Shown: positions 1 to 64,000 of the stretch, piece after piece | How the letters are laid out: each line of letters opens with the position of its first letter | Numbering within the stretch: the first letter of the stretch is position 1 | Origin: Planctomycetota bacterium | GTDB lineage: Bacteria > Planctomycetota > B15-G4 > SIAN01 | Assembly (NCBI GenBank): GCA_031409275.1 | Contig: JANNXA010000051.1 | Span: 256,001 to 320,000, forward strand | DNA: 64,000 nucleotides | Direction of reading: 5' to 3' | Translations under genes and position numbers: made by a program | Notes under the pieces: model-generated | Seen by the model: the letters and a program-made list of their open reading frames with translations, nothing else | Told to the model about the DNA's origin: nothing | The model's database searches: none

Positions 1-1
1 G

Positions 2-1057
2 ATCCGCCCCGACCTCACTTCGCGCAGCGTGTCGGCGCAGTTCCTCGAGACGGAGCATGAGCTCGGCGAGCGGGCGCTCGACCGGCTCGAGCCGCTCGAT
101 CTCGACCTCGCCATCGACGAAGGGGCGGCGATCGAGGGGGTGGTCGTCGCGGCGCAGGGTGGCTTCCCGTTGGCTGGCGCCGGCGTGCTCCTGCCGTGGT
201 GGAGCGACGAGTGGAGCGACTGGGCGTGCCTCAGCGATGCCGAAGGCCGTTTCCGCATCGCCGGCATCCGGCGCGAGGTGGCCGCGGCGCGCTCCCACGC
301 CGAAGCGATCGCGGAAGCGCCCGGCTACGTGACACGCCGCTTCGAGGTTCCGGCGGCCGGCGATGACCTCGATGTGGTCGGGCTGCGCCTCGCGCTCGAA
401 CGCGGCGTCTCGCTCGTGGTGCTCCTCGAGCAGTTGGAGCCTGCGGCCGCCGAGTCGGCAGGCGCGCTCTGGCACGACCGGATGGCGACCGCACGTGCGT
501 GGCTGCAGCCGGCAGCGGCGGCCTCCTCCGAAGCGCCGATCCGCGCGCTGCCATGGCGCGTCGAAGCGATCCCGAGGCGGCGCGGGGACGACTCATTCGA
601 AGTTCGTTTCGACGCGATCCCGCCGACGCGCGACGTCGAACTGCTGGTGCTGGACGAGCAAGGCCGTCTGCTGGCAACGACGACGGTGGACGCGACCTGC
701 GAGCGCAGCGAGCTGCACCTTCCGGTCGCAGCGCCGCCGACGGAAGCGGCCGCCTCGCCGAAACTGGAACGGCCGCCCTGGCGAGTCCGGCTGCTCGACG
801 GCGACGGGACTCCGTTGCGAGAGGTCGACATCGCTTACGACGCCAGCAACGCCACGTTCAGCCGACAGCCGTGCCGACGGACGGACGACGCGGGATGGCT
901 CGAACTCGACGCGCTCCGACCCGGCGAGGCGTACGCGCTGCGAGCGGCGCGCTTCGAGACCATGCACCTCTTCGCGGCGGGCGCCGCCGTTGCGACGACG
1001 CCGATGGACCGCTTCGAGGTCGAAGTCCGGCTGCGGCCGCTCGCTCCAGCGCGCTGA
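2..1057 (+). CDS. 5'-truncated protein with carboxypeptidase-regulatory-like (beta-sandwich) repeats
   Basis: Frame is open from the window edge. Motifs 'IEGVVVAAQGGFPLAGA..SDAEGRFRIAGI' and 'RVRLLDGDGTPL..RTDDAGWLELDALRPGEAY' are typical of CarboxypepD_reg-like repeats. Confidence 0.6.
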   Translation: MRPDLTSRSVSAQFLETEHELGERALDRLEPLDLDLAIDEGAAIEGVVVAAQGGFPLAGAGVLLPWWSDEWSDWACLSDAEGRFRIAGIRREVAAARSHAEAIAEAPGYVTRRFEVPAAGDDLDVVGLRLALERGVSLVVLLEQLEPAAAESAGALWHDRMATARAWLQPAAAASSEAPIRALPWRVEAIPRRRGDDSFEVRFDAIPPTRDVELLVLDEQGRLLATTTVDATCERSELHLPVAAPPTEAAASPKLERPPWRVRLLDGDGTPLREVDIAYDASNATFSRQPCRRTDDAGWLELDALRPGEAYALRAARFETMHLFAAGAAVATTPMDRFEVEVRLRPLAPAR

Positions 1058-1075
1058 ACGGATCCGAACGCAGGC

Positions 1076-3208
1076 TCAGGTCGTCGCCGGCGCGAGCGGC
1101 TCGATGGGCCGCCCCTCCGACTGCACGCAGCGCACCTGGTTGCGGCCGCCTTCCTTGGCCACGTAGAGCCCCTCGTCACTGAGCTTCAGCAGATGCTCGA
1201 AGTCGGGGACGCCGGCGCGGCGGGTGGCCACGCCGAGGCTCACGGTGACGTGGCCGTCGAAGGTCCCACCGCGGATCGCGTGCGCCTCGACCGCCGCGCG
1301 CAGCCGTTCGCCGAGCGCCGTGGCCTGCTCGGCGCCGGCGCCGGGCATGACCACGACGAACTCCTCGCCGCCGAGCCGGCACACGCACGCCGGCGGTTCC
1401 GTCTGCGTCGAGAGGACCTTCGCCGTCTCCTTCAGCACGAGATCGCCGATGTCGTGGCCGTAGGTGTCGTTGACGCGCTTGAACTTGTCGATGTCGACCA
1501 TGATCGCGGAGAACGGGGCGTCGTCCTTGGTCGCCTTGTCCCAACCTTCGCGCAACGCCTCCATGGCGTAGCGGCGGTTGGGCAGCTCGGTCAGGACGTC
1601 GGTGACCGCCGCCTGTTGGAGCCGGCGCGCGAGGATGCCGAGCTCGGCCACCTGCTTCTGCATCGTCGCCTTGTCGGCATCGACGCGTTCCTGGAGCCGA
1701 ACCACGCGCATGCCGGCGCGCACGCGCGCCAACAGGAGCTTCGGCTTGAAGGGCTTGACCACGTAGTCGTCGCAACCGCTGTCGAAGGCTTCGACGATGC
1801 GGTCCTCGTTCTCGTCGGCGGTGAGCAGGATGATGTAGACGCGGCGACCCGCCTCGAAGGCGCGCAGGCTCTTGCACAACTTCACGCCATCCATGCCGGG
1901 CATGTTGCGGTCGGCGATGACGATGTGCGGAATGATCTGCATGGCCGACTTGAGGGCTTCGTTGCCGTCGCTCGTCGTCGTCACCTGGTGACCCGCTCGC
2001 TGCAACAACGCGGCGAGCAGCTTGAGCGAGGAGGCGTCATCGTCGACCAGCAGGATGCGCGCGCGGTTCGCAATGCCGGAAGCGTTGGCCGCCGTCGAAC
2101 TGGCGAGCGGGGCGGCGACGGGCGGACGGGGTGCCGCAGAAGTCGGAGCTGCCGACTTGGACGTCGGGATCGGCGCGGGCGCCGACGGCTTGCTCGCGAC
2201 CGGCGAGGCCGGGGCCGGTTTGGTGCCGTGATTCGCGACGGGCGCAGCCGCGACGGGCTTCGCGCTCGGCTTGTCGGCGACGTAGAGCGGACTGTGTCCG
2301 CGCGACCGAGCCGGCGCGCCGCCGTTGTAGGGCGGGACCGCCGTCGTGACGATCTCGAGCATGTTGCCCCAGGCGCGCCACGCCTCGACCATCTCGTTCC
2401 ATAGGAAGGCGAGGTCTTCCGCCTTCCAATCGGGGAGTTCGGCGAGCGCGGACTGCACGAGCTCGACATCGAGCGGCTTGTCGTCGGGAAGGATGAAGGC
2501 GGTGGCGAAACGCGCCGCGATCCACACCAGGACCGAGACTCCCGGCCCGCGCTTGCCTTCGCGCAGTGGCGGAGCGGCGAGCGCGACGGCCTGCGCTGCG
2601 GTGGAGAATGCCTCCGGCAGCTTCCACTCGGTCAGCATCGCAGCGGTCACTTCGCGGTGATCGATGCCGAAGCGCTTCTGCTCGAGCACGGCGCGACCGT
2701 TGGTCGTGAACGCCTCGGGCGAGGAGAGGATCTGCGCAAACTCGCGCGGATGGACCGTTGCGAGCGCCAACGACCCGAGGTCGCTGACGAGGGCGGCCAC
2801 GAAGACTTCGGCGGGCACGCCAATCTTGAAGCGCGCCGACATGACATGCGCCGCGACGGCACGCGCCAGCGATTGCGACCAGAACAACCCGTAGTCGAAT
2901 GCCTCGCACACGCCGTTTCGATGCGCCGAGACCAGGCTGAAGCCCAGCGCGATGCTGCGCACCGAGCGCAGCCCGAGGCGCATCGTCGCCTCCTTGATCG
3001 TGGCGCACGGGCGCGCGCCGCCGGCGAGCGCCGTGTTCGAGACCTGCAGCAGGCGGCCGGTCAGCGACGGATCGGACTGGATGCAACGCGCGAGCTCATC
3101 GACCGAGCAATTCTCGTTCTGCGTGATGCGCAGGATCTCCATGCCCACTCCGGGTGGAGAGGGCAGGGCGCCAGTGGCCTTCAGCTCTTCGAAGGTCTTG
3201 TTCGCCAT
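1076..3208 (-). CDS. HDOD-REC-GGDEF diguanylate cyclase (710 aa)
   Basis: N-terminal HDOD (LPSPP..IQSDPSLTGRLL..FWSQSLARA..FGIDH), Pro/Ala-rich linker, receiver (ILLVDDD..IADRNMPGMDG..DDYVVKPF), GGDEF (DIDKFKRVNDTYGHDIGD, RLGGEEF). Confidence 0.92.
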   Translation of the reverse strand: MANKTFEELKATGALPSPPGVGMEILRITQNENCSVDELARCIQSDPSLTGRLLQVSNTALAGGARPCATIKEATMRLGLRSVRSIALGFSLVSAHRNGVCEAFDYGLFWSQSLARAVAAHVMSARFKIGVPAEVFVAALVSDLGSLALATVHPREFAQILSSPEAFTTNGRAVLEQKRFGIDHREVTAAMLTEWKLPEAFSTAAQAVALAAPPLREGKRGPGVSVLVWIAARFATAFILPDDKPLDVELVQSALAELPDWKAEDLAFLWNEMVEAWRAWGNMLEIVTTAVPPYNGGAPARSRGHSPLYVADKPSAKPVAAAPVANHGTKPAPASPVASKPSAPAPIPTSKSAAPTSAAPRPPVAAPLASSTAANASGIANRARILLVDDDASSLKLLAALLQRAGHQVTTTSDGNEALKSAMQIIPHIVIADRNMPGMDGVKLCKSLRAFEAGRRVYIILLTADENEDRIVEAFDSGCDDYVVKPFKPKLLLARVRAGMRVVRLQERVDADKATMQKQVAELGILARRLQQAAVTDVLTELPNRRYAMEALREGWDKATKDDAPFSAIMVDIDKFKRVNDTYGHDIGDLVLKETAKVLSTQTEPPACVCRLGGEEFVVVMPGAGAEQATALGERLRAAVEAHAIRGGTFDGHVTVSLGVATRRAGVPDFEHLLKLSDEGLYVAKEGGRNQVRCVQSEGRPIEPLAPATT

Positions 3209-3417
3209 TGATGGTCGCCGTCCATTGCGCGTCGTTGCGGGAGCCGGAGCCGTACCCGAAATCGCGCAACGGCCGCGTTCCTGCGGCAGAGCAGGGCACG
3301 CGCTCGCGATCAGGCAAAACCCTGATCGTCCCGCGCGCCGGTCACGCTGTAACCGTCGGACCGCACGCCGGCGAGCCGCCGTCGGAAATCCCTGCTCGAC
3401 GCGGCTAACGTCGCCGC

Positions 3418-4233
3418 ATGCTCCCCCTCGACACCTTTCGCGATCAGGTCGTCCTTGTCACCGGCGGCGGCACCGGACTCGGTCTCGTCACCGCGAAACG
3501 GTTCGCCGCGCTCGGCGCCCGCCTCGTGTTGGCGAGCCGTCGTGCGGAGCATCTCGATCCAGCCGCCGCCGAACTCTCCGCCGCCGGCGCGCAAGTGCTC
3601 GCGGTCCCGACCGATGTCACGCGGCCGGGCTCGGTGGATGCGCTCGTCGAACAGGCGCTCGCCCGCTTCGGCCGCATCGACGTGCTGGTGAACAACGCGG
3701 CGGGCAACTTCCTCTGCCCGGCCGAGGACCTCTCGCCGGCCGGCTTCAAGGTCGTGATCGACATCGCCTTGAATGGCGTCTTCTATTGCTCGCGCGCCGT
3801 CGGCCGGCAGATGCTGGCGCAGGGGCGCGGACGCATCGTGAACGTCGTCGCGGCGTACGCGTGGACCGGCGGTCCGGGCACCATCCACAGCGCCGCGGCG
3901 AAAGCGGGAGTCGTCGCGATGACGCGCACGCTCGCCGTCGAGTGGGGTGGACGCGGCCTGCGCGTGAACGCGGTCTGCCCCGGATTCTTCGACTCGGACG
4001 GGGCGAGCGAGCGATTGTGGCCCGACCCCGCGGTCGCGGCGCGGATGGCGCGAAGCGTGCCGGTCGGCCGCTTCGGCGAGATGGCCGAGATCGCCAACGC
4101 CATCACCTACCTCGCCTCGCCGTTCGCCGACTACGTGAACGGCGAAGTGCTCGTGGTCGACGGCGGCCAGCACCTCGGCAAGGGACTCGATGGCGAAGGC
4201 GGAGCAGTCAGCGCGGATCGTCCACCACGATGA
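3418..4233 (+). CDS. SDR-family oxidoreductase, 2,4-dienoyl-CoA reductase-like
   Basis: TGGGTGLG, NNAAGNF and HSAAAKAG motifs (His in place of the catalytic Tyr, as in DECR/FadH-type SDRs). Confidence 0.85.
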   Translation: MLPLDTFRDQVVLVTGGGTGLGLVTAKRFAALGARLVLASRRAEHLDPAAAELSAAGAQVLAVPTDVTRPGSVDALVEQALARFGRIDVLVNNAAGNFLCPAEDLSPAGFKVVIDIALNGVFYCSRAVGRQMLAQGRGRIVNVVAAYAWTGGPGTIHSAAAKAGVVAMTRTLAVEWGGRGLRVNAVCPGFFDSDGASERLWPDPAVAARMARSVPVGRFGEMAEIANAITYLASPFADYVNGEVLVVDGGQHLGKGLDGEGGAVSADRPPR

Positions 4234-5206
4234 CTTCGTCGCCCGCGAGCTCGTAGCGCTGGCCGACCGGCAACGGCGGCAAGCGGACCCAGCGATTCTG
4301 GAGCAGCTCGTCGATGGTCGGGCTGCGGCCATTCTCGGCACGGAACTGAACGACCCAATGCGCCGCCCCGCGCAGCACGCTCCTGCTCTCGAGCTCGTCG
4401 CAACGATCGAAGTGCGGTCGGCCGGTCGAGTCGAGCCGCGTCGACCCGAGGACGGCTTCGACCACCTCCGGCGCCATCAGCCCGGGTCGCCGCAAGTCGT
4501 TGCTCGAAAGCGGCGCGCGACCGACCTCGGTGGTGTAGTCGTCGATCGCCCGCAACGCGATGCGGCGCTTGACGCGTTCGAGCTGAAGCTCCGCCGATTC
4601 GCGCACCAGGTCGGTGGGATGGTCGAGGTAGCCAACCCACTGCGCCAGCGCCGCGTAATCCTCGCGGCTGTCGACGAGGAGCGAAACATAGAAGCCCATC
4701 GTCATCGCGTCGCAGCGCGGGTCCTTGACGACCGGCTCGAGGACCTTGAGCGTGCGCTCGCGATCCTGGCGGTTGGTGTACCAGGTCATCGCCAGCTCGA
4801 CCGCCAGCCGCAGATCGAGCGGATTCTCGGCGACGCCGCGCTCGAGCAGCGCGATCGCCCGGGTCGGGTCGCGCTCGATCATCGTTAGGTAGGTCGCGCC
4901 GAAGCTGTAGACCGTCGCGAAGTTCGGCTCGAGTGCCGGGATCACGGTGAACAGGTTGTCGAGCCAGGCGATCTTGCGCTGCGGATCGGAGAAGTCGCGC
5001 GACAGGTCGCCGATCGCCGACAGCCAGAGCAGGTCGGCGCAGGTCGAGCGATGGCCGGCCGTGAGCAGCCGCGCGAGCTTGGGCTTCGGGACGAACGAGG
5101 TGCCCGGCAGGCGACGGCCGCTATTCGCCTCGCCGAGCGGGCCGCGCAGCAGCACGGCCCCGCCGAAGCACGCGACCATCACCATCGGAATCGTGCCGCC
5201 GAACAT
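4208..5206 (-). CDS. TPR-like membrane-anchored protein, PilG/XapA-like accessory of an ABC transporter
   Basis: ATG at 5206 overlaps the stop of the upstream permease (TGATG). Has an N-terminal hydrophobic segment and 'ADLLWL..LEPNFATVY..GA..AIALLERGVAENP' helical repeats. Confidence 0.6.
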   Translation of the reverse strand: MFGGTIPMVMVACFGGAVLLRGPLGEANSGRRLPGTSFVPKPKLARLLTAGHRSTCADLLWLSAIGDLSRDFSDPQRKIAWLDNLFTVIPALEPNFATVYSFGATYLTMIERDPTRAIALLERGVAENPLDLRLAVELAMTWYTNRQDRERTLKVLEPVVKDPRCDAMTMGFYVSLLVDSREDYAALAQWVGYLDHPTDLVRESAELQLERVKRRIALRAIDDYTTEVGRAPLSSNDLRRPGLMAPEVVEAVLGSTRLDSTGRPHFDRCDELESRSVLRGAAHWVVQFRAENGRSPTIDELLQNRWVRLPPLPVGQRYELAGDEVIVVDDPR

Positions 5207-5973
5207 CAGACTTCCCGCCGCCGGAACAGGAGGATCGCGCCGCCGACGAAGACCGTCGACCACAGCGCCATCGCCAGCGCACCGAGCGCAAGCTGATGCC
5301 AGTGGATCGGCAAGCCCGCGTGGGTGGCGTTGATGAAGTTCACGTCTTCGGTGTTGGGCAGCAGTCGGTAGGCGAGCGACCAGAAGGTCGCGAACTCGGG
5401 CGTCTTGCCATCGGCACAAAGCTCGCGCAGCGCTTCGGTGGAGCGCGCGGCGAGCGCGAAACAGCAGGTCCCGACCGCCGCGATCGCCGGTGCGGTGAGC
5501 GTGCCGAGGAAGAGGGCCACCGCCACCAGCAGCGTCGATTCGCACAGCAGCCCGATCAGCGCCGCGAAGAGCGCCGCGCTCGGTTCTCCTCCCCACAGCA
5601 CGACCCAGAGCAGCAGCGCGCCACCGGCCGCCGCGAGGCAGCTCCAGGTCGCTGCGACCAGCCCGAAGTACTTGCCGAGCAGGAACTCGCCACGCGTCAC
5701 GTCGCGCGAGAGGATCGGGTAGAGCGTGCGCCGCTCGACTTCCTTGGCGAGGCTGAACGCTCCGACCAGCATCGCGAGCAGCAGCCCGAGCGCCGCGAGC
5801 CCGGACAGCGAGAAGTCCTGCACCATCTTGAGCTCGTCCTCGACCGACAGCCAGCCGAGCACGCGGCTGAACAGGACGAGTCCGAGAGCGAACAGCGCCA
5901 CCACCAACAGCACCTTGTCGCGCATCGCCTCGAGGAACGTGGCGCGCGCGAGGACGGCGACTCGATCTCTCAT
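5206..5973 (-). CDS. ABC-2 type permease (PilI/XapB-like)
   Basis: 'LARATFLEAMRDK', 'KEVERRTLYPILSRDVTRGEFLLGKYFG', about 6 TM segments, C-terminal 'FRRRE'. ATGA coupling with the ATPase. Confidence 0.85.
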   Translation of the reverse strand: MRDRVAVLARATFLEAMRDKVLLVVALFALGLVLFSRVLGWLSVEDELKMVQDFSLSGLAALGLLLAMLVGAFSLAKEVERRTLYPILSRDVTRGEFLLGKYFGLVAATWSCLAAAGGALLLWVVLWGGEPSAALFAALIGLLCESTLLVAVALFLGTLTAPAIAAVGTCCFALAARSTEALRELCADGKTPEFATFWSLAYRLLPNTEDVNFINATHAGLPIHWHQLALGALAMALWSTVFVGGAILLFRRREV

Positions 5974-6986
5974 GCTTCGACCTCCTCCGGAACGGGCAGC
6001 GGTTCGATCGGGGCAGTGGAAGCCGTCGAGGCAACCGGAGCACTCGCCGCGGGCGCCGCCGCTCGATCGTCGAGGAAGCGGACGAACCACGTTTCGAGCG
6101 ACTCCCGTTCCGGCGCAAGCGACAGCAGTCGGCCGCCCGCCGCGTGCACCTCCGCCGCGAAGGCGGGACCGAGCGTCGCACCCGGCAAGCACGCGGTCAC
6201 CGTCGCACCGCTCGCGCGGAACAGCGTGGCCGCAGCGGCGAGCCGCTCTCGCAGCGCCTCGGGAACCCCTTCCGCGCACAGTTCGAAGGAACGGGGCGCG
6301 CTGGCGAGGAGGTCGTGGATCGTCCCTTCGCGCACCAGGTCGCCGCGATGCAGCACCACGACGCGATCGCACAGCTCCTGCACGTCGGCGAGGACGTGCG
6401 AGCAGAGGACGACCGTGCAGCCCGCGCGGCGCTGCTCGAGGATCAGCTCTTTCACCAGTCGCCGGCCGCCGGGGTCGAGCCCGGTGAGCGGCTCATCGAG
6501 GACGAGGAGTTCCGGTTGGTGCAGCAGCGCGGCCGCAAGCCCGAAGCGCTGGCGCATCCCCTTGCTGAACCCACGCAACCGCCGATTCGCCGCCTCGGTG
6601 AGGCCGACGCGTTCGAGTAGCGCGGGAGTGCGCGCCGCGATGGTCGCGCGATCGAGACCGACGAGGCGGCCGTAGATCGCGAGCCCTTCGCGCGGCGTGA
6701 AGTGCTCGTGGAAGTAGGGGTTCTCGGGCAGGTAGCCCAGGGCGCGGCGCGCGCTGGCGTCGCCGCTCGGCCGACCGAGCAGCGTCGCGCTGCCGCCGTC
6801 AGCCGCGAGCAGTCCGGTGGCGATCTTGAGGGTCGTCGTCTTGCCCGCGCCGTTCTGGCCGAGCAGGCCGAAGCACTCGCCTTCCTGGACCGCGAACGAG
6901 ACCCCGTTCAGCGCCGTCACGCGTGGCTTGAACAGTCCGGGCTTGAAGCCCTTCCTCAATTCGCGAACCTCGAGCACGGTCCGCAT
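5970..6986 (-). CDS. ABC transporter ATP-binding protein (PilH/XapD-like)
   Basis: GQNGAGKTT, 'GYLPENPYF', FSKGMRQR, LDEP. SD AAGGAG upstream of ATG 6986. Confidence 0.92.
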   Translation of the reverse strand: MRTVLEVRELRKGFKPGLFKPRVTALNGVSFAVQEGECFGLLGQNGAGKTTTLKIATGLLAADGGSATLLGRPSGDASARRALGYLPENPYFHEHFTPREGLAIYGRLVGLDRATIAARTPALLERVGLTEAANRRLRGFSKGMRQRFGLAAALLHQPELLVLDEPLTGLDPGGRRLVKELILEQRRAGCTVVLCSHVLADVQELCDRVVVLHRGDLVREGTIHDLLASAPRSFELCAEGVPEALRERLAAAATLFRASGATVTACLPGATLGPAFAAEVHAAGGRLLSLAPERESLETWFVRFLDDRAAAPAASAPVASTASTAPIEPLPVPEEVEA

Positions 6987-7112
6987 CGCCGGCCTCTCCT
7001 TGTCCTGGTGCCGCCAGCGGGGCGCTGGTCGGCAAACTCTTCTCACAACCGATGTCGGCAGCCGGACCACCCGCGCTTGAGCGCGCGGCCGGCGCCCCCG
7101 CCACGAGGATTC

Positions 7113-8045
7113 GTGAACCACGGCTTCACCTTTCGCGAGCGGCTGCCGGCAGCCGCGGCCGGCCAGCTCCTCCTCGACGACCTCGAGCGGCGCTGGCGCC
7201 ATGGCACGCGCGACGACTGGCGCGGCCGGCTCGCGCGTGGCGAGGTCACGCTCGATGGCCTCGCCGCGCGCGGCGACGAGCGGCTCACCGCCGGAACGGA
7301 ACTCGCCTGGCATCGCCCGCCCTGGGAAGAGCCCCAGGCGCCGCTCGCCTGCGCGCTGCTGTGGCGCGACGAGCACTTCCTCGCGGTGGCGAAGCCGGCC
7401 GGCTTGCCCACGATGCCCTCGGGTGGCCGCTTCCTCGAGCACACGCTGCTGCATCAGGTGCGCCGTCGCTTCCCGGAAGCGAGCCTGCTCCATCGCCTCG
7501 ACCGCGGGACCTCGGGCGTCGTCCTGTTGGCGCGCACCGCCGCCGCGCGCAGCGCCGGCTCGAAGCTCTTCCGCGACGGCACGATCGAGCGCACCTACCG
7601 CGGCCGCGTGATCGGAGCGCCGACCGCAGAGCGCTTGTGGCTCGACGCCCCGATCGGTGAGCGGCCCCACCCGACGCTCGGCCGCGTCTTCGCTGCCGTC
7701 GGCGCGAACGAAGCGGGACGCGCGGCGCGCACCGAGGTCTCGGTGATCGAGCGCGACGCCGGCACGACGCTGGTGGCGATCCGCATCGACAGCGGCCGTC
7801 CCCACCAGATCCGAATCCACCTGGCGTGGGCAGGGTTCGCGCTGGAAGGCGAACCGTTCTTCGGGGCCGCCGGCCTTCCGATCGAGGGCACGCTGAAGCG
7901 GCCGGGCGACATCGGCTACGCGTTGCACGCGCTCTCGCTCGTCGCGCCGCATCCGTTGGCCGACGGATCGCTCTCGATCTGGTGCGCGCCGCCGCCCCGA
8001 TTGCGCGCGCACGGCGAAGTACCGGTGGCGCCGCCGACCACGTAA
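7113..8045 (+). CDS. RluA/RluD-family RNA pseudouridine synthase
   Basis: KPAGL, HRLDRGTSG, SGRPHQIRIH and LHA motifs. GTG start inferred. Confidence 0.9.
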   Translation: MNHGFTFRERLPAAAAGQLLLDDLERRWRHGTRDDWRGRLARGEVTLDGLAARGDERLTAGTELAWHRPPWEEPQAPLACALLWRDEHFLAVAKPAGLPTMPSGGRFLEHTLLHQVRRRFPEASLLHRLDRGTSGVVLLARTAAARSAGSKLFRDGTIERTYRGRVIGAPTAERLWLDAPIGERPHPTLGRVFAAVGANEAGRAARTEVSVIERDAGTTLVAIRIDSGRPHQIRIHLAWAGFALEGEPFFGAAGLPIEGTLKRPGDIGYALHALSLVAPHPLADGSLSIWCAPPPRLRAHGEVPVAPPTT

Positions 8046-8093
8046 CCTCCCCCGCCTCGCGCGCCGTGGCGCCAGCCGAAGGAGACGCAAGTC

Positions 8094-8879
8094 GTGAGCG
8101 ACGGGAAGGATGCCGGAACGCCTGCCACTGCGGCGAGCGGGGCGCTGATCGAAGCGCGCAACGTCTATCGCCTCTATCCGGGCGGCCGCGATGCGGCGCC
8201 CGTGCTGCACGACGTCAGCCTCGCGCTGCCCGAGGGCAAGTTCATCGTCATCATGGGCCCGAGCGGTTCGGGCAAGTCGACGCTGCTGCATCTGCTGTGC
8301 GGGCTCGACCTGCCCTCGTCCGGCCAGATCTTCCTCGCCGGCCAGGAACTCACCGCGATGGACGACGAGGCGCGCACGAAGCTGCGCCGCGCCTGGGTTG
8401 GATTCGTGTTCCAGTTCTACAACCTCGTGCCGAACCTCACCGTCGGCGAGAACCTCGCGTTGCCGCTGCTGCTGCAGGGCATCACCGATCCGCGCGGTGA
8501 TCCGCGCTACGACGAGGTCGCGCGGCTGTTCGGGCTGTCGGACAAGCTCGCGCGCCGCCCGCATGAGTTGTCCGGCGGCGAGATGCAGCGCACCTCGATC
8601 GCCCGCGCCGTCATCCACCAACCGCGCGCCGTCTTCGCCGACGAACCGACGGGCAACCTCTCCACCAAAGCGGGGCTCGAGGTGATGGAGCACCTGCGCC
8701 GCGCCGTCGACGTGCTCCATCGCACCGTCGTGCTGGTCACCCACAACCCGCGCGACGCTCGTTTCGCCGACGAGCTCCATTTCCTGAAGGACGGTCGCAT
8801 CGACCCGGCCTGGTCGCTGCGCGGAGGACCGATCGATGAACATCACATCCATGCTCGCCTGGAGGAGTTTGGCATCTAG
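8094..8879 (+). CDS. ABC ATP-binding protein (LolD/MacB-type)
   Basis: GPSGSGKST, GFVFQFYNL, LSGGEMQR, ADEPTGNL, VTHN. Confidence 0.93.
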   Translation: MSDGKDAGTPATAASGALIEARNVYRLYPGGRDAAPVLHDVSLALPEGKFIVIMGPSGSGKSTLLHLLCGLDLPSSGQIFLAGQELTAMDDEARTKLRRAWVGFVFQFYNLVPNLTVGENLALPLLLQGITDPRGDPRYDEVARLFGLSDKLARRPHELSGGEMQRTSIARAVIHQPRAVFADEPTGNLSTKAGLEVMEHLRRAVDVLHRTVVLVTHNPRDARFADELHFLKDGRIDPAWSLRGGPIDEHHIHARLEEFGI

Positions 8880-11457
8880 GCCGGCGCGCTCCTTCACCGC
8901 CGCGCTCGGGATCGGGGTGGGCATCGCCACCGTCGTCTCGGTGCAGGTGATCGATCACAACACGATCCTCACGCAGCAGATCCGCTCGCAGGTCGCGGTG
9001 CTCGGTCATCCCGACGTCGAGATCAAGCCGCATACGACCGGCCTGCCGGACGGCGGCGTCGCGCCGATCGAACTGGCCGCCGATCCCGACCTCGCCGCCT
9101 TCTGCGGCGTCTTCTACGGCCACGCCGAGCGCAACCTGCCGCAGCCGCCCGCAGGCACTCCGCCCGACGCCGACGCGTCCCGCTTCGGCGCCGACGTCAC
9201 CACGCTCGCCATCGGCCCGCTCGCGGCCGACCGCTTCGACGCCTACTCGATCGAATCGGGCCGCGACTTCAGCGCGACCGACGCGCGCGAGTTGCTGGTG
9301 CCGGCCGGTTTCGCCGCGTCGCTGCGCCTCGCGATCGGCGATGTCGTCACGCTGCAAAGCGCGGTGCCGGTGCGCCAGGGCTGCCGCGACGGCAAGGTCG
9401 TCACGCTGCGGCCGGCGCGCGAGCAGGCGACGCCGGGCGCGCCGCTCGACTTCACCGTGGTCGGACTGCTCGCGCCGGGCAACGTCGGCTCGCAGCCGCT
9501 GCTGGTGCTGCCGTTCGAGAGCGCCGCGACGCTCTACACCGGCACTCCCGTGCAGCCCACCTACTGGGGGCGGTTGCGCGACGGCGCGGTCTGGCAGGAC
9601 CTCGCGCAACGGCTGAAGGAGCGCTACGTCGTCGAGAAGCCGAAGGGGGCGATGATCGGCGAACGGATCGATCAGAAGGCGTTCCGCAAGTCGCTCGGCA
9701 TCACCAGCTGCCTCGCGCTGCTGCTCGGGCTGTTCGTCATCTACAACGCCTTCTCGATGGCGCTGGTCGAGCGCGTCCGCGAGATCGGCCTGCTGCGCGC
9801 GCTCGGGCTGACGCGCGGCGAGATCGCGCGCGCGGTGCTGCTCGAAGGGTTGCTGCTCGCGATCGGCGGCGCGCTGCTGGGCGCGATCCTGTCGGTGCTG
9901 CTGGTCGGTCTGATGAACGCGCTCAACATCACCACGCTCGGCGCCAACAAACCGCTGCAGATCCTCGAGATCCCGTGGCCGATGGTGCTCGGCGTGACCG
10001 CGCTCGGGATGCTCTTCGCGCTGTTCGGAATGGCGACGCCGCTGCTCCGCGCGCGCCACCTCTCCGTGCTCGAGGCGCTGCGAGCGGGACGCCTGGCGCT
10101 GCGCGCCGACCCGGGCTTCCAGCTGCGCGTCGGCCTGATGCTGGGCACGCCGCTCCTGATCCCGCTCTTCTTCGCGCTGGTCACGCCGCCGCTCGGCGAA
10201 CGGCAGGCGCAGGTCCATGGACTCATCCTCGAACTCGCGGGAGTCGTGGCGGCGTTCTTCCTGCTACTGCTCGCGGCGCCGGGGCTGGTCCACGGTCTGG
10301 TCGGCCTGGTGCTGCGCCCGCTGCGCCTCGCGCTGCCCATCGAAGCGCGGCTCGCGGCCGCCGCCGTCCGCGGAGCGCGCCAACGGGTGCTTGGCACCAT
10401 CACCGGACTCGCGGTCGTGGTCGCGGCGGTCTTCGTGGTTCGCGCGGTGAACGACGGCTTCCTCGACGAGATCGGCCGCTTCTCCGATCGCGCGCTGGCC
10501 GACCGCGTCTACGTGCGCACGCGTCCGCTTTCGCGCGAGCGGGCGCGCGAACTCCTCGCGCTGCCCGACGTCGATCGCATCGACTGCCTCTCCGCGGAGG
10601 TGCTGGTCCCCTTCCCGCTGCGCGGGCTCCCCGCCAGCGCGCTTGAAGCCGAAGCGAAGCGCCTCCACCTCGCCCCCGCCGTCGTCGCCGAGTTCACCCG
10701 CGGCGAAGCGCTCCTCCTTTCGACGTTCCTCGCCGAGCAGATGGGGTGGCGCGCCGGCGACCTGGTGAACGTGCCGACCTTCGATGGCCCGCAGTCGTTT
10801 CGCGTGGCGGCGATCAGCGACGAGCTGGGCTACTGGCCCGACGATCGCCGCTTCGCGCTGATCGAGAGCGGTCGCCTCGACGCGCTCTTCTGCGTCGATG
10901 ACGAGCAGGGCAAGCAGTTCGCGCTCACGCTCAAGCCGGGCAGCGACGGCGGCAAGGTCGAGCGCGAACTGGCGCTGCGCCTCCCCGACTCGCCCGACCG
11001 GCAGATCCGCTCGGCGGCGACACTGAAGCGCTTCTACCTCGCCGATGGGCGGCGCGACTTCTACGTCTTCGACGTGATCCTCTGGAGCACCGCCGCGCTC
11101 GCCGCGGTCGGGCTGCTCAACTCGCTCACCATCGCGCTGCTCGAACGGCAACGCGAGATCGGCCTGCTGCGGACGCTCGGACTTACTGCTCGCCAGGTGG
11201 GGCGCATGCTGCTCGCGGAAGCGCTGGCGATGGGCGTGGTCGGCGGCGTCCTCGCGGCGCTGCTCGCCGCGCCGGTGAGCAAAGTCGTGCTCGATGCGGT
11301 GCGCGTCATCAGCCGGCTCGACCTGCGCTACTGGGTGACGCCGGCGCGGCTGCTCGCGCCATGCGGCGCCGCCATCGTCATCGCGCTGTTGGCGGCGTGG
11401 TGGCCGGCGCGCCGTGGCGGCCGCATCGCGCATGGCGCGCTCAACCGCCACGAATGA
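8836..11457 (+). CDS. FtsX/MacB-like ABC permease with two FtsX domains
   Basis: Two 'ERxREIGLLRxLG' motifs and two periplasmic domains. Start may be ATG 8851. Confidence 0.88.
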   Translation: MNITSMLAWRSLASRPARSFTAALGIGVGIATVVSVQVIDHNTILTQQIRSQVAVLGHPDVEIKPHTTGLPDGGVAPIELAADPDLAAFCGVFYGHAERNLPQPPAGTPPDADASRFGADVTTLAIGPLAADRFDAYSIESGRDFSATDARELLVPAGFAASLRLAIGDVVTLQSAVPVRQGCRDGKVVTLRPAREQATPGAPLDFTVVGLLAPGNVGSQPLLVLPFESAATLYTGTPVQPTYWGRLRDGAVWQDLAQRLKERYVVEKPKGAMIGERIDQKAFRKSLGITSCLALLLGLFVIYNAFSMALVERVREIGLLRALGLTRGEIARAVLLEGLLLAIGGALLGAILSVLLVGLMNALNITTLGANKPLQILEIPWPMVLGVTALGMLFALFGMATPLLRARHLSVLEALRAGRLALRADPGFQLRVGLMLGTPLLIPLFFALVTPPLGERQAQVHGLILELAGVVAAFFLLLLAAPGLVHGLVGLVLRPLRLALPIEARLAAAAVRGARQRVLGTITGLAVVVAAVFVVRAVNDGFLDEIGRFSDRALADRVYVRTRPLSRERARELLALPDVDRIDCLSAEVLVPFPLRGLPASALEAEAKRLHLAPAVVAEFTRGEALLLSTFLAEQMGWRAGDLVNVPTFDGPQSFRVAAISDELGYWPDDRRFALIESGRLDALFCVDDEQGKQFALTLKPGSDGGKVERELALRLPDSPDRQIRSAATLKRFYLADGRRDFYVFDVILWSTAALAAVGLLNSLTIALLERQREIGLLRTLGLTARQVGRMLLAEALAMGVVGGVLAALLAAPVSKVVLDAVRVISRLDLRYWVTPARLLAPCGAAIVIALLAAWWPARRGGRIAHGALNRHE

Positions 11458-11466
11458 CCGTCGAGC

Positions 11467-12393
11467 TCAGCTCGATGCGATGCGGCCCGCGCGCTGCACC
11501 GTGACGACGCCCAGCAGCACCAGTCCCATGCCGATGAAGAAGGGCCAGCCGAGCGGTGCTGCCACCGCCGCGCCAAGCCACGCCGGCCCCACCACGGCGA
11601 GCGTCGACTGGAGCAGCGCGGTGGCGGGCGGCTGCGCGTTCATGCAGACGGCGACCTGCACCGGATGGAGGTGCTTCAGCAGCTGGCTCCACAGCAGGTT
11701 CATCGTGACGCTGGTGATCACCACCATGTAGGCGAGTCCGAGCCACGCCGTTCCCGGAACGCTCGCCCACACCGTCTGCTTCAGCGCGAGGCCGCCGATG
11801 GGCATGGTCGCCAACGCGCCGAGGATCAGCGTCCACGCAGTGATGGTGCGCGGATCGTGATGGCGCGACAGCGCGCGCGTGGCCACGGTGCAGAAGACCC
11901 AAGCGGCCACTGCGGCCAGCAACAGCAGATCGCCCTGGCGCACCTTGGCCGCCGCCTCACCTTTGGTCCACGGTTCGAGCACCACCACCGCGCCCGCCAG
12001 CGCGACCAGCACCCCCAGCAACTTGGCGCGCACCGGCAGGCGCCGCTCGAGCCCACTGGTCAGCAACAGCACGCCCAGCGGCGTCAACGCATAGAGGAGC
12101 GCGCCGTGGCTCGGGACGCTGGCCTTCAGCCCGCGCAAGAAGAGGTACTGGTTGATCGGCACGTGGAGGACGCCGAGCCCGAAGAGCTTGGCCCACGTCG
12201 GCCCGTCGAAATTCGGTTTCGGGATCAAGGTGCCGGTCAGCGCCAGCAGCACGAACGTGGTGCCGAGCGCGCGGGCGAGCGTCAGTGCTTCCGGCGAGCG
12301 GAAGCCATCGGCGGCGAGCTTGCTCAGCACGTAGGTGCCGGCGGCGCAGGCGACGTGGGTCGCCATCAGGACGAACTGGGTGGAGCGTTTCAT
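11467..12393 (-). CDS. DMT/EamA-family transporter
   Basis: About 10 TM segments in two repeats ('LYALTPL', 'GDLLLLAAVAAW', 'MNAQPP'). Start at MKRSTQF. Confidence 0.85.
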   Translation of the reverse strand: MKRSTQFVLMATHVACAAGTYVLSKLAADGFRSPEALTLARALGTTFVLLALTGTLIPKPNFDGPTWAKLFGLGVLHVPINQYLFLRGLKASVPSHGALLYALTPLGVLLLTSGLERRLPVRAKLLGVLVALAGAVVVLEPWTKGEAAAKVRQGDLLLLAAVAAWVFCTVATRALSRHHDPRTITAWTLILGALATMPIGGLALKQTVWASVPGTAWLGLAYMVVITSVTMNLLWSQLLKHLHPVQVAVCMNAQPPATALLQSTLAVVGPAWLGAAVAAPLGWPFFIGMGLVLLGVVTVQRAGRIASS

Positions 12394-12407
12394 GAAGGGG
12401 CGCGATC

Positions 12408-13202
12408 CTACGCCTGCAGTCCGTCGAGTTCGCGCTCGCTGAAGCCCGCGGCGAGGCGGCCGGCGCGATCGAGCGGCGCGGCGGCGGCGCGGCGCGGTCG
12501 CAACGGCCGCGCGAGCGCGAGGAAGTGCGTCTCGGCATCGAGCCCGCGCCGCGCGCAGGCGTGGCGATGCCAGCGGGTGCCGATCGCCACGTGGCCGATC
12601 TCGTCGCGGTAGATGCGATCGAGCAGCGTGGCCGACTCCGCATCGCCGGCCGCGCGCAGCTCGAGACGCAGCTTCGCCGAAACGTCGAGCCCCTTCGCCT
12701 CCAGGACGCGCGGCACGATCGCGAGGCGGTCGACCAGCTCCGGAAAGCGCGTCGCCGTCTCCCACAGCCCGAGGTGCAGCGGCTCCTCGCCGAGCTCGCC
12801 GCCGAGCTCGCGCAGCCGCCCCAGCAGCAGACGGGCGTGAAGCGCCTCCTCGCCCGCGATGCGCAGCATGTCGCGGTAGTAGTCGCGCTCCTCGCCAGGG
12901 AACTCGCCCACCGCCAGCAACGCGAGTTCGATCGCGCACAGCTCGATGTGGGCGACCGAATGGAGCAGCGAGCGGCGCCCGCGAGGATCGCGCAGATCGG
13001 CGCGACGGCGCGTGCTCAACGACCCGGTGACCACGACTTGCGGTGGACGCGCCGGACGCTGCGATGGGCCGCGCTCGAACGCGGGATCGAGCGCGCCGAC
13101 GCGAGCCGCGGAGCACAGCGCGTCCGCGGCCGCGATCTTGCGCTCGAGGTCCGGTTCGGCGAGGACGGCGGCGACGTCGGCGGCGAGACCGGTCGCGCTC
13201 AT
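12408..13202 (-). CDS. Ferritin-like di-iron protein, DUF455 family
   Basis: 'LHSVAHIELCAIEL', 'EEALH', 'VPRVLEAKGLD', 'IYRDEIGHVAIG' ExxH motifs. ATGA-coupled to the upstream ADH. Confidence 0.85.
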   Translation of the reverse strand: MSATGLAADVAAVLAEPDLERKIAAADALCSAARVGALDPAFERGPSQRPARPPQVVVTGSLSTRRRADLRDPRGRRSLLHSVAHIELCAIELALLAVGEFPGEERDYYRDMLRIAGEEALHARLLLGRLRELGGELGEEPLHLGLWETATRFPELVDRLAIVPRVLEAKGLDVSAKLRLELRAAGDAESATLLDRIYRDEIGHVAIGTRWHRHACARRGLDAETHFLALARPLRPRRAAAAPLDRAGRLAAGFSERELDGLQA

Positions 13203-14197
13203 GCGAGCGGGGTGCTTGCGTGACTCGACGAGACGTCGATGACGACCTTCAAGATTCCAGGCTGCGCCGCATGGGCAAGCGCCGCCGCGGCCTCCGCCAG
13301 CGGATAACGCGCGACGATCAGCGCGGTCGGGTCGACGAAGCCCTCGCGCATGGCGGCGAGCGCCGGGCCGAAGGCGCCGCAGCGCGAGCCGATCAGCGTG
13401 ATCTCGTCGACCACGAGGGCCGCGAGCGAGAGCGTGGACGCCGTTTCGGTGGTGGTCTTCAGGACCAGCGTGCCGCGTGGCGCGACGCGCGCGAGCGCGT
13501 GGCCGACGACGTCGGCGCGGCCGCTCGCTTCGACCACCAGCTCGTGGCGCGCGTGCGGCGAACGGGCGAACGGCGTGGTGCCGTCGACGAGCGGCTCGCC
13601 CAGATGGAGCGCGCCCGTCGGCAGCAGCGGCGCCCGCTCGGGATGGCGGCCCGCCACCAGCACGGCGACGCCATGCAACGCGAGCGCGTGCGCGCAGAGG
13701 ATCCCGAGCCGACCGTCCCCCACCACCAGCGCGCTGCGCACGCTGCCGAGGTCGACCTGATCCGCGATGGCGAAGGCGGCCGCGAGCGGCTCGGTGAAGA
13801 GCGCCGCGTCGTCGCTGATCTCGGGCGGAAGCGGGTGGAGGTTCGAGGTCGGGAGCGACAGCTGCTCGGCGAAGGCGCCCGCGCGGCCGAGGATTCCCAG
13901 GACCGTGCGAGTCGCGCAATGACGCTCGCGACCGTTGCGACAGCGATCGCAGCGCCCGCAACTCGCGTTGATCTCGCCGACCACGCGTTGGCCGGCGAGC
14001 GGCCCATCCAGCGCCACGCCGACGAACTCGTGGCCCGGCACGCCAGCGAATCCCATGTAGCCGCGCAGCAGCGCGAGGTCGGTGGCGCAGATGCCGGCGG
14101 CGCGCACCGCCACGCGCGTCTCGTTCGCGACGGAGGCGGGTCGCTCGACGTCGTCGCGCACCGTCGCCCGGCCGCCGCCGATCACCAGCGCGCGCAT
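13199..14197 (-). CDS. Zn-dependent alcohol dehydrogenase-like (MDR) protein
   Basis: GICATD, GHEFVG, CxxCxxC-x7-C structural Zn site, EPLAAA, GDGRLG, GSRCG. Confidence 0.9.
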   Translation of the reverse strand: MRALVIGGGRATVRDDVERPASVANETRVAVRAAGICATDLALLRGYMGFAGVPGHEFVGVALDGPLAGQRVVGEINASCGRCDRCRNGRERHCATRTVLGILGRAGAFAEQLSLPTSNLHPLPPEISDDAALFTEPLAAAFAIADQVDLGSVRSALVVGDGRLGILCAHALALHGVAVLVAGRHPERAPLLPTGALHLGEPLVDGTTPFARSPHARHELVVEASGRADVVGHALARVAPRGTLVLKTTTETASTLSLAALVVDEITLIGSRCGAFGPALAAMREGFVDPTALIVARYPLAEAAAALAHAAQPGILKVVIDVSSSHASTPLA

Positions 14198-14210
14198 CGC
14201 GCCGATCCGC

Positions 14211-14441
14211 TCAGCGACCGACAGCCTTGAGCAGCGCCTTCGGGTCGTAGCCGACCATCACCTTGCCGTCGACGACGATGGTCGGAGTGCTCATCGAGCC
14301 GAGTTCGAGCAGCTGCTCCTGCACGCCGTCGTCGGCGACGTTGCGCGACTCGAACGGCACGCCCACCTTCTTCAGCAGCTCCATCGCGGCGTGGCACGGA
14401 CCGCAGCCGGGCGACGTGTAGACGATCACTGAATTGGCCAT
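14211..14441 (-). CDS. Glutaredoxin/NrdH-like redoxin (CGPC), copy 3
   Basis: MANSVIVYTSPGCGPCHAAM..STPTIVVDG. Strong SD AAAGGAGG 4 nt upstream of ATG 14441. Confidence 0.9.
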   Translation of the reverse strand: MANSVIVYTSPGCGPCHAAMELLKKVGVPFESRNVADDGVQEQLLELGSMSTPTIVVDGKVMVGYDPKALLKAVGR

Positions 14442-14469
14442 GGTGCCTCCTTTGACGACGGATGCGCGC

Positions 14470-14703
14470 TCAGCCCTTGACGAGCTGAAGCAGGCGCTGC
14501 GGATTGAAGCCAACCATCATCTGTCCGTCGACGAGAATCGTCGGCGTGCTGCTCGATCCGAGCGCGGCGAGCTCCTCGCCCGCCTGCTCATCGCTCGCGA
14601 CGTCCTTGGCGATGAACGGGATCTTCTGCGCCGTCAGGAACTCCATGGCGCGATGGCACGGCGGGCAACCGGGCTGGTGGTAGACGACGATCTTCTTGTT
14701 CAC
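14470..14703 (-). CDS. Glutaredoxin/NrdH-like redoxin (CPPC), copy 2
   Basis: VVYHQPGCPPCHRAMEFL..STPTILVDG. SD GAGGAG upstream of GTG. Confidence 0.92.
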   Translation of the reverse strand: MNKKIVVYHQPGCPPCHRAMEFLTAQKIPFIAKDVASDEQAGEELAALGSSSTPTILVDGQMMVGFNPQRLLQLVKG

Positions 14704-14709
14704 AGGGGT

Positions 14710-14801
14710 CTCCTCGATGAGCTCCTGCGGAGGAGCCAGGAATGAACGAGCGGGGCGGCAACCATTGCGATGGTCGCAGCACCCCGCTCTCCCTGCGAGG
14801 G
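14710..14801 (-). promoter_or_regulatory. Structured intergenic RNA between the Sec and Cys redoxin genes (possible attenuator or translational switch)
   Basis: Hairpins CCCU-CGC-AGGG (14791-14801), an 18-bp stem with a 2-nt bulge and CGCA loop (14748-14789), and GCUCCU-CCGC-AGGAGC (14721-14736). The CUCCUC of the last is also complementary to the SD GAGGAG (14710-14715). Confidence 0.45.
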
Positions 14802-14812
14802 GATCCCGTCGA

Positions 14813-15046
14813 TCAGCTCTTGGCGAGCTGGAGCAGCCGCTGCGGGTTGAAACCCACCAGCATCTGCCCGTCGATCACGATGGTCGGCGTGCTCATCGAC
14901 CCGAGGGCCATCAGCTCTTCCGCCGCCTTCTCGTCGACCGTCACGTCCTTCTCGACGAACGGGATGTTCTGCTGCGATAGAAACTCCATCGCGCGGTGGC
15001 ACGGGGGTCAGCCAGGCTGGTGGTAGACGACGATGTTCTTCGCCAT
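14813..15046 (-). CDS. Selenocysteine-containing glutaredoxin/NrdH-like redoxin (U-P-P-C), copy 1; not in the ORF track
   Basis: Translates MAKNIVVYHQPG-U(TGA 15010-15008)-PPCHRAMEFLSQQNIPFVEKDVTVDEKAAEELMALGSMSTPTIVIDGQMLVGFNPQRLLQLAKS. It is 58/77 identical by hand alignment to copy 2, with TGA exactly at the N-terminal Cys, and has a downstream SECIS-like hairpin. Confidence 0.9.
14974..14992 (-). promoter_or_regulatory. Bacterial SECIS-like hairpin of the seleno-glutaredoxin
   Basis: GCGAUGG-AGUUU-CUAUCGC is a 7-bp stem starting 16 nt after UGA. It depends on AT-ending codons TTT and CTA, whereas the Cys paralog uses TTC CTG and lacks the stem. Confidence 0.75.
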
Positions 15047-15252
15047 GACGGCGGGGGCCTCGATGTTGGATTGCGAACGGGCCCCTCGCTCGCACGATGC
15101 GGGCGGCGGCCACTGGAGGGCGAGCACGATAGCGCCGACGCCATGCCGTCGGATCGCAAGGGCTGCTCTCCCGGGGATCCATGCCGCAGGTCGGTCGGCG
15201 GTTTCGAAGCGCCACTTGCCCGGGGCGCTGGGCCGACGTCAGATGCGCCGCG

Positions 15253-16083
15253 ATGGCGAAGCGGCGCAGATGGCGGTTCCTCTTCGGAAGCTTGCTGGCG
15301 GGGACCCTGCTCTTCGCGTGGGCGCGCCACTTCGAGCCGTCGTGGCTCGAGGTCACCCACCACCAGATCGCGCTCGCGATCGACCGCCCGCTCAAGCTCG
15401 CGCACCTCACCGACGTCCACACCAACGGCTTCTGGCGCAAGGAACGCAAGGTCGACGCGCGCCTCGCGCAGGAGCTCCCCGACGTCATCGTCCTCACCGG
15501 CGACACGCTGCATCAGGGCGGCGTGTTCGAGGAGTGCCGGCCGTTCCTGTCGCGCCTGCACGCGCCGCTCGGCGTCTACATGGTGAGCGGCAACTGGGAG
15601 ACGGCCTGCAAGGACCGGCTCCCGCGCGGAATGGACCTGCGCGCCTTCCTCGCGAGCTGCGGCGTCACCCTGCTGCGCAACGAGAGCATCGAGCTCGTGC
15701 CCGGCCTCTGGCTGATCGGGCTCGACGACTACGTCTGGGGCGTGCCCGACCTCGTGCGCGCCACGGCAACGATCCCGATCGACGCCGCGCGCATCGCTCT
15801 GATCCACGAACCCGGCTTCTTCGATGAGCCGATCGCGTCGGCCTCCGCGCGCTACGACCTGCTGCTCGCCGGTCACACGCACGGCGGACAGGTGCGCCTG
15901 CCGTTCGTGCCGCCGCTCTACCTGCCGGCCGGCTGCAGCCATTACCTCGAAGGCTTCTACGAACAGCCCGGCGCGCGCCTCTACGTGAGCCGAGGCATCG
16001 GCATGTCGGGCGCGAAGTTCCGTTTCCTCTGCCGACCCGAACTGGCGATCTTCGAGCTCGTCCCGCGCGACGCGCCGCGCTGA
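15253..16083 (+). CDS. Metallophosphoesterase (YkuE/YaeI-like)
   Basis: TDVH, TGD, GNWE (variant of GNHE), LIHEP, AGHTHGGQ, VSRGIG, CRPE motifs. N-terminal TM segment. Confidence 0.9.
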   Translation: MAKRRRWRFLFGSLLAGTLLFAWARHFEPSWLEVTHHQIALAIDRPLKLAHLTDVHTNGFWRKERKVDARLAQELPDVIVLTGDTLHQGGVFEECRPFLSRLHAPLGVYMVSGNWETACKDRLPRGMDLRAFLASCGVTLLRNESIELVPGLWLIGLDDYVWGVPDLVRATATIPIDAARIALIHEPGFFDEPIASASARYDLLLAGHTHGGQVRLPFVPPLYLPAGCSHYLEGFYEQPGARLYVSRGIGMSGAKFRFLCRPELAIFELVPRDAPR

Positions 16084-16124
16084 GCGCGCCGAAAGCGGGC
16101 CGCGCATGGTCGACCCGTGGCCGT

Positions 16125-18617
16125 TCAGTGGTGCGGCGCGCCGCCGCCCTGCCCCACCACCGGCAGCAGCTTCACCGCCCCCTTCGCGTCGCCACCGAAC
16201 GACAGCGTGTCCATCGGGCAGACCGTGACGCAGATGCCGCAGCCGATGCAGCTCGACGTCGCGTTGTCGAGCACGTCCTGCTTCAGCGCGTACTGCATCA
16301 CGGGGATGCCGACCTGGCAATTGCGACTGCACTCGCCGCACGCGATGCACTTGTCGTTGGAAACGATCTTGAACCGGCTCCAACCCATGCGGGCGTAGAA
16401 GGCCGAGAGGTACTGCATCAACTTGGCGAGCGGGCACCAGAAGCGGCACCACACCTTGCCGCCGAGGAACGGATAGAGCGTCACCGGCAGGATGCCCACC
16501 AACCAGACATCGGCGACGACGCGATAGAGCCGCATCCCGAACTCAGCCTTGTTGTTCCAGAAGCCGTAGTCGGTGCCGCCGAAGTTCACCGCGCCGAGCA
16601 GATGGAAGCCGTCCCGCATCAGCATCAGCAGCGTCACCACGAACGCGGCGATCAGGATGAAGAGCCCCATCATCTCGTAGCGGATCGAGCCCTTGCCTTT
16701 GGGCGCGAGATGACGCCAACGGTCGCCGAAGGTCTCGGCGAGGCCGCCGCACCCGCAGATCCAGGAGCAGTAGCGCTTGCCCTGGAACACCACCAGCAGC
16801 GGGATCACGACGCAGGTCAGCAGCACGCCCCACACGACCCACACCTGATGGGGCTGATAGAAGAACGAATAGAAGAAGAGCGGCCACGCATAGACGACGC
16901 CGTAGCTGCGCCACGCTTGATCGGCGAAGGTCGGATCGTTGGCAAGCTGCGTCCCGACCCACTGGTACTTCACCGCCCACTGGAAGAGGAACTCGGGCAC
17001 CAGGAAGAACATCACCCACTGGAACGAGAGCAATGACGTGTAGCGCCAGACCTGGAAGCGATCCTTGCGCTCGAGGCCCCAGCGCTTCAGCGCGCGCAGC
17101 CCGAAGACGGTCATCAGCGACGTGTAGAGGACCGTGTACCAGAACGACCAGCCGCGATCGGCGAAGCTGAGCGCCTGGTAGCCCCATCCGGTGTAGGGCC
17201 AGAACTCATCCTTGCCGCTGGTATCGGCCTTCACGCCGTAGATCGAGTACCAGACCAGGAACGACAGCGAGAGCCACGACCAGCGGTCTCCCCTCGCGCC
17301 GGTTCGCACCAGCGTGCCCACCGCCGCCGCGGTCAGCGCGAGCCCTCCCCACCACGGAACGAAGTCGAGCGCGATGCCGCTGCCGTCGCCGAAATGGAAG
17401 GTCTGGGCGATCCACGACGCGCCAAACCAGGTGAAGCGCGCTTGTCCACCGAAGTGCTGGCCGAGCCAGAGGATCCCGAACAGCGCCGCCACGGCGAGCA
17501 GCAGCGCCCGCAGCGGCCGCCCGCTCCACTCGTTCTCGAGCCTAATGCCGAGCGACTTCAGGAACGCCACCGGCAACTCGGCGCCAATCAGGACGAACGC
17601 GTGGCGGGTCGGGACGACGCGCTCCTCGCGATGGCCGCCGCGATCGACGACCAGCGTCGCTTCGCCGGCCCGGAACTCCTTCACCTCGCTGTTCAGCGCC
17701 ACCTCGATGCGCTTCTGAGCGATGGCGGCGTCGAGCTGACGTTGGTTCTCCTTGAAGACGCGCGCGAACTCGCTGCCGCGGTAGGAGAGGACCACCTTGT
17801 TCTTCTCGGCGAGCGTCAGCGCCGCCTCGATCGCGCTGTTGCCGCCGCCCACGACCAGCAGCGATTCACCGACGTATTTCCGCGGCGAGTAGAGGCGGTG
17901 ATAGACGTGGCCAAGCTCCTCGCCCGGCACGTTCAGCTTGCGCGGATTGCCGCGCTGCCCGGTCGCCAGCACGATCTTCTTCGCGCGGTAGCTCCCCTTC
18001 GGCGTCGTCGCGACGAAGTGGCCGTCCTTCTTCTGGAGCTTGGTGAGCGGCTCCTCGGTGCGCACTTCGAGCGCGTTGTCGCGCACGATCTGGTGCCACC
18101 GTTGCACCAGTTCCTCCTTCTGCGCGCCATCGAGCCACAGCTTGCCCTTCGGCGGCACGCTGTCGGGCTCGGCGTAGACCCACTTCCCCTCCGGGAACTG
18201 GTCGATCGTGTTGGCGATGCGCTCCTTCTCGAGCACGACGCACTTCCAGCCGCGCTCCTTCGCCGCCAGCGCGGCGTTCAGCCCCGATGCGCCCGCGCCG
18301 ATCACCAGCACGTCGAGCAGCGTCGCGTCGGTCGCCGCGGCCGGCTTCGCCATCTCGGGTCGTGTCGCGATCCAGTCGATCACTTCGACGCCCTGCGCCA
18401 TCGCGAGCTTGATCACCGGCGCGCCGGCGAGGTCACCGATCACGTGGAGGCCCGGCACGCTCGATTCGTTGCCGGAATGCAGCTCGGGGCGGCGCGAATC
18501 ACCGTTGCCGCTTTCGAGGATCAGCTGCAGCGAATCGCGCAGCTGCTTGGGCGCGAAGCGCTGCCACAGCGGCGCTCGAGCGGGCGGCGTGGCGGCCGGG
18601 GTCGTGGTCGCGCTCAC
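16125..18617 (-). CDS. FAD/NAD(P)H pyridine-nucleotide oxidoreductase fused to a NapH/RdxA-like membrane polyferredoxin (about 830 aa)
   Basis: GAGASG, ATG..PRKL.VPGE and GGGNSA motifs, then multiple TM segments, CSWICGCG, CRFWCP and two CxxCxxCxxxC(Q/P) motifs. GTG 18617 overlaps the upstream TGA. Confidence 0.85.
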   Translation of the reverse strand: MSATTTPAATPPARAPLWQRFAPKQLRDSLQLILESGNGDSRRPELHSGNESSVPGLHVIGDLAGAPVIKLAMAQGVEVIDWIATRPEMAKPAAATDATLLDVLVIGAGASGLNAALAAKERGWKCVVLEKERIANTIDQFPEGKWVYAEPDSVPPKGKLWLDGAQKEELVQRWHQIVRDNALEVRTEEPLTKLQKKDGHFVATTPKGSYRAKKIVLATGQRGNPRKLNVPGEELGHVYHRLYSPRKYVGESLLVVGGGNSAIEAALTLAEKNKVVLSYRGSEFARVFKENQRQLDAAIAQKRIEVALNSEVKEFRAGEATLVVDRGGHREERVVPTRHAFVLIGAELPVAFLKSLGIRLENEWSGRPLRALLLAVAALFGILWLGQHFGGQARFTWFGASWIAQTFHFGDGSGIALDFVPWWGGLALTAAAVGTLVRTGARGDRWSWLSLSFLVWYSIYGVKADTSGKDEFWPYTGWGYQALSFADRGWSFWYTVLYTSLMTVFGLRALKRWGLERKDRFQVWRYTSLLSFQWVMFFLVPEFLFQWAVKYQWVGTQLANDPTFADQAWRSYGVVYAWPLFFYSFFYQPHQVWVVWGVLLTCVVIPLLVVFQGKRYCSWICGCGGLAETFGDRWRHLAPKGKGSIRYEMMGLFILIAAFVVTLLMLMRDGFHLLGAVNFGGTDYGFWNNKAEFGMRLYRVVADVWLVGILPVTLYPFLGGKVWCRFWCPLAKLMQYLSAFYARMGWSRFKIVSNDKCIACGECSRNCQVGIPVMQYALKQDVLDNATSSCIGCGICVTVCPMDTLSFGGDAKGAVKLLPVVGQGGGAPHH

Positions 18618-19294
18618 GAAGGGCTCCTGCCGAGACCGCGCATCGATTCGCTCTCCGAGCTCTTCAGGCGCGCGCCGCAGCCGACGCACGCGCGCGCATT
18701 GGGGTGGTTGACGCCGCCGCAGGCCGCGCAGGCGACCGGAGCGTGCGTCAGCGGGATCTTGCCCAGCCCGCCTGGCATGCCGCCTGGCACTTGCGAGAGA
18801 TCGCCGCGCGGAAGCATGGCGACGCGAGCGACGGCGACGACGTTGAAGGCGAGACCGGCCAGCAACCAGGGCAATGGCGTGAGTCCCTTGCTGAGCGCAA
18901 GGTAGGCCGCCCACGCGCCGCAGAGCAATCCAACGACGACGTAGCTGCCGAACCAGAACCAGCCCGACAAGAGCGAGCGCTCGTCCGACGCCTTGGTCGC
19001 CGCCTCGTCGAACAGGGCGCCGCGCGCCTGCTGACCGGCGAACAACTCCTCTCGTTCGAGGTCCCAATGCGCCTCGCACGCGGGCGAACAGACGCCGACC
19101 GTGCGACCGCGGTAGACGATGTGGCGTCCTGCCGTCGCGCCACCGCAGGCGATGCAGCGCTCTGCGGCGGAAGCGGCGGAGGCGGTGCCTTGGGCGCGGC
19201 CGCTGCCGGCGAAGGCCAGCGACGCCAAGAGCAGCGGTGCCAGCAGTCTCAGCAGTCGACCCAACCGGCTCCGTGCAACTCCTCGACGATGCAT
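18614..19294 (-). CDS. Membrane protein with N-terminal YHS/TRASH-like Cys motif and C-terminal zinc ribbon
   Basis: SD GGAGGAGG before ATG 19294, signal-like N-terminus, 'CIACGG..YRGRTVGVCSPAC', two TM segments, 'CAACG..CVGCG'. Confidence 0.7.
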   Translation of the reverse strand: MHRRGVARSRLGRLLRLLAPLLLASLAFAGSGRAQGTASAASAAERCIACGGATAGRHIVYRGRTVGVCSPACEAHWDLEREELFAGQQARGALFDEAATKASDERSLLSGWFWFGSYVVVGLLCGAWAAYLALSKGLTPLPWLLAGLAFNVVAVARVAMLPRGDLSQVPGGMPGGLGKIPLTHAPVACAACGGVNHPNARACVGCGARLKSSESESMRGLGRSPS

Positions 19295-19307
19295 GCAACC
19301 TCCTCCT

Positions 19308-19486
19308 AGCAGCCCGTTGGAGAACTCCCCGTGTCGCCTGGCGGCGTCTTTCAAGCCGGTCCTTCGTTGGAGTCAGAACGTGCTTCGCAACTCGACAACT
19401 CACAGGGGAGTTGGCTTCGAACCTCCTCCTCGTCCCGACTCGAAATCCGCTCGCCAGACTCGCGGTGACTTCTCCAACGGGCTGCT
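19308..19486. mobile_element. MITE-like non-autonomous element (179 bp)
   Basis: Perfect 17-bp terminal inverted repeats AGCAGCCCGTTGGAGAA (19308-19324) and TTCTCCAACGGGCTGCT (19470-19486), imperfect subterminal IR, CTAG/CTCG at the junctions, lower GC, no transposase. Confidence 0.72.
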
Positions 19487-19593
19487 CGCGCGACGGCGGC
19501 TAACGATGCCGATGCAGGAGCGCGGTTTCGTGTGCCGCTATCTTGGCGCGCCATCCTCGCTGCCCCTCCCTCGAGAACCCGCAGGAATCCTCG

Positions 19594-20634
19594 ATGCCTC
19601 GCCGCGTCGCCCTCGCCTGGTGCGCCCTGGCGCTGTCGGTGGCAGCCGCAGCCCAGGATGCGCCCGTCGCCGCCGCCCGCGCGACCGCCACCTTCGAAGC
19701 GCTGCCGATCACCGCCGACGAACTCCCGCAGGACTGGATCCTCGAGCAAGAGCTTGCCTGCGCCTCGCCGACCGCAGCGAAGTTCCTCGCCGGCACCGCC
19801 GTCGCCGCCTCGGCGGGCGCGCCGAAACGGAGCGCGCACCAGACGCTGGGCGGCGCCTCCGGGCGCGGCAGCATTCTCTACTTCGAGTTCGAGGGCGACG
19901 TACCGCAGCCGTGGATCGAAGGACTCGTGACGCAACTGTGGAGCGAGAAGGGGGAGCCGACGCGCACGCAGCCGGAGCTGGTGGCGCGCGCGGGGAACAC
20001 CTTCGTCGTCATCAGCTGCTCGCTGAACAGTCCGCTGCGCCGCTTCGCCTGCGATCGGCTGCGCAAGCGCTTCGGACTGCGCCTGCCCGACAGCGACGAC
20101 GATCGCCGGCGCGCGCTCGCTCCCTTGGCGCGGGCGGCGGCGGCAGGCGATCGCGAAGGCGGCCTGCGCATCCTCGCTGCTCGCCGCAAGGAGTTCCTCG
20201 GACTCTCGCTCGCCGCGTTCTACGAAGCGCAGTTGCATGTCGCGGGCAAGCAGTGGCTCGACGCGAACGTCGCCTTCGCCAAGGCGCTCGCGCTCGACGC
20301 CGCCACCGATCCGCTGCCAGACAACGCGCTCCACTACCAATGCGTGGACGGCCGCGGTCAGGCGTACTACCGGCAGCAGAAGTGGGCGGAGGCGGTGGCC
20401 ACGCTGCGCGAGGCCGCCGAACTCGCGCGCGCGCTCGGCCGCCCGCGGGCGCGCGCCGCGTCGCTCTACAACGCCGCGTGCAGCCTCGCGCTCGCCGGTG
20501 ACGGCGACGCCGCGATGGCCGAGCTCGAGCAGGCGCTCGCGCTGGCGAAAGACGAGCTGCTGCCGCAAGCGCGCAGCGACGCCGATCTCGAATCGTTGCG
20601 CAGCCGCGCCGATTGGAGCGAGCGGATCAGGTAG
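19594..20634 (+). CDS. Secreted TPR-repeat protein
   Basis: Signal peptide (..ALSVAAAAQ), TPR helices, C-terminal 'YNAACSLALAG..ARSDADLESLR'. Confidence 0.72.
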   Translation: MPRRVALAWCALALSVAAAAQDAPVAAARATATFEALPITADELPQDWILEQELACASPTAAKFLAGTAVAASAGAPKRSAHQTLGGASGRGSILYFEFEGDVPQPWIEGLVTQLWSEKGEPTRTQPELVARAGNTFVVISCSLNSPLRRFACDRLRKRFGLRLPDSDDDRRRALAPLARAAAAGDREGGLRILAARRKEFLGLSLAAFYEAQLHVAGKQWLDANVAFAKALALDAATDPLPDNALHYQCVDGRGQAYYRQQKWAEAVATLREAAELARALGRPRARAASLYNAACSLALAGDGDAAMAELEQALALAKDELLPQARSDADLESLRSRADWSERIR

Positions 20635-20655
20635 GCGACGCTTCGACCACTGCCG

Positions 20656-22077
20656 CTACTTGAGCCACTCCGCGTGGACGAAGCCGGCCGCCGGTTGATC
20701 GACGCGCTCGAAGGTGTGGGCTCCGAAGGCGTCGCGCTGCGCTTGCGTGAGGTTCTGCGGCAGCGAGGCGCAGCGATAACTGTCGTACCAGGAGAGGCTC
20801 GCGGCGAAGGCGGGCACCGGCAGGCCAAGCTCGGCGGCGGCTGCCACCACCTTGCGCAGGCCCGGCGTCGTCGCCTCGATGACCTTGCGGAAGTCGCGGT
20901 CGAGCAGCAGGTTCTTCAGTGACTTGTCCGCGGCGAAGGCGCGGCGGATCGTGTCGAGGAAACGGGCGCGGATGATGCATCCACCGGTCCAGATGCGCGC
21001 GAGCTCCGAGAGGTCGATCCCCCACTGGAACTGCTCACCCGCGACCTGGATCAGGCTCATGCCTTGCGCGTAGGCGCAGACCTTCGCCGCGTAGAGCGCG
21101 TCGTGCACAGCCGAGATCCAGCCCGCGGTATCGCCCTTCAGCATCTGCAGCGCCGGCCCCGGCAGCACCTTGCTGGCGGCGACACGCTGCTCCTTCATGC
21201 TGGACAGGACGCGCGCATCGATGGCCGCGGCGATGGTCGGGATCGCGACGCCGACGTCGAGCGCCGTCTGCGCGGTCCACTTGCCGGTCCCCTTCTGCCC
21301 CGCCTTGTCGAGCACGAGGTCGACGAGCGCCTTGCCCGTCGAGAGGTCGCTCTTCTGGAAGATGCGCGCAGTGATGTCGATCAGGAAGCTGTCGAGCGGT
21401 CCCTTGTTCCACTGGCTGAAGACGGCGCCGAGCTCGTCGGCCGCGAGGCCGAGCCCCTTGCGCAGAACGTCGTACGCCTCGGCGATCAACTGCATGTCGC
21501 CGTATTCGATGCCGTTGTGGACCATCTTCACGAAGTGGCCGGCACCGTCGGGGCCGCACCACGTCACGCATGGTCCGGTCGCGGTCCTGGCCGCGATCGC
21601 TTCGAAGACCGGCTTCAGCCGCTCGTACGCCGCCTTGTCGCCGCCCGGCATCAGCGACGGGCCGTGGCGCGCCCCCTCTTCACCGCCGGAGATGCCGCAG
21701 CCCACGAAGCACAGCCCCTTCTGCTTCCACGCCGCGTCGCGGCGACGCGTGTCGTGGAAGAGCGAGTTGCCGCCGTCGACCACGATGTCGGCCGCCTTCA
21801 GATGCGGCGCGAGCTCGGCCATCGCCTGATCGACCGGTTCGCCGGCCTTCACCATCAGCAGGATGCGGCGCGGCGCTTCGAGCACCGCGGCAAGCTCGGC
21901 GTAGCTCTTCACGCCGATCAGCTTCTTGCCGGGATTCGCGGCGAGGAACTCCGCGGTCTTCTCCAAGGTTCGGTTGTAGACGGCGACGGTGAAGCCGCGC
22001 GACTCGACGTTCAGTGCGAGGTTCGCGCCCATTACGCCGAGACCGACCACTCCGAACGAAGCGCTGCCTTGTGCCAT
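20656..22077 (-). CDS. gndA: 6-phosphogluconate dehydrogenase, NADP-dependent, decarboxylating
   Basis: GLGVMG, YNRT, DGGNS, SGGEEGA, VKMVHNGIEYGDMQ, QAQRDAFGAH. Confidence 0.97.
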   Translation of the reverse strand: MAQGSASFGVVGLGVMGANLALNVESRGFTVAVYNRTLEKTAEFLAANPGKKLIGVKSYAELAAVLEAPRRILLMVKAGEPVDQAMAELAPHLKAADIVVDGGNSLFHDTRRRDAAWKQKGLCFVGCGISGGEEGARHGPSLMPGGDKAAYERLKPVFEAIAARTATGPCVTWCGPDGAGHFVKMVHNGIEYGDMQLIAEAYDVLRKGLGLAADELGAVFSQWNKGPLDSFLIDITARIFQKSDLSTGKALVDLVLDKAGQKGTGKWTAQTALDVGVAIPTIAAAIDARVLSSMKEQRVAASKVLPGPALQMLKGDTAGWISAVHDALYAAKVCAYAQGMSLIQVAGEQFQWGIDLSELARIWTGGCIIRARFLDTIRRAFAADKSLKNLLLDRDFRKVIEATTPGLRKVVAAAAELGLPVPAFAASLSWYDSYRCASLPQNLTQAQRDAFGAHTFERVDQPAAGFVHAEWLK

Positions 22078-22146
22078 CGCAGAATCCTCCTGGTCCCGCC
22101 TTGATCGGCGGGAATGAACTTCCGACCGGAGCGCTCGTCTCGCGGG

Positions 22147-24159
22147 CTACCCCGCCAGCTTCTTCGCGGCGGCCACCACCGCGGCAGGCGTCAGGCCGTA
22201 CTCCTCGTAGATCCGCTCGGCCGGCGCCGAGGCGCCGAAGCGGTCGACGCCGATCGCCACCCCGCGGCCGCCGAGGAAGCGCTGCCAGCCGAAGGTCGTG
22301 CCCGCTTCGATCGAGACGCGCGCCGTGACCGCGGCCGGCAGCACCGATTCGCGATAGCTCGCATCCTGCTCGAGGAACGCCTCCTGGCAGGGCATCGAGA
22401 CCACTCGGGTCGGCACCCCTTGCGCCTCGAGCTGCTCGCGCGCCTTCATGGCGATCTCGACTTCGGTCCCGGTTGCGATCAGCAGGGCGCGTGGCTCGCC
22501 GCCCGTCGCATCCGCGAGCACGTAGCCGCCGCGCTGCAGCCACGAAGCGAGCCCGGTCTTGCTGCGATCCCACGTCGTCGCCTTCTGGCGCGAGAAGACC
22601 AGCACGGTCGGGCCATGCGTTCGCGCGAGCCCGTAGCGCCACGCCTCGACGGCCTCGTTGGCATCGCACGGACGCACCACGTGGACGTTGGGGCAGGCGC
22701 GCAGCGCGGCGAGGTGCTCGATCGGCTGGTGGGTCGGACCGTCTTCGCCGAGCCCGATCGAGTCGTGGGTGAAGACGAAGAGCGTCGGCAGGTGGGAGAG
22801 CGCGGCGAGCCGGATCGCCGGCTTCATGTAGTCGCTGAAGCAGAAGAACGTGGCGGTGAAGCTGCGCGGCCCGCCATGGCAGGCGATGCCGTTGGCGATC
22901 GCTCCCATCGCGTGTTCGCGCACGCCGTAGTGGAGGTTGCGGCCGGCACCGGTCGTGCCATCGAAGTCGCCGCCCTTCTCGATCGACGTGTTGGTCGACA
23001 CCGACAAGTCCGCGTCGCCGCCGATCAGCCACGGGATCTTGCCCGCGAAGTGGTTCAGCGCCTTGCCACCGCTCTGGCGAGTGGCGAGCCCCTGCGTGGC
23101 CGGGAACGTCAGCGGATCCTTGTCCCAGCCGCTCGGCAGCGCGCCGGCGGTCATCGTCTTCCATTCGGCCGCCTCGGCAGGGAACGCGGCGGCGTACGCG
23201 GCGAAGCGGCGCTCCCAGTCACTGCGCGCACGCTGACCGAGCGCACCGGCGCTCGCGAACGCCGCGCGCGCATCCGCTGACACCACGAAGCTCTGGGTCG
23301 GGTCGAGGCCGAGCGCCTTCTTGGTGGCGGCGAGCTCCTCGTCCCCGAGCGGCGAACCGTGCACGTGATGCGTTCCCGCCTTCTTCGGCGAGCCGTAGCC
23401 GATGGTCGTCTTGACCACGATGAAGGTCGGCTTGCCGACGTCCTGGCGCGCCGTCTGCAGCGCCTGGTCGATCGCGGCGAAATCGCCATTGCCATCCGCG
23501 ACCGTCAGCACGCGCCAGCCGCACGCCTCCATCCGCTTCGCGACGTCCTCGTTGAAGGAGAGCGAGGTCGGGCCGTCGAGCGAGATGTCGTTGCTGTCGT
23601 AGAGCCACACCAGCTTCGACAGCTTCAAGTGGCCGGCGAGCGACGCCGCCTCGTAGCTGATCCCCTCCATCAGGCAGCCGTCGCCCATCAACGCGTAGGT
23701 GCGATGGTCGACGATCGTGTGGCCGGGACGGTTGTAGCGCTGCGCGAGCCAGCGCTCGGCGATCGCCATCCCCACCGCGTTCGCGGCGCCTTGTCCAAGC
23801 GGCCCGGTGGTCGCCTCGACGCCCGCCGTCATGCCGAGCTCCGGATGGCCCGGCGTCTTGCTGCCCCATTGGCGGAACGACTTGATGTCGTCGAGCGTCA
23901 GCGGGAAGCCGTACACGTGCAGCAGCGAGTAGAGGAGCATGCTCCCGTGGCCGGCCGACAGCACGAAGCGATCGCGATCGGGCCACGCCGGCGCCGACGG
24001 GTCGAAGCGCAGGTGCTTCTGCCACAGCGTGTAGGCCATCGGAGCCGCGCCGAGCGGCAATCCCGGGTGGCCGGAGTTGGCCTTCTGCACGCCGTCGATC
24101 GCGAGCGCGCGGATCGTGTTGGTGCAGAGCAGGTCCTGAGTCGTAGTCGCGACCGTCAC
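22147..24159 (-). CDS. tkt: Transketolase
   Basis: [57 protein letters not shown] 24159 follows SD AAGGAG. Confidence 0.97.
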
Positions 24160-24184
24160 GCGTTTCTCCTTCTTCAGAGCGCCT

Positions 24185-24904
24185 TCATGCCGAGAAGGCG
24201 GAGTCGGTTTCAATGTCGGCAGCGGCGGCACGATCGAGGAGCCAATCACGGCCGGCAAGCAGACAGGCCGGGATCGCGTCGGGCGATGCATCGGAGGCGA
24301 ACGCTCGCGCGACCGCCGCCGCCTTGTCGCTTCCGGCCGCCAGCACCAGCACCACGCGCGCCGCGGCGATCGCGGGCGGCGTCAGCGTGAGCCGATTTGG
24401 CGGCGCCTTCGGCCCCACCACCGCGACGACGCGCCGCTCGACCTCGCCGAGCGCCGTCGAACCCGGGAAGAGCGATGCCGTGTGGCCATCGGGCCCGAGC
24501 CCGAGCAACAGCAGATCGAGCTCCGCGGGCAGCGCCGCGTCGTAGGCACGCGCGGCACCGTCCCGATCCTCGATTTCCGCGACCATGCGATGGACCTGGA
24601 TCGCCGGAATCGCCACCCGAGAGAGCAGCGCCTGGCGGGCCGCGCCGTAGTTGCTGTCGACGTGGTCCGGCGGCACGCAGCGCTCATCGCCAAACCAGAT
24701 GTGGACCTTCTCCCACGGCACCGTCGTGACGTAGCGGGAGGCGAGGAGCTCGTAGGCGCGCCGCGGCGTGTTTCCGCCCGCCAGCGCGAAGTCGGCGCGG
24801 CCGCGCGCTGCGATCGACGTCGCCAGCACGCTTGCCATTCGATCGGCGGCCGCAATGGCGAGCGCCTCGCCATCGGCCACGATCGTCCTCGTCGCGTTCG
24901 CCAT
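24185..24904 (-). CDS. pgl: 6-phosphogluconolactonase
   Basis: [37 protein letters not shown]. Confidence 0.95.
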
Positions 24905-25035
24905 CGCGGCGATTCCCCCTCGGGTCTTCCCACGCCCATTGCAGACGGATGGTCGGGCATCGTAGCGGCGTCGGAGCTATGTTCCGGGCCGTTTGCCTCG
25001 GCCGCGCCGTCGACATTCGCCGATGGATGGTCCGG

Positions 25036-26655
25036 ATGAGCCACCCCGACAAGCCCGCGACCATGCCCGCTGCACCGCCGCTGCCGCCTCCGATGGGGTC
25101 GCGGCGGCGCGCCGGCTGGTGGGCAGCGCTCGTCCTCTTCGCGCTCGGGGCGGCGCTGCGATGGCACGACGTCGCCACGCTGTCGGTGAACGGCGACGAG
25201 ATCTACACCATCTGGGAGACCCGGTCGGCCCGCAAGGCGGCCGATGCCGTCGATGTCGTCACCGCCTGGAAGCAGCGCATCGAGTTGATGGTGTCGTCGA
25301 ACCCCACGCCGCCGAAGGGGGTGCCGGAGCAGGAGCTCTGGCGGCTGCGCTGGGGCTATCGCACCAATCCGCTGTTCCTGCTGCAGAACGAGCTCGCCTT
25401 CTGGCTGTTCGGCGACACGCCGTTCGCGGCGCGACTCTCGAGCCTCGTGAGTGGACTGCTCGCGCTGCTGCTGCTGCCGTTGCTGGCGCGCGGCCTCTTC
25501 GGCGATCGCTTCGCGCTGCTGCTGCTGCTGGTGCTGGCCCTCTCGCCCAACGCCATCGAGCACTCCCGCTTCGCGCGCTACTACTCCGCTTCCTTCCTCT
25601 TCGGCGCACTCGCCGCATTGTCGGCCGCCCGCTACACGCTGCATCGACGCCGCGGCGACGAGATCCTCTTCGGGATCGCCTGCATCGCGCTGGTCGGATC
25701 GCACCACACCGGCGCGCCCGTTGCCGTGCTGCTCCTCCTCTGGATGGCGTTGGGCGCGCGCAGCTGGCTCTGTGTCGCAGGGCTCGTCATCGCCGCGCTT
25801 GGCGGTTGGCTGGCGTGGCAGTTCGGACCGCTGAAGAAGATCCTCGACACGATCCAGGAGGGCATTCGCCCGACCAGCGCCTATCGCTCCTGGCGTATGG
25901 CGGCGGCGCTCTTCTACAACGTCGGCCCGGGCTGGATCGCGCTCGGTGCGCTTGCCGTCGGCTGGTGGCCACCCAAGGGCCAACGCAAGGCGTTGCTGCC
26001 GCTCGCCGTCACCGTCCTGGCCACGTCGTGGACGCTGTTCGCGCTGAACTACCGCCACGACATCGGACCGCGCTACTTCACCGCCATCGAAGGGGTCGGG
26101 GCGCTGCTCGCGGCGTGCGGACTCGAGCGCCTTTGCGCGGCGACACGGCGCACGGGGATCGCGCGGGCGCTGGCCGCCGGTCTCGTGCTGGTGCACGTGC
26201 CGCTGCTCGTCTCGAACCAGACCGACGGCCAGCGTTTTCCGATCGCGGAGGCGGTCGAGCAACTGCGGTCGGAGGCGCAGCCCCACGATCGCGTGATGGC
26301 GAACTGGGGCGGGATCTACGAGTACCACTTCGAGCGGGATGGCAGGTCGCCGCACAACGTCATGGAGCTGCCGAACAACCTCGCGGCGCTGGAGGAGTCC
26401 CTGCTCGAGCCGCGCGCGCTCGACGGCCCGCCGGCGCGCGCCTGGCTCGTGCTCGAACGGCAGCGCGGTCAGCTCTCGTGGGCAGGGCCGTCCCATCGCC
26501 TCGCCGATTGGCTGGCGCGCCACGCACAGAAAGTCGCAACGCTCGGCGGCGCGCGACTCGACTCGCTGCTGAACCGCTACGGCGGCGGCTACCGCTACGA
26601 GCTCGCGATCTACTCGGTCGATCTCGCCGCGTTGCGAGCGCAACGGCAGCAGTGA
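25036..26655 (+). CDS. GT-C fold membrane glycosyltransferase (PMT/ArnT-like)
   Basis: 'DE' dipeptide after TM1 (SVNGDEIYT), 'AARLSS', 'SP..IEHSRFARYY', about 11 TM segments, 'PRYF'. Start uncertain (25036 or 25063). Confidence 0.7.
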   Translation: MSHPDKPATMPAAPPLPPPMGSRRRAGWWAALVLFALGAALRWHDVATLSVNGDEIYTIWETRSARKAADAVDVVTAWKQRIELMVSSNPTPPKGVPEQELWRLRWGYRTNPLFLLQNELAFWLFGDTPFAARLSSLVSGLLALLLLPLLARGLFGDRFALLLLLVLALSPNAIEHSRFARYYSASFLFGALAALSAARYTLHRRRGDEILFGIACIALVGSHHTGAPVAVLLLLWMALGARSWLCVAGLVIAALGGWLAWQFGPLKKILDTIQEGIRPTSAYRSWRMAAALFYNVGPGWIALGALAVGWWPPKGQRKALLPLAVTVLATSWTLFALNYRHDIGPRYFTAIEGVGALLAACGLERLCAATRRTGIARALAAGLVLVHVPLLVSNQTDGQRFPIAEAVEQLRSEAQPHDRVMANWGGIYEYHFERDGRSPHNVMELPNNLAALEESLLEPRALDGPPARAWLVLERQRGQLSWAGPSHRLADWLARHAQKVATLGGARLDSLLNRYGGGYRYELAIYSVDLAALRAQRQQ

Positions 26656-26683
26656 GGCGGCGCGACCGGGCGGCGCCGCGCCG

Positions 26684-27661
26684 TCAACGGTTCGTCGCCA
26701 GCCGCTCGCGCTGGTCGACCAGCACATCGTCGATGATCGTCGCCAGCGGCGTCCGCGGCCGATAGCCGGTGAACTTCTCGAGCTTGCGCAGATCGGGGAC
26801 GCGCCGCTGCATGTCCTCGAAGCCCTCGGCGTACGCCTCGTGGTACGGGATCTTCTGGATCTCGCTCTTGCTGCCCGCAGCGGCGCGAACGCGCCTCGCG
26901 AGCTCCTCGATCGAGACCTCTTCATCGTTGCCGATGTTGAAGACCTGCCCCCACGCCGACTTCGTCTCGATCAATCGCAGCACCGCCTCGACCGCGTCGC
27001 GCACGTGGCCGAAGCAGCGCGATTGCGTGCCGGGTCCATGCACCGTGATCGGTTCGCCGAGCAGCGCTTGACGCGCGAAGTTGGGCAGGACCATGCCGTA
27101 GCGTCCGGTCTGGCGCGGGCCGACCGTGTTGAAGAAGCGTGCGAGGATCACCGGCACCTTCTTCTCGCGGAAGTAGGCCAGCGCCAGCCACTCGTCGAGC
27201 GCCTTGCTGCAGGCGTAGGCCCAGCGGGAGTGGATGGTCGCGCCCAAGGTGAGATCGTCCTCTTCGGCGAACGGGATCTTCGCGCCCTTGCCGTAGACCT
27301 CGGAGGTCGAGGCGATGACGACCGGCTTCTGCTTCTTCGCGGCGGCGGCCAGCACCGTCTCCGTCGCCTTGACGTTGGTCTCGATGGTGTGGACCGGCCG
27401 CTCGACGATCAGGCGCACGCCGACGGCGGCGGCGAGGTGGACGGTCACGTCGCAGCGGTCGAGGCACTCCGTCACCAGCGGCAGGTCGAGCGCGCTGCCG
27501 ATGCGGTAGTCGAAGCCCTTCTTGCCGAGGAACGGCTCGAGGTTCTCCATCGCGCCGGTCGACAAGTCGTCGAGCACCAGCACCTGGTCGCCACGGCCGA
27601 TCAGCCGCTCGATGAGATGCGATCCGATGAACCCTGCCCCACCGGTGATGAAGACCTTCAT
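26684..27661 (-). CDS. NAD-dependent nucleotide-sugar epimerase/dehydratase (UDP-glucuronate decarboxylase-like)
   Basis: TGGAGFIG, HLAAAVG, STSEVYG, YACSK, RFFNTVGPRQ. Confidence 0.92.
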   Translation of the reverse strand: MKVFITGGAGFIGSHLIERLIGRGDQVLVLDDLSTGAMENLEPFLGKKGFDYRIGSALDLPLVTECLDRCDVTVHLAAAVGVRLIVERPVHTIETNVKATETVLAAAAKKQKPVVIASTSEVYGKGAKIPFAEEDDLTLGATIHSRWAYACSKALDEWLALAYFREKKVPVILARFFNTVGPRQTGRYGMVLPNFARQALLGEPITVHGPGTQSRCFGHVRDAVEAVLRLIETKSAWGQVFNIGNDEEVSIEELARRVRAAAGSKSEIQKIPYHEAYAEGFEDMQRRVPDLRKLEKFTGYRPRTPLATIIDDVLVDQRERLATNR

Positions 27662-27744
27662 CGCAGCTCCGTTTCGCGCAGCGCGCGCGTGCCCGCTTCG
27701 TCGGACGACGACGCGCAAGAACTCAAGCTAGCATCCACGCCCCT

Positions 27745-29595
27745 ATGCGAACGCGCCTCGCCTATTTGCTGATCGCCGGGCTCGCCGGACTTGCCGGCGC
27801 TGCCGCTGAGCTGGTGGCCATCGCGACGCTGCGCCCATGGACACCGCCGACGTTCTGGCAGACCGCGGGCGAGCTGGCCGTGCTGTGGAGCGCCGCCGCC
27901 ATCGGCGTGGCGCTGCTGCGGCTCGTCACGCGGCGCGATGCGGCGCTCCAAGGGGCCTTCCTCTGCGGGCCGATCGGCTGGAGCGTGGCCTGGTTCCTCA
28001 CCCGTCTCGATGGCGGTGGCCGCCTCGACACCGGAGTCGTCGCCTTCGTCGGCGCCCTGCTGCTGTGGGCCCTCTTCTTCGTTCACGGCCGCCTCGACAA
28101 GGGGTGGACCCGGCTGCCCGTCGTCGCGCGCCCATGGACCTGGCTCGTGCTGGCACCGCTGCTGCTGTGCGCCGCCGTCTGGCGCCAGCGCGTACGCACG
28201 CCCGCACCCATCGATCGCCCCGCCGCGGCCAAGGCGCCGAGCATCCTCTGGATCTCGCTCGACACGTTGCGCGCCGATCGAATCGGCGCCTACGGCAACC
28301 GCGACGGCCTCACGCCGCACCTCGATGCGCTCGCCAAGGAAGGCGTGCTCTTCGAGACGTTGACCTGCCCGATGCCGCTCACCGCCCCTTCGCACACGGC
28401 GATGCTGACGGGACTGGCGCCGCACGAGAGCGGTGTCACCAAGAATGGGCAGCCGCTGCCGCTGCACTCGGCCACCTTGCCACGCCTCTTCGCCGCCGAG
28501 GGCTACGCGACCGCCGGCTTCGTCTCCGGCTTCCCGCTGTTCCAGCGCTCCAGCCACTTCGCCGACCACTTCCAGTGGTACGACGACGAGTTCGATCCGC
28601 GTGCGCCGCTGTGCGAAGGCGGACGCAGCTCGCCGCTTGGAAGCGTGGCGCTGCGCGCGCTGCGCGGCCAGCTGAACTGGAAGGAGCCGATCGAGCGGCG
28701 TGGCGACGTCACCGTCGAGCGCGCGCTCGAGTGGCTCGACCGCGACGACGCAGCCGCACGACCGTTCTTCCTCTTCGTGCACCTCTACGACGTCCACGGC
28801 GAGTACGTCCCGCACGAGCCCGGCGTCGCGCGCTCGCGCTTCTGGGACCTCGGGCCGACGCGCGAGCGCCTCGCCTACCTTGACGATCCGCAGAACCGCG
28901 AGCAGATCTCGCGTCTCTACGACGGCGAGGTGAAGTGGGTCGACACCCAGGTCGAGCGCCTCTTCGCCCGCTTGCGCGAGACGAAGCGTTACGACAACAC
29001 GCTGGTGATCGTCACCTCCGACCACGGCGAGAGCCTCGGCGAGCACGACTACTGGTACGAGCACATCAACCCGTACCACGTCGAGACCCACTGCCCCGCG
29101 ATCCTGAAGCTGCCGCACGGCGAGGCGGCCGGCACCCGCGTGACCGGGCCCGCGCAGACGCTCGACCTCGCGAGGACGGTGGCCGAGATCGCCGGTGCCG
29201 GTTTCGAGGTCCCGGGGGCGAGCCTGGTCGGCGCCATCGAGAGCGGCCGCATCGGTCGCCGCACGATCCTCTGTCAGAGCATGTTCGACTTCACCAACTC
29301 GTTCTTCGCCGTGAGCGCGTGGGACGGCCGCTTCAAGCTGCTGCGCCGCTCGGCGGCGTTCCAGCGCTACGACAGCAAGCGCGTCGCCGCGACCGAAGAG
29401 CTCTTCGACCTGCAGGACGATCCCGGCGAGACCAAGGACCTGCTGAAGAGCGGCGCCCTGCCTGAAGAATTCGACCTCGAATCGATGCGCCGCGAACTCG
29501 ACGACTACTTCGCGAAGTGCCTCGAGGCGGGTCCGGCGCACGTCGACGAAGACGTCGCCGCGCAGCTGAAGAAACTCGGCTACACGGGATCCTGA
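27745..29595 (+). CDS. Membrane-anchored sulfatase-fold hydrolase/transferase (TAPSH)
   Basis: N-terminal TM segments, SLDTLRAD, LTAPSHTAMLTG, HLYDVH, TSDHGE, C-terminal LKKLGY. Confidence 0.88.
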   Translation: MRTRLAYLLIAGLAGLAGAAAELVAIATLRPWTPPTFWQTAGELAVLWSAAAIGVALLRLVTRRDAALQGAFLCGPIGWSVAWFLTRLDGGGRLDTGVVAFVGALLLWALFFVHGRLDKGWTRLPVVARPWTWLVLAPLLLCAAVWRQRVRTPAPIDRPAAAKAPSILWISLDTLRADRIGAYGNRDGLTPHLDALAKEGVLFETLTCPMPLTAPSHTAMLTGLAPHESGVTKNGQPLPLHSATLPRLFAAEGYATAGFVSGFPLFQRSSHFADHFQWYDDEFDPRAPLCEGGRSSPLGSVALRALRGQLNWKEPIERRGDVTVERALEWLDRDDAAARPFFLFVHLYDVHGEYVPHEPGVARSRFWDLGPTRERLAYLDDPQNREQISRLYDGEVKWVDTQVERLFARLRETKRYDNTLVIVTSDHGESLGEHDYWYEHINPYHVETHCPAILKLPHGEAAGTRVTGPAQTLDLARTVAEIAGAGFEVPGASLVGAIESGRIGRRTILCQSMFDFTNSFFAVSAWDGRFKLLRRSAAFQRYDSKRVAATEELFDLQDDPGETKDLLKSGALPEEFDLESMRRELDDYFAKCLEAGPAHVDEDVAAQLKKLGYTGS

Positions 29596-29625
29596 AGCGG
29601 GCGCCACCAAGTCGACCACGTCCGT

Positions 29626-31221
29626 TCAGGAGCCGGCCGCCTCCGGCCGCCGCTCGTAGAAGGTGAACCACTGGAACGGGCCGTGGTCGCCGACGCGCTC
29701 GCAGCGCCGCACGTAGTCGCGCCGGAACGTCGGGTCATCCCAGATCTCGCGCTCCGAGCGGAACTTGAGGCGCGTCTCCATCTCCGCGTCCTCGACCGGA
29801 TGGTCGAACACGGCGACGTTGCCGAGCAGCAGGTAGCGCGGGCGCCGCGACAAGACGTAGCGCCCATCGCCTTTCTCATGGCCGGCGCGCCCCTTGCCCA
29901 TGTCCGGAATCACGACATGCGCGATGTGGCGGTTGTTCAAACCGAGCATGTCGAGCAGCGGCTGGCGCATGTACCAGCCGATCGACCCCGCGGGGGTCGC
30001 GGCGACCAGTGAGTTCGCCGGGGCGTGCGCCGACAGCCACTGCGCGGCCACCTTCTGACGCGCGACGAAGTAGTTGTCGAACCAGGTGAAGTCGTGGTCG
30101 CTGCCATTGCCTGGAAAGAAGAGCCCGGAGCGCGGCTCGAGCTTGCGACTCGCGGCAGGGAAGAGCGCCGTGCCGAGCAGCGGCCGCACGGAACAGAAGC
30201 CGGTCGCGATCAGGAGCGCCGCGGCGACCGTACGCCGCGCCATGAGCACGCGCAGTCGCCCGATCAGGTCGCTCGCGCCCGCCGCGAACAGAAGGGCCAG
30301 GAACGGCAGCAGCGGCACGATGAAACGGAAGAAGCCGAGCGACTCGCCACCCACCGACACGACGTAGAAGAGGCCGGCCGCGAGAAAGGCGCTCGCGAGG
30401 CGAAAGAGCGGCTCGCCACGTCGACGCCACGCTCCCCACACGACCAGCGGCACGATCCACACGCCGTACGCCACCACGTAGTCGCGCAGATAGTCGACGC
30501 CGCGCCACCACTGCGCCGAGCCGCCGCCGACCTTGGCGTAGAAGGTGTTGGGCACCAGGTCGCCGTAGTAGCGCCAACGCCACCACCAATAGGGGCCGTA
30601 GATCAGCGCGAACAGGAGCCCGCCGCCGAGCGCCAGTCGCCACCGTCGCTCGTGCGCGAACAGGAGGCGCAATCCCAGCAGCGCGTGCAGGAAGACGATG
30701 CCGTCGGGCCGCGTCATCGTCGCGAGCGCCAACAGCAACGGCGGCGACCACGTCGCCCGCAGCGAGCGCTCCGCGCCGTTCGACGCGCCGCTCTCGACTG
30801 CGACCGCACCGATCAAGAGCAGCGCGAAGAGCGTCGTCTCGAGGCCCGCGGTCGACCACGCCATCAGCGGCGAGTGGAGCGCCAAGGAGCAGGCGAGCAA
30901 GCCTCCGATCAGGCGCCCGAACCGTCGCTGCGCCAGCAGGCCCGTCGTCACGACGACCGCCGCCCCGCAAAGCAGCGCGGCCGATTGCGCCGCGCGCGGC
31001 AGCGACTCGGCCGGAACGAAGCGGTGGATCGCCGCCAGCAGCGCCGTCCAGAGGAAGTTGGTGTAGCCCTCGACTCGCTCGCCGACATTGAAGACCGGGC
31101 CGAAGCCCTCGACCCAATGGCGCGCGTAGCGAAGCGTGATGAATGTGTCATCGACGATGCGATCGGTGAACCACCCGCCCGCGATCAGCAGCAGCGCAGC
31201 GGCGACGATCCAACCCATCAT
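29626..31221 (-). CDS. GT-C membrane glycosyltransferase, AftB-like family
   Basis: 'DDTFITLRYARH..G.GPVFN.GERVEGYTNFLW', GLET, TRPDG, YYGDLVPNTFYAK, DMLGL, GHEK. TGATG coupling at 31221. Confidence 0.75.
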   Translation of the reverse strand: MMGWIVAAALLLIAGGWFTDRIVDDTFITLRYARHWVEGFGPVFNVGERVEGYTNFLWTALLAAIHRFVPAESLPRAAQSAALLCGAAVVVTTGLLAQRRFGRLIGGLLACSLALHSPLMAWSTAGLETTLFALLLIGAVAVESGASNGAERSLRATWSPPLLLALATMTRPDGIVFLHALLGLRLLFAHERRWRLALGGGLLFALIYGPYWWWRWRYYGDLVPNTFYAKVGGGSAQWWRGVDYLRDYVVAYGVWIVPLVVWGAWRRRGEPLFRLASAFLAAGLFYVVSVGGESLGFFRFIVPLLPFLALLFAAGASDLIGRLRVLMARRTVAAALLIATGFCSVRPLLGTALFPAASRKLEPRSGLFFPGNGSDHDFTWFDNYFVARQKVAAQWLSAHAPANSLVAATPAGSIGWYMRQPLLDMLGLNNRHIAHVVIPDMGKGRAGHEKGDGRYVLSRRPRYLLLGNVAVFDHPVEDAEMETRLKFRSEREIWDDPTFRRDYVRRCERVGDHGPFQWFTFYERRPEAAGS

Positions 31222-32624
31222 CAGCGCCCCGGCAGCGCGGCGAGCCGCGAGGCCGCGTGGACCGCCAGTTCGCGCGCGACCAGCTCGTGGCCGGCGCCGT
31301 TCCAATGGCCGTCGTCGACGAAGTAGAGCAGCGGCCCGCGTCGCGCCTGCTCCTGCAACGCCGGAGTCAGATCGAAGTAGTCGATCCCGACGGTCTTCGC
31401 GAACGCCGCCATGCGCGCCGGCAAGTCCGAGCACTGCCAGTGCGACGCCGTGGCGTCCGCCGCATAGGCGCACTGATCGCCGTAGATGCGGAACTTCTCC
31501 GGCACGAACACCAGCACCAGCTGCGCGCCGGCGTCCTTGGTGGACTGCTCCGCGTCCCGCAGCAGCCCCTCCACCAGCGTCAGCGCCGCCAGATCGGCCG
31601 GCGCGAGCGGCTGCGCTGGATAGGGGAAATAGAGGCGTTTGCCGTGATCCGCTCCTTCGCTCGTCAGCGTCCCCGACTGCTGGCGCGCCCGCGCATCATC
31701 CTGCCGCGCGCGCGGGGCGACCAGGCAGCCCGCGAGGCCGACGAGGCTCGCGGTGAGGCTGCGCACGACGTGGCCGGCCTTCAGCTCGATGGTCGCCGCC
31801 ATCTCGCGGCGATCCTGCTCGAAGCGCGCGGCGTCGGCGAGGTCATTGCCTTCGAAGAAGAGCCAGTAGACCAGCCGCGGCTCGAGCGGCAGCGCATGGC
31901 GGCGCAAGACGATCAGCTCCTGCTGCGGACCGTAACCGCCAACTCCGAGGTTGGCGACCGTCACGTCGAGCCGCTTCTCGAGCTGCGTCGTGAAGAGCTC
32001 GCCGACCGGCAAGAGCGCTGCTTCGACGAAGGAGTCGCCCACCACGGCGACGTCCGCGCGCTCGAAAGCACGTTCGTTGCGGTAACCGCGGGCGTCGTAG
32101 CGCAGGTCGTAGGGATAGTCGCGATCGGGCCGAGCGCCGAGCCACACCACGCAGTCGCCATACGTCGTGCCGGTGACTCGCCCGCCCGGCGGCCGGGTGT
32201 AGATCAGCTCGGCATCGTCCCGATTCCACGGATTGCGGGTCCGCTTCAGGCGCAAGAAGAGGTCATCCCCCGGACGCGGCACCGTGATGCGCCAGTCGTG
32301 GTCACCGACCAGCACGGGCAGCTCGAGCAGCGCCAGCACCAACAACGGCGGTACCGCCACGAGTGCGGCGCGCCCGACCATTCGCCGCCCCGACCCGCCG
32401 ACGCCCCACGCGGAAGCGAGCGCGATCCCGAAGAAGAGCGCCGCCAGTTCGAGCAGCACCAGCACGTCGTCGACCGAGCCGAGCAGGCGCGTGCGTCCGA
32501 GTCGGCGCAGCACCCACCACACGGTCGCCAGCAACGCGAGCACCACCACGGCGGCCACCACGCGGCGCGAACGCGACGCGGTCGAGCAGCACCCGCTGGG
32601 GTTGTTGCTTGCGCTGGCCGACAT
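31221..32624 (-). CDS. SGNH/AlgX-AlgJ-like polysaccharide O-acetyltransferase/esterase
   Basis: VGDSF, NLGVGGYGP, FEGNDL and DGHWN motifs. N-terminal TM segments. Confidence 0.78.
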   Translation of the reverse strand: MSASASNNPSGCCSTASRSRRVVAAVVVLALLATVWWVLRRLGRTRLLGSVDDVLVLLELAALFFGIALASAWGVGGSGRRMVGRAALVAVPPLLVLALLELPVLVGDHDWRITVPRPGDDLFLRLKRTRNPWNRDDAELIYTRPPGGRVTGTTYGDCVVWLGARPDRDYPYDLRYDARGYRNERAFERADVAVVGDSFVEAALLPVGELFTTQLEKRLDVTVANLGVGGYGPQQELIVLRRHALPLEPRLVYWLFFEGNDLADAARFEQDRREMAATIELKAGHVVRSLTASLVGLAGCLVAPRARQDDARARQQSGTLTSEGADHGKRLYFPYPAQPLAPADLAALTLVEGLLRDAEQSTKDAGAQLVLVFVPEKFRIYGDQCAYAADATASHWQCSDLPARMAAFAKTVGIDYFDLTPALQEQARRGPLLYFVDDGHWNGAGHELVARELAVHAASRLAALPGR

Positions 32625-32762
32625 CGAGATCGGGACCCTTTCCGGGGGGAAGGCGGCGCAGCCTACTAGCGGACCGCGGCCAGCACCATGCTCGCGGCGG
32701 CGCGACGGAACTCCTTTCCAGCCGCCGGCGGCGCCGCGCAGTCGATAAGTTCGGCCCCCGCC

Positions 32763-34616
32763 ATGACCCAAGCGCCGTCGCCACCCCTGCGTCTCGTTGC
32801 CGCCACCGTCGTTCGGCGTGGTGCGCAGGTCGGCGCCGCGCTCGGCGCTTCCGCGACCCTGCTCCATGCGCTGCTTGGAGCGCGCCGCGACGGCTACCTC
32901 CACCGCGATCTGCTGAATCTCGCCTGGCATGCGATGTCGCGCCGACTCGCGAGCGGCCGCCTCGAGGTCGCGACCCTCACGCTCGCGTTGATGGGCGCCC
33001 TCGTCGCGCTCGCCACCGCGCGCATCGCCTCGCGGCCGCTGCGCCTCGTCGTGCGAGCGCTGCTACTCGGCGGCGCCGCCGCGCTCGCCGTCACCGGCCA
33101 GTGGATCGCTCCCGACGAGGTGACGCCGGCGTCGGGCCGAAGCGCCCTGCTGCTGCTTGGCGCGCTCGCCGTCGGGTTTGCGGCCTTCGCCGTGCTCCTC
33201 GGGATCGCGGTGGCGCGCCTGGAACGGAGCCGCGGTTTTGCGCTGGTGCTTCTGCCGTGGATCACCGGCTTCGCCCTGGCTCGCTTCGACCTCGAAACGG
33301 TCGGGCCGCCGGCGGGGGCGCCGCCGAGCGTCGTGCTCCTCTCGCTCGACACGCTGCGCGCGGATCGCCTCGGCTGCTACGGCCATCCGCGCGACACGAC
33401 GCCCGAGCTCGACGCCTTCGCCGCCACGGCGGTGCGCTTCGCCGACGTCGCCGCGCCGTTCCCGTTCACGCTGAGCTCGCACGCCACGATGCTGACCGGA
33501 CTCGACCCTGCCGCGCACGGCGCCACGCTGCAGGGCCAGCGCGTCGATCAGCGCCAACCGCTGTTTCGCGAGGTTCCGACCCTCGCCGAGGCATTCCGTG
33601 CGGCGGGCTACGTGACCATCGGCGTGGTCGACACCTGCCTGTGGATGCAGCCCGGCTACGGACTCGAACGCGGCTTCGACCTGTGGCGCAACGTGCCGGG
33701 TGGCGCCGATCGCAAGCGCGCCGAGGTGGCGACCCTGCTGCGCGATCTGCGCGGAAGGAAGGCGTTCTTCTTCATCCACTGCTTCGACGCGCACTCCGAC
33801 AACCGCCGACTGCCCTACGACCGCGCGCAAGCCGATGCCGGCCGCTACAGCGGCGGCTATCGCGGCGCCTTCGATGGCCGCGACCCGGCCAACCCATCGG
33901 TCGCCGCCTCGAAGCTGCTGCGCCAATGGAACGACATCAACGCGCCGCTCGAGCCCGACCTCGTGCGCCACGTCTCCGACCTCTACGACGAAGGCGTCCG
34001 CAGCCTCGATCGCGAGACGGGACGACTGCTCGAGGTGCTGCGCGCGGCGGGACTCTTCGACGCTGGCGCCATCGCCATCACCTCCGACCATGGCGAGGAG
34101 TTCCGCGAACACGGCCGCTTCATGCACGACACGCAGCTCTTCCAGGAGAGCGTCCACGTGCCGCTCCTGTTGCGCCTGCCGCAAGGATCGTCAGGAGGAC
34201 GCGTCGTTGCGACGCCGGCAGCGCTGCTCGACGTGGCGCCAACGCTCGCCGCGATCGCTGGCGTCGAGCTGCCGCCGGTGCAGGGCCGCTCGCTCCTCGC
34301 CGCGATCGACGCTCCCGACGACGAACTCGTGGCGCTCTACTTCGGAGCCGAGCCCGACGAAGAGGCCGTCCGCCTCGGCCGCTTCAAGCTGCTGAAGCAG
34401 GGTGATGCGCTCGCGCTCTACGACCTCGCCGACGATCCGCTCGAAGCGCGCGATGTCGCCGAGGCTCACCCCGAGATCGTGCAGGCGCTCACCCGCCGCC
34501 TCGACGAGCGCCGCGCGCAGAACCAGCAGCTCGCGGCGCCGCGCTCGCGCGACGGCTCGCACGTGCCCTCCGCGACGCAGGTCCGCGACATGGGGGCGAT
34601 CGGCTACGGGCAGTAG
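32763..34616 (+). CDS. Membrane-anchored sulfatase-fold hydrolase/transferase (TLSSH)
   Basis: SLDTLRAD, FTLSSHATMLTG, FDAH, TSDHGEEF, C-terminal AIGY. Confidence 0.88.
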   Translation: MTQAPSPPLRLVAATVVRRGAQVGAALGASATLLHALLGARRDGYLHRDLLNLAWHAMSRRLASGRLEVATLTLALMGALVALATARIASRPLRLVVRALLLGGAAALAVTGQWIAPDEVTPASGRSALLLLGALAVGFAAFAVLLGIAVARLERSRGFALVLLPWITGFALARFDLETVGPPAGAPPSVVLLSLDTLRADRLGCYGHPRDTTPELDAFAATAVRFADVAAPFPFTLSSHATMLTGLDPAAHGATLQGQRVDQRQPLFREVPTLAEAFRAAGYVTIGVVDTCLWMQPGYGLERGFDLWRNVPGGADRKRAEVATLLRDLRGRKAFFFIHCFDAHSDNRRLPYDRAQADAGRYSGGYRGAFDGRDPANPSVAASKLLRQWNDINAPLEPDLVRHVSDLYDEGVRSLDRETGRLLEVLRAAGLFDAGAIAITSDHGEEFREHGRFMHDTQLFQESVHVPLLLRLPQGSSGGRVVATPAALLDVAPTLAAIAGVELPPVQGRSLLAAIDAPDDELVALYFGAEPDEEAVRLGRFKLLKQGDALALYDLADDPLEARDVAEAHPEIVQALTRRLDERRAQNQQLAAPRSRDGSHVPSATQVRDMGAIGYGQ

Positions 34617-34781
34617 CGATCGACGTCGATCCGCTGCGCCGTGAACCGCGCGCTCGGATCACCCGCCCCCGCGGAAGCGAAAAATTTCCGGTCGCCGGCT
34701 CATGCCTCCTCCCTTCCGCGCCCGATGAGCTGCAAGTCGAGCCGCAACCCGGCAATTGATTCCCGCTCGAGAGCGTTGCTG

Positions 34782-35876
34782 ATGGTCGTCGCACTACTCC
34801 GATGGGTCGTCCAGGATCAGGGCCTCTCGCGCGTCGAGAGGCTCCAACTCGTGCGTCGCGAAGTGACGGCGGAACTCGGCAAGGCGGCGAACGGCCCCGA
34901 CCTGCTCTGGTGGGTCGGCGGATTGGCGGCCGCGGCGCTCGTCCTGCTGCCGCTCGTCTATTGGATCCGGCGCACGATTCACCTCTACCGCTGGATGGAA
35001 GCCCTGAGGCAGCTTGGCCTCGATGACGACGAGGTGCAGCTCTTCGCGCAGATCGCACGCCGTGCACCGCTCGCGCTGCTGAGGCAGCCGAAGCTCGCGC
35101 CGCATCTCTTCGACAAAGTCGCGCACAAGCTGCTCAAGCGGATCGCCTCCGACTCGAAACGCGACGTGACCATGCTCCGCATCCTCGCGCTTCGCCATCG
35201 GCTGCCGTTCCGAGACGCTCCCGCACTCGGCACGGTCGAGGCGGGAATGCGCGTGCATGCTCGCGCATCCACTCCCGCGGACGCGCCGAGCGTCCGCGCC
35301 GACGTCGTCACGTCGGAGGGGAACGTGCTCAAGCTCTCCCTGATCGAAGAGGAAACCGGGCCGCCGCTGATCCCGGGGATGCAGGTCGTCGTGCGCGCGC
35401 TCCTCCTCGGGCACACCTGCGAGACCACCGCCAACGTCCGCCATCGGCTCGACGGCACGCGACCGCGCTTGCAGGTCGACTGCCTGGCGCCGTTCCGCAA
35501 GGCACGCCTCGCCCTGCTCGATCGCATCGTCAGCGTCCCCGCCAAGCTCAATCTGGTCGAGCGACTCCCGTCGCGAACCTACGAGAACACGGCGCCGATC
35601 GCCGAAGCCCTGGTGACGCGCGAGACGACGGTCGGCGTCAACGTCACGGTGAGGCACGCGCGCCTGACGTTCGGCGAGGGCGTGCAGCTCGTCGCCGGCC
35701 CGCTGTCCGGCGAGTACGTCGCGTTCGACGAGGTGGCGACCTCGCGCGATCAGTCGCGGTACTTCCTGATGCGCGTGTCGTCCGCCCGTCGCGATGCGGC
35801 GATCGCCGCCGGCGCCGGGAAGGCCCGGCCGGCGTCGGGCCGAGCGCGCGGGCGCGGCAGCGCGTTGACACCATGA
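34782..35876 (+). CDS. Hypothetical membrane protein, possibly a degenerate YcgR/PilZ-like motor regulator
   Basis: One TM segment, a helical region, then a beta-rich C-terminus. Lies upstream of flbD-motAB. No canonical RxxxR..D/NxSxxG motif is visible. Confidence 0.45.
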   Translation: MVVALLRWVVQDQGLSRVERLQLVRREVTAELGKAANGPDLLWWVGGLAAAALVLLPLVYWIRRTIHLYRWMEALRQLGLDDDEVQLFAQIARRAPLALLRQPKLAPHLFDKVAHKLLKRIASDSKRDVTMLRILALRHRLPFRDAPALGTVEAGMRVHARASTPADAPSVRADVVTSEGNVLKLSLIEEETGPPLIPGMQVVVRALLLGHTCETTANVRHRLDGTRPRLQVDCLAPFRKARLALLDRIVSVPAKLNLVERLPSRTYENTAPIAEALVTRETTVGVNVTVRHARLTFGEGVQLVAGPLSGEYVAFDEVATSRDQSRYFLMRVSSARRDAAIAAGAGKARPASGRARGRGSALTP

Positions 35877-36099
35877 TTCACGCGGTCCGACGGAACTGAC
35901 CATCCCGGCCGACGCCTGATCGGCTTCGACCTCGTCGATCCCGAGAGTGCGGCGCTTTCAGCGCTGCAACCTCGAATCCCTCGGCTCCGCACGCGCGCAC
36001 GTCCGGGCCGCCCGTTCAAGCGATCGCGCGCCAGCGGTCGAAAGAGAAGCGGTGTCGTCGTCGCACCTGAGCCGGCATTCAGCAGAGAAGGGGCCAACG

Positions 36100-36303
36100 A
36101 TGATCGCAGTGACGCGCATGGACGGCACGCCGTTCGTTCTGAATGCCGATCGCATCGAGAGCGTGGAGCAGGTGCCCGAGACGATGCTGCGCCTGACCAA
36201 CGATCGCCCGCTCATGGTGCGCGAATCCATGGAGGAAGTCGTGCGCGCCTTCAAGGCGTACAAGCGCGAGATCGCGAATCCCGCGTTCAAGGAAGTGACA
36301 TGA
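36100..36303 (+). CDS. flbD: FlbD/SwrD-family flagellar protein
   Basis: MIAVTRMDGTPFVLNADRIESVEQVPET..VRES.EEVV. ATGA-coupled to motA. Confidence 0.9.
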   Translation: MIAVTRMDGTPFVLNADRIESVEQVPETMLRLTNDRPLMVRESMEEVVRAFKAYKREIANPAFKEVT

Positions 36304-37091
36304 TCATCAACATCCTCGGCGTCGTCGTGGCCTTCGGCATGATCCTCCTCGGCAACCACCTCGAGGGCGGCCACCTGAGTTCGCTGATCCAGCCGACCGC
36401 GGCGATCATCGTGCTGGGCGGAACGATCGGTGCAACCATGGTCGCCCACACGGGGCACGAGTTCGCGACCGCGTTGAAGGACCTGAAGAAGGTGTTCCTC
36501 GGCAAGGAACCGAACTACACCGGGTTGATCCAGCAGCTCGTGAAGTTCGGCGTCGTCGCCCGCCGCGAGGGGCTGCTCTCCATCGACAACATGCTTCGCG
36601 ACGTGACCAATCCGTTCATGGCGGAGAACCTGCGCCGTCTGATCGACGGCTACGAGGCGGCCGCGCTGCGCAACATCATGGAAGAGCGCATGGGGCGGAT
36701 CGAGGAGTCCAAGGCGGGCTGCGCGAAGGTCTGGGAGACCATGGGTGGCTTCTGCCCTACGGTCGGGATCCTCGGCGCCGTGCTCGGGTTGATCCACGTC
36801 ATGTCGAACCTCGATGATCCGAGCGCGCTCGGACCTGGCATCGCGACCGCATTCGTCGCGACGATCTACGGCGTCGGGGCGGCCAACCTCGTCATGCTGC
36901 CGATCGGCGGCAAGCTGAAGAAGATCTACCACCACGAGATGCTGGAGATGGAGCTCATCCTCGCCGGCATCCTCGCGGTCCAGGCTGGCGACAATCCGCG
37001 GCGCGTCGAGGATCAGCTCCAGAACATCCTCGGCGAACATGGACACGCCGCACCCGCCGCCGCCGGCGAAGAGTCCAAGGCCGCTGCCTGA
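36300..37091 (+). CDS. motA: Flagellar stator protein MotA
   Basis: LEGG, IVLGGT, ARREGLL, PTVGILGAVLGLI, ATAFVATIYG, AGDNPR. Confidence 0.95.
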   Translation: MIINILGVVVAFGMILLGNHLEGGHLSSLIQPTAAIIVLGGTIGATMVAHTGHEFATALKDLKKVFLGKEPNYTGLIQQLVKFGVVARREGLLSIDNMLRDVTNPFMAENLRRLIDGYEAAALRNIMEERMGRIEESKAGCAKVWETMGGFCPTVGILGAVLGLIHVMSNLDDPSALGPGIATAFVATIYGVGAANLVMLPIGGKLKKIYHHEMLEMELILAGILAVQAGDNPRRVEDQLQNILGEHGHAAPAAAGEESKAAA

Positions 37092-37840
37092 TGGCCCGCA
37101 AGAAGAAGCACGAGGAGCACGAGAACGCCGAACGTTGGCTGGTCTCGTACGCCGACTTCATCACGCTGTTGTTCGCGTTCTTCACGGTGCTCTACGCGAT
37201 GGGGCAAAACGAGAAGGGCAAGATGCAACAGGCGATGCAGAGCATTCGCGCGTCCTTCCTGAGCGGCGGCGGCCTCTTCTCCGACGACGGCAATACCTTC
37301 CTTCCCAACCTCCGTCCGGGCGCAGAGGGCGCGAACGAAGGCGCGAACAGCACCGATGCGGCGCTCGACAAGATCGCCGCGAGCCTCGCCGAGACTCGCA
37401 GCGGCGCCGCCGACGCCAACCAGGGTGGCGCCCCGTTCGAGGTCACCCGCGCCGAGGGCGGCCTGCTGGTCCGCCTCAACGACGAGGTCAGCTTCAAGCC
37501 GGGCCGCGGCGAGCTCAACGCCGAGGCGAAGAAGACGCTCGAGCAGCTCGGGACCAAGGTTCGCGACCTCGGCGTCCCGGTCGAGGTGACCGGGTACGCC
37601 GCGCGCGACGCCTACACCTCCGACCCCAAGGCATGGAACCTCGCGCTGCAGCGCGCGGTGAGCGTCGCCTCGTTCATGGCGAGCACCGTCCCGTTCTTCC
37701 CGGAAGGCTTGAAAGTCGGCGCGAAGACCGAGCCGGCGATCGGGCGCGGCGCTTCGCAGTCGAGCCACCGTCGCGTGGAGATCTTCCTCAAGGTCTCCGA
37801 TCAGGACGTCACCCGGCTCGTCTCCTCGATCGGCGGCTAG
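37091..37840 (+). CDS. motB: Flagellar stator protein MotB (OmpA-like C-terminus)
   Basis: HENAERWLVSYADFITLLFAFFTVLY with the conserved Asp, WNLALQRA, HRRVEI. Confidence 0.93.
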   Translation: MARKKKHEEHENAERWLVSYADFITLLFAFFTVLYAMGQNEKGKMQQAMQSIRASFLSGGGLFSDDGNTFLPNLRPGAEGANEGANSTDAALDKIAASLAETRSGAADANQGGAPFEVTRAEGGLLVRLNDEVSFKPGRGELNAEAKKTLEQLGTKVRDLGVPVEVTGYAARDAYTSDPKAWNLALQRAVSVASFMASTVPFFPEGLKVGAKTEPAIGRGASQSSHRRVEIFLKVSDQDVTRLVSSIGG

Positions 37841-37890
37841 CGCGAGGCTCGACCGAGTCGCGCCAGGCCGCAGCCGTCGCGTTCGAACCC

Positions 37891-39774
37891 TCACCCCCCG
37901 CCCGCGTAGCCGATCCCCGCAAGCTCCGGGTTGGCGCTCAGGTCGCGTGCATCGATCGCGTTCGGGTGCGGCGTCATGCCGGCGAACGCCTCGCGCAACG
38001 CCGTCTCGAAGGCGGCCACGACGTCGGGTTGCGCCACGGCGAGGTCGTTCTCTTCGCGCGGATCGGCGATCCAATCGAACAGCTGCGCGGCGCGCCTCTC
38101 GTGCCCCACGTAGTGCCAGCGGCCGCGCACGAGCGAGCGCATCGCTCCGTCGTAGCACGGACGGCGGCGGTATTCGGGCCACGGATGGCGCGCAAGTTCG
38201 CCGACCACCAGCGGCAGCGAGTCGGGATCGCCCGCCTCGCCACCGCGGAGCCACGGCGTCAATGACGCTTCCGGGAAGGCCGCGCTCGGCAGACCGGCCA
38301 GATCGAGCAGCGTCGTGGTCACCGAGGCGAGGCTCACCGGAGTCGATACGACCGCCCCCGCCTCGACCACGCCGGGCGCGCGCACGACCAGCGGCACGTG
38401 GAGCGTCTCGCGATGGAGCGAGCCGCGGTGCAGTCGCGCGCCGCGCTCGCCGAACGATTCGCCATGGTCGCTGGTGACGACGATCACGGCGCGTTCCAGA
38501 CGGCCGCGCCGCGCGAGCTCCTCGGCAAGGCGTGACAGCTCGAGGTCCATCGCCAGCACGCACTCGTCGTAGCGACGCGCCTCCTCGGCGATCTGCGCAT
38601 CGTTCCACGGACGATCCTCACCCGCCGCCAGCGGCGGCATCGGGGCCGGCGCGACGCCATCGCCGCGGAAGCGACCGCGCGTCGATGGCGGCGGCTCGTA
38701 CGGATCGTGCGCGTCGAACAGGTTCAACATCGCGAAGAAGGGGCGCTGCGGATCGCCATCGATCCAATCGAGGCAGGCGTCGACGACGGCGGCGGCCGGC
38801 TTGCGCAGCAGGTGGTTGCGCGTGCGCGTGCCCATCCGTTCGAGCGTCTCGCGGCCCGCCAGCGTCGCGGCGAGGCGCGCCGTCCACGACCAGCCGAAGT
38901 CGGAGAAGACCTCGAAGCCGCGCCCGAACCCGAATCCCGTGTGGAAGAAACAGAGGTTGGCCGAGAAGGCACCGGTCCGGTAGCCGTGCTCGGCGAAGCT
39001 CTCCGGCAGCAGCGGCAGCGACCCATCGAGCGGTCCAAGCAGCGCGCCATGCTCGAACGGCAGGCGCCCCGTCAGCAGCGACGCATGCGCCGGCAAGGTC
39101 CAGCTCGAGGTCGAGAAGCAGGCGTCGAAGCGCGTCGCTTCGGCGACGAGGCGCTCGAGCCACGGCGTCGTCGGACGTAAATATCCGTACGCCGAGAGGT
39201 GATCGGCGCGCACCGTGTCCAGCACCACCAGCACGACGTCGCGCGGCGCGCTCGGTGGCGGCGACTTCGGCGCGTGGCGCGAGCGAGCGCCCCCCCATTC
39301 GACCACCCCCATCAGCAACAAGCCGACCGCGATCAGCAGCGGCAGCATGAGGCGCGCCGCGCGGACGAGCCGCTCGCCCCGACGGCGCAGCAGCGCAAAG
39401 GCCGCCGCGCCCACCGCCAGTGCAACGCCAGTGGCGATCAGCCGCGACCATTCGTGCGTCAGGCGGCACCAGTCCCAAGCCAGCAGCGCGATGGCAGCCG
39501 CGGCGCACGGCACGACCCGCTCGCGGACGCGCACGAGGCGCAACAGCAGGTGCAGCAACCACGCCACCAGCCCGAAGAGGAGCCCGTCGACCAGCGGCGC
39601 GACCCACAAGATCTCGCGTCCGCACGAATAGGTGATCGGCCACTGCGAGCGGCGCGCCGCCTGCGCGGCGAGCAGGCCCGCCGCCTCGCCCATGCCGGCC
39701 AGCAGCCCGACCGTGGTGCCGACTCGCCAGGAATCGAACGCGCGCTCGCCCGCACATTTCAGCGTCGTCGCCAT
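37891..39774 (-). CDS. Membrane-anchored sulfatase-fold hydrolase/transferase (TLPAH)
   Basis: VLDTVRAD, WTLPAHASLLTG, NLFDAHDPY, TSDHGE, C-terminal AGIGY. Confidence 0.9.
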   Translation of the reverse strand: MATTLKCAGERAFDSWRVGTTVGLLAGMGEAAGLLAAQAARRSQWPITYSCGREILWVAPLVDGLLFGLVAWLLHLLLRLVRVRERVVPCAAAAIALLAWDWCRLTHEWSRLIATGVALAVGAAAFALLRRRGERLVRAARLMLPLLIAVGLLLMGVVEWGGARSRHAPKSPPPSAPRDVVLVVLDTVRADHLSAYGYLRPTTPWLERLVAEATRFDACFSTSSWTLPAHASLLTGRLPFEHGALLGPLDGSLPLLPESFAEHGYRTGAFSANLCFFHTGFGFGRGFEVFSDFGWSWTARLAATLAGRETLERMGTRTRNHLLRKPAAAVVDACLDWIDGDPQRPFFAMLNLFDAHDPYEPPPSTRGRFRGDGVAPAPMPPLAAGEDRPWNDAQIAEEARRYDECVLAMDLELSRLAEELARRGRLERAVIVVTSDHGESFGERGARLHRGSLHRETLHVPLVVRAPGVVEAGAVVSTPVSLASVTTTLLDLAGLPSAAFPEASLTPWLRGGEAGDPDSLPLVVGELARHPWPEYRRRPCYDGAMRSLVRGRWHYVGHERRAAQLFDWIADPREENDLAVAQPDVVAAFETALREAFAGMTPHPNAIDARDLSANPELAGIGYAGGG

Positions 39775-39776
39775 CG

Positions 39777-41732
39777 TCAGCGCTTCCCGTTCACGTAGCC
39801 AAGCGCCTTCAACGCCTCGAGGTCGGCTTCCGGCGCATCGGGATCCTGCGGCGGCGCGAACGGCGGTCCGTGGTAGGCGGGCAGCCGCGCCAGCGCTTCA
39901 TCGAGCGAACGGGAGAGCGCCGCGCACCACTCCGGCTCCGTCGCCGCGAGGTCGACCTGCTCGGTCGGGTCCGCGCGCGGATCGAACAACGCGTCGATGC
40001 GCACGCCTTGCAGCGTGCGGCGCACCAGCTTGCGCTGGCCATCGTCGATCGAGCGCAGCACGGCGGTCAGGTCGACCACGTCGCGATTGAAGCCGCGCGC
40101 ATGCGAGAGCATCTCGAGGTGGCCGAGGTAGGGATCGCCGAAGCCCAGCACCGCGTCGCGCGCGACGAAGCGACCCGGCAGGAGGCTCGCGCCGTCGCTC
40201 TCCTCGCAGAGCGGGCCGTCGGGCTGCGGTCGCGCCACCTCGAGGAAGGTCGGCGCCAGATCGACGAGCTGGCAGCTGCCCGTGACGCGAGTGCCGGCCG
40301 GGATCGTCGGCGGATGACGAATCGCGAGCGGGACGTGCAGCAGCGCGTCGTTCACGGCGAAGACGTGGTCGAAACGGCCGCCGTCGCCGAGGTTCTCGCC
40401 GTGATCGGCGGTGATGGCGACCAAGGTGCGCTCGCGGCCGAGGTGGCGATCGATCGATCCGAGCAGCTGCCCCAACTGCTCGTCCTGGTACTGGGTCGCC
40501 GCCGCGTAGAGCAGGCGCAGCGACTCCTGCAGCGGCCCGGCGAACGGCTTGCCCGCCATCTGCATCGGGCCGTAGTAGCGCCGCGACACGTCGGTCGCGG
40601 TCAGGAGCCGTGAACGCGTCCCCGCCTGCTCGAGACGCTGCAGCAGCGGCGGCAGGAAGCGCCAGTGCGTCTCCATCAGGTTGAGGAAGAGGAAGAGCGG
40701 GCGCTCCGAATCGCGCTCGTACGCGAGGAAGCGCTCGACGCGCGCGACGGCGTCGCTGGCACCGTGGTCGCAGAAGCGCGCCGGCCAGCCGAGCAGTTCG
40801 AAGAGCGGCTGCAACGCGAGGCTGCGCGCGTCGCTGCCGAGCGGCTGCGCGACTTCGAAGCCCTGCAGGAGCTGCGTCTCGAACAGGTACTCGTTGGCGA
40901 CGAAGGCGGCGCACTGGTAGTCGGCGCGATCGCGCAGCGCCTCGGCCAGCGTCGTGAAGCCGGCATCGAGCCAGCGATGGTGCTCGAAGCTGCAGCCGTG
41001 GCTCGGCGGAAAGAGGCCGGTGAAGAGCGACGCGTGCGCCGGCACCGTCCACGGCGCCGGCGAATAGCAGCGTTCGTAGAGGGCGCCCGCGCGCGCGAAC
41101 TCATCGAAATGGGGCGTCAGGCGGCCTTCATGGCCATAGGCGCCAAGGAAGTCGGAACGCTGCGTGTCGAGCACGATCAAGACCTGGTCCGGGCGGCCGC
41201 CATCGCGTGGCGCGACGCTCGCCGCCGCCACCGAATCGGCGCGGCGCAGGAGCGGTGGCGCCGCCAGCAACACGATCAGCGACGCCAGCGCGAAACGCCG
41301 ACGCCGCCGCCACGGCAGCGCCGCCGCGAAGGTCTCGCGGCGCCAGGAGGGGAGCGCGGTGGCGGTGACGGCCACGAGCGCCGCCCCCACCAGCGGCAGC
41401 GGCCAGGCGCCGAACTCGCGCAACACGAGCAGCGACGCCACCGTCGCCACCCACGCCAGCAGCAGCGCCGATCGCCCGCGCCGCAGCCACGGCGCCAGAA
41501 GGAGAATCGCCACGACCAGCACGGGGAGCGTGGCGAGCGTCGCGACGCCTGCGAAGAGCGCGTAGAGGCCGACTGCCGTGAGCTGCTTGTCGAGCGTGCT
41601 CGCGCGCGCATGCAGCAGCACATCGACGACACCGACCGCGACGCCTCCGAGCAGGGCCACGAGCAGGAGTCGACCGAGCAGCGCGACGAAGTTGCAGCGC
41701 GCGGGGGCGGTGTTCAGCGGCGCTTCGCTCAC
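39777..41732 (-). CDS. Membrane-anchored sulfatase-fold hydrolase/transferase (TVPAH)
   Basis: VLDTQRSD, WTVPAHASLFTG, NLMETH, TADHGE, C-terminal LKALGY. Confidence 0.9.
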   Translation of the reverse strand: MSEAPLNTAPARCNFVALLGRLLLVALLGGVAVGVVDVLLHARASTLDKQLTAVGLYALFAGVATLATLPVLVVAILLLAPWLRRGRSALLLAWVATVASLLVLREFGAWPLPLVGAALVAVTATALPSWRRETFAAALPWRRRRRFALASLIVLLAAPPLLRRADSVAAASVAPRDGGRPDQVLIVLDTQRSDFLGAYGHEGRLTPHFDEFARAGALYERCYSPAPWTVPAHASLFTGLFPPSHGCSFEHHRWLDAGFTTLAEALRDRADYQCAAFVANEYLFETQLLQGFEVAQPLGSDARSLALQPLFELLGWPARFCDHGASDAVARVERFLAYERDSERPLFLFLNLMETHWRFLPPLLQRLEQAGTRSRLLTATDVSRRYYGPMQMAGKPFAGPLQESLRLLYAAATQYQDEQLGQLLGSIDRHLGRERTLVAITADHGENLGDGGRFDHVFAVNDALLHVPLAIRHPPTIPAGTRVTGSCQLVDLAPTFLEVARPQPDGPLCEESDGASLLPGRFVARDAVLGFGDPYLGHLEMLSHARGFNRDVVDLTAVLRSIDDGQRKLVRRTLQGVRIDALFDPRADPTEQVDLAATEPEWCAALSRSLDEALARLPAYHGPPFAPPQDPDAPEADLEALKALGYVNGKR

Positions 41733-43468
41733 GGCGACGATCTCCAGAGGAACGCGCGAATCGCGCCCGCCTCGAACACCGGCTTACCGTAGCGCGCGAC
41801 CAACGTCGCCTCGCGCGTCGCATCGACCTCATCGGCCACCAGGAAGAGCGGCCGCGAGAACGCCGCGAGAGCGCTCTCCTCTTCGATCGGGATCGGCCCG
41901 CCGGCGAGCAGCGCGCGCGTCAGTGCCGCCCGATGCGGCGCCTCGGGGTTCGCGGCGACGAGGTAATGGGTCGCGTAGTCCGTGAAGAGGGCGCGTCCGG
42001 TCAGCGCGGGCAGCTCGGAGGTGTTGCCCGTGGCCATCCGTCCCCGCAGGCCGGCATCACGCACCACCACCGCGTCGCGCGGCGTGCCGTCGCGGACCCA
42101 GCGCAGGAGCTGCGCCTCGGCGTCGCCCTCGCGCGTCCCGTCGCCTTCGCGCTCGAGACGCCCGTCGATGAGCACGAGAGGCAAGGGTGCGCGGCCGCGG
42201 TAGCTCCACAGCACGATCGCGAGCGTCGGTGCGAACGCCGCGAAGAGCAGCAGGGCGCGGCGACGCGTCTGGCGCGGCACCGCGAGCGCATCCATCACGC
42301 CGCGCGGCCGCGGCAGCACGAAGCCAGCCGCCGGGACGCTGAGCAGGACGCACGCCGCGTGGAAGAAGTTGTCCTCGTTGCCGACCGGCAGCGCCAGGCA
42401 ACCCGTGGCCAGCAGCAGCGGCAGCGAAGCGAGCAGGAGCGCGTTCATCAGCGTCCGCGGCGCACCGCCCGCGCGCTTGGCGCCAAACCACGCCGCCACG
42501 AAGAGGAGCCCGCCCGAAGCCGCCATTCCCAGCAGGCGCGTCGTCTGCAGGCGCAGCGCGCCACCGGCATCGCCGCGCCCGAACAGGTGGAGCCACCAGG
42601 GCGAGCTCGCCAGGCAACCGGCGACGAGCGCCATGCCAAGCGCCAGCGCTCGCCGCAGCGGAAACCAGCAGTTCGGCTGCCGCCGCTCTTGCCATGCCGC
42701 TCCGAACAGTCCAAACGCCAGCGCCGCGCCACCGGCGAGGCCGGTGATCGGGCTGAAGAGCGTGCACAACGCCGAAGCGGAGGCGACGCCGGCGAGCGCC
42801 AGCCGGCCGGGCCGCAACGCCGCGAGCACCACCATCAGCACGCACGCCAGCAGCGCTGCGAGCGCGGCCGGACGCGCGGTCAGGTTCACGAAGTAGCTCG
42901 CCAACGGGCCGAGCGTCGCGAAGGGATCGCCGATCCTCATCGCGCCAAGCGCGGGGTGGCACAGCCCCCACAAGTAGTCGCCATCGGCGCAAAATCCCGC
43001 CTTCGTGAAGAGAGCGGCACCGTGCTTCCACCAGCGTGCCAGCAGCACCAGCGGCCCGAACGGATGGGCACCGGCAAAGAGCAGGAAGGAGAGCGCGACG
43101 CCGGCAAGTTCGCTGCGCAACAGCACGCGACCGAGCGCGCCGCCGATCAACACGACCGCCGCCGCCGCCACCAGCGCGATCCACTCGAACGCATCGATCA
43201 GCGGTGCGCCGGTGAGCGACGCCGCGTCGAGCGCTACTTCATGGAAGAAGTAGTAGTAGGGCAGCGGCGTTCCCGCGAAGAGCGGGTTCTCGGGTGGATC
43301 GGGCCAGAGCGTCGGCTCGGTCGCCCGATTCGCGCAGCTCTGCGCGATCGCGACGTGCAGCAGTCCGTGGGCCGAGAGGCGCGTGCGCATGCTGTCGTGG
43401 CGCACCCAGGCGAACAGCACGACCCAGGCAAATGCCAGCAACAGGGTGCGCAGCAGGCCGCGAGTCAT
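41729..43468 (-). CDS. Polytopic membrane protein, probable GT-C-like transferase
   Basis: 'PPENPLFAGTPLPYYYFFH', about 12 TM segments, C-terminal 'WVRDGTPRDAVV..LPALTGR'. Coupled to neighbours by ATGA/GTGA overlaps. Confidence 0.65.
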   Translation of the reverse strand: MTRGLLRTLLLAFAWVVLFAWVRHDSMRTRLSAHGLLHVAIAQSCANRATEPTLWPDPPENPLFAGTPLPYYYFFHEVALDAASLTGAPLIDAFEWIALVAAAAVVLIGGALGRVLLRSELAGVALSFLLFAGAHPFGPLVLLARWWKHGAALFTKAGFCADGDYLWGLCHPALGAMRIGDPFATLGPLASYFVNLTARPAALAALLACVLMVVLAALRPGRLALAGVASASALCTLFSPITGLAGGAALAFGLFGAAWQERRQPNCWFPLRRALALGMALVAGCLASSPWWLHLFGRGDAGGALRLQTTRLLGMAASGGLLFVAAWFGAKRAGGAPRTLMNALLLASLPLLLATGCLALPVGNEDNFFHAACVLLSVPAAGFVLPRPRGVMDALAVPRQTRRRALLLFAAFAPTLAIVLWSYRGRAPLPLVLIDGRLEREGDGTREGDAEAQLLRWVRDGTPRDAVVVRDAGLRGRMATGNTSELPALTGRALFTDYATHYLVAANPEAPHRAALTRALLAGGPIPIEEESALAAFSRPLFLVADEVDATREATLVARYGKPVFEAGAIRAFLWRSSP

Positions 43469-44757
43469 CGCGCGGCCCCGGACCGATCGCCGGCGGGCGC
43501 ATCGAGACGCGCGACGAGCTCGCGGCGACCGCCTGCTTCCGCAGCGCGACGCACGACGTCGAGGTAGCGCGGGAGCACCGCCGATTCGCTCCAGTGGTCG
43601 ACGTAGGCGCGCCAGCCGTTTTGGCCGTAGCGAGCGCGCAACGCCGCGTCGCCCTGGAGACGCGCGAGCGCCGCGACGAGCTCCTCCGACGTGGTGAAGA
43701 GCTCGCCGGCCTGCGCCTTCTCGACGATCTCGGGGAACGGCCCGAGGCGCCGCGCGACCACCGGAATGCCCTGCTGGAACGCCTCGATGAGGATGATGCC
43801 GAAGGTCTCGTAGCAGACGCTCGGCACCACCAACGCGACCGCGTTGCGATACCAGCGCGACAGCTCCTCGAAGGCGACGCGGCCAAGGAAGCGGACGCGC
43901 TCGCATCCTTGCGCGAGTTCCTTCAAGACCGCGGCATGTTCGCCATCGCCCGCGATCACCAGGTCCGCCTCGGTGATCCGATCGCGAAACAGCGGGATCA
44001 CGTCGTCGAGGCCCTTGATGCGCTCGAGGCGCCCCACGAAGAGGAAGTAGGGGCGCGCGTGCGGCGAGGGCCCGGGCGCCGGTGGCGGCCCGATCGCGCC
44101 TGGCGGCGGATCGGGAAGGAAGTAGTTCACGACCTCCATCTCGCGCGGGAAGCCGAACTCGGCGTGCTTCGCGCGGCTGAACTGGCTCATGGCGATGAAG
44201 GCGTCGACGTGGTGCAGCTCGCGCTCGAGGTAGCCGGTCGATCGCCACAGCTGCGGCGGACGGCGATACGACAGCACGCACTTCAAGCACTCGCGCCCGG
44301 TGCAGAGCTCCTTGCCGTGGCGCCACAGCACGTGCGACGGGCAGACCAGCCAGTGCTCGTGCGCCATGTAGAGCTTGAGCGCGTCGCCGTACTTGAGCAG
44401 CCCCGGCCCGCCCACCAGCGAGAGGTTGTGGAAGTTGATCACGTCGAAGCGGCCTTCGCGCAGCAGTCGAGCGATGCGCCGGCCATGCACCACCGGCCGC
44501 CCGAACTGCTGCGTGAGCAGGTTGCTGGCGAGGCCGAAGCGCGACCGCAGCGACACCACTTCCAATCCGGGCGGATGCACCTTCGGGGCCGGCTCGCGAC
44601 CAGGCGCGAGGTTTCGCCACGCGTCTTCGTCGTGGATGACGGTGACGTGGTGGCCGCGTCGCAGCAGCCCATGGCAGAGGCGCTCGATGCCGATGCCGTC
44701 GCCGCCGAAGTTGAACGGCGGAAAGAACGTGGTGACCATCGCGAAGCGCAGGCTCAC
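43465..44757 (-). CDS. Glycosyltransferase family 4
   Basis: FFPP.NFGG, FVGRLERIKG, PSVCYETFGIILIEAF..PVV motifs. GTG start overlaps the upstream stop. Confidence 0.92.
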   Translation of the reverse strand: MSLRFAMVTTFFPPFNFGGDGIGIERLCHGLLRRGHHVTVIHDEDAWRNLAPGREPAPKVHPPGLEVVSLRSRFGLASNLLTQQFGRPVVHGRRIARLLREGRFDVINFHNLSLVGGPGLLKYGDALKLYMAHEHWLVCPSHVLWRHGKELCTGRECLKCVLSYRRPPQLWRSTGYLERELHHVDAFIAMSQFSRAKHAEFGFPREMEVVNYFLPDPPPGAIGPPPAPGPSPHARPYFLFVGRLERIKGLDDVIPLFRDRITEADLVIAGDGEHAAVLKELAQGCERVRFLGRVAFEELSRWYRNAVALVVPSVCYETFGIILIEAFQQGIPVVARRLGPFPEIVEKAQAGELFTTSEELVAALARLQGDAALRARYGQNGWRAYVDHWSESAVLPRYLDVVRRAAEAGGRRELVARLDAPAGDRSGAAR

Positions 44758-46313
44758 GCGCGCTCCTCCGCGCCGCGCGCCAGGTCGCGCCAGGACCACG
44801 CGACCACCATCGCCGTGAGCGCGAGCAGCAGCGGCGCCACGAGCGGCGCCCATCCCGGCCCACCCGATGGCTGTGTCTGCCGCCACACCGTGAACCAGGG
44901 GAGCTGCGGGCCGCGCTCGAAGAGCGCGCTCCAGGAACGGGCCACGGTCGACTCGGCGAAGAGGTGCGGCTCGGTCGGCGGCGTGAAGCGCGCCATCGCC
45001 AGCACCAGCGAGTGCAGCGCGAAGGGGGCGACGAGCCACGCGACGCGTCGTGCCGGCCAGCGCACGAACGGCGGCACGGCCAGCAGCGCCAGCAGCGGCG
45101 CCAACGGCGCGAGGCAGCGAAAACCGGTGTTCCACTGCAGTCGCGCGAACTGGTTGGCGGCGCTGAACAACAGGAACGCGAGCGCGAAGAGCAGCACGAA
45201 GGCGCGCTCGCCGCGGGTCAGGAACGCGGGCGTCGCGGCGTTCGCAGCGGCCGACGGCGCCGCTTGCGACGCACGCCACGGCAGCAGCGCGAGCAGCAGC
45301 AGCGGCGCGAACGCGAACAGCCCGTAGCTCGGATCGAAGAGATTCTTCCAGAGGAGGTCGGGCGTCGGCCAGGAGAAGCCGTGGTAGCCGGCGACGCTGA
45401 AGTGGGCGTCCGGCATCCAGTGCTGCGCCGGCTTGAAGGGATCGCCGAACTGCCACCACTGGGTGAAGAAGAGCAGCAGCAGAGGCGGCAGCGCGCCGAG
45501 CGCGAAGGGCAGCGCTCGGCGCCACGCCGCGCGCAGGCCGCCTTCGCGCAGCGCCTCGATCAGCAGCGCGAGCCCGAACGCGGCGACGACCACGGTCCCC
45601 GAGTAGTCGAACAGCAGCGTGCCCGCCGCGCAGGCGCCGGCCGCCGCGAGGCGCCACGAGCCGCGCACGCCGGCGCCGGCCGCTTCGGCCGCGAAGGGTC
45701 GCAGCAGCACGAACGCCGCGAAGGTGAGCAGCGCCTCGAGCTGGTTGTGGTTCAGCAACGCGCTGCGAAACAGCAGCGGGGTGGCGAGCGGGAAGAGCAG
45801 GGCCAACAGCGCCGCGCGTCGAGCCGCGACCCCGCGTCGCAGCAGCTCGCCGTGGAAGAGCAGCGCGAGGAGCGCCGCCGCTGGCGCCATGACGAAGAGC
45901 GCCGTCAGCGCCGCGGCCGCACCGAGCCGCAGGTGGAGCCCGCGCCGACGCACCTCCGCCATGAAGGCGGCGCGGCGCTGATAGGCGCTGTCGAACTGAA
46001 CCGGCTCGTCCTTGGCGGCCGCCGCCTGCCGCTTGCCGATCGCCTCGAGCCAGTCGAGCAGCGGGCTCGCCAGCCACAGGACGGGCGCCGCCAGCAGCGA
46101 GGCGCCGACCTGGTTGTTCGCGTACCAGTGGCCGTCGGAATGGAGGAACAGGTCGGGATGGAGCCCCGCCCACTCATCGCACGCGAGCGTTCCGCGCTGC
46201 GCCAACGCGAAGGCCGGGTAGTGCTCGCGCACCAGGTTCGTCGCGAACAGCAGCGCCGCGACGACGCTGACCGTGGCGAACAGGCGCGCACGCACGAAAC
46301 GCAGCGGCCGCAT
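44754..46313 (-). CDS. Polytopic membrane protein, probable GT-C-like transferase
   Basis: About 11 TM segments, 'QFGDPF', 'LFDPSYGLFAFAPLL', 'GFRCLAP'. Confidence 0.62.
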   Translation of the reverse strand: MRPLRFVRARLFATVSVVAALLFATNLVREHYPAFALAQRGTLACDEWAGLHPDLFLHSDGHWYANNQVGASLLAAPVLWLASPLLDWLEAIGKRQAAAAKDEPVQFDSAYQRRAAFMAEVRRRGLHLRLGAAAALTALFVMAPAAALLALLFHGELLRRGVAARRAALLALLFPLATPLLFRSALLNHNQLEALLTFAAFVLLRPFAAEAAGAGVRGSWRLAAAGACAAGTLLFDYSGTVVVAAFGLALLIEALREGGLRAAWRRALPFALGALPPLLLLFFTQWWQFGDPFKPAQHWMPDAHFSVAGYHGFSWPTPDLLWKNLFDPSYGLFAFAPLLLLALLPWRASQAAPSAAANAATPAFLTRGERAFVLLFALAFLLFSAANQFARLQWNTGFRCLAPLAPLLALLAVPPFVRWPARRVAWLVAPFALHSLVLAMARFTPPTEPHLFAESTVARSWSALFERGPQLPWFTVWRQTQPSGGPGWAPLVAPLLLALTAMVVAWSWRDLARGAEERA

Positions 46314-46348
46314 CGTCGTGCGCCCCTCCCTCCAGCGCCGCGTGGCGC

Positions 46349-47842
46349 CTACGGCTTGACCGCGCCGCCGGTCGCCGCCGGACGCACCAGCTCGCCGTCC
46401 GCCAGCCCCGCATCGACCATCCCCTTCTCGTGGTACTCGAGGTCGGTGTTGATGTCGAGGACGGCGGCCTTGGTCACCTCGCCGTTGATCATCTGCGCGG
46501 TGACGAGCCCCATCTCGATCGAATGGTCGGCGTTGTTGTAGCGGAAGGTGCCGCCGCGCCCGACGATCGCGACGCGTTCGAGCGCCTCGATGTAGTCGCG
46601 CATGCGCTTCAGCTTCTCCAAGTAGCCGAGCGAATAGACCGGATAGGCGTTGGCGGCGCGCTCGGTGAAGCCGCCGAGGATCTGCTCGGGCTTCACGAAG
46701 CCGAGGCGGCAGAGGTCGCGCTTGCCCCAGTCGACCATCTCCTGCTCGGACTTCTTCCAGACGTCGTCTTCCTTGGTGCAGAAGTACTCGAGCACGACCG
46801 ACGTCTTGCCCTTCGGCGCCATGTCGGGCGACCAGTTGCGCGGCTCGTGCAGGCGCGCGAAGCCCAGCCCCTCGTCGTGGCAGTAGATCCAGGTGTCCTT
46901 GGTCATCTGCGGCTGGTCGATCATCAGGTTGACCGTGATGACCGAGCGGAACTCGAGGCTCTTCGCGGCGTCGAGCACCGCCTGCGGCGGCTTGGGGTCG
47001 AGCGCGTAGGTCAGCAACGAGGTGAGTGGCACCGTGGAGACGACGTAGTCGCCGACCACCGTCTCGCTCTTGCCGTCCTTGTCGTAGGTCACCACGACGC
47101 GCTTGGGATCGCTGACGTCGACCTTCTTCACGAAGGCGGAGTTGACCACACGGTTGCCGGCCTTCTCGATCACCCGCCGCATCGTCTCGGGGATCTCCTG
47201 ATAGCCCCAGCGCGGGTAGACGAAGGTCTCGATCAGCGTCTTCGCCTTCTTGTCCTTGGGCTTGAGCAGCGCGTTGGTGAGCGCCGTCCAGATCGACAGG
47301 CCCTTGCTGCGCTGCGACACCCAATCCGACGACATCTGCGAGCAGGGACGGCCCCAGACCTTCTCGCTGTAGCGGCGGAAGAACATGTCGAACAGGCGGC
47401 GCCCGAACTGCGAGACGAAGGCGTCTTCCATCGTCTCGATGCGACGCTTCTTCAGCGTGGTCGAAAGGGTGTTCATGCCGTAGTCGACGACGCAGAGGAA
47501 CGACGTCCAGAGGCCGGCGGTCTGCAGCACGTTCTTGATCGAGATCGGGTAGTCGAAGTACTTGCCGTTGAAGAGGATCCGGCTGATGCGCTCGACTTCG
47601 ACGAGCTGGCCATCCATCAGGCGCAGGAACCAGTCGTGGAGCGACTTGTTCTTGGTGAACCAGCGGTGGCCGCCGAAGTCGAAGCGGAAGTCGCCGCGCA
47701 CCAGCGTGCGGGAGAGGCCGCCGACGAAGCTCTCCTTCTCCAGCACGGTCACCTTGTAGCCGTACTCGGTGAGCTTGTGGGCGCACGAGAGCCCGCCCGG
47801 TCCGGCTCCCAGCACGATGACGTGTCGATTGCGGTCAGCCAT
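46349..47842 (-). CDS. FAD-dependent oxidoreductase, UDP-galactopyranose mutase/HemY-like family
   Basis: GAGPGG..LEK..VGGLSRT..FDFGGH, YSEKVWG, YPVY, GRGGTFRYNNADHS. Confidence 0.85.
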   Translation of the reverse strand: MADRNRHVIVLGAGPGGLSCAHKLTEYGYKVTVLEKESFVGGLSRTLVRGDFRFDFGGHRWFTKNKSLHDWFLRLMDGQLVEVERISRILFNGKYFDYPISIKNVLQTAGLWTSFLCVVDYGMNTLSTTLKKRRIETMEDAFVSQFGRRLFDMFFRRYSEKVWGRPCSQMSSDWVSQRSKGLSIWTALTNALLKPKDKKAKTLIETFVYPRWGYQEIPETMRRVIEKAGNRVVNSAFVKKVDVSDPKRVVVTYDKDGKSETVVGDYVVSTVPLTSLLTYALDPKPPQAVLDAAKSLEFRSVITVNLMIDQPQMTKDTWIYCHDEGLGFARLHEPRNWSPDMAPKGKTSVVLEYFCTKEDDVWKKSEQEMVDWGKRDLCRLGFVKPEQILGGFTERAANAYPVYSLGYLEKLKRMRDYIEALERVAIVGRGGTFRYNNADHSIEMGLVTAQMINGEVTKAAVLDINTDLEYHEKGMVDAGLADGELVRPAATGGAVKP

Positions 47843-47848
47843 GGCTGC

Positions 47849-48193
47849 TCAAAGACCCCCGGCGGGGCCGCTCACCGGACGAGCGACCCAGTTGTAGACG
47901 CGCGAGACGAGGTAACCGGCGACGAAGCCAAGAGCCGCCCCGTAGGGCAGCGAGAGGAGCAGTCCGCCCCACGTGACGTCGTAACCGGGAAGGAAGTGGC
48001 CGAGCAGACGCAGGTGCTTGCCGACCTGCGGGCCGCCACGCAGCAACAGGATGAGCGTCGCGAGGAAGAGGCAGGAGGCGGACAGCCCCGCCAGCGTCGC
48101 GCCCAGCACGCGCGCATTCAGTCGGGTGAGCACCTCGTCGAGGAGGCGCTCCGACTCGACCTGTTCGAAGATGGTGTCGATCGGCGGTTTCAA
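47849..48193 (-). CDS. Small two-TM membrane protein (paralog A)
   Basis: 'RLNARVLG..GGPQVGKHLRLLGHFLPGYDVTWGG..YG..GFVAGY..YN'. TTG start. Confidence 0.7.
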   Translation of the reverse strand: MKPPIDTIFEQVESERLLDEVLTRLNARVLGATLAGLSASCLFLATLILLLRGGPQVGKHLRLLGHFLPGYDVTWGGLLLSLPYGAALGFVAGYLVSRVYNWVARPVSGPAGGL

Positions 48194-48285
48194 GGTTGGC
48201 CTTGCAGCTCCGATTCCAATCGCAGCGAGCGGTCGCTGCTGCCCTGCGCTCCCCGTCGTCGTTCCGGGTCGCGCAACCGTTGTCG

Positions 48286-48681
48286 TCAGATCTCATCCAG
48301 CAGGTGACGTCGCCGCCAGCGATCGCCGCCCGAGCGCAGCAGCACCAGCACGAACCTCAGCGCGAGGTTGCGGAAGGCGGCGATCGCGTAGCCGGCCAGG
48401 AAGCCGGCAGCGAAGCCGTACATCCCGCCGACGGCGGCGCCCGCCGCGTCGACGCGGTAGCCCGGGAAGTAGCTGGCCAGCACCTTCAGGTTCTCGCCAA
48501 CGAACTTCCCGCCCTGCAACCACAGCACCAACGTCGCGGCCGCGACCGCCAACCCCACCGTCACTCCGACCCCGCAGCCGAGCGCGAGCGCGTGGAGGCG
48601 CGTGAAGGCGCGGCGGATGGCCTGCTTGCGCCGCTCCGCCAACTCCTCGACTCGCGTCGCCAACTGCTCGACATCGGCCAT
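48286..48681 (-). CDS. Small two-TM membrane protein (paralog B)
   Basis: 'RLHALALG..GGKFVGENLKVLASYFPGYRVDAAG..YGF..GFLAGY..RN'. Start inferred from GGAGG upstream of ATG 48681. Confidence 0.7.
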   Translation of the reverse strand: MADVEQLATRVEELAERRKQAIRRAFTRLHALALGCGVGVTVGLAVAAATLVLWLQGGKFVGENLKVLASYFPGYRVDAAGAAVGGMYGFAAGFLAGYAIAAFRNLALRFVLVLLRSGGDRWRRRHLLDEI

Positions 48682-48973
48682 CGCGAGCGCGCCTCCGCCC
48701 ATCCGTGCACCGCCTTGCTCGATCCATGAAAGCGCCGACATCGTACCCGCCCTCGCGCCCGCGCCCGGCGCTACGGATCGACCGCGGCAGCCGCGGAGCC
48801 TTCGCAGCGCCGCAAGCCGCGGCCTCGATCGGACGAAGTTGCCGACCGCGGCATCCCGATCACCTCCGCTCAAGGGCGCGCGGCGGGACGTCGAAAGCAG
48901 CTCTTGCCCGCGGGTTTCGCGATCGGCGCTATCTTGCGCGCCGTCCACCCCCCCACCCCTGGATTCAACTCTC

Positions 48974-50170
48974 GTGAGCCTCCCGTCCCGCATCGCTCGT
49001 CATTGGAAGCTCGTTCGGCGCGCGGCGCAGGAGCAGCCCGAGGCGACCCCTCCCTTCCTGATCCTCTTCATCAACAGCATCTGCAACCTCGCGTGCGACC
49101 ACTGCTTCTACTGGAAGGAGCTCAACAGTCGCGACGACTTGAGCAAGGACGAGATCTTCGCGCTGGCCAGGAGCCTCGGGCCGATCGAGAACCTGAACCT
49201 CTCCGGCGGCGAGCCTTTCCTGCGCAAGGAGTTCGCCGAGATCTGCGACTTCTTCGTGCGCAACAACGGCGTCCAGCGCATCTACTGCCCGACCAACGGC
49301 TACTACGCCGACAAGACCATCGCGGCGCTGACCCAGCTGTTCGAGAACCAGGATCTCAAGCTCTTCGCGGCCGAGCTCTCGCTCGACGGCATGCCGCCCT
49401 ACCACAACTGGTTCCGGCGCGATCGTCGCAGCTTCGAGAAGGCGATGGAGACCTACGAGGCTCTCGCCGAGCTGAAGAAGAAGGAGCCCCGCCTCGAGAT
49501 CCATTCGATCTCGACCGTCACGGGCGAGAACCTCGACGAGATCAAGCGCCTCACGACCTACCTCTTCGAGCGCTGCCCGGCGATGACGCACCACAACCTC
49601 GCGATGATCCGCGGGGAGCGCAAGCGTCCGACGCTGATGGGCGTCGAACTGAAGGGCTACCAGGAGCTCGTCGCCTACTCGCGCCGCCTTTGGAGCGCGC
49701 GCGAGGAGGGGCGCCACGGCAGCGTGGTCGACCCGATGCTGCACTGGGCCAAGGTCAAGACCGCGGAAGTCCAATCGCAGTTCGTCCCGTGCAAGGCGGG
49801 GATCCTCTCAGGCGTCGTCTACGCCAACGGCGACGTGTCGTTGTGCGAGCAGCACCCGCCCATCGGCAACATCCGCAAGCAGAGTTTCCCCGAGATCTGG
49901 AACGGCCCGGTGGCGCGCAAGCTGCGCGAGTCGATCGCCTGCAAGGAGTGCTTCTGCACCAACGAAGTCTTCTTGTGGCCGAGCGTCGCGTTCCAGCCGG
50001 TCCCGCTGGCGAAGGCCTTCATCGGCTCGCGCGCATGGCACTACCCGACGGCGCTCGAACCGCATGAGCGCGCCGCCGTGGGCGACCCGTACGACCGCAG
50101 CAAGCTGCCGGCGGAGGCGCTCGCCTACCTCGACGACCCGAAAGGACGCCGCCTCCCGGTCGCGCCGTGA
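48974..50170 (+). CDS. Radical SAM/SPASM(twitch)-domain protein
   Basis: CNLACDHC, SGGEP, TNG, SLDG, C-terminal CKAG..NGDVSLCE..IGNI..C..CFC.. Confidence 0.92.
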   Translation: MSLPSRIARHWKLVRRAAQEQPEATPPFLILFINSICNLACDHCFYWKELNSRDDLSKDEIFALARSLGPIENLNLSGGEPFLRKEFAEICDFFVRNNGVQRIYCPTNGYYADKTIAALTQLFENQDLKLFAAELSLDGMPPYHNWFRRDRRSFEKAMETYEALAELKKKEPRLEIHSISTVTGENLDEIKRLTTYLFERCPAMTHHNLAMIRGERKRPTLMGVELKGYQELVAYSRRLWSAREEGRHGSVVDPMLHWAKVKTAEVQSQFVPCKAGILSGVVYANGDVSLCEQHPPIGNIRKQSFPEIWNGPVARKLRESIACKECFCTNEVFLWPSVAFQPVPLAKAFIGSRAWHYPTALEPHERAAVGDPYDRSKLPAEALAYLDDPKGRRLPVAP

Positions 50171-50183
50171 TCGACGCCGCGGC

Positions 50184-52268
50184 TCACTTGCCGCGGCTCT
50201 TTGCCATCGATTCGAGCGCGCGGGTCAGCTGCACGCGACGCGCGCTCGCGTCGGCCCACTCCGGCGAATTGCTCGGCAGCACGACGACGAGCCGCGCCAG
50301 CAACGCCTCCGCCTCGCGCAGCAGCGGCTCGGCCGCCGCCGCGTCCTTGCGCTGCAGCAATCGCTCGGCACGCATCGTCAGGAGCCGTGAGAGGAACGCC
50401 AGCGCGTCGGGATGGTCGGGATCGAAGCCGAGCGCCTGGCGCAACGCGGCCTCGGCATGCTCGCCTTCCCTGCGCTCGACTTCGACGTGGGGCTTGGCCG
50501 CCGCGGCCCCGCCTTCCTTGCGCGCGTCCATGGCGCGAGCGTGCGCCGCTTCCGCCGCGAGCTGCGCGCACTGGGCCCTTCCAAACCACGAGCGCACGAG
50601 CCGAGGATCGATCGCGAGCGCGGCATCGAAGGCGGCCGCGGCCTCGACGTAGCGCATCGGCGCGCCGGCCACCAGCATCAGCCCGATCTGCTCGTGCAGC
50701 GGCGCGCTCGACGGATCCTCGGCGACCGCCGCCTGCAATGCCGCAAGCGTCGCCTCGAGCCCCTGCTGCGCGGCGGCCGAGATCGCGGCGTTCATCCGTT
50801 CGTAGGCCGCGATCTTCCGGTACGGATCAGGCAGCTGCGACCAGTCGTCGGGCAGCGCGGCGCCGCTGCCATCGCCAGCCGCGTAGCCCAACGCCTCGAG
50901 TCGACGCCGATCGGCCTCCGACAAGGTCGCGGTCGCCCCGCGCGCCAACGGGCTCACCGCCGCGAGATGCGCCTGCAGCCGACGCGCCAGCGCGGTCGCG
51001 CGCGGCTCGCCTGGCGTGAAGAGGTTCTTCGACTCGGACGGATCGGAAAGGCGGTCGTAGAGCTCTTCCTGCGCGGAACGCAGGTACTTGAGCGATCCGA
51101 GCGTGCAGCCGAACTGCGGCGCCCAACCGAAGTTGAGCCACGCGAACATCGACTCGAGCATCAGCGCGCGCTCGGGCGGCGCGAGCTGAGGATCGGCGAT
51201 CCACGGCAGCAGGTCGAGACCGTCGAAGGAGTCGGTCGTCGCGTCGATCCCCAGCACCGTCAACAGCGTCGGCACCACATCGACGATCGACGTCGGCACC
51301 GTCACCTGCCGCGCCGGCAGCGACGGATGGCGCAGGATCATCGGCACACGCACCGTGGCATCGAACAGGAAGAAGCCATGCGCCTGCTCGAGTCCGTCGC
51401 CGAGCCCCTCGCCATGGTCCGCCACCACCAGCACCACGAGTTCATCCATCAGCCGGCGCGCGGCGAGCTCGCGGAAGAGGCGGCCGAGCTCCGCGTCGAG
51501 ATCGAAGATCTCCGCCTCGTAGAGAGCGCGCGCCACCTGCTGCGGATCGCGCGCCTGGTCGGCATCGATCTGCGGCTTCGACTTCGGGGTGTAGGGCGTA
51601 TGCGGGTCGTAGAAGTGCGCCCACACGAAGAACGGCTTGCGCGTGCCGTCGGGCGGGCCGCCTCCGGGCGCGAGTTCGGAGACATCTTCGAGCACCCGAT
51701 CGACGATGGCGGCGGCCGGCAGCTCCTCCTCCTTCGCGGGGGCACCGGGTCGCGAGACCCCCCGAGGCGGCGCGCGGTAGCGATCGAACCCCTGCGCCAG
51801 GCCGAAGATCGGATCGAGGACGAAGGCGGCGACGTCGGCGCGCGTCGCGTAGCCGGAGTCGCGCAGGATCTCGGCGAGCGTCCGCGCCGCCTCCGGCAGC
51901 TTGAAGCCGGAGTTGTAGCGCACGCCGTGCGCCGTGGGATAGAGGCCGGTGAAGAGCGACGCGTGCGCTGGCAGGGTCACCGGCACCGTCGTCACCGCAT
52001 CCTCGAAGACGACCGAACGCGCGGCGAGGTAATCGAGATTCAGCGTGCGCGAGGGGTCGCGACCGTAGGCGCCGAGATGGTCGCGGCGGGTCGTGTCGAG
52101 CGTGATCACCATCACGTCGCGGCGCACCTTGCCCGCCGCAGCGGCTGGCGCGGCCGGGACCTGGAACGCGCGCGCCGGCGACCCGCCGGCCAGCAGGGCC
52201 ATCAGCGCCAACGCCCACCCTGACATCGTCCGGCTCGTCATCGATTGCGGCTCCCGCGTCCTCGGCAC
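50184..52268 (-). CDS. Secreted sulfatase-fold protein (TLPAH) with C-terminal TPRs
   Basis: Signal peptide, TLDTTRRD, VTLPAHASLFTG, HFYDPH.PY, ADHGEG, LEALGY, TPR tail. Start GTG 52268 (6 nt after TACGGT) or ATG 52241. Confidence 0.88.
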   Translation of the reverse strand: MPRTREPQSMTSRTMSGWALALMALLAGGSPARAFQVPAAPAAAAGKVRRDVMVITLDTTRRDHLGAYGRDPSRTLNLDYLAARSVVFEDAVTTVPVTLPAHASLFTGLYPTAHGVRYNSGFKLPEAARTLAEILRDSGYATRADVAAFVLDPIFGLAQGFDRYRAPPRGVSRPGAPAKEEELPAAAIVDRVLEDVSELAPGGGPPDGTRKPFFVWAHFYDPHTPYTPKSKPQIDADQARDPQQVARALYEAEIFDLDAELGRLFRELAARRLMDELVVLVVADHGEGLGDGLEQAHGFFLFDATVRVPMILRHPSLPARQVTVPTSIVDVVPTLLTVLGIDATTDSFDGLDLLPWIADPQLAPPERALMLESMFAWLNFGWAPQFGCTLGSLKYLRSAQEELYDRLSDPSESKNLFTPGEPRATALARRLQAHLAAVSPLARGATATLSEADRRRLEALGYAAGDGSGAALPDDWSQLPDPYRKIAAYERMNAAISAAAQQGLEATLAALQAAVAEDPSSAPLHEQIGLMLVAGAPMRYVEAAAAFDAALAIDPRLVRSWFGRAQCAQLAAEAAHARAMDARKEGGAAAAKPHVEVERREGEHAEAALRQALGFDPDHPDALAFLSRLLTMRAERLLQRKDAAAAEPLLREAEALLARLVVVLPSNSPEWADASARRVQLTRALESMAKSRGK

Positions 52269-52371
52269 GGCGACACCGTAGCACGCGTGCCCGCAGCGCG
52301 GGAGTCGACGTCGATCGCGAAAGCGATGCGCGTCCGCGGCGGCCTGCGCCAGACGCGGTAGGCTGCGCCCC

Positions 52372-53289
52372 ATGTCGCTTCCCACCGTCAGTGTCGTGAT
52401 CGCCTCCGGAGCAGGAGGCGACTTCCTGTGGCGCTTGCTCGATTCCCTGCGCGAACCGGCACAAGCCGAGCAGGCGCAGGTGCTGGTCGCGGACCGCATC
52501 GGCGGCGCCGTTCGCGAGCGGCTCGAGCGCGACTATCGCTGGCTCACCGTCGTGCCGGTGGCCGCCGGTGCCGACGGCCGCAAGCCGAGCGTTCCGCAGT
52601 TGCGCGCCACCGCGGCGGCGCAGGCGCGCGGCGACCTCGTGGTGGTCCTCGAAGAGCACTGCCGGCCGCCAGCCCATTGGCTGCGCTCGATCCGCGAGTC
52701 GTTCCAGCCCGGCGATGCGGCGATCGGCGGACCGATCCTCGATGACGCGGCCCATCCGCCCGGCTACGTCCGTTGCGATTGGGTCGTGCTGTTCAGCGAG
52801 TACCACAACTACCTGCAGCCGTGGCCCGACGCCGAGCGCGCGCTGCTGAACGGCGCCAACTGCGCCTACCGCCGCGATCTCCTGGCGAAGCACGCGGCGG
52901 CGCTCACCACCGGCTACTGGGAGATGGTGCTCCACCCGAAGCTCGCCGCCGACGGGAAGATGCGCGGGCTGCAGCGACTCGGCGTCCACACGATGGGGCC
53001 GTTCCGCTACCGCTACTACCTGCACCAGCGCTACCTGCTGGCGCGCGTCTGGGGTGCGATGCAGCGCGAAACGGCGCCGGCGGCGAAGCGCTGGTTCTAT
53101 CTGCTCGCGGCGCCGCTCTTCCCGTTCCTGCTCCTGGCGCGCATCACGGCGCGCGTGCTGAAGAGCCCGTACCTCGGCCAGTACCTGCTGACGCTGCCGA
53201 TGCTGCTGCCGGTCGCATTCACCTACGTGCTCGGCGAATGGAGCGGCTACGCCTTCGGCTTCGGCGACTCGCTCGAGGAGGTCGAATAG
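52372..53289 (+). CDS. Glycosyltransferase family 2-like protein
   Basis: VSVVIAS, ARGDLVVVLEEH, GANCAYRR, C-terminal TM hairpin '..GEWSGY'. Confidence 0.8.
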   Translation: MSLPTVSVVIASGAGGDFLWRLLDSLREPAQAEQAQVLVADRIGGAVRERLERDYRWLTVVPVAAGADGRKPSVPQLRATAAAQARGDLVVVLEEHCRPPAHWLRSIRESFQPGDAAIGGPILDDAAHPPGYVRCDWVVLFSEYHNYLQPWPDAERALLNGANCAYRRDLLAKHAAALTTGYWEMVLHPKLAADGKMRGLQRLGVHTMGPFRYRYYLHQRYLLARVWGAMQRETAPAAKRWFYLLAAPLFPFLLLARITARVLKSPYLGQYLLTLPMLLPVAFTYVLGEWSGYAFGFGDSLEEVE

Positions 53290-53291
53290 AG

Positions 53292-54212
53292 GTGGCCACC
53301 CCCGAACTCTCCGTCGTCGTCGGCCTCATCTCCGGCAAGCTCGCCGACCTTGAACGCTGCCTCACGGCGCTCGCCGCGCAACAAGGCGCGCCGCCCTTCG
53401 AGATCCTCGTCCCGTACGACGAGCCGTGCCGCGATGCGCTGACGTTGCAGTCGAAGTTTCCTGACGTGCGATTCCTGCCGCTCGACGGCGTCGACACGCG
53501 CGCCGCGCGCGCCGGCGGCAGCCGCGAGCACCACGACACGCTGCGCACGCTCGGCATGCGGGCGGCGCGAGGGCGCTTCGTCCTCCTCACCGAAGACCAC
53601 GCCCACGCGCAACCGGGCTGGTGCGCGGGACTGCTGAAGGGACTCGCCGACCACCCGAAAGCGGGCTGCATCGGCGGCGCCGTCGAATGCGGCGGCGCCG
53701 GCCTGCTCGCCTTCGCGGTCTACCTGTGCGACTTCGGCCGTTACATGAACCCGCTCGCCGATGGCCCCGCCTGGTACGTGAGCGACAGCAATGTCTGCTA
53801 TCGGCGGGGCGTCCTCGACGAGGTCGCCGAGGCGTGGCGCGGCGACTACCACGAGACGATCGTGCACGGCGCCATCGCCGCGAAGGGCCATGAGCTGCGC
53901 CTCACGCCGCGCGTCGTGGTCTGGCAGACGCGCTCGGGCCTCACGCTCGGCGAGGCGCTCCGCGAGCGCTACGTCTGGGGCCGCTCGTTCGCGGGCAGCC
54001 GCGTCGCCGGCGCCGGAATGGGGCCGCGCCTCGTCCGCGCCGCCCTGACGCCGCTGCTGCCGTTCGTGCTCACCGCGCGGCTCGTGAACGGAGTGCTGCA
54101 GAAGAAGCGCGCCATCGGTCGCATGATCGCCGCGCTGCCGCTCCTGTTCCTGCTGTCGACGGTCTGGTCGCTCGGCGAACTCGTCGGCTACCTCACAGGA
54201 CGACCCCGATGA
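53292..54212 (+). CDS. Glycosyltransferase family 2-like protein
   Basis: LSVVV, FEILV, ARGRFVLLTEDH, SNVCYRR, C-terminal '..GELVGY'. Paralog of the upstream GT2. Confidence 0.8.
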   Translation: MATPELSVVVGLISGKLADLERCLTALAAQQGAPPFEILVPYDEPCRDALTLQSKFPDVRFLPLDGVDTRAARAGGSREHHDTLRTLGMRAARGRFVLLTEDHAHAQPGWCAGLLKGLADHPKAGCIGGAVECGGAGLLAFAVYLCDFGRYMNPLADGPAWYVSDSNVCYRRGVLDEVAEAWRGDYHETIVHGAIAAKGHELRLTPRVVVWQTRSGLTLGEALRERYVWGRSFAGSRVAGAGMGPRLVRAALTPLLPFVLTARLVNGVLQKKRAIGRMIAALPLLFLLSTVWSLGELVGYLTGRPR

Positions 54213-56254
54213 GAAGTGCGCTGCCGATTGCGCTCTTTGCCACCGTCGTGGCCGCCACGCTCGCCGCTCGCGCCGCGCCGCGCGGCGCGCAGGCGACGCC
54301 CCCCGAACCGGCGAGCGCTGCGCCAAGCAAGATGCCGCGCAAGCCCGACGTGCTGCTGATCACGCTCGACACCACGCGGCGCGACTACCTCGGCTGCTAC
54401 GGCAGGAGCCCGTCGCCGACGCCGGTGCTCGACGAGTTCGCGCGCAGTGCGGTGATCTTCGACGATGCGCTGACCGTCGCGCCGCTGACCTTGCCGGCGC
54501 ACGCCTCGCTGATGACCGGCCTCCACCCCTTCTCGCACGGCATCCACGACAACTCGCTCTACCGCCTTCCGGAGGCCGCGCACACGCTCGCCGAGATCCT
54601 CCACGAAGCGGGCTACGCCACCGGCGCCGCGATCGCATCGTTCGTCCTCGACCCCGTCTTCGGCCTCGCGCAGGGATTCGACCGCTACCAGGCGCCGCCG
54701 CGCGGCGTGTCGAGCAGCCGCTCGCTCCACTTCACCGAGCTGCCGGCTTCGACGCAGATCGATCGCGCGCTCGCGGACCTTTCGCAGCTCGGTCGTCCTG
54801 GCGAGCGACCGCCGTTCTTCTACTGGCTGCACCTGTTCGACGTGCACGCCCCCTACACCCCCAAGCAAGCGCCGCAGTTCACCTCCGCGCAGGCGCTCGA
54901 GCGCAAGGGCGCCTTGAAGGTGCTCTACGAAGCGGAGCTGCACGAGATGGACCACGAGCTCGCCCGCTTCTTCGGGGCGTGGCAGCACAACGGCGGCTTC
55001 GAGAACAGCATCGTCGTCGTCTGCGCCGACCACGGCGAAGGGCTCTCCGACGGCCCCGAAGAGACGCACGGCTACTTCGTCCACGACTCGACCATGCGCG
55101 TGCCGCTGATCTGGCGCGAGCCGGGACTCGCGCCGGCGCGCGTCGCGACGCCGGTGTCGCTGGTCGACGTCGCCCCCACGCTGCTGGCGCGAGCCGGCAT
55201 CGATGCGAGCGCCGAGAGCTTCGACGGCCTCGACCTGTCGCCCTGGCTCGTGCAGCCGGAGCAGCCCGCGCCCGACCGCGTGCTGCCCTTCGAGAGCTGG
55301 TACGTCTGGCTCAACTTCGGCTTCGCGCCGTTCGAGGGCGCCACCAACGGCGCGCTCAAGTACGTCCGTTCCGCGCGCGAGCAGCTGCACGACCGCGTCG
55401 CCGACCCCCTCGAGCAGAACGACCTGTTCAGCCCCGACGACGCGCGCGCCATCGGCCTGCGCCGCCGCCTCGCCGCCGCGCAGGCCGCGGCACAACCGCT
55501 GTCGCGAGCGAATCCGGCGCTTTCGGAAGCCGATCGCGCCGCGCTGGCCGCGCTGGGCTACGCGCAAGGCGGAACGACCGCCGAGCTGCCGAGCGTCGAC
55601 TGGTCCACTCTGCCGGATGCCTACACGAAGCAGGCCGCCATCACCGGCTTCGACGCGCTGAGCGGAGCGCTGGAGCGCTCCGACTGGAACGGCGCGTTGG
55701 CGTTGCTGAGAGAGCTCGTCGCCCGCGAGCCCACCAGCGCGATCTTCCACGAGCAGCTCGGAATGATGCTGATCAACCTCGGCCCGCAGAACGCGGACGA
55801 TGCGATCCAGCAGCTGCAGCGCGCGATCGAGCTCGACCCGCGCCGCTCCCGCGTCTGGTTCGCGCTGGCGCGCGCCTTCGAGGCGAAGGCGACGGCGGCG
55901 CGCGTTCGGAAGGACGACGCCCGCCAACGCTCTCGCGGTCGCGAAGCCAAGCAGGCGGGCGAGGAAGAGCGCGCGTACCTCGCAAAGAGCCAGCACGCCG
56001 CCCGTGAATCCCTGCGACTCGAGCCGAACTACCCCGACGCGCTGCTTTTCCTCGGTCGCATGATGATGCTGGATGCCGAGAAAGCGTGGGCCGCTGGCGA
56101 TCGAGCCACCGCGCGCCCCCTCTACGCCGAAGTCGCGGCGCTCTCCGATCGCTTCTTCGTCTCGGTCGGCGGCGAAGGACCCGACACCGTGCCCGCCGCC
56201 GCCGTGCGCGATCACGCCCGGAAGCGGCTCGCCGAGATCGACGCCCGCCGCTGA
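54209..56254 (+). CDS. Secreted sulfatase-fold protein (TLPAH) with C-terminal TPRs
   Basis: Signal peptide, TLDTTRRD, LTLPAHASLMTG, HLFDVH.PY, ADHGEG, LAALGY, TPR tail. Confidence 0.9.
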   Translation: MRSALPIALFATVVAATLAARAAPRGAQATPPEPASAAPSKMPRKPDVLLITLDTTRRDYLGCYGRSPSPTPVLDEFARSAVIFDDALTVAPLTLPAHASLMTGLHPFSHGIHDNSLYRLPEAAHTLAEILHEAGYATGAAIASFVLDPVFGLAQGFDRYQAPPRGVSSSRSLHFTELPASTQIDRALADLSQLGRPGERPPFFYWLHLFDVHAPYTPKQAPQFTSAQALERKGALKVLYEAELHEMDHELARFFGAWQHNGGFENSIVVVCADHGEGLSDGPEETHGYFVHDSTMRVPLIWREPGLAPARVATPVSLVDVAPTLLARAGIDASAESFDGLDLSPWLVQPEQPAPDRVLPFESWYVWLNFGFAPFEGATNGALKYVRSAREQLHDRVADPLEQNDLFSPDDARAIGLRRRLAAAQAAAQPLSRANPALSEADRAALAALGYAQGGTTAELPSVDWSTLPDAYTKQAAITGFDALSGALERSDWNGALALLRELVAREPTSAIFHEQLGMMLINLGPQNADDAIQQLQRAIELDPRRSRVWFALARAFEAKATAARVRKDDARQRSRGREAKQAGEEERAYLAKSQHAARESLRLEPNYPDALLFLGRMMMLDAEKAWAAGDRATARPLYAEVAALSDRFFVSVGGEGPDTVPAAAVRDHARKRLAEIDARR

Positions 56255-56291
56255 CCGCGCGCCCCGCTTTTCGCCGCGTGCTGCGCCCCGC

Positions 56292-56380
56292 GCAGCCACG
56301 CGCCCCACCACCTCGCCGCTTGCGCCGCGCGCCGCTCCTGCGGCCGCGCGCCCCACCACCTCACCCCCGGTTGAGCCGCG
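56292..56380. repeat. Imperfect intergenic direct repeat, 48-bp period
   Basis: Identical 16-mer CGCGCCCCACCACCTC at 56299-56314 and 56347-56362, with similar flanks. Confidence 0.6.
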
Positions 56381-56497
56381 AGCGCGCGTCAGCGCCGCTC
56401 GTCGGCTCCAACGCGCGAGAGGCGAGCTGCGCACCGCGCAGTCTCGCCGGCGCGGGCGTTCTGCTGCGGCGGCTGCGCCGCCGTCAGCAGCAACGCC

Positions 56498-57771
56498 CTA
56501 TTCGTGCCGCAGCGCCTCCACCGGATCCATGGTCGCCGCGCGCCATGCCGGGTAGAGCCCGAACACGATCCCCACCACCACCGAGATCACGAACGAGAGC
56601 ACGTAGCTCTCCTGCGTCGGCATCGGGTGGAGCTTCGGATTGATGGTCGGCACGAGGACGCAGATCACCCAACCGAGCGACATGCCCAGCACGCCGCCGC
56701 CGCCCGCGAGCACGACGGTCTCGACCAGGAACTGGGCGACGATGTGCTTGCGTTTGGCGCCAAGCGCGCGCCGGATGCCGATCTCGCGGGTGCGCTCGGT
56801 GACGGTGGCGAGCATCACGTTGGTGATGCCGATGCCGCCGATCAGCAGCGAGATGCCGGCGATCGCGCCGAGCACGCGGTTGAAATCCTTCTTGGTCTCC
56901 TCCGCGTCGCGAAGCAGCGACAGCGGCACCACGACCTCGTAGTCGGCCTTCGTCTTGTGCGACGCGGCCAGCATCTCCTTCAGGACCGCGGCGGTCGCCT
57001 CGACCTTCTTCACGTCGGTGACGCGCACCTGCAGCTGATGGAGCTCGACCTGCTCCATGTCGCGGCTTCCCGACGAGACCTTGACGATGATCTCGCCCCA
57101 ATACTGGCGGACGGTCGTCAGCGGCGCGTAGACGTCGCGCGAGAGGTCCTCGATGGTGCCCTGGTCGTCGCCCGTCAATGCGGTGCGCGGCAGCATCACG
57201 CCGACGACGCGGAATGCCTGCGTGCCGAGCTTGATCAGCTTTCCAAGCGGTTCATCGAGCGGGAACAGTTCGCGCGCGACGGTCGCGCCGAGCACGCAGA
57301 CCGGCGTGCGCGCCTGGAGGTCGACCTCCGTCACGAAGCGGCCTGACTCGAGCTTGAAGTCGTTGGTCTCGCCGAACCACGGCACCGTCCCGACGACCCG
57401 CGAGTCGGCGCGACGGTCGGCGTAGCGCGCGTCCTGGTAGATCGCGCGGACTGGAACGACGATCTGCGCGTTGGGCAGCGTCTGCTTCATCCGCTCGGCG
57501 TCCTGGTAGGTCAGTCCGTAGACCGACAGGCGCGAGCGCTCGGCTCCAGCGGAGTTGCTCTCCGGCGGCTTCAAGCTGCGCACCAGGATGTTGTTCGATC
57601 CGAGCGCCTGGATGCGCATCTGCACGTCGTGCGAAAGCCCTTCGCCGATGGCGAGCATGGCGATGACCGACGCGACGCCGAACAGCACGCCGAGGCTCGT
57701 CAGCAGCGAACGCAACCCGTGGCGGGCGACGCCGCGCAGACCGAGATGGAAGGTGCGCCACATCGCGGTGA

Positions 57772-57775
<4 letters not shown>
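56498..57775 (-). CDS. MacB-like ABC permease
   Basis: RSLLTSLGVLFGVASVIAM, SLLIGGIGITNVML, ERTREIGIRRALGA, YPA..A..DPVEALR. GTG overlaps the ATPase stop. Confidence 0.93.
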
Positions 57776-58524
<749 letters not shown>

Positions 58525-58564
58525 GGTCAGCTGCGCTTCCGCTGCTGGCTGGCGACGAGGCGGC

Positions 58565-60397
58565 TCAAGTGCCCCCCTGCGCCTTCTCGCCGGCGCCGCC
58601 GCGTCCGCCTGCCGGCGGACCGCCCGCGCCACCGCCGAACTGCTTCATCCGCTCGTCCCACGCGGCCTTCTGCTCCGGCGTCATCTTGTCGAGCATCTCC
58701 TGCATCGCCTTCTTGCGCTCCTCCTCGCTCATGCCGCGCAGCTTGGAAAAGTCGAACGCGGGCGCGGCGCCGGCGGCCGGAGCCGCGGCTGCGGCGCCAT
58801 CGCCTTCGGGACGCGCTCCCTTGGTCGGGATGGCGCCCGCCTGCTTGCGCAGATCCTCGACCGACGCGGCCGCTGCGACCTTCGCGGCCGCGGGGAAATC
58901 AGGCTGCGGCGCGCCTGGCGGCACCGAGAGGAAGACTCGCTCGCCCGGCGCCAGCCCATCGGCGATGGCGACGCGCGCGTCGTTGTGCATGCCGATCTTC
59001 ACCTCGCGCACCAGCGGCTTTCCGGTGGCGTCGGAGATGTAGACGTAGTAGCGCTCGCCGCGCCGGTAGACCGCGTGGATGGGCAGGGCGATGGTGTCCT
59101 GAAGCTCGTCGACGACGATCTCGGCGCTCGCGCTCATGCCCGGACGCAGCCCGGTGGTCGCGCCGCCGATGGTGATCTCGCAGCGGTAGACCTTGAGGTC
59201 GGGATTGAGCCACTGGTTGGCGGAGTCGGGCAGCGGCGCGATGAAGGTCACGCGCCCGACGAAGGACTGCGCGCCGGCATCGATGGTCACGAGCGCCGGC
59301 TGGTCCACCTTCACCTTGTCGACCGCCGACTCGTGGACGCTGACCGAGACGATCATCTCGGTGGTGTCGGGGAGGCTGATCAGCAGCTGGTTCTCGCGAA
59401 CGGCCGCGCCTTCCTCGACGCGGTCGCGATCGCTGCGGCCACCGCCCATGCCGCCGCCCTGGTTGACCGGATAGACGACGAGCCCGGCGGATGGCGCACG
59501 AATGGTCGTGTTGACCAACTGCGACTCGAGCAGCGCCAGCTTGTTCTGCTCGAGCTCGAAGGTCGCCTTCTTCGATTCGTAGTCGGCGACCTTCTGCGCG
59601 AAGTCAGCCTCGCAGCGCAGCTTCACGCGCTCGAGCTCGGCGCTCTTCTGCAGCACGTCGCTCTCGAGCACCTGCATCTGCCGCGGCCGCTCGAAGTCGG
59701 CGAGGATCCGCTGCTGCAGCTCCGACATCGACTTCTTCACGGTGGCGCGTTCGGCCGCGAGGCGATCGCTCTGCAGCTCGGTCTCGGCCGCGAAGTCGAG
59801 CGCCACGAGCTCGGCGGTGTCGTCGGCCTTCTGATTGGCCGCCTTCTCCTCCGACTCGGCGAGCTTCTTGTCGGAGGCGGCCTGCTTCTCCTTCAGCGGG
59901 AAGTCGCCGTCGATGTACTTGCGCTTGTCGGTCTCCGCCAACGCGAGGTCGACGGTCGCCTTCTGCGTGTCGCTGGCGTTCTTGCTCTCCTGGATCTCGC
60001 GCGCCTTCTCGGCCTGGATGAAGGCGGCCTTCGCATTCTGGAACTTGATCTTCTGAGCGGTGAGTTCGTCTTCGAGGTTGCTGGCGTCGAGCTTGACGAG
60101 GATGTCTCCCTCGTTGACGCGCACGCCCTCGTCGACGAGTTCGAGGATCGTCGCGCCCCCCTTCACCTTGCAGTAGATGTCGACCGACTTCGACGCCTTG
60201 AGCTGCCCGGACTCGACCACCGAGACGCGCAGCTTCTCGCGCGCGACCGTCGCGCTGAGCGCGAGCTCGGTGTCGACCTTGTCATCGCGCCGCCCCCACC
60301 AAAGGAAGCCGCCGACGGCGAGCCCCGCGACGACGACGAGCAGCCAGAGGATCGCCGCGCCACGGCGGCTGCGGTCGAGAGCAAGTCGATGGTCCAT
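58565..60397 (-). CDS. Efflux periplasmic adaptor (MacA/HlyD-like) with long coiled coil and Gly/Gln-rich tail
   Basis: N-terminal TM, 'EGVRVNEGDILVKLD', 'IRAPSAGLV', LRPGMSA, GLAPGERV. Confidence 0.9.
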   Translation of the reverse strand: MDHRLALDRSRRGAAILWLLVVVAGLAVGGFLWWGRRDDKVDTELALSATVAREKLRVSVVESGQLKASKSVDIYCKVKGGATILELVDEGVRVNEGDILVKLDASNLEDELTAQKIKFQNAKAAFIQAEKAREIQESKNASDTQKATVDLALAETDKRKYIDGDFPLKEKQAASDKKLAESEEKAANQKADDTAELVALDFAAETELQSDRLAAERATVKKSMSELQQRILADFERPRQMQVLESDVLQKSAELERVKLRCEADFAQKVADYESKKATFELEQNKLALLESQLVNTTIRAPSAGLVVYPVNQGGGMGGGRSDRDRVEEGAAVRENQLLISLPDTTEMIVSVSVHESAVDKVKVDQPALVTIDAGAQSFVGRVTFIAPLPDSANQWLNPDLKVYRCEITIGGATTGLRPGMSASAEIVVDELQDTIALPIHAVYRRGERYYVYISDATGKPLVREVKIGMHNDARVAIADGLAPGERVFLSVPPGAPQPDFPAAAKVAAAASVEDLRKQAGAIPTKGARPEGDGAAAAAPAAGAAPAFDFSKLRGMSEEERKKAMQEMLDKMTPEQKAAWDERMKQFGGGAGGPPAGGRGGAGEKAQGGT

Positions 60398-60451
60398 GTC
60401 AGCACTCCTTCGTCACGACCGCCGCGGCGGCCTCGAACTGCGTCCGTTCGG

Positions 60452-62389
60452 TCAACGTCCCTCGCCTGGCTCGGCGCTCGCGTCCGTGCCTGCATCCAGC
60501 CCTGCGTCCGGCCCTGAATCCGTGCCTGCATCCGTGCCCGCCGGCGGCTCGACCGCCGCGTCGGCGACCGGCGGCAGATCGTGCAGCGTGATGCCGCTTT
60601 CGTCGAGCTCGAGCAGCCCCATGTCGCGCCAGAGTTCGAGACGCGCGACTTCGTAGTCGACGAGCGCCTGCGTCAGCTGGTTCCTCGCGCGGTTCAAGGC
60701 ATCGGTCGCATCGAGCGCGTCACGGATCTGGATGCGACCCATGCGGAGCGTCAGCGCGGTCGATTGCACGCGCCGCTGGGCGACGGCGACCGACTCGACC
60801 GCGATGCGATGCGTCTCCCGCAGCTGCGCGAGCCGGCGCAGGCCGTTGCGCACGTCCTGCTGCAGCGAGTCCGCGCTCAACGTGACCGTGCGCGACTGCA
60901 CCTCGCGATCCAGCAGCGCGCGGCGGTAGGCGTTGCGCTCGGCGAGCTTGTCGACCGGGAGGTCGAGCGTGAGGCCGGCGCGCCAGGTCGCGTCGCCCGC
61001 CTGGGTATCGAACACGGTGTCGCGATCGGTCGGCACCGTGACGCCCGCCGACAGGTCGAGCGCGGCGCGCAGGTCGTCGGCGGCCACGTGGATGCGCCGG
61101 TCGGCGTCCTCGAGCTGTTCGACCGTGTTCAGGTGATCGAGGCGGTTGTCGAGCGCGACGGCGATCGCGCGCGTCTCGCTGAAGCGGATGGCGGGAAGTC
61201 CGGCCTCGCGCAGCCGCTCGAACTCGTCCGGCATCAGCCCCAGGTCGGCCTCGAGCGGCAACCCGAGCGTCAACTTGAAGGCGTCGATCGAGTCCTGGTA
61301 GCTGCGCTGCGCGACGATCCAGGAGTTGCGCGCGCTGAGCTCGCTCTGCACGGCCTGGTCGAGCTGGATCTGGCTGCGCCGGCCGCGCTCGGCGAGCGCC
61401 TCGGACTGCTCGCGGGAATCGATGAACTGCAGGTAGCTGCGCCGCGCGTTCTCGATCTGGTCGACCGATTGGAGCAGCCGGTAGTACTCGCTCGCCACGC
61501 GGACGGCGAACTCCTGGCGGAAGCGCTCGAACGCGCGCAGCGCGTAGACGGCGTCGCGCTCCGACTGCACCAGCGGCTCCTGCGCGATCTGCTTGCCGGC
61601 CCCCTGCAGCAACGGCTGGCTGAACGCGAGGTCGAAGAACGAGCTGGTCGAGTGGTTGGTCCCGTTGGTGAACTCGACGCCGGTGAAGCGGCGCAGCAGG
61701 TCATTGCTGAAGCGGAAGACCAGCAAGCCGCCGGAGGCGAGCTGCTGCGTGAGCGAGAACTCGGTGGCGAGCGTGCCATCGCGCTGGCGCTTGCTGCCGC
61801 CTGGCGCGCTGGTCCAGTCGTACGAGGAGGTGACGCCGAAGCGCGCCTCGAAGAGGTAGCGCTGGAACGTCACGTCGAGCGCGGCGAGGTAGACCTGCTC
61901 CTTCTGGCGCTGGAAGTCGCGGCTGTTCTCCGACGCGATCGCAAGGGCGTCCGTCAGCGAAAGCACCTTGCGCGGAAGCAACGGCGGGTCGGTGACCGAG
62001 AAAGCGACCATGTCGCTGGCGTGGCGCTGCTCCACCTGCTCGATGCGGACGGCGAGTTTCGCTCGCACGGCCTCCGTCGCATCGCTCGCTTCGCCGCTGC
62101 TGGCCGGCGCCGGCACCGGCGGAGGCATCACCTCACGCAGCTGGCGCTCCCGCTGCTCGTCCCGATGGGTGGCGAGTTCGGCCAACAACTGCTGGCGCAG
62201 GATGTCCTGCGCCTGCTCGACCGTAAAGCCCGACGCCTTGCCGAACAGGCGCTCTTCCTTGGCCTTGACGATGGCGTCGACTTCGAGGTCCGCCTCGCGC
62301 TGGTACTGCTCGGCACTGCACGCCGCGAGCGAGAGGCCGGCCATGGTCAGCCAACGCAACGAACGGAAGGAGAGCGCGGGACGCGTCAT
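60452..62389 (-). CDS. TolC-family outer-membrane lipoprotein
   Basis: Lipobox LAAC, 'LSLTDAL', 'SQPLLQGAG', 'A..NRLD', 'LDLPVD..ERNAYR', helical repeats. Confidence 0.85.
   Translation of the reverse strand: MTRPALSFRSLRWLTMAGLSLAACSAEQYQREADLEVDAIVKAKEERLFGKASGFTVEQAQDILRQQLLAELATHRDEQRERQLREVMPPPVPAPASSGEASDATEAVRAKLAVRIEQVEQRHASDMVAFSVTDPPLLPRKVLSLTDALAIASENSRDFQRQKEQVYLAALDVTFQRYLFEARFGVTSSYDWTSAPGGSKRQRDGTLATEFSLTQQLASGGLLVFRFSNDLLRRFTGVEFTNGTNHSTSSFFDLAFSQPLLQGAGKQIAQEPLVQSERDAVYALRAFERFRQEFAVRVASEYYRLLQSVDQIENARRSYLQFIDSREQSEALAERGRRSQIQLDQAVQSELSARNSWIVAQRSYQDSIDAFKLTLGLPLEADLGLMPDEFERLREAGLPAIRFSETRAIAVALDNRLDHLNTVEQLEDADRRIHVAADDLRAALDLSAGVTVPTDRDTVFDTQAGDATWRAGLTLDLPVDKLAERNAYRRALLDREVQSRTVTLSADSLQQDVRNGLRRLAQLRETHRIAVESVAVAQRRVQSTALTLRMGRIQIRDALDATDALNRARNQLTQALVDYEVARLELWRDMGLLELDESGITLHDLPPVADAAVEPPAGTDAGTDSGPDAGLDAGTDASAEPGEGR
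60482..60541 (-). repeat. Five imperfect 12-bp coding tandem repeats (AGTD/AGTD/SGPD/AGLD/AGTD) in the TolC C-terminal tail
   Basis: On + strand: gtccgtgcctgc, atccagccctgc, gtccggccctga, atccgtgcctgc, atccgtgcccgc. Confidence 0.7.
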
Positions 62390-62518
62390 TCGCACAGCCT
62401 GAGGGGGCGAGGGGGTGCAGGATTCAAGCGCGACCGTACGAGAGCCGCACGGCGCAGTTCGTGTCATTTGAACGTCATCTCGAGCGCGGACCGAAGTCAC
62501 GACCACGCCGCGCCGAAG

Positions 62519-62755
62519 TCAAGGGCGCGCGTTCGCGACCAACGCGAGGATCTCGCCCGGCTCGGGGAAGCGCTTCGTGGCGAGCTTCGAGTAGATCAGC
62601 TTGCCGTCGAGCGACACCTCGAAGCAGCCACCGTCGCTCGGAACGAGCCGCAGTTCGGAGATCTTGCGTTTGTGCGCGTTGAGGAGCTCAGCCGTCAGAC
62701 CGACGGCACGCGGCTCGTAGTTTCAGGCGGTGCAGTAGCGGATCTGCAGCAGCAT
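62519..62755 (-). CDS. SelW/SelT/SelH (Rdx) family selenoprotein, C-x-x-U; not in the ORF track
   Basis: MLLQIRYCTA-U(TGA 62725-62723)-NYEPRAVGLTAELLNAHKRKISELRLVPSDGGCFEVSLDGKLIYSKLATKRFPEPGEILALVANARP. Has the Rdx hallmarks YCxxU, GxFEV and SK..xFP, and GGAG 5 nt upstream of the ATG. Confidence 0.93.
62684..62716 (-). promoter_or_regulatory. Bacterial SECIS hairpin of the SelW-like gene
   Basis: GCCGUC-GGUCU-GACGGC (62707-62691) starts 16 nt after UGA, with a lower GAGC/GCUC stem. The GGUCU loop resembles the E. coli fdhF SECIS apex. Confidence 0.82.
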
Positions 62756-62863
62756 CGGAGCTCCAGGACGAGAGGGCGCCGGAAGGCGCGGGGCGCCTAT
62801 TCATCCCGACGCGATGCCAAGAGGCAAGCTCCGAAATCGGCGGCCTTGGCGCAGAATGGCGCG

Positions 62864-63847
62864 ATGCTCCGCGCCTTCGCCTGCCGCGTCGCCGAATCTT
62901 CCCCACCGACCGACGCGGTCGAGCGGGCGCTGCGCGACTATTCACCGGCGCAGCAGGCGTCCCTCGGCGGTGTCGCCATGGGACTCGGCCTGCTGCTCTG
63001 CTTCGCGGCGATGCGGCGCGCGCAAGGCTGGGTGGCGCGCCCGCCACCACCGCCATCGCCGCCGTCGATGGCGCAGCTGCCGGCGCATTGGCCGCCCGTT
63101 ACGCGCGCGATTGCCGGCATCGCGGTGCGCCTGGGATTCGGGCCGCCCCGCTCCTTCACGCCGGCGTTCCTGCCGCTTTGCTTCCTGGTCTGGTTTGCCG
63201 CGACGCTGCTCGGCGCCTCGCTCACGCGCGACGCGGCGAGCAGCGGTGGCGCCGGACTCACGCCCGAACGGCTCCACGCCGCCGGCTTGACGTTCCTGCT
63301 GGTCGCGGGGGTGATGATCGGATTCGTGGCGCTCTGGACGCGCCTCTTCGGCGACGGACTCGCCGATGTCGGATTGCGCCGCGCGGGGTTGCCTGGCGCG
63401 CTGGCGTTCGCGCTGCTGCTCTTCGTCTGCTTCGTGCCCGTGCAGCTTGGCGCCGTCGCGCTCGAGAGCGGCGTGCGCGGGATGCTCGACCTGCCCGCGG
63501 AGGGGCAGGCCGCGGTCGCCACGTTCGCACGGTTCCCGGAGCTGCGCCGCGACCTCGTGGTGCTGGCCGGGATCACGCTCGCGGCTCCGCTGCACGAGGA
63601 GCTGCTCTTCCGCGGCGTCTTGTGGCGCTACCTCGCGCGCCTCTTCCCGCCGGCGGCGGCGTTGGTGCTGAACGGCGTGCTGTTCGCGTCGCTGCACGAT
63701 GGCGGCCGCTTCGCCGTCTTCGTGCTGGGCGTGGCGCTGGCCTGGCTGATGCAACGCACCGGCCACCTCGCCGCGCCGCTCCTGTTCCACATGGTGCACA
63801 ATGGCGTGACGCTCGCGGTCATTGCCGCGTCGGCCGGACACGGATGA
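62864..63847 (+). CDS. CPBP (Abi/CAAX) family intramembrane metalloprotease
   Basis: EELLFRG, FASLH and HMVHNG motifs with multiple TM segments. Start uncertain. Confidence 0.85.
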   Translation: MLRAFACRVAESSPPTDAVERALRDYSPAQQASLGGVAMGLGLLLCFAAMRRAQGWVARPPPPPSPPSMAQLPAHWPPVTRAIAGIAVRLGFGPPRSFTPAFLPLCFLVWFAATLLGASLTRDAASSGGAGLTPERLHAAGLTFLLVAGVMIGFVALWTRLFGDGLADVGLRRAGLPGALAFALLLFVCFVPVQLGAVALESGVRGMLDLPAEGQAAVATFARFPELRRDLVVLAGITLAAPLHEELLFRGVLWRYLARLFPPAAALVLNGVLFASLHDGGRFAVFVLGVALAWLMQRTGHLAAPLLFHMVHNGVTLAVIAASAGHG

Positions 63848-63876
63848 CGATCGACACGAGCACGGGGAAGACGACG

Positions 63877-64000
63877 ATGGACTTCAAGCTCGAGAAGCGC
63901 GGCGACTACTACGTGGCGAACAATGCCGCGCTGATCCACCAGGTGACGATCGGCAAGGACTCGAGCATCTGGTACGGCTGCGTAGTGCGGGGCGACGTCG
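63877..64000 (+). CDS. Gamma-carbonic anhydrase family (hexapeptide repeat) protein, 3'-truncated
   Basis: MDFKLEKRGDYYVANNAALIHQVTIGKDSSIWYGCVVRGDV. An alternative in-frame ATG at 63844 overlaps the upstream stop. Confidence 0.8.
   Translation, partial: MDFKLEKRGDYYVANNAALIHQVTIGKDSSIWYGCVVRGDV

Follow-up and report, generated by a model that had tools for sequence, protein, structure and literature searches.

Three small redoxin genes stand in tandem on one DNA strand, and the first has an in-frame TGA (UGA in the messenger) that aligns with the catalytic cysteine of its homologs. The locus raises two questions: is this codon read as selenocysteine (Sec) and, if so, why does a selenoenzyme stand directly beside cysteine versions of itself? 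We addressed both in a 64,000-nucleotide stretch of a Planctomycetota bacterium (GCA_031409275.1, JANNXA010000051.1:256001-320000), called here the window. Its source genome (G000) measures 5.59 Mb, with 69% G+C, and is 92.9% complete.

The three genes lie on the minus strand with the active sites U-P-P-C, C-P-P-C and C-G-P-C, just as a first-pass annotation of this DNA had proposed (Table 1). Gene 1 reads MAKNIVVYHQPG-TGA-PPC over 77 codons; its terminal TGA was considered as a second Sec codon and rejected, since no stop follows within three codons if it is read as U. The same annotation had counted 58 identities in 77 residues between genes 1 and 2, on both sides of the TGA, and recomputation returned this figure (10/12 before the TGA and 48/64 after it; 183/234 nucleotides). 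Only one of the 19 positions at which gene 2 differs, U13C, falls within residues 5-23. Gene 3 shares 37 residues with gene 1, U being counted as C, and 38 with gene 2, and all three genes pass the Pfam Glutaredoxin profile PF00462 (58.8, 50.7 and 57.6 bits for genes 1, 2 and 3, against a cut-off of 22.9).

Table 1. Features of the redoxin array and its downstream neighbours, in window coordinates.
Feature	Position	Strand	Basis
Gene 1: 77-aa small redoxin, U-P-P-C, putative Sec at residue 13	14813..15046	-	Pfam and model
In-frame TGA, codon 13, nucleophilic position of CxxC, PG-U-PPC context	15008..15010	-	Sequence and relatives
Predicted bSECIS hairpin	14974..14992	-	7-8 bp stem, GUU apical loop, -8.9 kcal/mol
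GAGG, likely gene 1 ribosome-binding site	15058..15061	-	Similarly placed GAGG in same-genus relatives
Gene 1-2 spacer, 109 nt: long G+C hairpin (14789-14748) and second hairpin	14704..14812	-	Folding
GAGGAG, likely gene 2 ribosome-binding site	14710..14715	-	Sequence
Gene 2: 77-aa Cys paralog, C-P-P-C, GTG start	14470..14703	-	Sequence, selection
AAGGAGG, likely gene 3 ribosome-binding site	14446..14452	-	Sequence
Gene 3: 76-aa diverged Cys paralog, T-x3-C-G-P-C	14211..14441	-	Sequence, selection
Zn-dependent alcohol dehydrogenase-like gene (ADH), 13 nt behind gene 3	13199..14197	-	Profile matches
DUF455 gene, conserved in this family downstream of the redoxin slot	12408..13202	-	Profile and relatives

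The UGA of gene 1 and its hairpin

The Sec reading advanced by the first-pass annotation is strongly supported by the machinery, by the conservation of the TGA and by a covarying hairpin, and from these sequence comparisons we consider the recoding of this codon close to certain. The genes selA, selB, selC and selD are all present in G000: selA and selB score 484 and 334 bits in a profile search (cut-offs 268 and 242), selD, which has an in-frame TGA of its own, scores 338.5 against 125, and the tRNA-Sec gene (selC) scores 76 against 47, its anticodon being given as tca by ARAGORN. The TGA stands at the same codon in 3/3 same-genus genomes having gene 1 and in a metagenome contig (L064), it is conserved across genera and phyla, and the relatives show no decay downstream of it. 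In an independent 151-nt contig from a separate study (run X5), which spans 14894-15044, differences are listed just at 14993 and 14996 (contigs only, depth 4), and neither TGC nor TGT is seen at the codon.

Consensus bacterial SECIS elements (bSECIS) have a loop of 3-9 nt, a stem of 4-16 bp, a G in the first two loop positions, a distance of 16-37 nt from the UGA and an MFE of at most -7.5 (PMC13188914). The gene 1 hairpin, with its GUU loop, 8 bp, 23 nt after the UGA and -8.9 kcal/mol, lies within all of these bounds. When the pattern is loosened, it is found after 2.5% of the TGA triplets in six frames (2,417 of 98,622). Because the folding z-score of the 60-nt SECIS region is modest by itself (-1.56), the case for the element rests on comparison. 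With the structure taken from gene 1, and among kin that are not independent, 70/70 cells are paired in 11 Sec homologs (10 distinct) and two of the seven pairs have changed on both sides; none of 500 shuffles came as high, and slid controls gave 20-66%. The 14 Cys homologs have 57% of cells paired and no both-sided change. In a further phylum set, eight TGA homologs form 7, 7, 7, 7, 7, 5, 4 and 4 of the 7 pairs and ten Cys homologs 1-4, and gene 2 has a broken stem that keeps 4 of the 7 pairs. Gene 1 contains three rare sense codons, and two of them fall inside the hairpin, TTT22 (3.3% of Phe) and CTA23 (0.3% of Leu). Two Bacillaceae genomes (L050:4001-4219 and L051:4001-4219) have a UPPC BC3987-like redoxin, with CPPC in close relatives, and arrive at the same hairpin through compensatory changes. 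There is an exception: a Cys (TGT) CGPC homolog outside the set of 14 (L066:541-765) keeps a perfect 7-bp SECIS-type stem with an AGUAU loop, so the stem alone is not diagnostic of Sec. That hairpin is a possible relic of a recent Sec-to-Cys change.

A scan of the whole genome for TGA, hairpin and coding-like sequence returned 49 candidates, about 18 of which look by inspection like real selenoproteins, including SelD, MsrA, gene 1 and several UxxC thioredoxin-fold proteins. Gene 1 and MsrA are the only credible ones with a Cys paralog within 2 kb. At the MsrA locus (G000:C37:61263-62855, L103) a Cys MsrA domain is followed, about 1.15 kb on, by an MsrB-MsrA fusion that has GG-U-FW and begins like a signal peptide; a TAG also lies within the MsrA match there, and the other four same-genus genomes have one MsrA match each. 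Another TGA-plus-hairpin candidate, at G000:C51:318725 on the minus strand (about window 62,725), is a short CxxU protein (YCTA-U) that we take by its motif to be SelW/Rdx-like. Strong candidates that are not standard-redoxin-like are found in G000 at C14:295797, C34:64177, C43:63697, C23:25248, C6:2306 and C14:123038.

Identity and annotation of the proteins

The gene 1 model has a thioredoxin fold (pLDDT 92.9) and its best fold matches are BC3987 (TM 0.87-0.91) and cGrx1 (TM 0.91); the triplet proteins are BC3987/cGrx1-like small redoxins, not NrdH proper. The label 'NrdH-like' given at first pass holds for the fold and fails for NrdH itself. NrdH-redoxin and YruB proteins have the same compact fold and provide the best NCBIfam scores for gene 1, but none of genes 1-3 reaches an NCBIfam cut-off (YruB family TIGR02196: 78.4, 68.5 and 64.6 bits against 88.55; NrdH TIGR02194: 36-55 bits, with 55.4 for gene 1, against 85.75). 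Moreover, NrdH-redoxins are marked by an nrdHIEF operon and a CVQC-type motif (PMC3720550), whereas the triplet has neither the motif nor nrdIEF neighbours. A role as ribonucleotide reductase (RNR) partner was discarded, there being no nrd neighbours and a single RNR large subunit found, on another contig. The Uxx-star glutaredoxin-like selenoproteins (NF041212) are defined by a C-terminal U-x-x-stop, and the score for this family was 52.9 bits against a cut-off of 66.

The best PDB sequence match (E 2.4e-15) is cGrx1 of Clostridium (Alkaliphilus) oremlandii (PDB 7C10/7C12), a native selenoprotein that has been proposed to reduce Sec-MsrA and that shares with gene 1 its size, U13/C16 numbering and U-P-x-C motif, although the motif itself is UPHC there and UPPC here (PMC7642778, PMC4479559). 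We saw no description of tandem Cys copies for cGrx1. It has been described as GSH-reduced (PMC7642778), while gshB goes undetected in the triplet genome (best 22 bits against 299; at 92.9% completeness the gene could be unassembled). TrxR scores over its cut-off in G000 and, together with the undetected gshB, this favours TrxR as the electron donor. Sec-MsrA as a dedicated partner, by analogy with cGrx1, was also rejected, as there is no tight pairing (4/9 Sec-redoxin genomes and 1/9 Cys-only genomes). MsrA matches with an in-frame TGA occur in 5/20 genomes (G000, G001, G018, G026 and G034), the position of the TGA having been checked in G000 only.

Bacillus cereus BC3987 (PDB 3ZIJ/3ZIT), which gives the top fold matches at 44-46% identity, has CPPC and STPT motifs in common with the triplet protein, and both lie outside an nrdHIEF operon, BC3987 being a single Cys gene. 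It is a CPPC thioredoxin and a poor RNR donor, with peroxiredoxin as a suggested target, and its Thr8, four residues before the first Cys, enhances activity and tunes the buried Cys (PMC3720550). The C-P-P-C site of this type is CPPC in gene 2 and UPPC in gene 1, but gene 3 departs from it with CGPC. The Thr8 position is His in genes 1 and 2 and Thr is kept only in gene 3, whose chemistry probably differs because of this Thr and its CGPC.

According to the first-pass annotation, standard gene callers miss gene 1. This is true of its active site but not of the whole gene, since a 58-aa fragment from Met20, without redox motif, has been called on the window's own 420,808-nt contig (P0184, 100% identical). 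The 47 database matches to gene 1 comprise 19 proteins with CxxC, 27 fragments from Met20 and one 43-aa piece, with no full-length Sec form among them. All 27 fragments start MEFLS, the Ser codon of which forms the 3' arm of the hairpin, and 0/19 CxxC-bearing proteins have that Ser; the DNA behind the fragments was seen for five, and the TGA is there in 5/5. One such fragment (P0188) bears the NCBI name 'glutaredoxin family protein'. Truncation alone is no proof of Sec, because P0012, a Cys gene 2, is also called at 58 aa by NCBI. Three proteins (P0207, P0211 and P0174) look like chimeras with Sec-type starts and Cys-copy ends, a pattern that suggests recombination or collapse within the array. 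In the wider family, P0021, P0025 and P0026 are single proteins of 164-176 aa with two fused redoxin domains.

Distribution and history of the array

A redoxin match is found in 18 of the 42 genomes of the order, with three tandem copies in two of them (G000 and G004), a single Sec copy in seven and a single Cys copy in nine. A phylum sample gave matches in 35/401 genomes; the copies stand in tandem only in G000 and G004, and another three genomes carry two copies on separate contigs. A metagenome scan yielded 18 loci, 13 of them short chance matches, by a pattern that required a Cys codon and is blind to Sec-only loci. It contributed a complete U/C/C triplet with no ADH (L064) and a locus cut by the contig end (L065) that holds the 3' part of gene 1, genes 2 and 3, and the ADH, bringing the triplet to four loci of the lineage, three of them complete. 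Five further protein pairs, P0175/P0197, P0176/P0198, P0179/P0186, P0020/P0213 and P0181/P0007, each from one source and same-sized contig, are probably further arrays. Both selA and tRNA-Sec are present in each of the 19 relatives tested, selA over its cut-off in 17 and split over contigs in two, so the Cys-only states do not stem from loss of the machinery. Two or more selA matches are present in each of G012, G028 and G036, and two tRNA-Sec genes in G012 and G036.

In both this genus and the sister one, the redoxin slot has a metallophosphoesterase gene on one side and DUF455 on the other, and the triplet has metallophosphoesterase, ADH, DUF455 and EamA-like genes as neighbours. The DUF455 proteins flanking the arrays are 76-88% identical to that of the window (the L065 contig is short, with no DUF455 on it). 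A single Cys gene occupies the same syntenic slot in the sister-genus genomes G005 and G007; G003, which is 84% complete, has neither redoxin nor DUF455, and its blank is uninformative. Two neighbours were considered as parts of the system and rejected: the ADH, which is absent from the triplet locus L064 and found in 1/5 genomes searched, and, as a reductase, the FAD/4Fe-4S oxidoreductase encoded upstream (16125-18620, minus strand), which occurs in four same-genus loci but neither in L064 nor in either sister-genus locus. The latter unusually combines a YpdA/TrxR-like FAD domain with a membrane region and a NapH-type 4Fe-4S domain in one protein, 78-85% conserved in same-genus loci. Directly upstream of it, the ORF at 18614-19354 (minus strand) encodes a membrane protein that has several CxxC motifs and matches no Pfam profile at E 1e-6. 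Across 11 more distant loci the neighbours varied and no family-wide neighbour gene was seen; an S1/P1 nuclease gene lies beside a single Sec or Cys redoxin in four of them (L026, L030, L032 and L035, family f2).

With a simple counting method, whose dS estimates are coarse at a G+C content of 69%, pairwise dN/dS spans 0.03-0.07 in gene 1 (three pairs), 0.10-0.29 in gene 2 (six pairs) and 0.12-0.62 in gene 3 (six pairs). All 15 within-gene values are below 1 and, as judged from these comparisons, the array genes are under purifying selection. In the tree, gene 2 sits beside the Sec genes of the genus (85/86, unstarred) and gene 3 forms its own long clade (100/100), of unsure place, in which the motif T-x3-CGPC is conserved. 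Tandem duplication within this family is the likely origin of the Cys copies. AU tests rejected 0/5 alternative groupings (p 0.10-0.35), the best tree already groups gene 3 with the sister-genus Cys genes (70/89), and the flank tree does not show the triplet genomes as a single clade (p-AU 0.054). Under these tests the duplications may have followed either order, copies may have been gained or lost, and the change may have run from Sec to Cys or from Cys to Sec. Bacterial Sec-to-Cys change has been called rare and mostly limited to FdhA and SelD (2026 review, PMC13188914), and the redoxin family is a candidate exception.

Role of the cysteine copies and place among known selenoproteins

By established bSECIS decoding, SelB with Sec-tRNA would almost certainly recognise the hairpin, whose GUU loop starts 23 nt after the UGA, and place Sec at residue 13. 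Going by the thioredoxin fold, Sec13 would then very probably attack a target disulfide, with Cys16 resolving and a Se-S bond forming, and this bond would probably be re-reduced by thioredoxin reductase rather than glutathione. General cytoplasmic disulfide or peroxiredoxin recycling would be the likeliest role of gene 1. Each Cys copy, having its own ribosome-binding site, would add dithiol capacity whatever the selenium level, and gene 2 would cushion a selenium shortage without being induced by it. The overall reading that we favour, to which we give about an even chance, is that gene 1 very likely encodes a Sec redoxin, that genes 2 and 3 are intact and likely co-transcribed, and that gene 2 is a standing near-equivalent and gene 3 a specialised copy, neither of them a selenium-switched backup. 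Standing copies are favoured over the four alternatives considered below because of the layout of the array, the folding of the spacer and the accessible start of gene 2. In G000 the predicted cost of opening that start is 11.0 kcal/mol, no harder than average (control mean 10.5), and with its strong ribosome-binding site the start looks normally accessible in the folding model. The gene 1-2 spacer has a marked fold (z = -3.65, 0/200 shuffles) with predicted pairing over the gene 2 start; it was dismissed as a REP-like genomic repeat, having one weak 35-nt match elsewhere. A consensus scan, which is insensitive, found neither promoter nor terminator in the array.

Genes 2 and 3 could instead be turned up in selenium scarcity and replace gene 1, which we consider unlikely. 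This is the strong form of the idea of selenium-independent backups put forward in the first-pass annotation, for which the evidence is mixed. Such regulation has precedents: fdhF-Cys transcripts of Treponema primitia go up under selenium limitation (PMC3892789), the Cys homologs of Methanococcus maripaludis are repressed in selenium (PMC1273633), and inverse selenium regulation has been measured for the Sec/Cys isoenzymes of both (PMC3892789, PMC1273633, PMC11097638). Both organisms, like G000, have a Sec and a Cys version of one enzyme side by side in their genomes. The active-site surroundings are fully preserved in gene 2, G005 and G007 have a single Cys gene in the same syntenic slot, and MsrA provides a second adjacent Cys/Sec pair in G000. 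However, inverse regulation is a measured trait of those pairs and a putative one of the triplet, which consists of 8-kDa redoxins with the Cys copies directly downstream of the UGA. This layout is awkward for an induced backup, as the Cys genes follow the UGA and a Rho homolog is present in G000 (485.6 bits, just under the 509 cut-off); in T. primitia, selenium shortage lowers the transcript downstream of the UGA (PMC3892789). Gene 3 has a different motif (CGPC), no internal promoter was seen in the insensitive scan, and no inverse switch is apparent in the spacer, where the predicted effect has the opposite sign. Seven genomes keep the Sec copy only, and just gene 1 and MsrA, among the 49 candidates, are credible selenoproteins with a Cys paralog within 2 kb.

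That opposite effect leads to a converse proposal, in which only ribosomes reading through the UGA would get to the true stop of gene 1 and open an anti-Shine-Dalgarno helix that covers the start of gene 2, Rho polarity would act the same way, and the Cys copies would be made mainly with selenium. In three of the four loci, folding predicts that the gene 2 start is sequestered and released by the ribosome ending gene 1: with 12 nt covered past the gene 1 stop, the predicted relief is 7.6 kcal/mol in G004, 7.3 in L065 and 5.5 in L064, values as high being found in 3, 3 and 5 of 151 control spacers, although the controls come only from the window's own genome and the G004 and L065 spacers, nearly identical, count about once. 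Selenium-dependent polarity past a UGA in T. primitia (PMC3892789) and a model of coupling by RNA unfolding, documented at +52 nt spacing (PMC12548453), point the same way. But the relief in the window's genome is just 0.5 kcal/mol at 12 nt (58/151 controls as high) and 3.7 at 18 nt (9/151), it is close to zero in most cases when 6 nt are covered, the effect depending on the footprint assumed, and no compensatory changes are shown in the anti-Shine-Dalgarno helix. We hold such gating to be distinctly unlikely. Its most elaborate form, in which gene 1 would be selenoenzyme and sensor, the Cys genes selenium-induced partners with different redox chemistry, and recombination would enlarge the array and also reduce it to Sec-only or Cys-only states, strikes us as rather improbable.

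It is very doubtful that genes 2 and 3 are short-lived outcomes of tandem birth and death, under weak selection and with no distinct role. A single copy in 16/18 matching genomes of the order, the gene 3 dN/dS of up to 0.62 and the chimera-like database proteins P0207, P0211 and P0174 would fit such turnover. Yet at four loci, where the flanking DUF455 proteins show 76-88% identity to that of the window, every copy is intact and has a ribosome-binding site, none of the 15 within-gene dN/dS values reaches 1, and gene 3 has its own 100/100 clade and a conserved T-x3-CGPC. Finally, a pseudogene or sequencing error, with the TGA a real stop, is effectively refuted: TGC is one base away and adjacent Cys copies could cover the loss, but different genera and phyla keep the TGA together with a covarying hairpin, gene 1 shows the tightest conservation among the three genes (dN/dS 0.03-0.07), the Sec machinery is full and the independent contig agrees.

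Experimental support exists for Sec-glutaredoxin (PF00462, UxxC) as a prokaryotic selenoprotein (PMC13188914), and changes from Cys to Sec in Grx were already counted in 2006 (PMC1794560). Both Sec-glutaredoxins and Sec/Cys isoenzyme pairs are already known, and the recoding mechanism is ordinary. BSepDB, with about 58,000 genes (PMC13326102), may already hold triplet-type genes under Grx. The literature searched, with most subscription journals outside it, yielded no paper with 'UPPC' together with 'selenocysteine' and no description of a tandem Sec/Cys redoxin array. Gene 1 is almost certainly a genuine selenoprotein that belongs to a known class and has been mis-annotated, in a tandem layout that is conserved and apparently undescribed.

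With this finding the known Sec-glutaredoxins gain a UPPC branch that is widespread and mis-annotated. If the array were gated by selenium and also turned over by recombination, it would offer a route for repeated bacterial Sec-to-Cys change. With a 77-aa Sec enzyme beside a Cys twin that is 75% identical, the locus offers a natural experiment on why bacteria keep Sec; the proteins of genes 1 and 2 are small enough for direct expression and comparison, and the Sec-only and Cys-only relatives, all with Sec machinery, allow the retention of Sec to be compared.

Follow-up and report, generated by a model that had tools for sequence, protein, structure and literature searches.

How bacteria swap selenocysteine (Sec) enzymes for cysteine (Cys) versions is only partly known. 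Cys isoforms rise under selenium limitation in Treponema primitia (PMC3892789) and in Methanococcus maripaludis (PMC11097638), and, as far as the available portions of these reports go, selenium sensing has so far been described as self-polarity in Treponema and as the work of a repressor with an unknown signal in Methanococcus. In T. primitia, according to the accessible text, transcription of fdhF-Sec stops at the SECIS region without selenium, and fdhF-Cys rises (PMC3892789). In the locus considered here, a Sec glutaredoxin-like gene (grx1) is followed by two Cys paralogs (grx2 and grx3), and the RNA of the first spacer may, judging from its predicted folds, form part of a selenium switch of a different design.

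Coordinates refer to the window, i.e. the whole stretch of 64,000 nucleotides that was analysed, and the features of the locus are collected in table 1. The in-frame UGA of grx1 is its codon 13 (15010-15008) and aligns with the Cys of homologous proteins within the redox motif (UPPC versus CPPC, CAPC or CGPC). The protein matches the Pfam Glutaredoxin model (E 6e-16), its top NCBIfam model being TIGR02196, with a score under the cut-off of that model; Sec glutaredoxins already appear as a listed selenoprotein family in the available part of a published survey (PMC13188914). The host genome (G000), whose relatives are labelled Planctomycetota, has a GC content of 69% and contains selA, selB, selD and the tRNA-Sec gene (selC); it also encodes Rho and RNase Y. 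The selD gene itself carries one TGA. Further in-frame TGAs aligned to a paralog Cys were seen on contigs C7, C9, C28, C34, C45 and C47, in peroxiredoxin-, TlpA- and thioredoxin-like genes, seven of which were folded, all with hairpins after the TGA. A second tandem Cys/Sec pair, which from reading its sequence we take to be MsrB-MsrA-like, lies on contig C37 (60777-62855, plus strand); its Cys copy precedes its Sec copy, the identity around the active site is 73%, and no motif common to this pair and the grx spacer was found (105 and 167 of 300 shuffles). On the strand of grx1, some 1 kb before it (16125-18617, minus strand), a YpdA/thioredoxin-reductase-like FAD domain is fused to a membrane region and a 4Fe-4S dicluster domain, and this fusion could be a reductant partner.

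Table 1. Genes, signals and RNA segments of the grx locus, in window coordinates (P, pairing probability).
Feature	Position	Strand	Basis or details
grx1, glutaredoxin-like (YruB/NrdH-type) selenoprotein, UPPC	14813..15046	minus	translation, Pfam
grx2, CPPC Cys paralog, GTG start, 77% identity to grx1	14470..14703	minus	
grx3, CGPC Cys paralog, 51% identity to grx1	14211..14441	minus	
Zn-ADH-like, DUF455 and EamA, closely packed downstream genes	11467..14197	minus	Pfam, gene calls
TATCGT, candidate -10 promoter hexamer of the grx operon	15126..15131	minus	putative promoter role
In-frame bacterial SECIS of grx1	14970..14992	minus	5' arm 14992-14986, apex 14985-14978, 3' arm and 4-nt tail 14977-14970
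P0, coding strand (codons 28-30)	14958..14965	minus	predicted partner 14810-14803
Stop-proximal segment	14796..14810	minus	P0 partner 14810-14803, segment A 14800-14795, P1 anti-SD strand 14807-14796
P2, 18-bp hairpin, terminator-like	14748..14789	minus	10+8 bp, CU bulge, CGCA loop
Segment B, base of P2 5' arm	14782..14787	minus	pairs with segment A (14800-14795)
Anti-SECIS, 15 nt perfectly complementary (8+7) to the SECIS arms	14767..14781	minus	8-nt SECIS apex looped out
Weak U-rich tail/linker GUUCAUUCC	14739..14747	minus	3' of P2
H3 hairpin	14721..14736	minus	P 0.96-0.99 in both genomes
SD of grx2, GAGGAG	14710..14715	minus	same letters in G004 and L052

A consensus promoter and terminator scan of the region called nothing. 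The hexamer TA[TG][CG]GT lies 51-128 nt 5' of gene 1 in all nine Sec loci examined, and in the 3.2-kb locus L017 it is present in a single copy, with none in the spacer (chance mean 0.75). It is likely the -10 box of this lineage, overlooked by the sigma-70 consensus scan.

Bacterial SECIS elements are hairpins that closely follow the UGA and carry a G in their apex. That of grx1 begins 16 nt after the UGA, and the segment following codon 13 folds at -8.8 kcal/mol or better in 20 of 21 distinct TGA alleles versus 3 of 21 Cys alleles. Sec insertion in grx1 thus relies on an ordinary SECIS within the reading frame and does not require the spacer, whose interpretation as a 3'-UTR SECIS of the archaeal/eukaryal type was rejected for this reason as well as because single-copy Sec orthologs lack this spacer. 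The in-frame AUG of Met20 (14989-14987) sits in the SECIS 5' arm, and gene callers begin a 58-aa product there; re-initiation at Met20 after termination at UGA13 would affect any coupling model.

The spacer between grx1 and grx2 measures 109 nt (14704-14812, minus strand) and that between copies 2 and 3 measures, as given in the original prediction, 28 nt. Three consecutive hairpins had been described in the former, and all of them can be read in its letters. The largest, P2, an 18-bp stem followed by GUUCAUU, is borne out by folding (-32.1 kcal/mol, z -5.9, 0 of 200 shuffles as good), the spacer as a whole having a z of -3.5, and H3 also stands (P 0.96). The first one (hairpin 1, CCCU-CGC-AGGG) does not: its P is about 0.01, it is not retained in the congeneric genome G004, and contigs from two other runs lack one of its Gs (deletion at 14791). 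Structural conservation, proposed as a check of the original prediction, was found for P2 and H3 in G004, two complete homologs being available. P2 is 86% identical between these genomes, and four-fold sites in the adjoining genes differ by 22-53%; across three sequences, P2 is paired in 52 of 54 cells, with four one-sided changes that keep the pair and no double change. In H3, two pairs have changed on both sides between G000 and G004, in the structural register, while its loop sequence differs in G004 and the hairpin is absent from loci L043 and L050. The U tail contains four U among eight positions, and all nine of its positions are the same in G004, which adds a 1-nt insertion. The spacer RNA structure is real and selected, though unlike its first description.

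An Rfam scan of the spacer returned no family at the gathering score, only a chance match (E 2.6). Several other readings of the spacer were considered. A REP- or MITE-like dispersed repeat, named as a possible refutation of the original prediction, is contradicted by its single genomic copy (one full-length match, the next at E 0.026). The resemblance to the region 5' of grx1 that a duplicate would show is marginal in G000 (13 of 300 shuffles) and not seen in G004. A stoichiometry element processed by RNase E seems less likely, as RNase E/G was not found in any of the eight genomes of family f1 (G000-G007; 70-94% complete).

The three-gene array occurs in 2 of the 42 genomes of the class, G000 and G004, and no further tandem array was found in a 401-genome sample of the phylum or in viral contigs. 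The search for homologs yielded 16 related proteins, and 3 of 22 metagenome loci carry tandem arrays: L052, which is G004-like with the 5' part of grx1 missing, L043 and L050. The G004 spacer is 79% identical to that of G000, and in grx2 the two genomes differ at 5 of 77 second codon positions and at 19 of 36 four-fold sites. The spacers of L043 and L050 do not align with the G000 spacer (68 and 250 of 300 shuffles, respectively). In a protein tree of 77 columns with many open forks, copy 2 of G000, G004, L052 and L043 group together (99/86), and the L050 copy is placed elsewhere, without firm support.

The upper 5' arm and loop of P2 form an exact complement of the SECIS arms, present in one copy in the genome and hereafter called the anti-SECIS. 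The p-values attached to it are post hoc, as the pairing was found after several other pairings had been examined: a 15-bp Watson-Crick two-helix match to the SECIS region was reached by no shuffled spacer out of 1000 and by none of the 531 other spacers of G000 (spacer backgrounds, here and below, rest on crude gene calls from our own model), and a 15-bp match at any place in grx1 by 1 of 150 shuffles. When the last 195 nt of all 1281 genes of the genome were compared in this way, 22 genes gave such a match; among eight other candidate selenoprotein genes of G000, not one gave it against its own SECIS region. With G-U pairs allowed, a 15-pair match as in G000 is seen in 17 of 531 spacers and 10 of 500 shuffles. 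In G004, where a loop change from A to G gains one pair, the match is 16 bp long with one G-U (5 of 531 spacers, 9 of 500 shuffles), and its Watson-Crick-only score is an ordinary 8. Unrestricted duplex energy in G000 is not exceptional (379 of 2000 shuffles, 174 of 530 spacers). G000 and G004 are the only complete homologs, and between them the helix displays no two-sided covariation, both partners being conserved for other reasons; the anti-SECIS is missing from the tandem loci L043 and L050.

Two mutually exclusive folds are predicted for the RNA that runs from grx1 into the spacer. The OFF fold combines the SECIS, P2 and the U tail, plus P1 in relatives, whereas the predicted ON fold consists of the SECIS arms paired with the anti-SECIS (15 bp), A:B (6 bp) and P0 (8 bp), and covers 21 of the 23 nt of the P2 5' arm and loop. 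P0 is present in the MFE and centroid structures of both the nascent and the full RNA, and it has undergone a compensatory synonymous change, since the Pro29 codon (CCG in G000, CCC in G004) covaries with the spacer (CGGGAU and GGGGAU, respectively). In the model with a ribosome stalled at the UGA, A:B has a P of 0.59 in G000 and 0.99 in G004. For the nascent RNA 14995-14766, which extends from 13 nt past the UGA to the P2 loop, the ON fold is both MFE and centroid (z -4.2, 0 of 200 shuffles); the full RNA reverts to SECIS plus P2. When a ribosome is masked at the UGA, the anti-SECIS helices have a P of 0.96-1.0 in both genomes while the P2 3' arm is hidden, and P2 takes over at equilibrium after about half of this arm has emerged, complete P2 lying below the ON fold by 10.9 (G000) or 3.5 (G004) kcal/mol. 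Because equilibrium favours P2 as soon as its 3' arm has emerged, any switching would need to be kinetic. If the UGA carries no ribosome, the probability of the ON fold in G000 is limited to about 0.05-0.7. Moving the masked ribosome to codons 40-78 leaves the anti-SECIS at P 0.9-1.0, the pairing being lost or partly lost only at codons 20-30; because a ribosome beyond codon 40 leaves the pairing intact, the gate would not be of the trp type, and gating rests on an assumed occupancy of the SECIS by SelB.

The capture of the P2 arm stands out to varying degrees from backgrounds. No shuffled P2 arm matched the observed coverage (0 of 237 in G000, 0 of 236 in G004), and the target ranks first among 108 real post-stop hairpins (50 of 158 having been dropped as short), or at 16 of 158 under a looser definition of the arm. 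Arm-freeing energy (top 6%, 9 of 158) and its ribosome-dependent difference (top 22%, 34 of 158) were poor discriminators. The grx1 coding RNA is also unusually structured, with a z of -3.3 in G000 and -2.9 in G004, or -4.4 and -4.7 once 47 nt of spacer are included; in the five single-copy Sec orthologs, all z values lie between -1.6 and 0.0 (-1.8 to 0.0 with spacer). The 3' codons of grx1 had been considered as an antiterminator pairing with P2, and this was rejected since those codons fold locally instead.

From these models, we propose that the spacer could be a SelB/SECIS-gated attenuator that turns the Cys glutaredoxin backups on in low selenium, a reading to which we give about an even chance. 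A working selenoprotein gene would then be its own selenium sensor: when SelB-Sec-tRNA does not occupy the SECIS, the 5' arm of the terminator that follows the gene would invade it and thereby turn on the tandem Cys copies; on this point too our confidence is divided in equal parts. With selenium, SelB-GTP-Sec-tRNA would hold the SECIS, or a ribosome would cross it, so that P2 could form and transcription would end in part at the weak U tail; in G004-type alleles, P1 would also shut the grx2 SD. Without selenium, ribosomes would halt at codon 13 and leave the SECIS exposed. The P2 arm, as it emerges, would anchor on the single-stranded SECIS tail of 4 nt and displace the SECIS stem; P2 would not form until the U tail had been passed, allowing expression of grx2, grx3 and the genes that follow them. 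That SelB-GTP-Sec-tRNA may protect the SECIS when selenium is present is suggested by analogy with the E. coli selAB element. The sign of the switch, Cys copies being up in low selenium, fits the physiology of T. primitia and M. maripaludis. The view in the original prediction that Sec decoding of grx1 may set the expression of the Cys paralogs has gained support from this analysis, but by way of a different structure; this support does not extend to the switch between the H3 arm and the SD that the prediction named.

Other tandem and non-tandem loci bear on how general such a logic could be. In L047 and L048 (2232-2240 in both), the DUF455 start overlaps the stop of a single-copy Sec grx gene (GTGA), and DUF455 translation likely depends there on Sec read-through, as this arrangement of the reading frames suggests. 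Genes downstream are thus presumably wanted with selenium too, a point in tension with the attenuator reading, for which the terminator would have to be leaky. In L043, the 3' part of the untranslated grx1 RNA hides the hairpin arm (11 of 251 shuffles); in L050, arm capture by this part is not beyond chance (30 of 292 shuffles), and two non-tandem control loci gave 152 of 240 and 90 of 283 shuffles. The z of the coding RNA is -1.8 in L043 (-3.0 with spacer) and -0.8 and -1.4 in L050. According to these models, related lineages (L043, perhaps L050) might have arrived at a like switching logic through other parts of the untranslated gene.

Contigs from other sequencing runs offer further variants. 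In runs X5 and X6, the two listed differences within the spacer (14802 and the 14791 deletion) are both at positions that stay unpaired in the ON fold. A contig of run X8 changes 14760, and a change also at its P2 partner 14775 would break one anti-SECIS pair. One 151-nt contig of X8 (depth 3) skips 138 nt (14572-14709), so that the start and active site of grx2 are gone; the gap lies at a 7-letter repeat common to the SD and grx2, and the spacer part has 9 differences over 83 nt. This contig possibly derives from a strain that has lost grx2 and relaxes the element, or is an artefact. RNA contigs of a G004-like relative (two runs, depth 3-4) span grx1 and stop about 12 and 51 nt into the spacer, and no long grx2 contig is found among the RNA contigs listed; as the contig ends differ, they were set aside as evidence.

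The main rival to the selenium-gated attenuator, which we regard as unlikely while granting it real weight, was already named as a fallback in the original prediction: P2 with its U tail would act constitutively, either as a leaky terminator inside the operon or by stabilising the 3' end, and so hold the level of grx1 mRNA above that of the genes behind it. The match to the SECIS would then be due to chance or a relic of duplication, and a selenium effect would amount to polarity, with downstream expression lower if UGA13 is unread. Indeed, hairpins as strong as P2 occur in 71 of 531 co-directional spacers of 70-160 nt in G000, and weak-U tails form a genome-wide class, at least four U in eight positions being found for 33 of 175 strong post-stop hairpins versus 8 of 175 on the mirror side (Fisher p 4e-5). 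Hairpins also lie 3' of single-copy Sec and Cys-only grx genes, complete P2 has a P of about 1.0 in every equilibrium state, Rho is present, and internal terminators with long GC stems and few U are described in the available part of one source (PMC9045158). However, this explanation leaves unaccounted for the 15-16-bp SECIS complement, the compensatory change in P0 and the full coverage of the arm, as well as the excess structure of the grx1 coding RNA in two genomes compared with single-copy orthologs. A duplication relic is further weakened in that the spacer resembles the region 5' of grx1 only marginally, as mentioned above, and that this resemblance is not seen in G004.

The accessibility of the grx2 SD leads to another explanation. 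In G000, 297 co-directional spacers bear an SD, and 233 of them can form an anti-SD helix of at least 6 bp; the grx2 SD, with an opening cost of 6.7 kcal/mol versus a median of 7.2, is not unusually hidden. Its conserved partner is the segment just 3' of the grx1 stop (P1), not the H3 arm: 10 of 12 register pairs are formed in G000, 11 of 12 in G004 and 10 of 12 in L052. P1 has a P of 0.97 in G004 and of 0.00 in G000 when 35 nt of gene 2 are added, and it tops the suboptimal folds of the G000 spacer taken alone. With the first 12 nt behind the stop masked, opening the SD becomes cheaper by 6.9, 5.9, 8.7 and 2.8 kcal/mol in G004, L052, L043 and L050, respectively, for a background in which 1 of 219 spacers reaches 5.9 and 14 of 219 reach 2.8, and six grx-DUF455 (non-tandem) control spacers give at most 1.3 kcal/mol. 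This relief, together with the overlap of DUF455 with the Sec gene stop in L047 and L048, agrees with positive translational coupling, in which P1 would hide the grx2 SD until a Sec read-through ribosome at the stop opens it, the Cys copies being co-expressed partners rather than backups. We nonetheless judge coupling improbable. In the G000 spacer the relief is only -0.1 kcal/mol at +12 and 1.8 at +18 (30 of 219 background spacers), P1 could equally be a lock of the OFF state, given that P0 and A:B of the ON fold draw on its 5' strand, and the anti-SECIS is left unexplained. For the attenuator reading, locking the ON fold lowers the SD cost from 6.5 to 4.9 kcal/mol in G000, the whole RBS being unchanged, and from 9.5 to 5.8 in G004; as the SD is freed so little in G000, the output here would be mainly transcriptional.

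It is also conceivable, although we think it very improbable, that the anti-SECIS acts on grx1 itself or on RNA decay and protects downstream expression without a terminator switch, either by unfolding the SECIS transiently or by compacting untranslated grx1 RNA so that Rho or RNase Y sites are hidden. In keeping with such a role, little of the coding RNA stays single-stranded in the ON fold, the genome encodes both Rho and RNase Y, and the U tail is weak; yet the strand that is captured is precisely the P2 5' arm, an indication that P2 is the target, and the SECIS is restored in the full RNA. Finally, we give almost no credence to the fold first put forward, in which the H3 5' arm toggles between its own stem and the SD while a ligand or protein recognises three CGC(A) loops, for although the complementarity exists in the sequence and H3 is conserved, the pairing has a P of 0.004 here and 0.000 in G004 and is at chance level (similar pairings in 233 of 297 spacers), and neither hairpin 1 nor the loop sequence of H3 is kept in G004.

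If the selenium-gated attenuator is true, about 300 nt would hold a selenium switch free of any protein regulator, in which a recoding signal is reused as an antiterminator, and other genomes could be searched by a simple rule, namely for SECIS complements downstream of selenoprotein genes. A full-text literature search, covering few subscription papers, found no SECIS associated with an antiterminator, attenuation or a leader peptide.

In the models, the element works like an attenuator: decoding of the upstream ORF depends on the sensed amino acid, Sec at codon 13 of grx1, and mutually exclusive antiterminator and terminator folds are predicted beyond shuffles; yet a ribosome at the leader stop does not block the antiterminator. 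As in the trp-type attenuators of E. coli, in the accessible account of which such folds are set by translation at a limiting codon (PMC3892789), the segment right 3' of the upstream stop pairs with the terminator 5' arm. The trp type uses a dedicated leader peptide, whereas here a complete, conserved enzyme gene would serve as the leader. The SECIS, as the antiterminator partner, lies about 190 nt upstream, and the tail is poor in U; with a ribosome at the stop leaving the pairing in place in the model, the gate would be SECIS occupancy. Like internal intrinsic terminators and the stem-loops of selective RNA processing and stabilisation, the locus has, between the first gene of an operon and the next, a long GC-rich stem whose tail is low in U (PMC9045158, PMC4423207, as far as their available parts go). 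Such elements are described as setting fixed ratios, and the accessible portion of one source (PMC9045158) does not speak of any alternative pairing with coding RNA upstream.

Among selenium-dependent systems, the fdhF-Sec/fdhF-Cys pair of T. primitia is similar in that Sec decoding affects transcription past the SECIS (PMC3892789, available text), but the proposal for the present locus is that the SECIS pairs with a hairpin further downstream and so lets transcription continue into the Cys copies. The 5'-UTR element of E. coli selAB likewise relies on SelB-GTP-Sec-tRNA bound to a SECIS-type hairpin as a selenium sensor, which represses; in the part of the report available, it is a non-coding decoy located 3 nt from the SD and acts by a steric block of translation (bioRxiv 10.64898/2026.03.03.709296), whereas the present locus has a working in-frame SECIS that would act by a proposed long-range strand exchange. 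Lastly, HrsM of Methanococcus, as far as the accessible text describes it, keeps Cys backups off with selenium and on without it, as proposed here, but does so as a LysR-type DNA-binding repressor at separate operons (PMC11097638), in contrast to the RNA switch within a single operon that we propose.

Follow-up and report, generated by a model that had tools for sequence, protein, structure and literature searches.

A SelW/Rdx-family gene with a predicted selenocysteine codon beside a MacAB-like efflux operon in a Planctomycetota bacterium

The minus-strand locus at 62519–62755 of the window (the whole 64,000-nt stretch of Planctomycetota DNA that we analysed) is a real gene, an ordinary member of the common SelW/Rdx family, and its internal UGA very probably encodes selenocysteine (Sec). 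We hold with considerable confidence that this gene, here called rdx, encodes a Sec-containing, stand-alone CxxU redox enzyme and that the efflux operon downstream of it has a predicted ECF-sigma promoter of its own. Few bacterial selenoprotein families are known to be as common as SelW/Rdx. The gene call is a correct one that standard callers would likely miss, and rdx is absent from a plain listing of the window's open reading frames at 60 aa.

Translated with TGA as U, the frame runs from 62755 to 62519 (−) over 78 codons and a terminal TGA stop, with the in-frame TGA for the predicted Sec11 at 62723–62725 (−). The initial annotation had described a 78-aa reading frame with YCTA-TGA, GGCFEV and SK..RFP motifs, and all of these are found on the minus strand: the product carries YCTA-U-NYEP, then GGCFEV, then SKLATKRFP, and its CxxU motif is C8-T-A-U11. 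The plus-strand reading of 62519–62755 is an unrelated string and not a gene. A Shine–Dalgarno sequence had also been claimed and is present as GGAG at 62761–62764 (−), 5 nt upstream of the ATG; GGAG stands 3–10 nt ahead of the start in 17 of 24 homologous rdx genes, and the complementary CCUCC sits in what appears to be the 16S 3′ end. Nucleotide differences from the closest genome fall mostly on third codon positions (8, 4 and 21 at positions 1, 2 and 3). No signal peptide is apparent in the product by inspection, and the protein is probably cytoplasmic.

Family assignment follows from whole-domain matches over the curated cut-offs. The read-through product scores 79.1 bits against Pfam PF10262 (Rdx; cut-off 22.6, E 2.9e-22) and 64.9 bits against TIGR02174 (cut-off 34.2), both matches extending across the TGA, as well as 91.1 bits against NF041051 (SelTWH_Campy; cut-off 88). 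Nothing else in the genome matches Rdx. The SelW/Rdx identity proposed in the initial annotation is therefore supported, and the check that it had named, a search with the Pfam Rdx model, returned a match spanning the TGA.

A profile built from 24 homologues matches eight sequences of solved structure, 2fa8 and 3dex foremost; E values for the SelW-related structures are 2e-17 to 7e-12. In the two alignments seen, those with 2fa8 and 3dex, Cys stands where rdx has TGA. An AlphaFold model of the product with Cys in place of Sec (pLDDT 82.5) overlays 2fa8 with a TM score of 0.91–0.92 and an rmsd of 0.9, thioredoxins ranking lower, and resembles the Cys-containing SelW-related structures 2fa8 (Atu0228), 2obk, 2oka, 3dex, 2p0g and 2ojl as a set (TM ~0.9, rmsd 0.9–1.0). 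These structures have the YC..C, GG.F.V and FP motifs in common with the rdx product, although they are longer (103–108 residues as deposited, against 78). The first strand of the model comprises residues 2–8 and is followed, near the N terminus, by the CxxU motif; the predicted fold is a minimal thioredoxin-like one with GGxFEV and FP motifs. Invariant in the 24 rdx sequences are C8, position 11, G42, G43, F45, V47, F63 and P64. Cys44 is present in 10 of 21 rdx genes and, on this comparison, is dispensable in the Rdx family.

Passages in three papers describe SELENOW-like proteins (PF10262, with CxxU) as established prokaryotic selenoproteins (PMC13188914, PMC9312934, PMC1794560), bearing out the earlier statement that SelW-like proteins are widespread bacterial selenoproteins, and one of them places SELENOW-like proteins among the most abundant marine selenoprotein families (PMC9312934). 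The rdx product matches the bacterial SELENOW-like models (PF10262, TIGR02174) over its whole length and has the same CxxU motif, with no difference of kind, whereas the neighbourhood of rdx is lineage-specific. Campylobacter SelW (NF041051; selW on CJnc60 of C. jejuni) is of similar size, but C. jejuni selW belongs to a different phylum and has its own small transcript, whereas rdx lies upstream of an efflux operon. For the C. jejuni SelW homologue, UGA read-through to full length by Ribo-seq and proteomics is described in the relevant part of PMC11955535, and a passage in PMC4607533 notes that SelW-type genes of Epsilonproteobacteria were overlooked by annotation.

The initial annotation had taken the gene as support for Sec usage in this genome, a view that depended on Sec machinery being there, and all four components by which we recognise selenoprotein synthesis in bacteria are present: SelA (E 8e-123, over cut-off), SelB (334 bits, cut-off 242), SelD (338 bits, over cut-off, and with an in-frame TGA of its own) and tRNA-Sec (76 bits, cut-off 47). 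Across 41 genomes, consisting of the source genome and 40 relatives, SelA occurs in 39 and rdx in 24, and all 24 rdx genes carry the TGA. This conservation, together with the Sec machinery, backs the reading of the codon as Sec. In one family (f2), SelA is found in 12 of 12 genomes and rdx in none, so Sec users can apparently dispense with rdx. A survey of the phylum gave an Rdx match in 100 of 251 genomes, with one TGA in 108 of 117 matches (counted as rows). Four loci (L071–L074) have TGC or TGT at the Sec position. A search for related loci by an alignment pattern with Cys at that position, which passes over TGA forms, gave four loci and is uninformative. Some relatives also carry a second, more distant Rdx-like gene with a TGA (G016:C37:31868-32098 and G035:C2:4364317-4364547), and weak second Rdx-like copies occur across the phylum too.

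Downstream of the UGA is a predicted bacterial SECIS element at 62684–62716 (−). The GGUCU-loop hairpin described in the initial annotation is there, at 62707–62691: it has a 6-bp stem and a 5-nt GGUCU loop, starts 21 nt 3′ of the UGA and, with its lower stem, folds at −14.8 kcal/mol. The E. coli fdhF element, to which it had been likened, has a loop of this kind. The hairpin fits the bacterial SECIS consensus as set out in the relevant section of PMC13188914. Its folding energy is not striking (z −0.7 to −2.9 over five cuts), and RNAalifold gave no consensus structure for the 24 rdx hairpin regions. Codon choice is more informative. In all 20 rdx genes that have the loop Gly, its codon is GGT, which serves for 14 of the other 141 Gly codons in these genes and for 10% of Gly codons across the genome; in the 21 rdx genes of families f1 and f4, Ala+6 is always GCC and Leu+9 always CTG, whereas codon choice varies at most other positions for Leu, Pro and Gly. 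This synonymous-site constraint at codons +6, +8 and +9 is the best evidence for the predicted SECIS, although the counts do not amount to a formal probability because the genomes are related. Base pair 23–31 of the hairpin appears as UA in 8 sequences, UG in 8 and CG in 6. A pair-count covariation score on our own structure is 0.139, a value reached by 1 of 500 shuffles, while sliding the structure by three columns gives 0.137.

A generic bacterial SECIS rule of loop and stem is passed by all 24 rdx genes, but of 3000 random TGA sites 75% pass as well, so we dropped it as evidence. Scanning the window against Rfam at gathering scores gave no matches, which says nothing on bacterial SECIS elements. 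At four loci (L021, L025, L028 and L029), the loop Gly is replaced by Ser, and the predicted SECIS changes register: another 6-bp stem there closes a CGUGA loop at 17 nt from the UGA. Loops of the CGUG type are also seen after several other candidate Sec codons of the source genome.

The initial annotation had called rdx the second selenoprotein of the window. Consistent with this, a 77-aa glutaredoxin-like frame at 15046–14816 (−) has an in-frame TGA in a UxxC motif and a hairpin after the TGA, and is probably the first selenoprotein that was meant; its best matches, to TIGR02196 and UXX-star models, are all below cut-off. A rough scan of the source genome assembly, which comprises many contigs, gave 32 read-through candidates, about 20 of which resemble, on inspection, selenoprotein motifs with good hairpins. 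The names attached to these are presumptive: three TlpA-like WUGPC proteins, a peroxiredoxin-like protein, an MsrA-like GGUFWG protein, an AhpD-like CxxU protein, a heavy-metal-binding-like GUSG protein and several thioredoxin-like UxxC proteins. The genome appears to be rich in selenoproteins.

The genes downstream of rdx encode a TolC/OEP-family outer membrane protein of 645 aa (tolC, 60452–62389 (−); PF02321, 81.2 bits), a periplasmic adaptor or membrane fusion protein of 610 aa (58565–60397 (−); TIGR01730, 112.2 bits, over cut-off), an ABC ATPase of MacB/LolD type (57772–58536 (−); PF00005, 114.3 bits) and a MacB-like permease with MacB_PCD and FtsX domains (56498–57763 (−); PF12704, 132.4 bits, and PF02687, 71.6 bits). 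As had been noted, tolC is co-directional with rdx and, with its ATG at 62389, separated from it by 129 bp. The TolC–MacA–ABC operon of the initial annotation is present in outline, with outer membrane protein, adaptor, ATPase and permease all matched, but its MacA component falls below the MacA equivalog cut-off and is an HlyD-type or RND-type periplasmic adaptor. The best NCBIfam match of the ATPase, to the ATPase part of MacB, is also below cut-off. MacAB-like is the safe label, because no gene passes the MacA or MacB equivalog cut-off. On the other side of rdx lies a divergent gene for a CPBP (Rce1-like) intramembrane protease (62864–63847 (+); PF02517, 62.6 bits), which adjoins rdx in four relatives as well (G001, G004, G006 and G007).

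The synteny with tolC that was proposed as a check holds within family f1 and ends there. The order rdx then tolC is found in G001, G004, G005 and G006 and holds across the family's three genera; in G007, the contig ends ~240 nt after rdx, with the start of a similar lipoprotein visible. The assemblies of G002 and G003 lack the rdx block. We do not read this as gene loss, because the CPBP neighbour is missing too and the G002 tolC contig begins inside tolC. Within f1, the divergent genes for CPBP and a gamma-carbonic anhydrase are conserved as well as tolC, making this a conserved family-level block. At the 18 rdx loci in other families of the order, tolC was not found within 1.5 kb of rdx.

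The same picture emerges from a wider sample. Pfam searches on 33 of 97 picked downstream frames assigned a family to 10, none of them an OEP; since the other 23 include wrong-frame picks, we used a six-frame TolC profile instead, on 133 rdx-centred loci (24 from the order, 29 from the phylum and 80 of 120 from metagenomes). It matched seven: five f1 genomes, a duplicate of G001 and a metagenome contig (L106) whose gap is f1-like, resembling the rdx–tolC gap of G005. The profile covers 1.5–2 kb and may miss a distant OEP, and at several metagenome loci the sequence stops within 40 nt of rdx. In the reverse test, of 30 loci around TolC relatives five have rdx, and each of these is in f1. Linkage of rdx to tolC, adaptor and ABC genes is therefore confined to a single family.

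Elsewhere the neighbours are unrelated. In family f4 (L019, L021–L033), a B12-binding radical SAM gene lies 16–81 nt 3′ of rdx in 14 of 15 cases, a tighter link than that to tolC, which could be a redox partnership or plain synteny; the source genome has no close match to this gene (best 22% identity). An NAD-dependent DNA ligase gene is found upstream of rdx in at least 8 f4 genomes. Family f5 loci differ again (a carbon–nitrogen hydrolase in L034). Among the metagenome loci (L101–L179), 29 of 80 have a phosphofructokinase motif, and pfk often overlaps the rdx stop or lies no more than 4 nt from it (−4 to +4 nt at many loci). Neighbouring genes also include those for pyruvate kinase, proline dehydrogenase and NAD kinase. 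Judged by these neighbourhoods, rdx behaves as a small housekeeping gene whose neighbours are lineage-specific. In a literature search on SelW in connection with efflux, TolC and operons, only the C. jejuni work was found, and its passages on SelW draw no such link (PMC11955535).

The gap between rdx and tolC contains GAAC-N16-CGTA at 62437–62460 (−), 47 nt before the tolC ATG. The motif, which was found after the fact, occurs in the gap of five of the six f1 loci, 29–99 nt after the rdx stop and with diverged spacers. It is absent from the G006 gap, from all 18 other loci and from the region upstream of all 24 rdx genes. By a rough gene model of 3132 genes, 13 of 137 genomic copies are intergenic and precede a gene on the same strand. 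For eleven other spacers the figure is 28 of 761 (1–5 copies each; Fisher p 0.006), and for spacers that share the codon phase it is 11 of 504 (p 0.0003). The site in the rdx–tolC gap is not among these 13. The 13 downstream frames (L220–L232) include a further adaptor, a further OEP, two S41 peptidases, an S46 peptidase, a beta-lactamase-family protein, a Vps10/BNR protein and a DUF5916 protein; the others are a methylguanine methyltransferase, an Lrp regulator, a Fis-type HTH protein and two without a family. Before orthologues of three of these genes, the strict motif recurs at 6 of 13 loci: 3 of 3 for the adaptor, 2 of 5 for S41 (two more keep AAC-N16-CGTA) and 1 of 5 for the second OEP, or second tolC (one of these has just 59 nt upstream). 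The eleven control spacers gave one hit in all.

Bipartite AAC/CGT elements at a fixed spacing, conserved in orthologues, are what we would expect of an ECF-sigma promoter. The B. subtilis sigma-W promoter, given in the relevant passage of PMC5829568 as TGAAAC-N16-CGTA, has AAC, the 16-nt spacer and CGTA in common with the gap motif, which itself has GAAC; the likeness is of form alone and implies no sigma-W orthologue. The genome has 62 sigma-70/ECF matches over cut-off, and the motif was not found in the 350 nt checked before an ECF gene near the second tolC. A sigma-70 promoter scan of 62200–63000 gave none. Because the motif is conserved in the gap, enriched before genes and sigma-W-like in form, we infer that the pump has its own ECF promoter: GAAC-N16-CGTA is likely to serve the pump alone, independently of rdx. 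It also marks a candidate ECF envelope-stress regulon, as many of the putative targets are envelope or likely exported proteins. Just upstream of the motif, at 62479–62464 (−), the stretch ATGACGT..AAATGAC is conserved in the three genomes of genus g1 and may represent a regulator site or a further promoter element.

That the TGA is a true stop, leaving a pseudogene or a 10-residue peptide, is scarcely credible: the weakness of the hairpin by energy alone is in its favour, but the same TGA occupies the second Cys position of CxxC in 24 of 24 relatives, the frame downstream is intact and shows codon-position bias, the genome has the complete Sec machinery, and the next in-frame start is codon 47, past the active site. 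Transcription of the locus leaves more room for debate. It is plausible, if on balance doubtful, that read-through from rdx carries transcription passively into the pump genes, that rdx and the pump are functionally unconnected and that the motif merely adds stress induction. The short gap agrees with this, as does the absence of a canonical (U-tract) terminator on the rdx strand between rdx and tolC (the one terminator-like match is on the other strand, inside tolC), and Rdx-family genes often abut or overlap unrelated downstream genes such as pfk. A G+C-rich hairpin that can form right after the rdx stop speaks against it, although this hairpin has no U tract and is not conserved. Such read-through is compatible with most of our preferred account and differs from it in transcript structure alone.

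We consider it unlikely that rdx opens the efflux operon and works for the pump, for instance by maintaining the proper redox state of a cargo, a sensor or a pump component. The co-directional arrangement across 129 nt, the missing U-tract terminator and the order kept in G001, G004, G005 and G006 (in G007 by the start of the next gene alone) would fit such a role. Set against them are the equally conserved CPBP and gamma-carbonic-anhydrase genes, which point to a block, the lack of tolC at the order's 18 other rdx loci, the restriction of rdx to f1 among TolC relatives and the promoter-like motif between the two genes. The link to the efflux operon suggested in the initial annotation thus comes down to adjacency in one family. 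Quite unlikely is the fuller version in which the selenoprotein would be co-transcribed with the TolC–adaptor–MacB pump and would provide a redox step for cargo or regulation in envelope-stress export.

In the preferred reading, that of a stand-alone selenoenzyme next to a separately controlled pump, established Sec biology would have SelB carrying Sec-tRNA bind the hairpin loop 21 nt downstream and decode UGA 11. Cys8 and Sec11, located where the first strand ends, would then cycle between selenenylsulfide and reduced forms, and the CxxU pair would reduce a protein or small-molecule substrate, while the TolC–adaptor–ABC operon would be transcribed from its own predicted ECF-sigma promoter. 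The role of the rdx protein is most likely one of general thiol-redox housekeeping, because rdx keeps company with different, unrelated genes from one lineage to the next.

The function of bacterial SELENOW-like members is described as unknown in a passage of PMC13188914. Since no pathway is known for any bacterial SelW protein, a real pump link would be of consequence, and if true it would give one of them a defined pathway; the evidence leans against it. Our literature search found no selenoproteome study of the phylum. The by-products of the analysis are of modest use: an rdx gene that is widespread and almost always TGA-bearing across the phylum, a genome that appears selenoprotein-rich, and a candidate ECF envelope-stress regulon.
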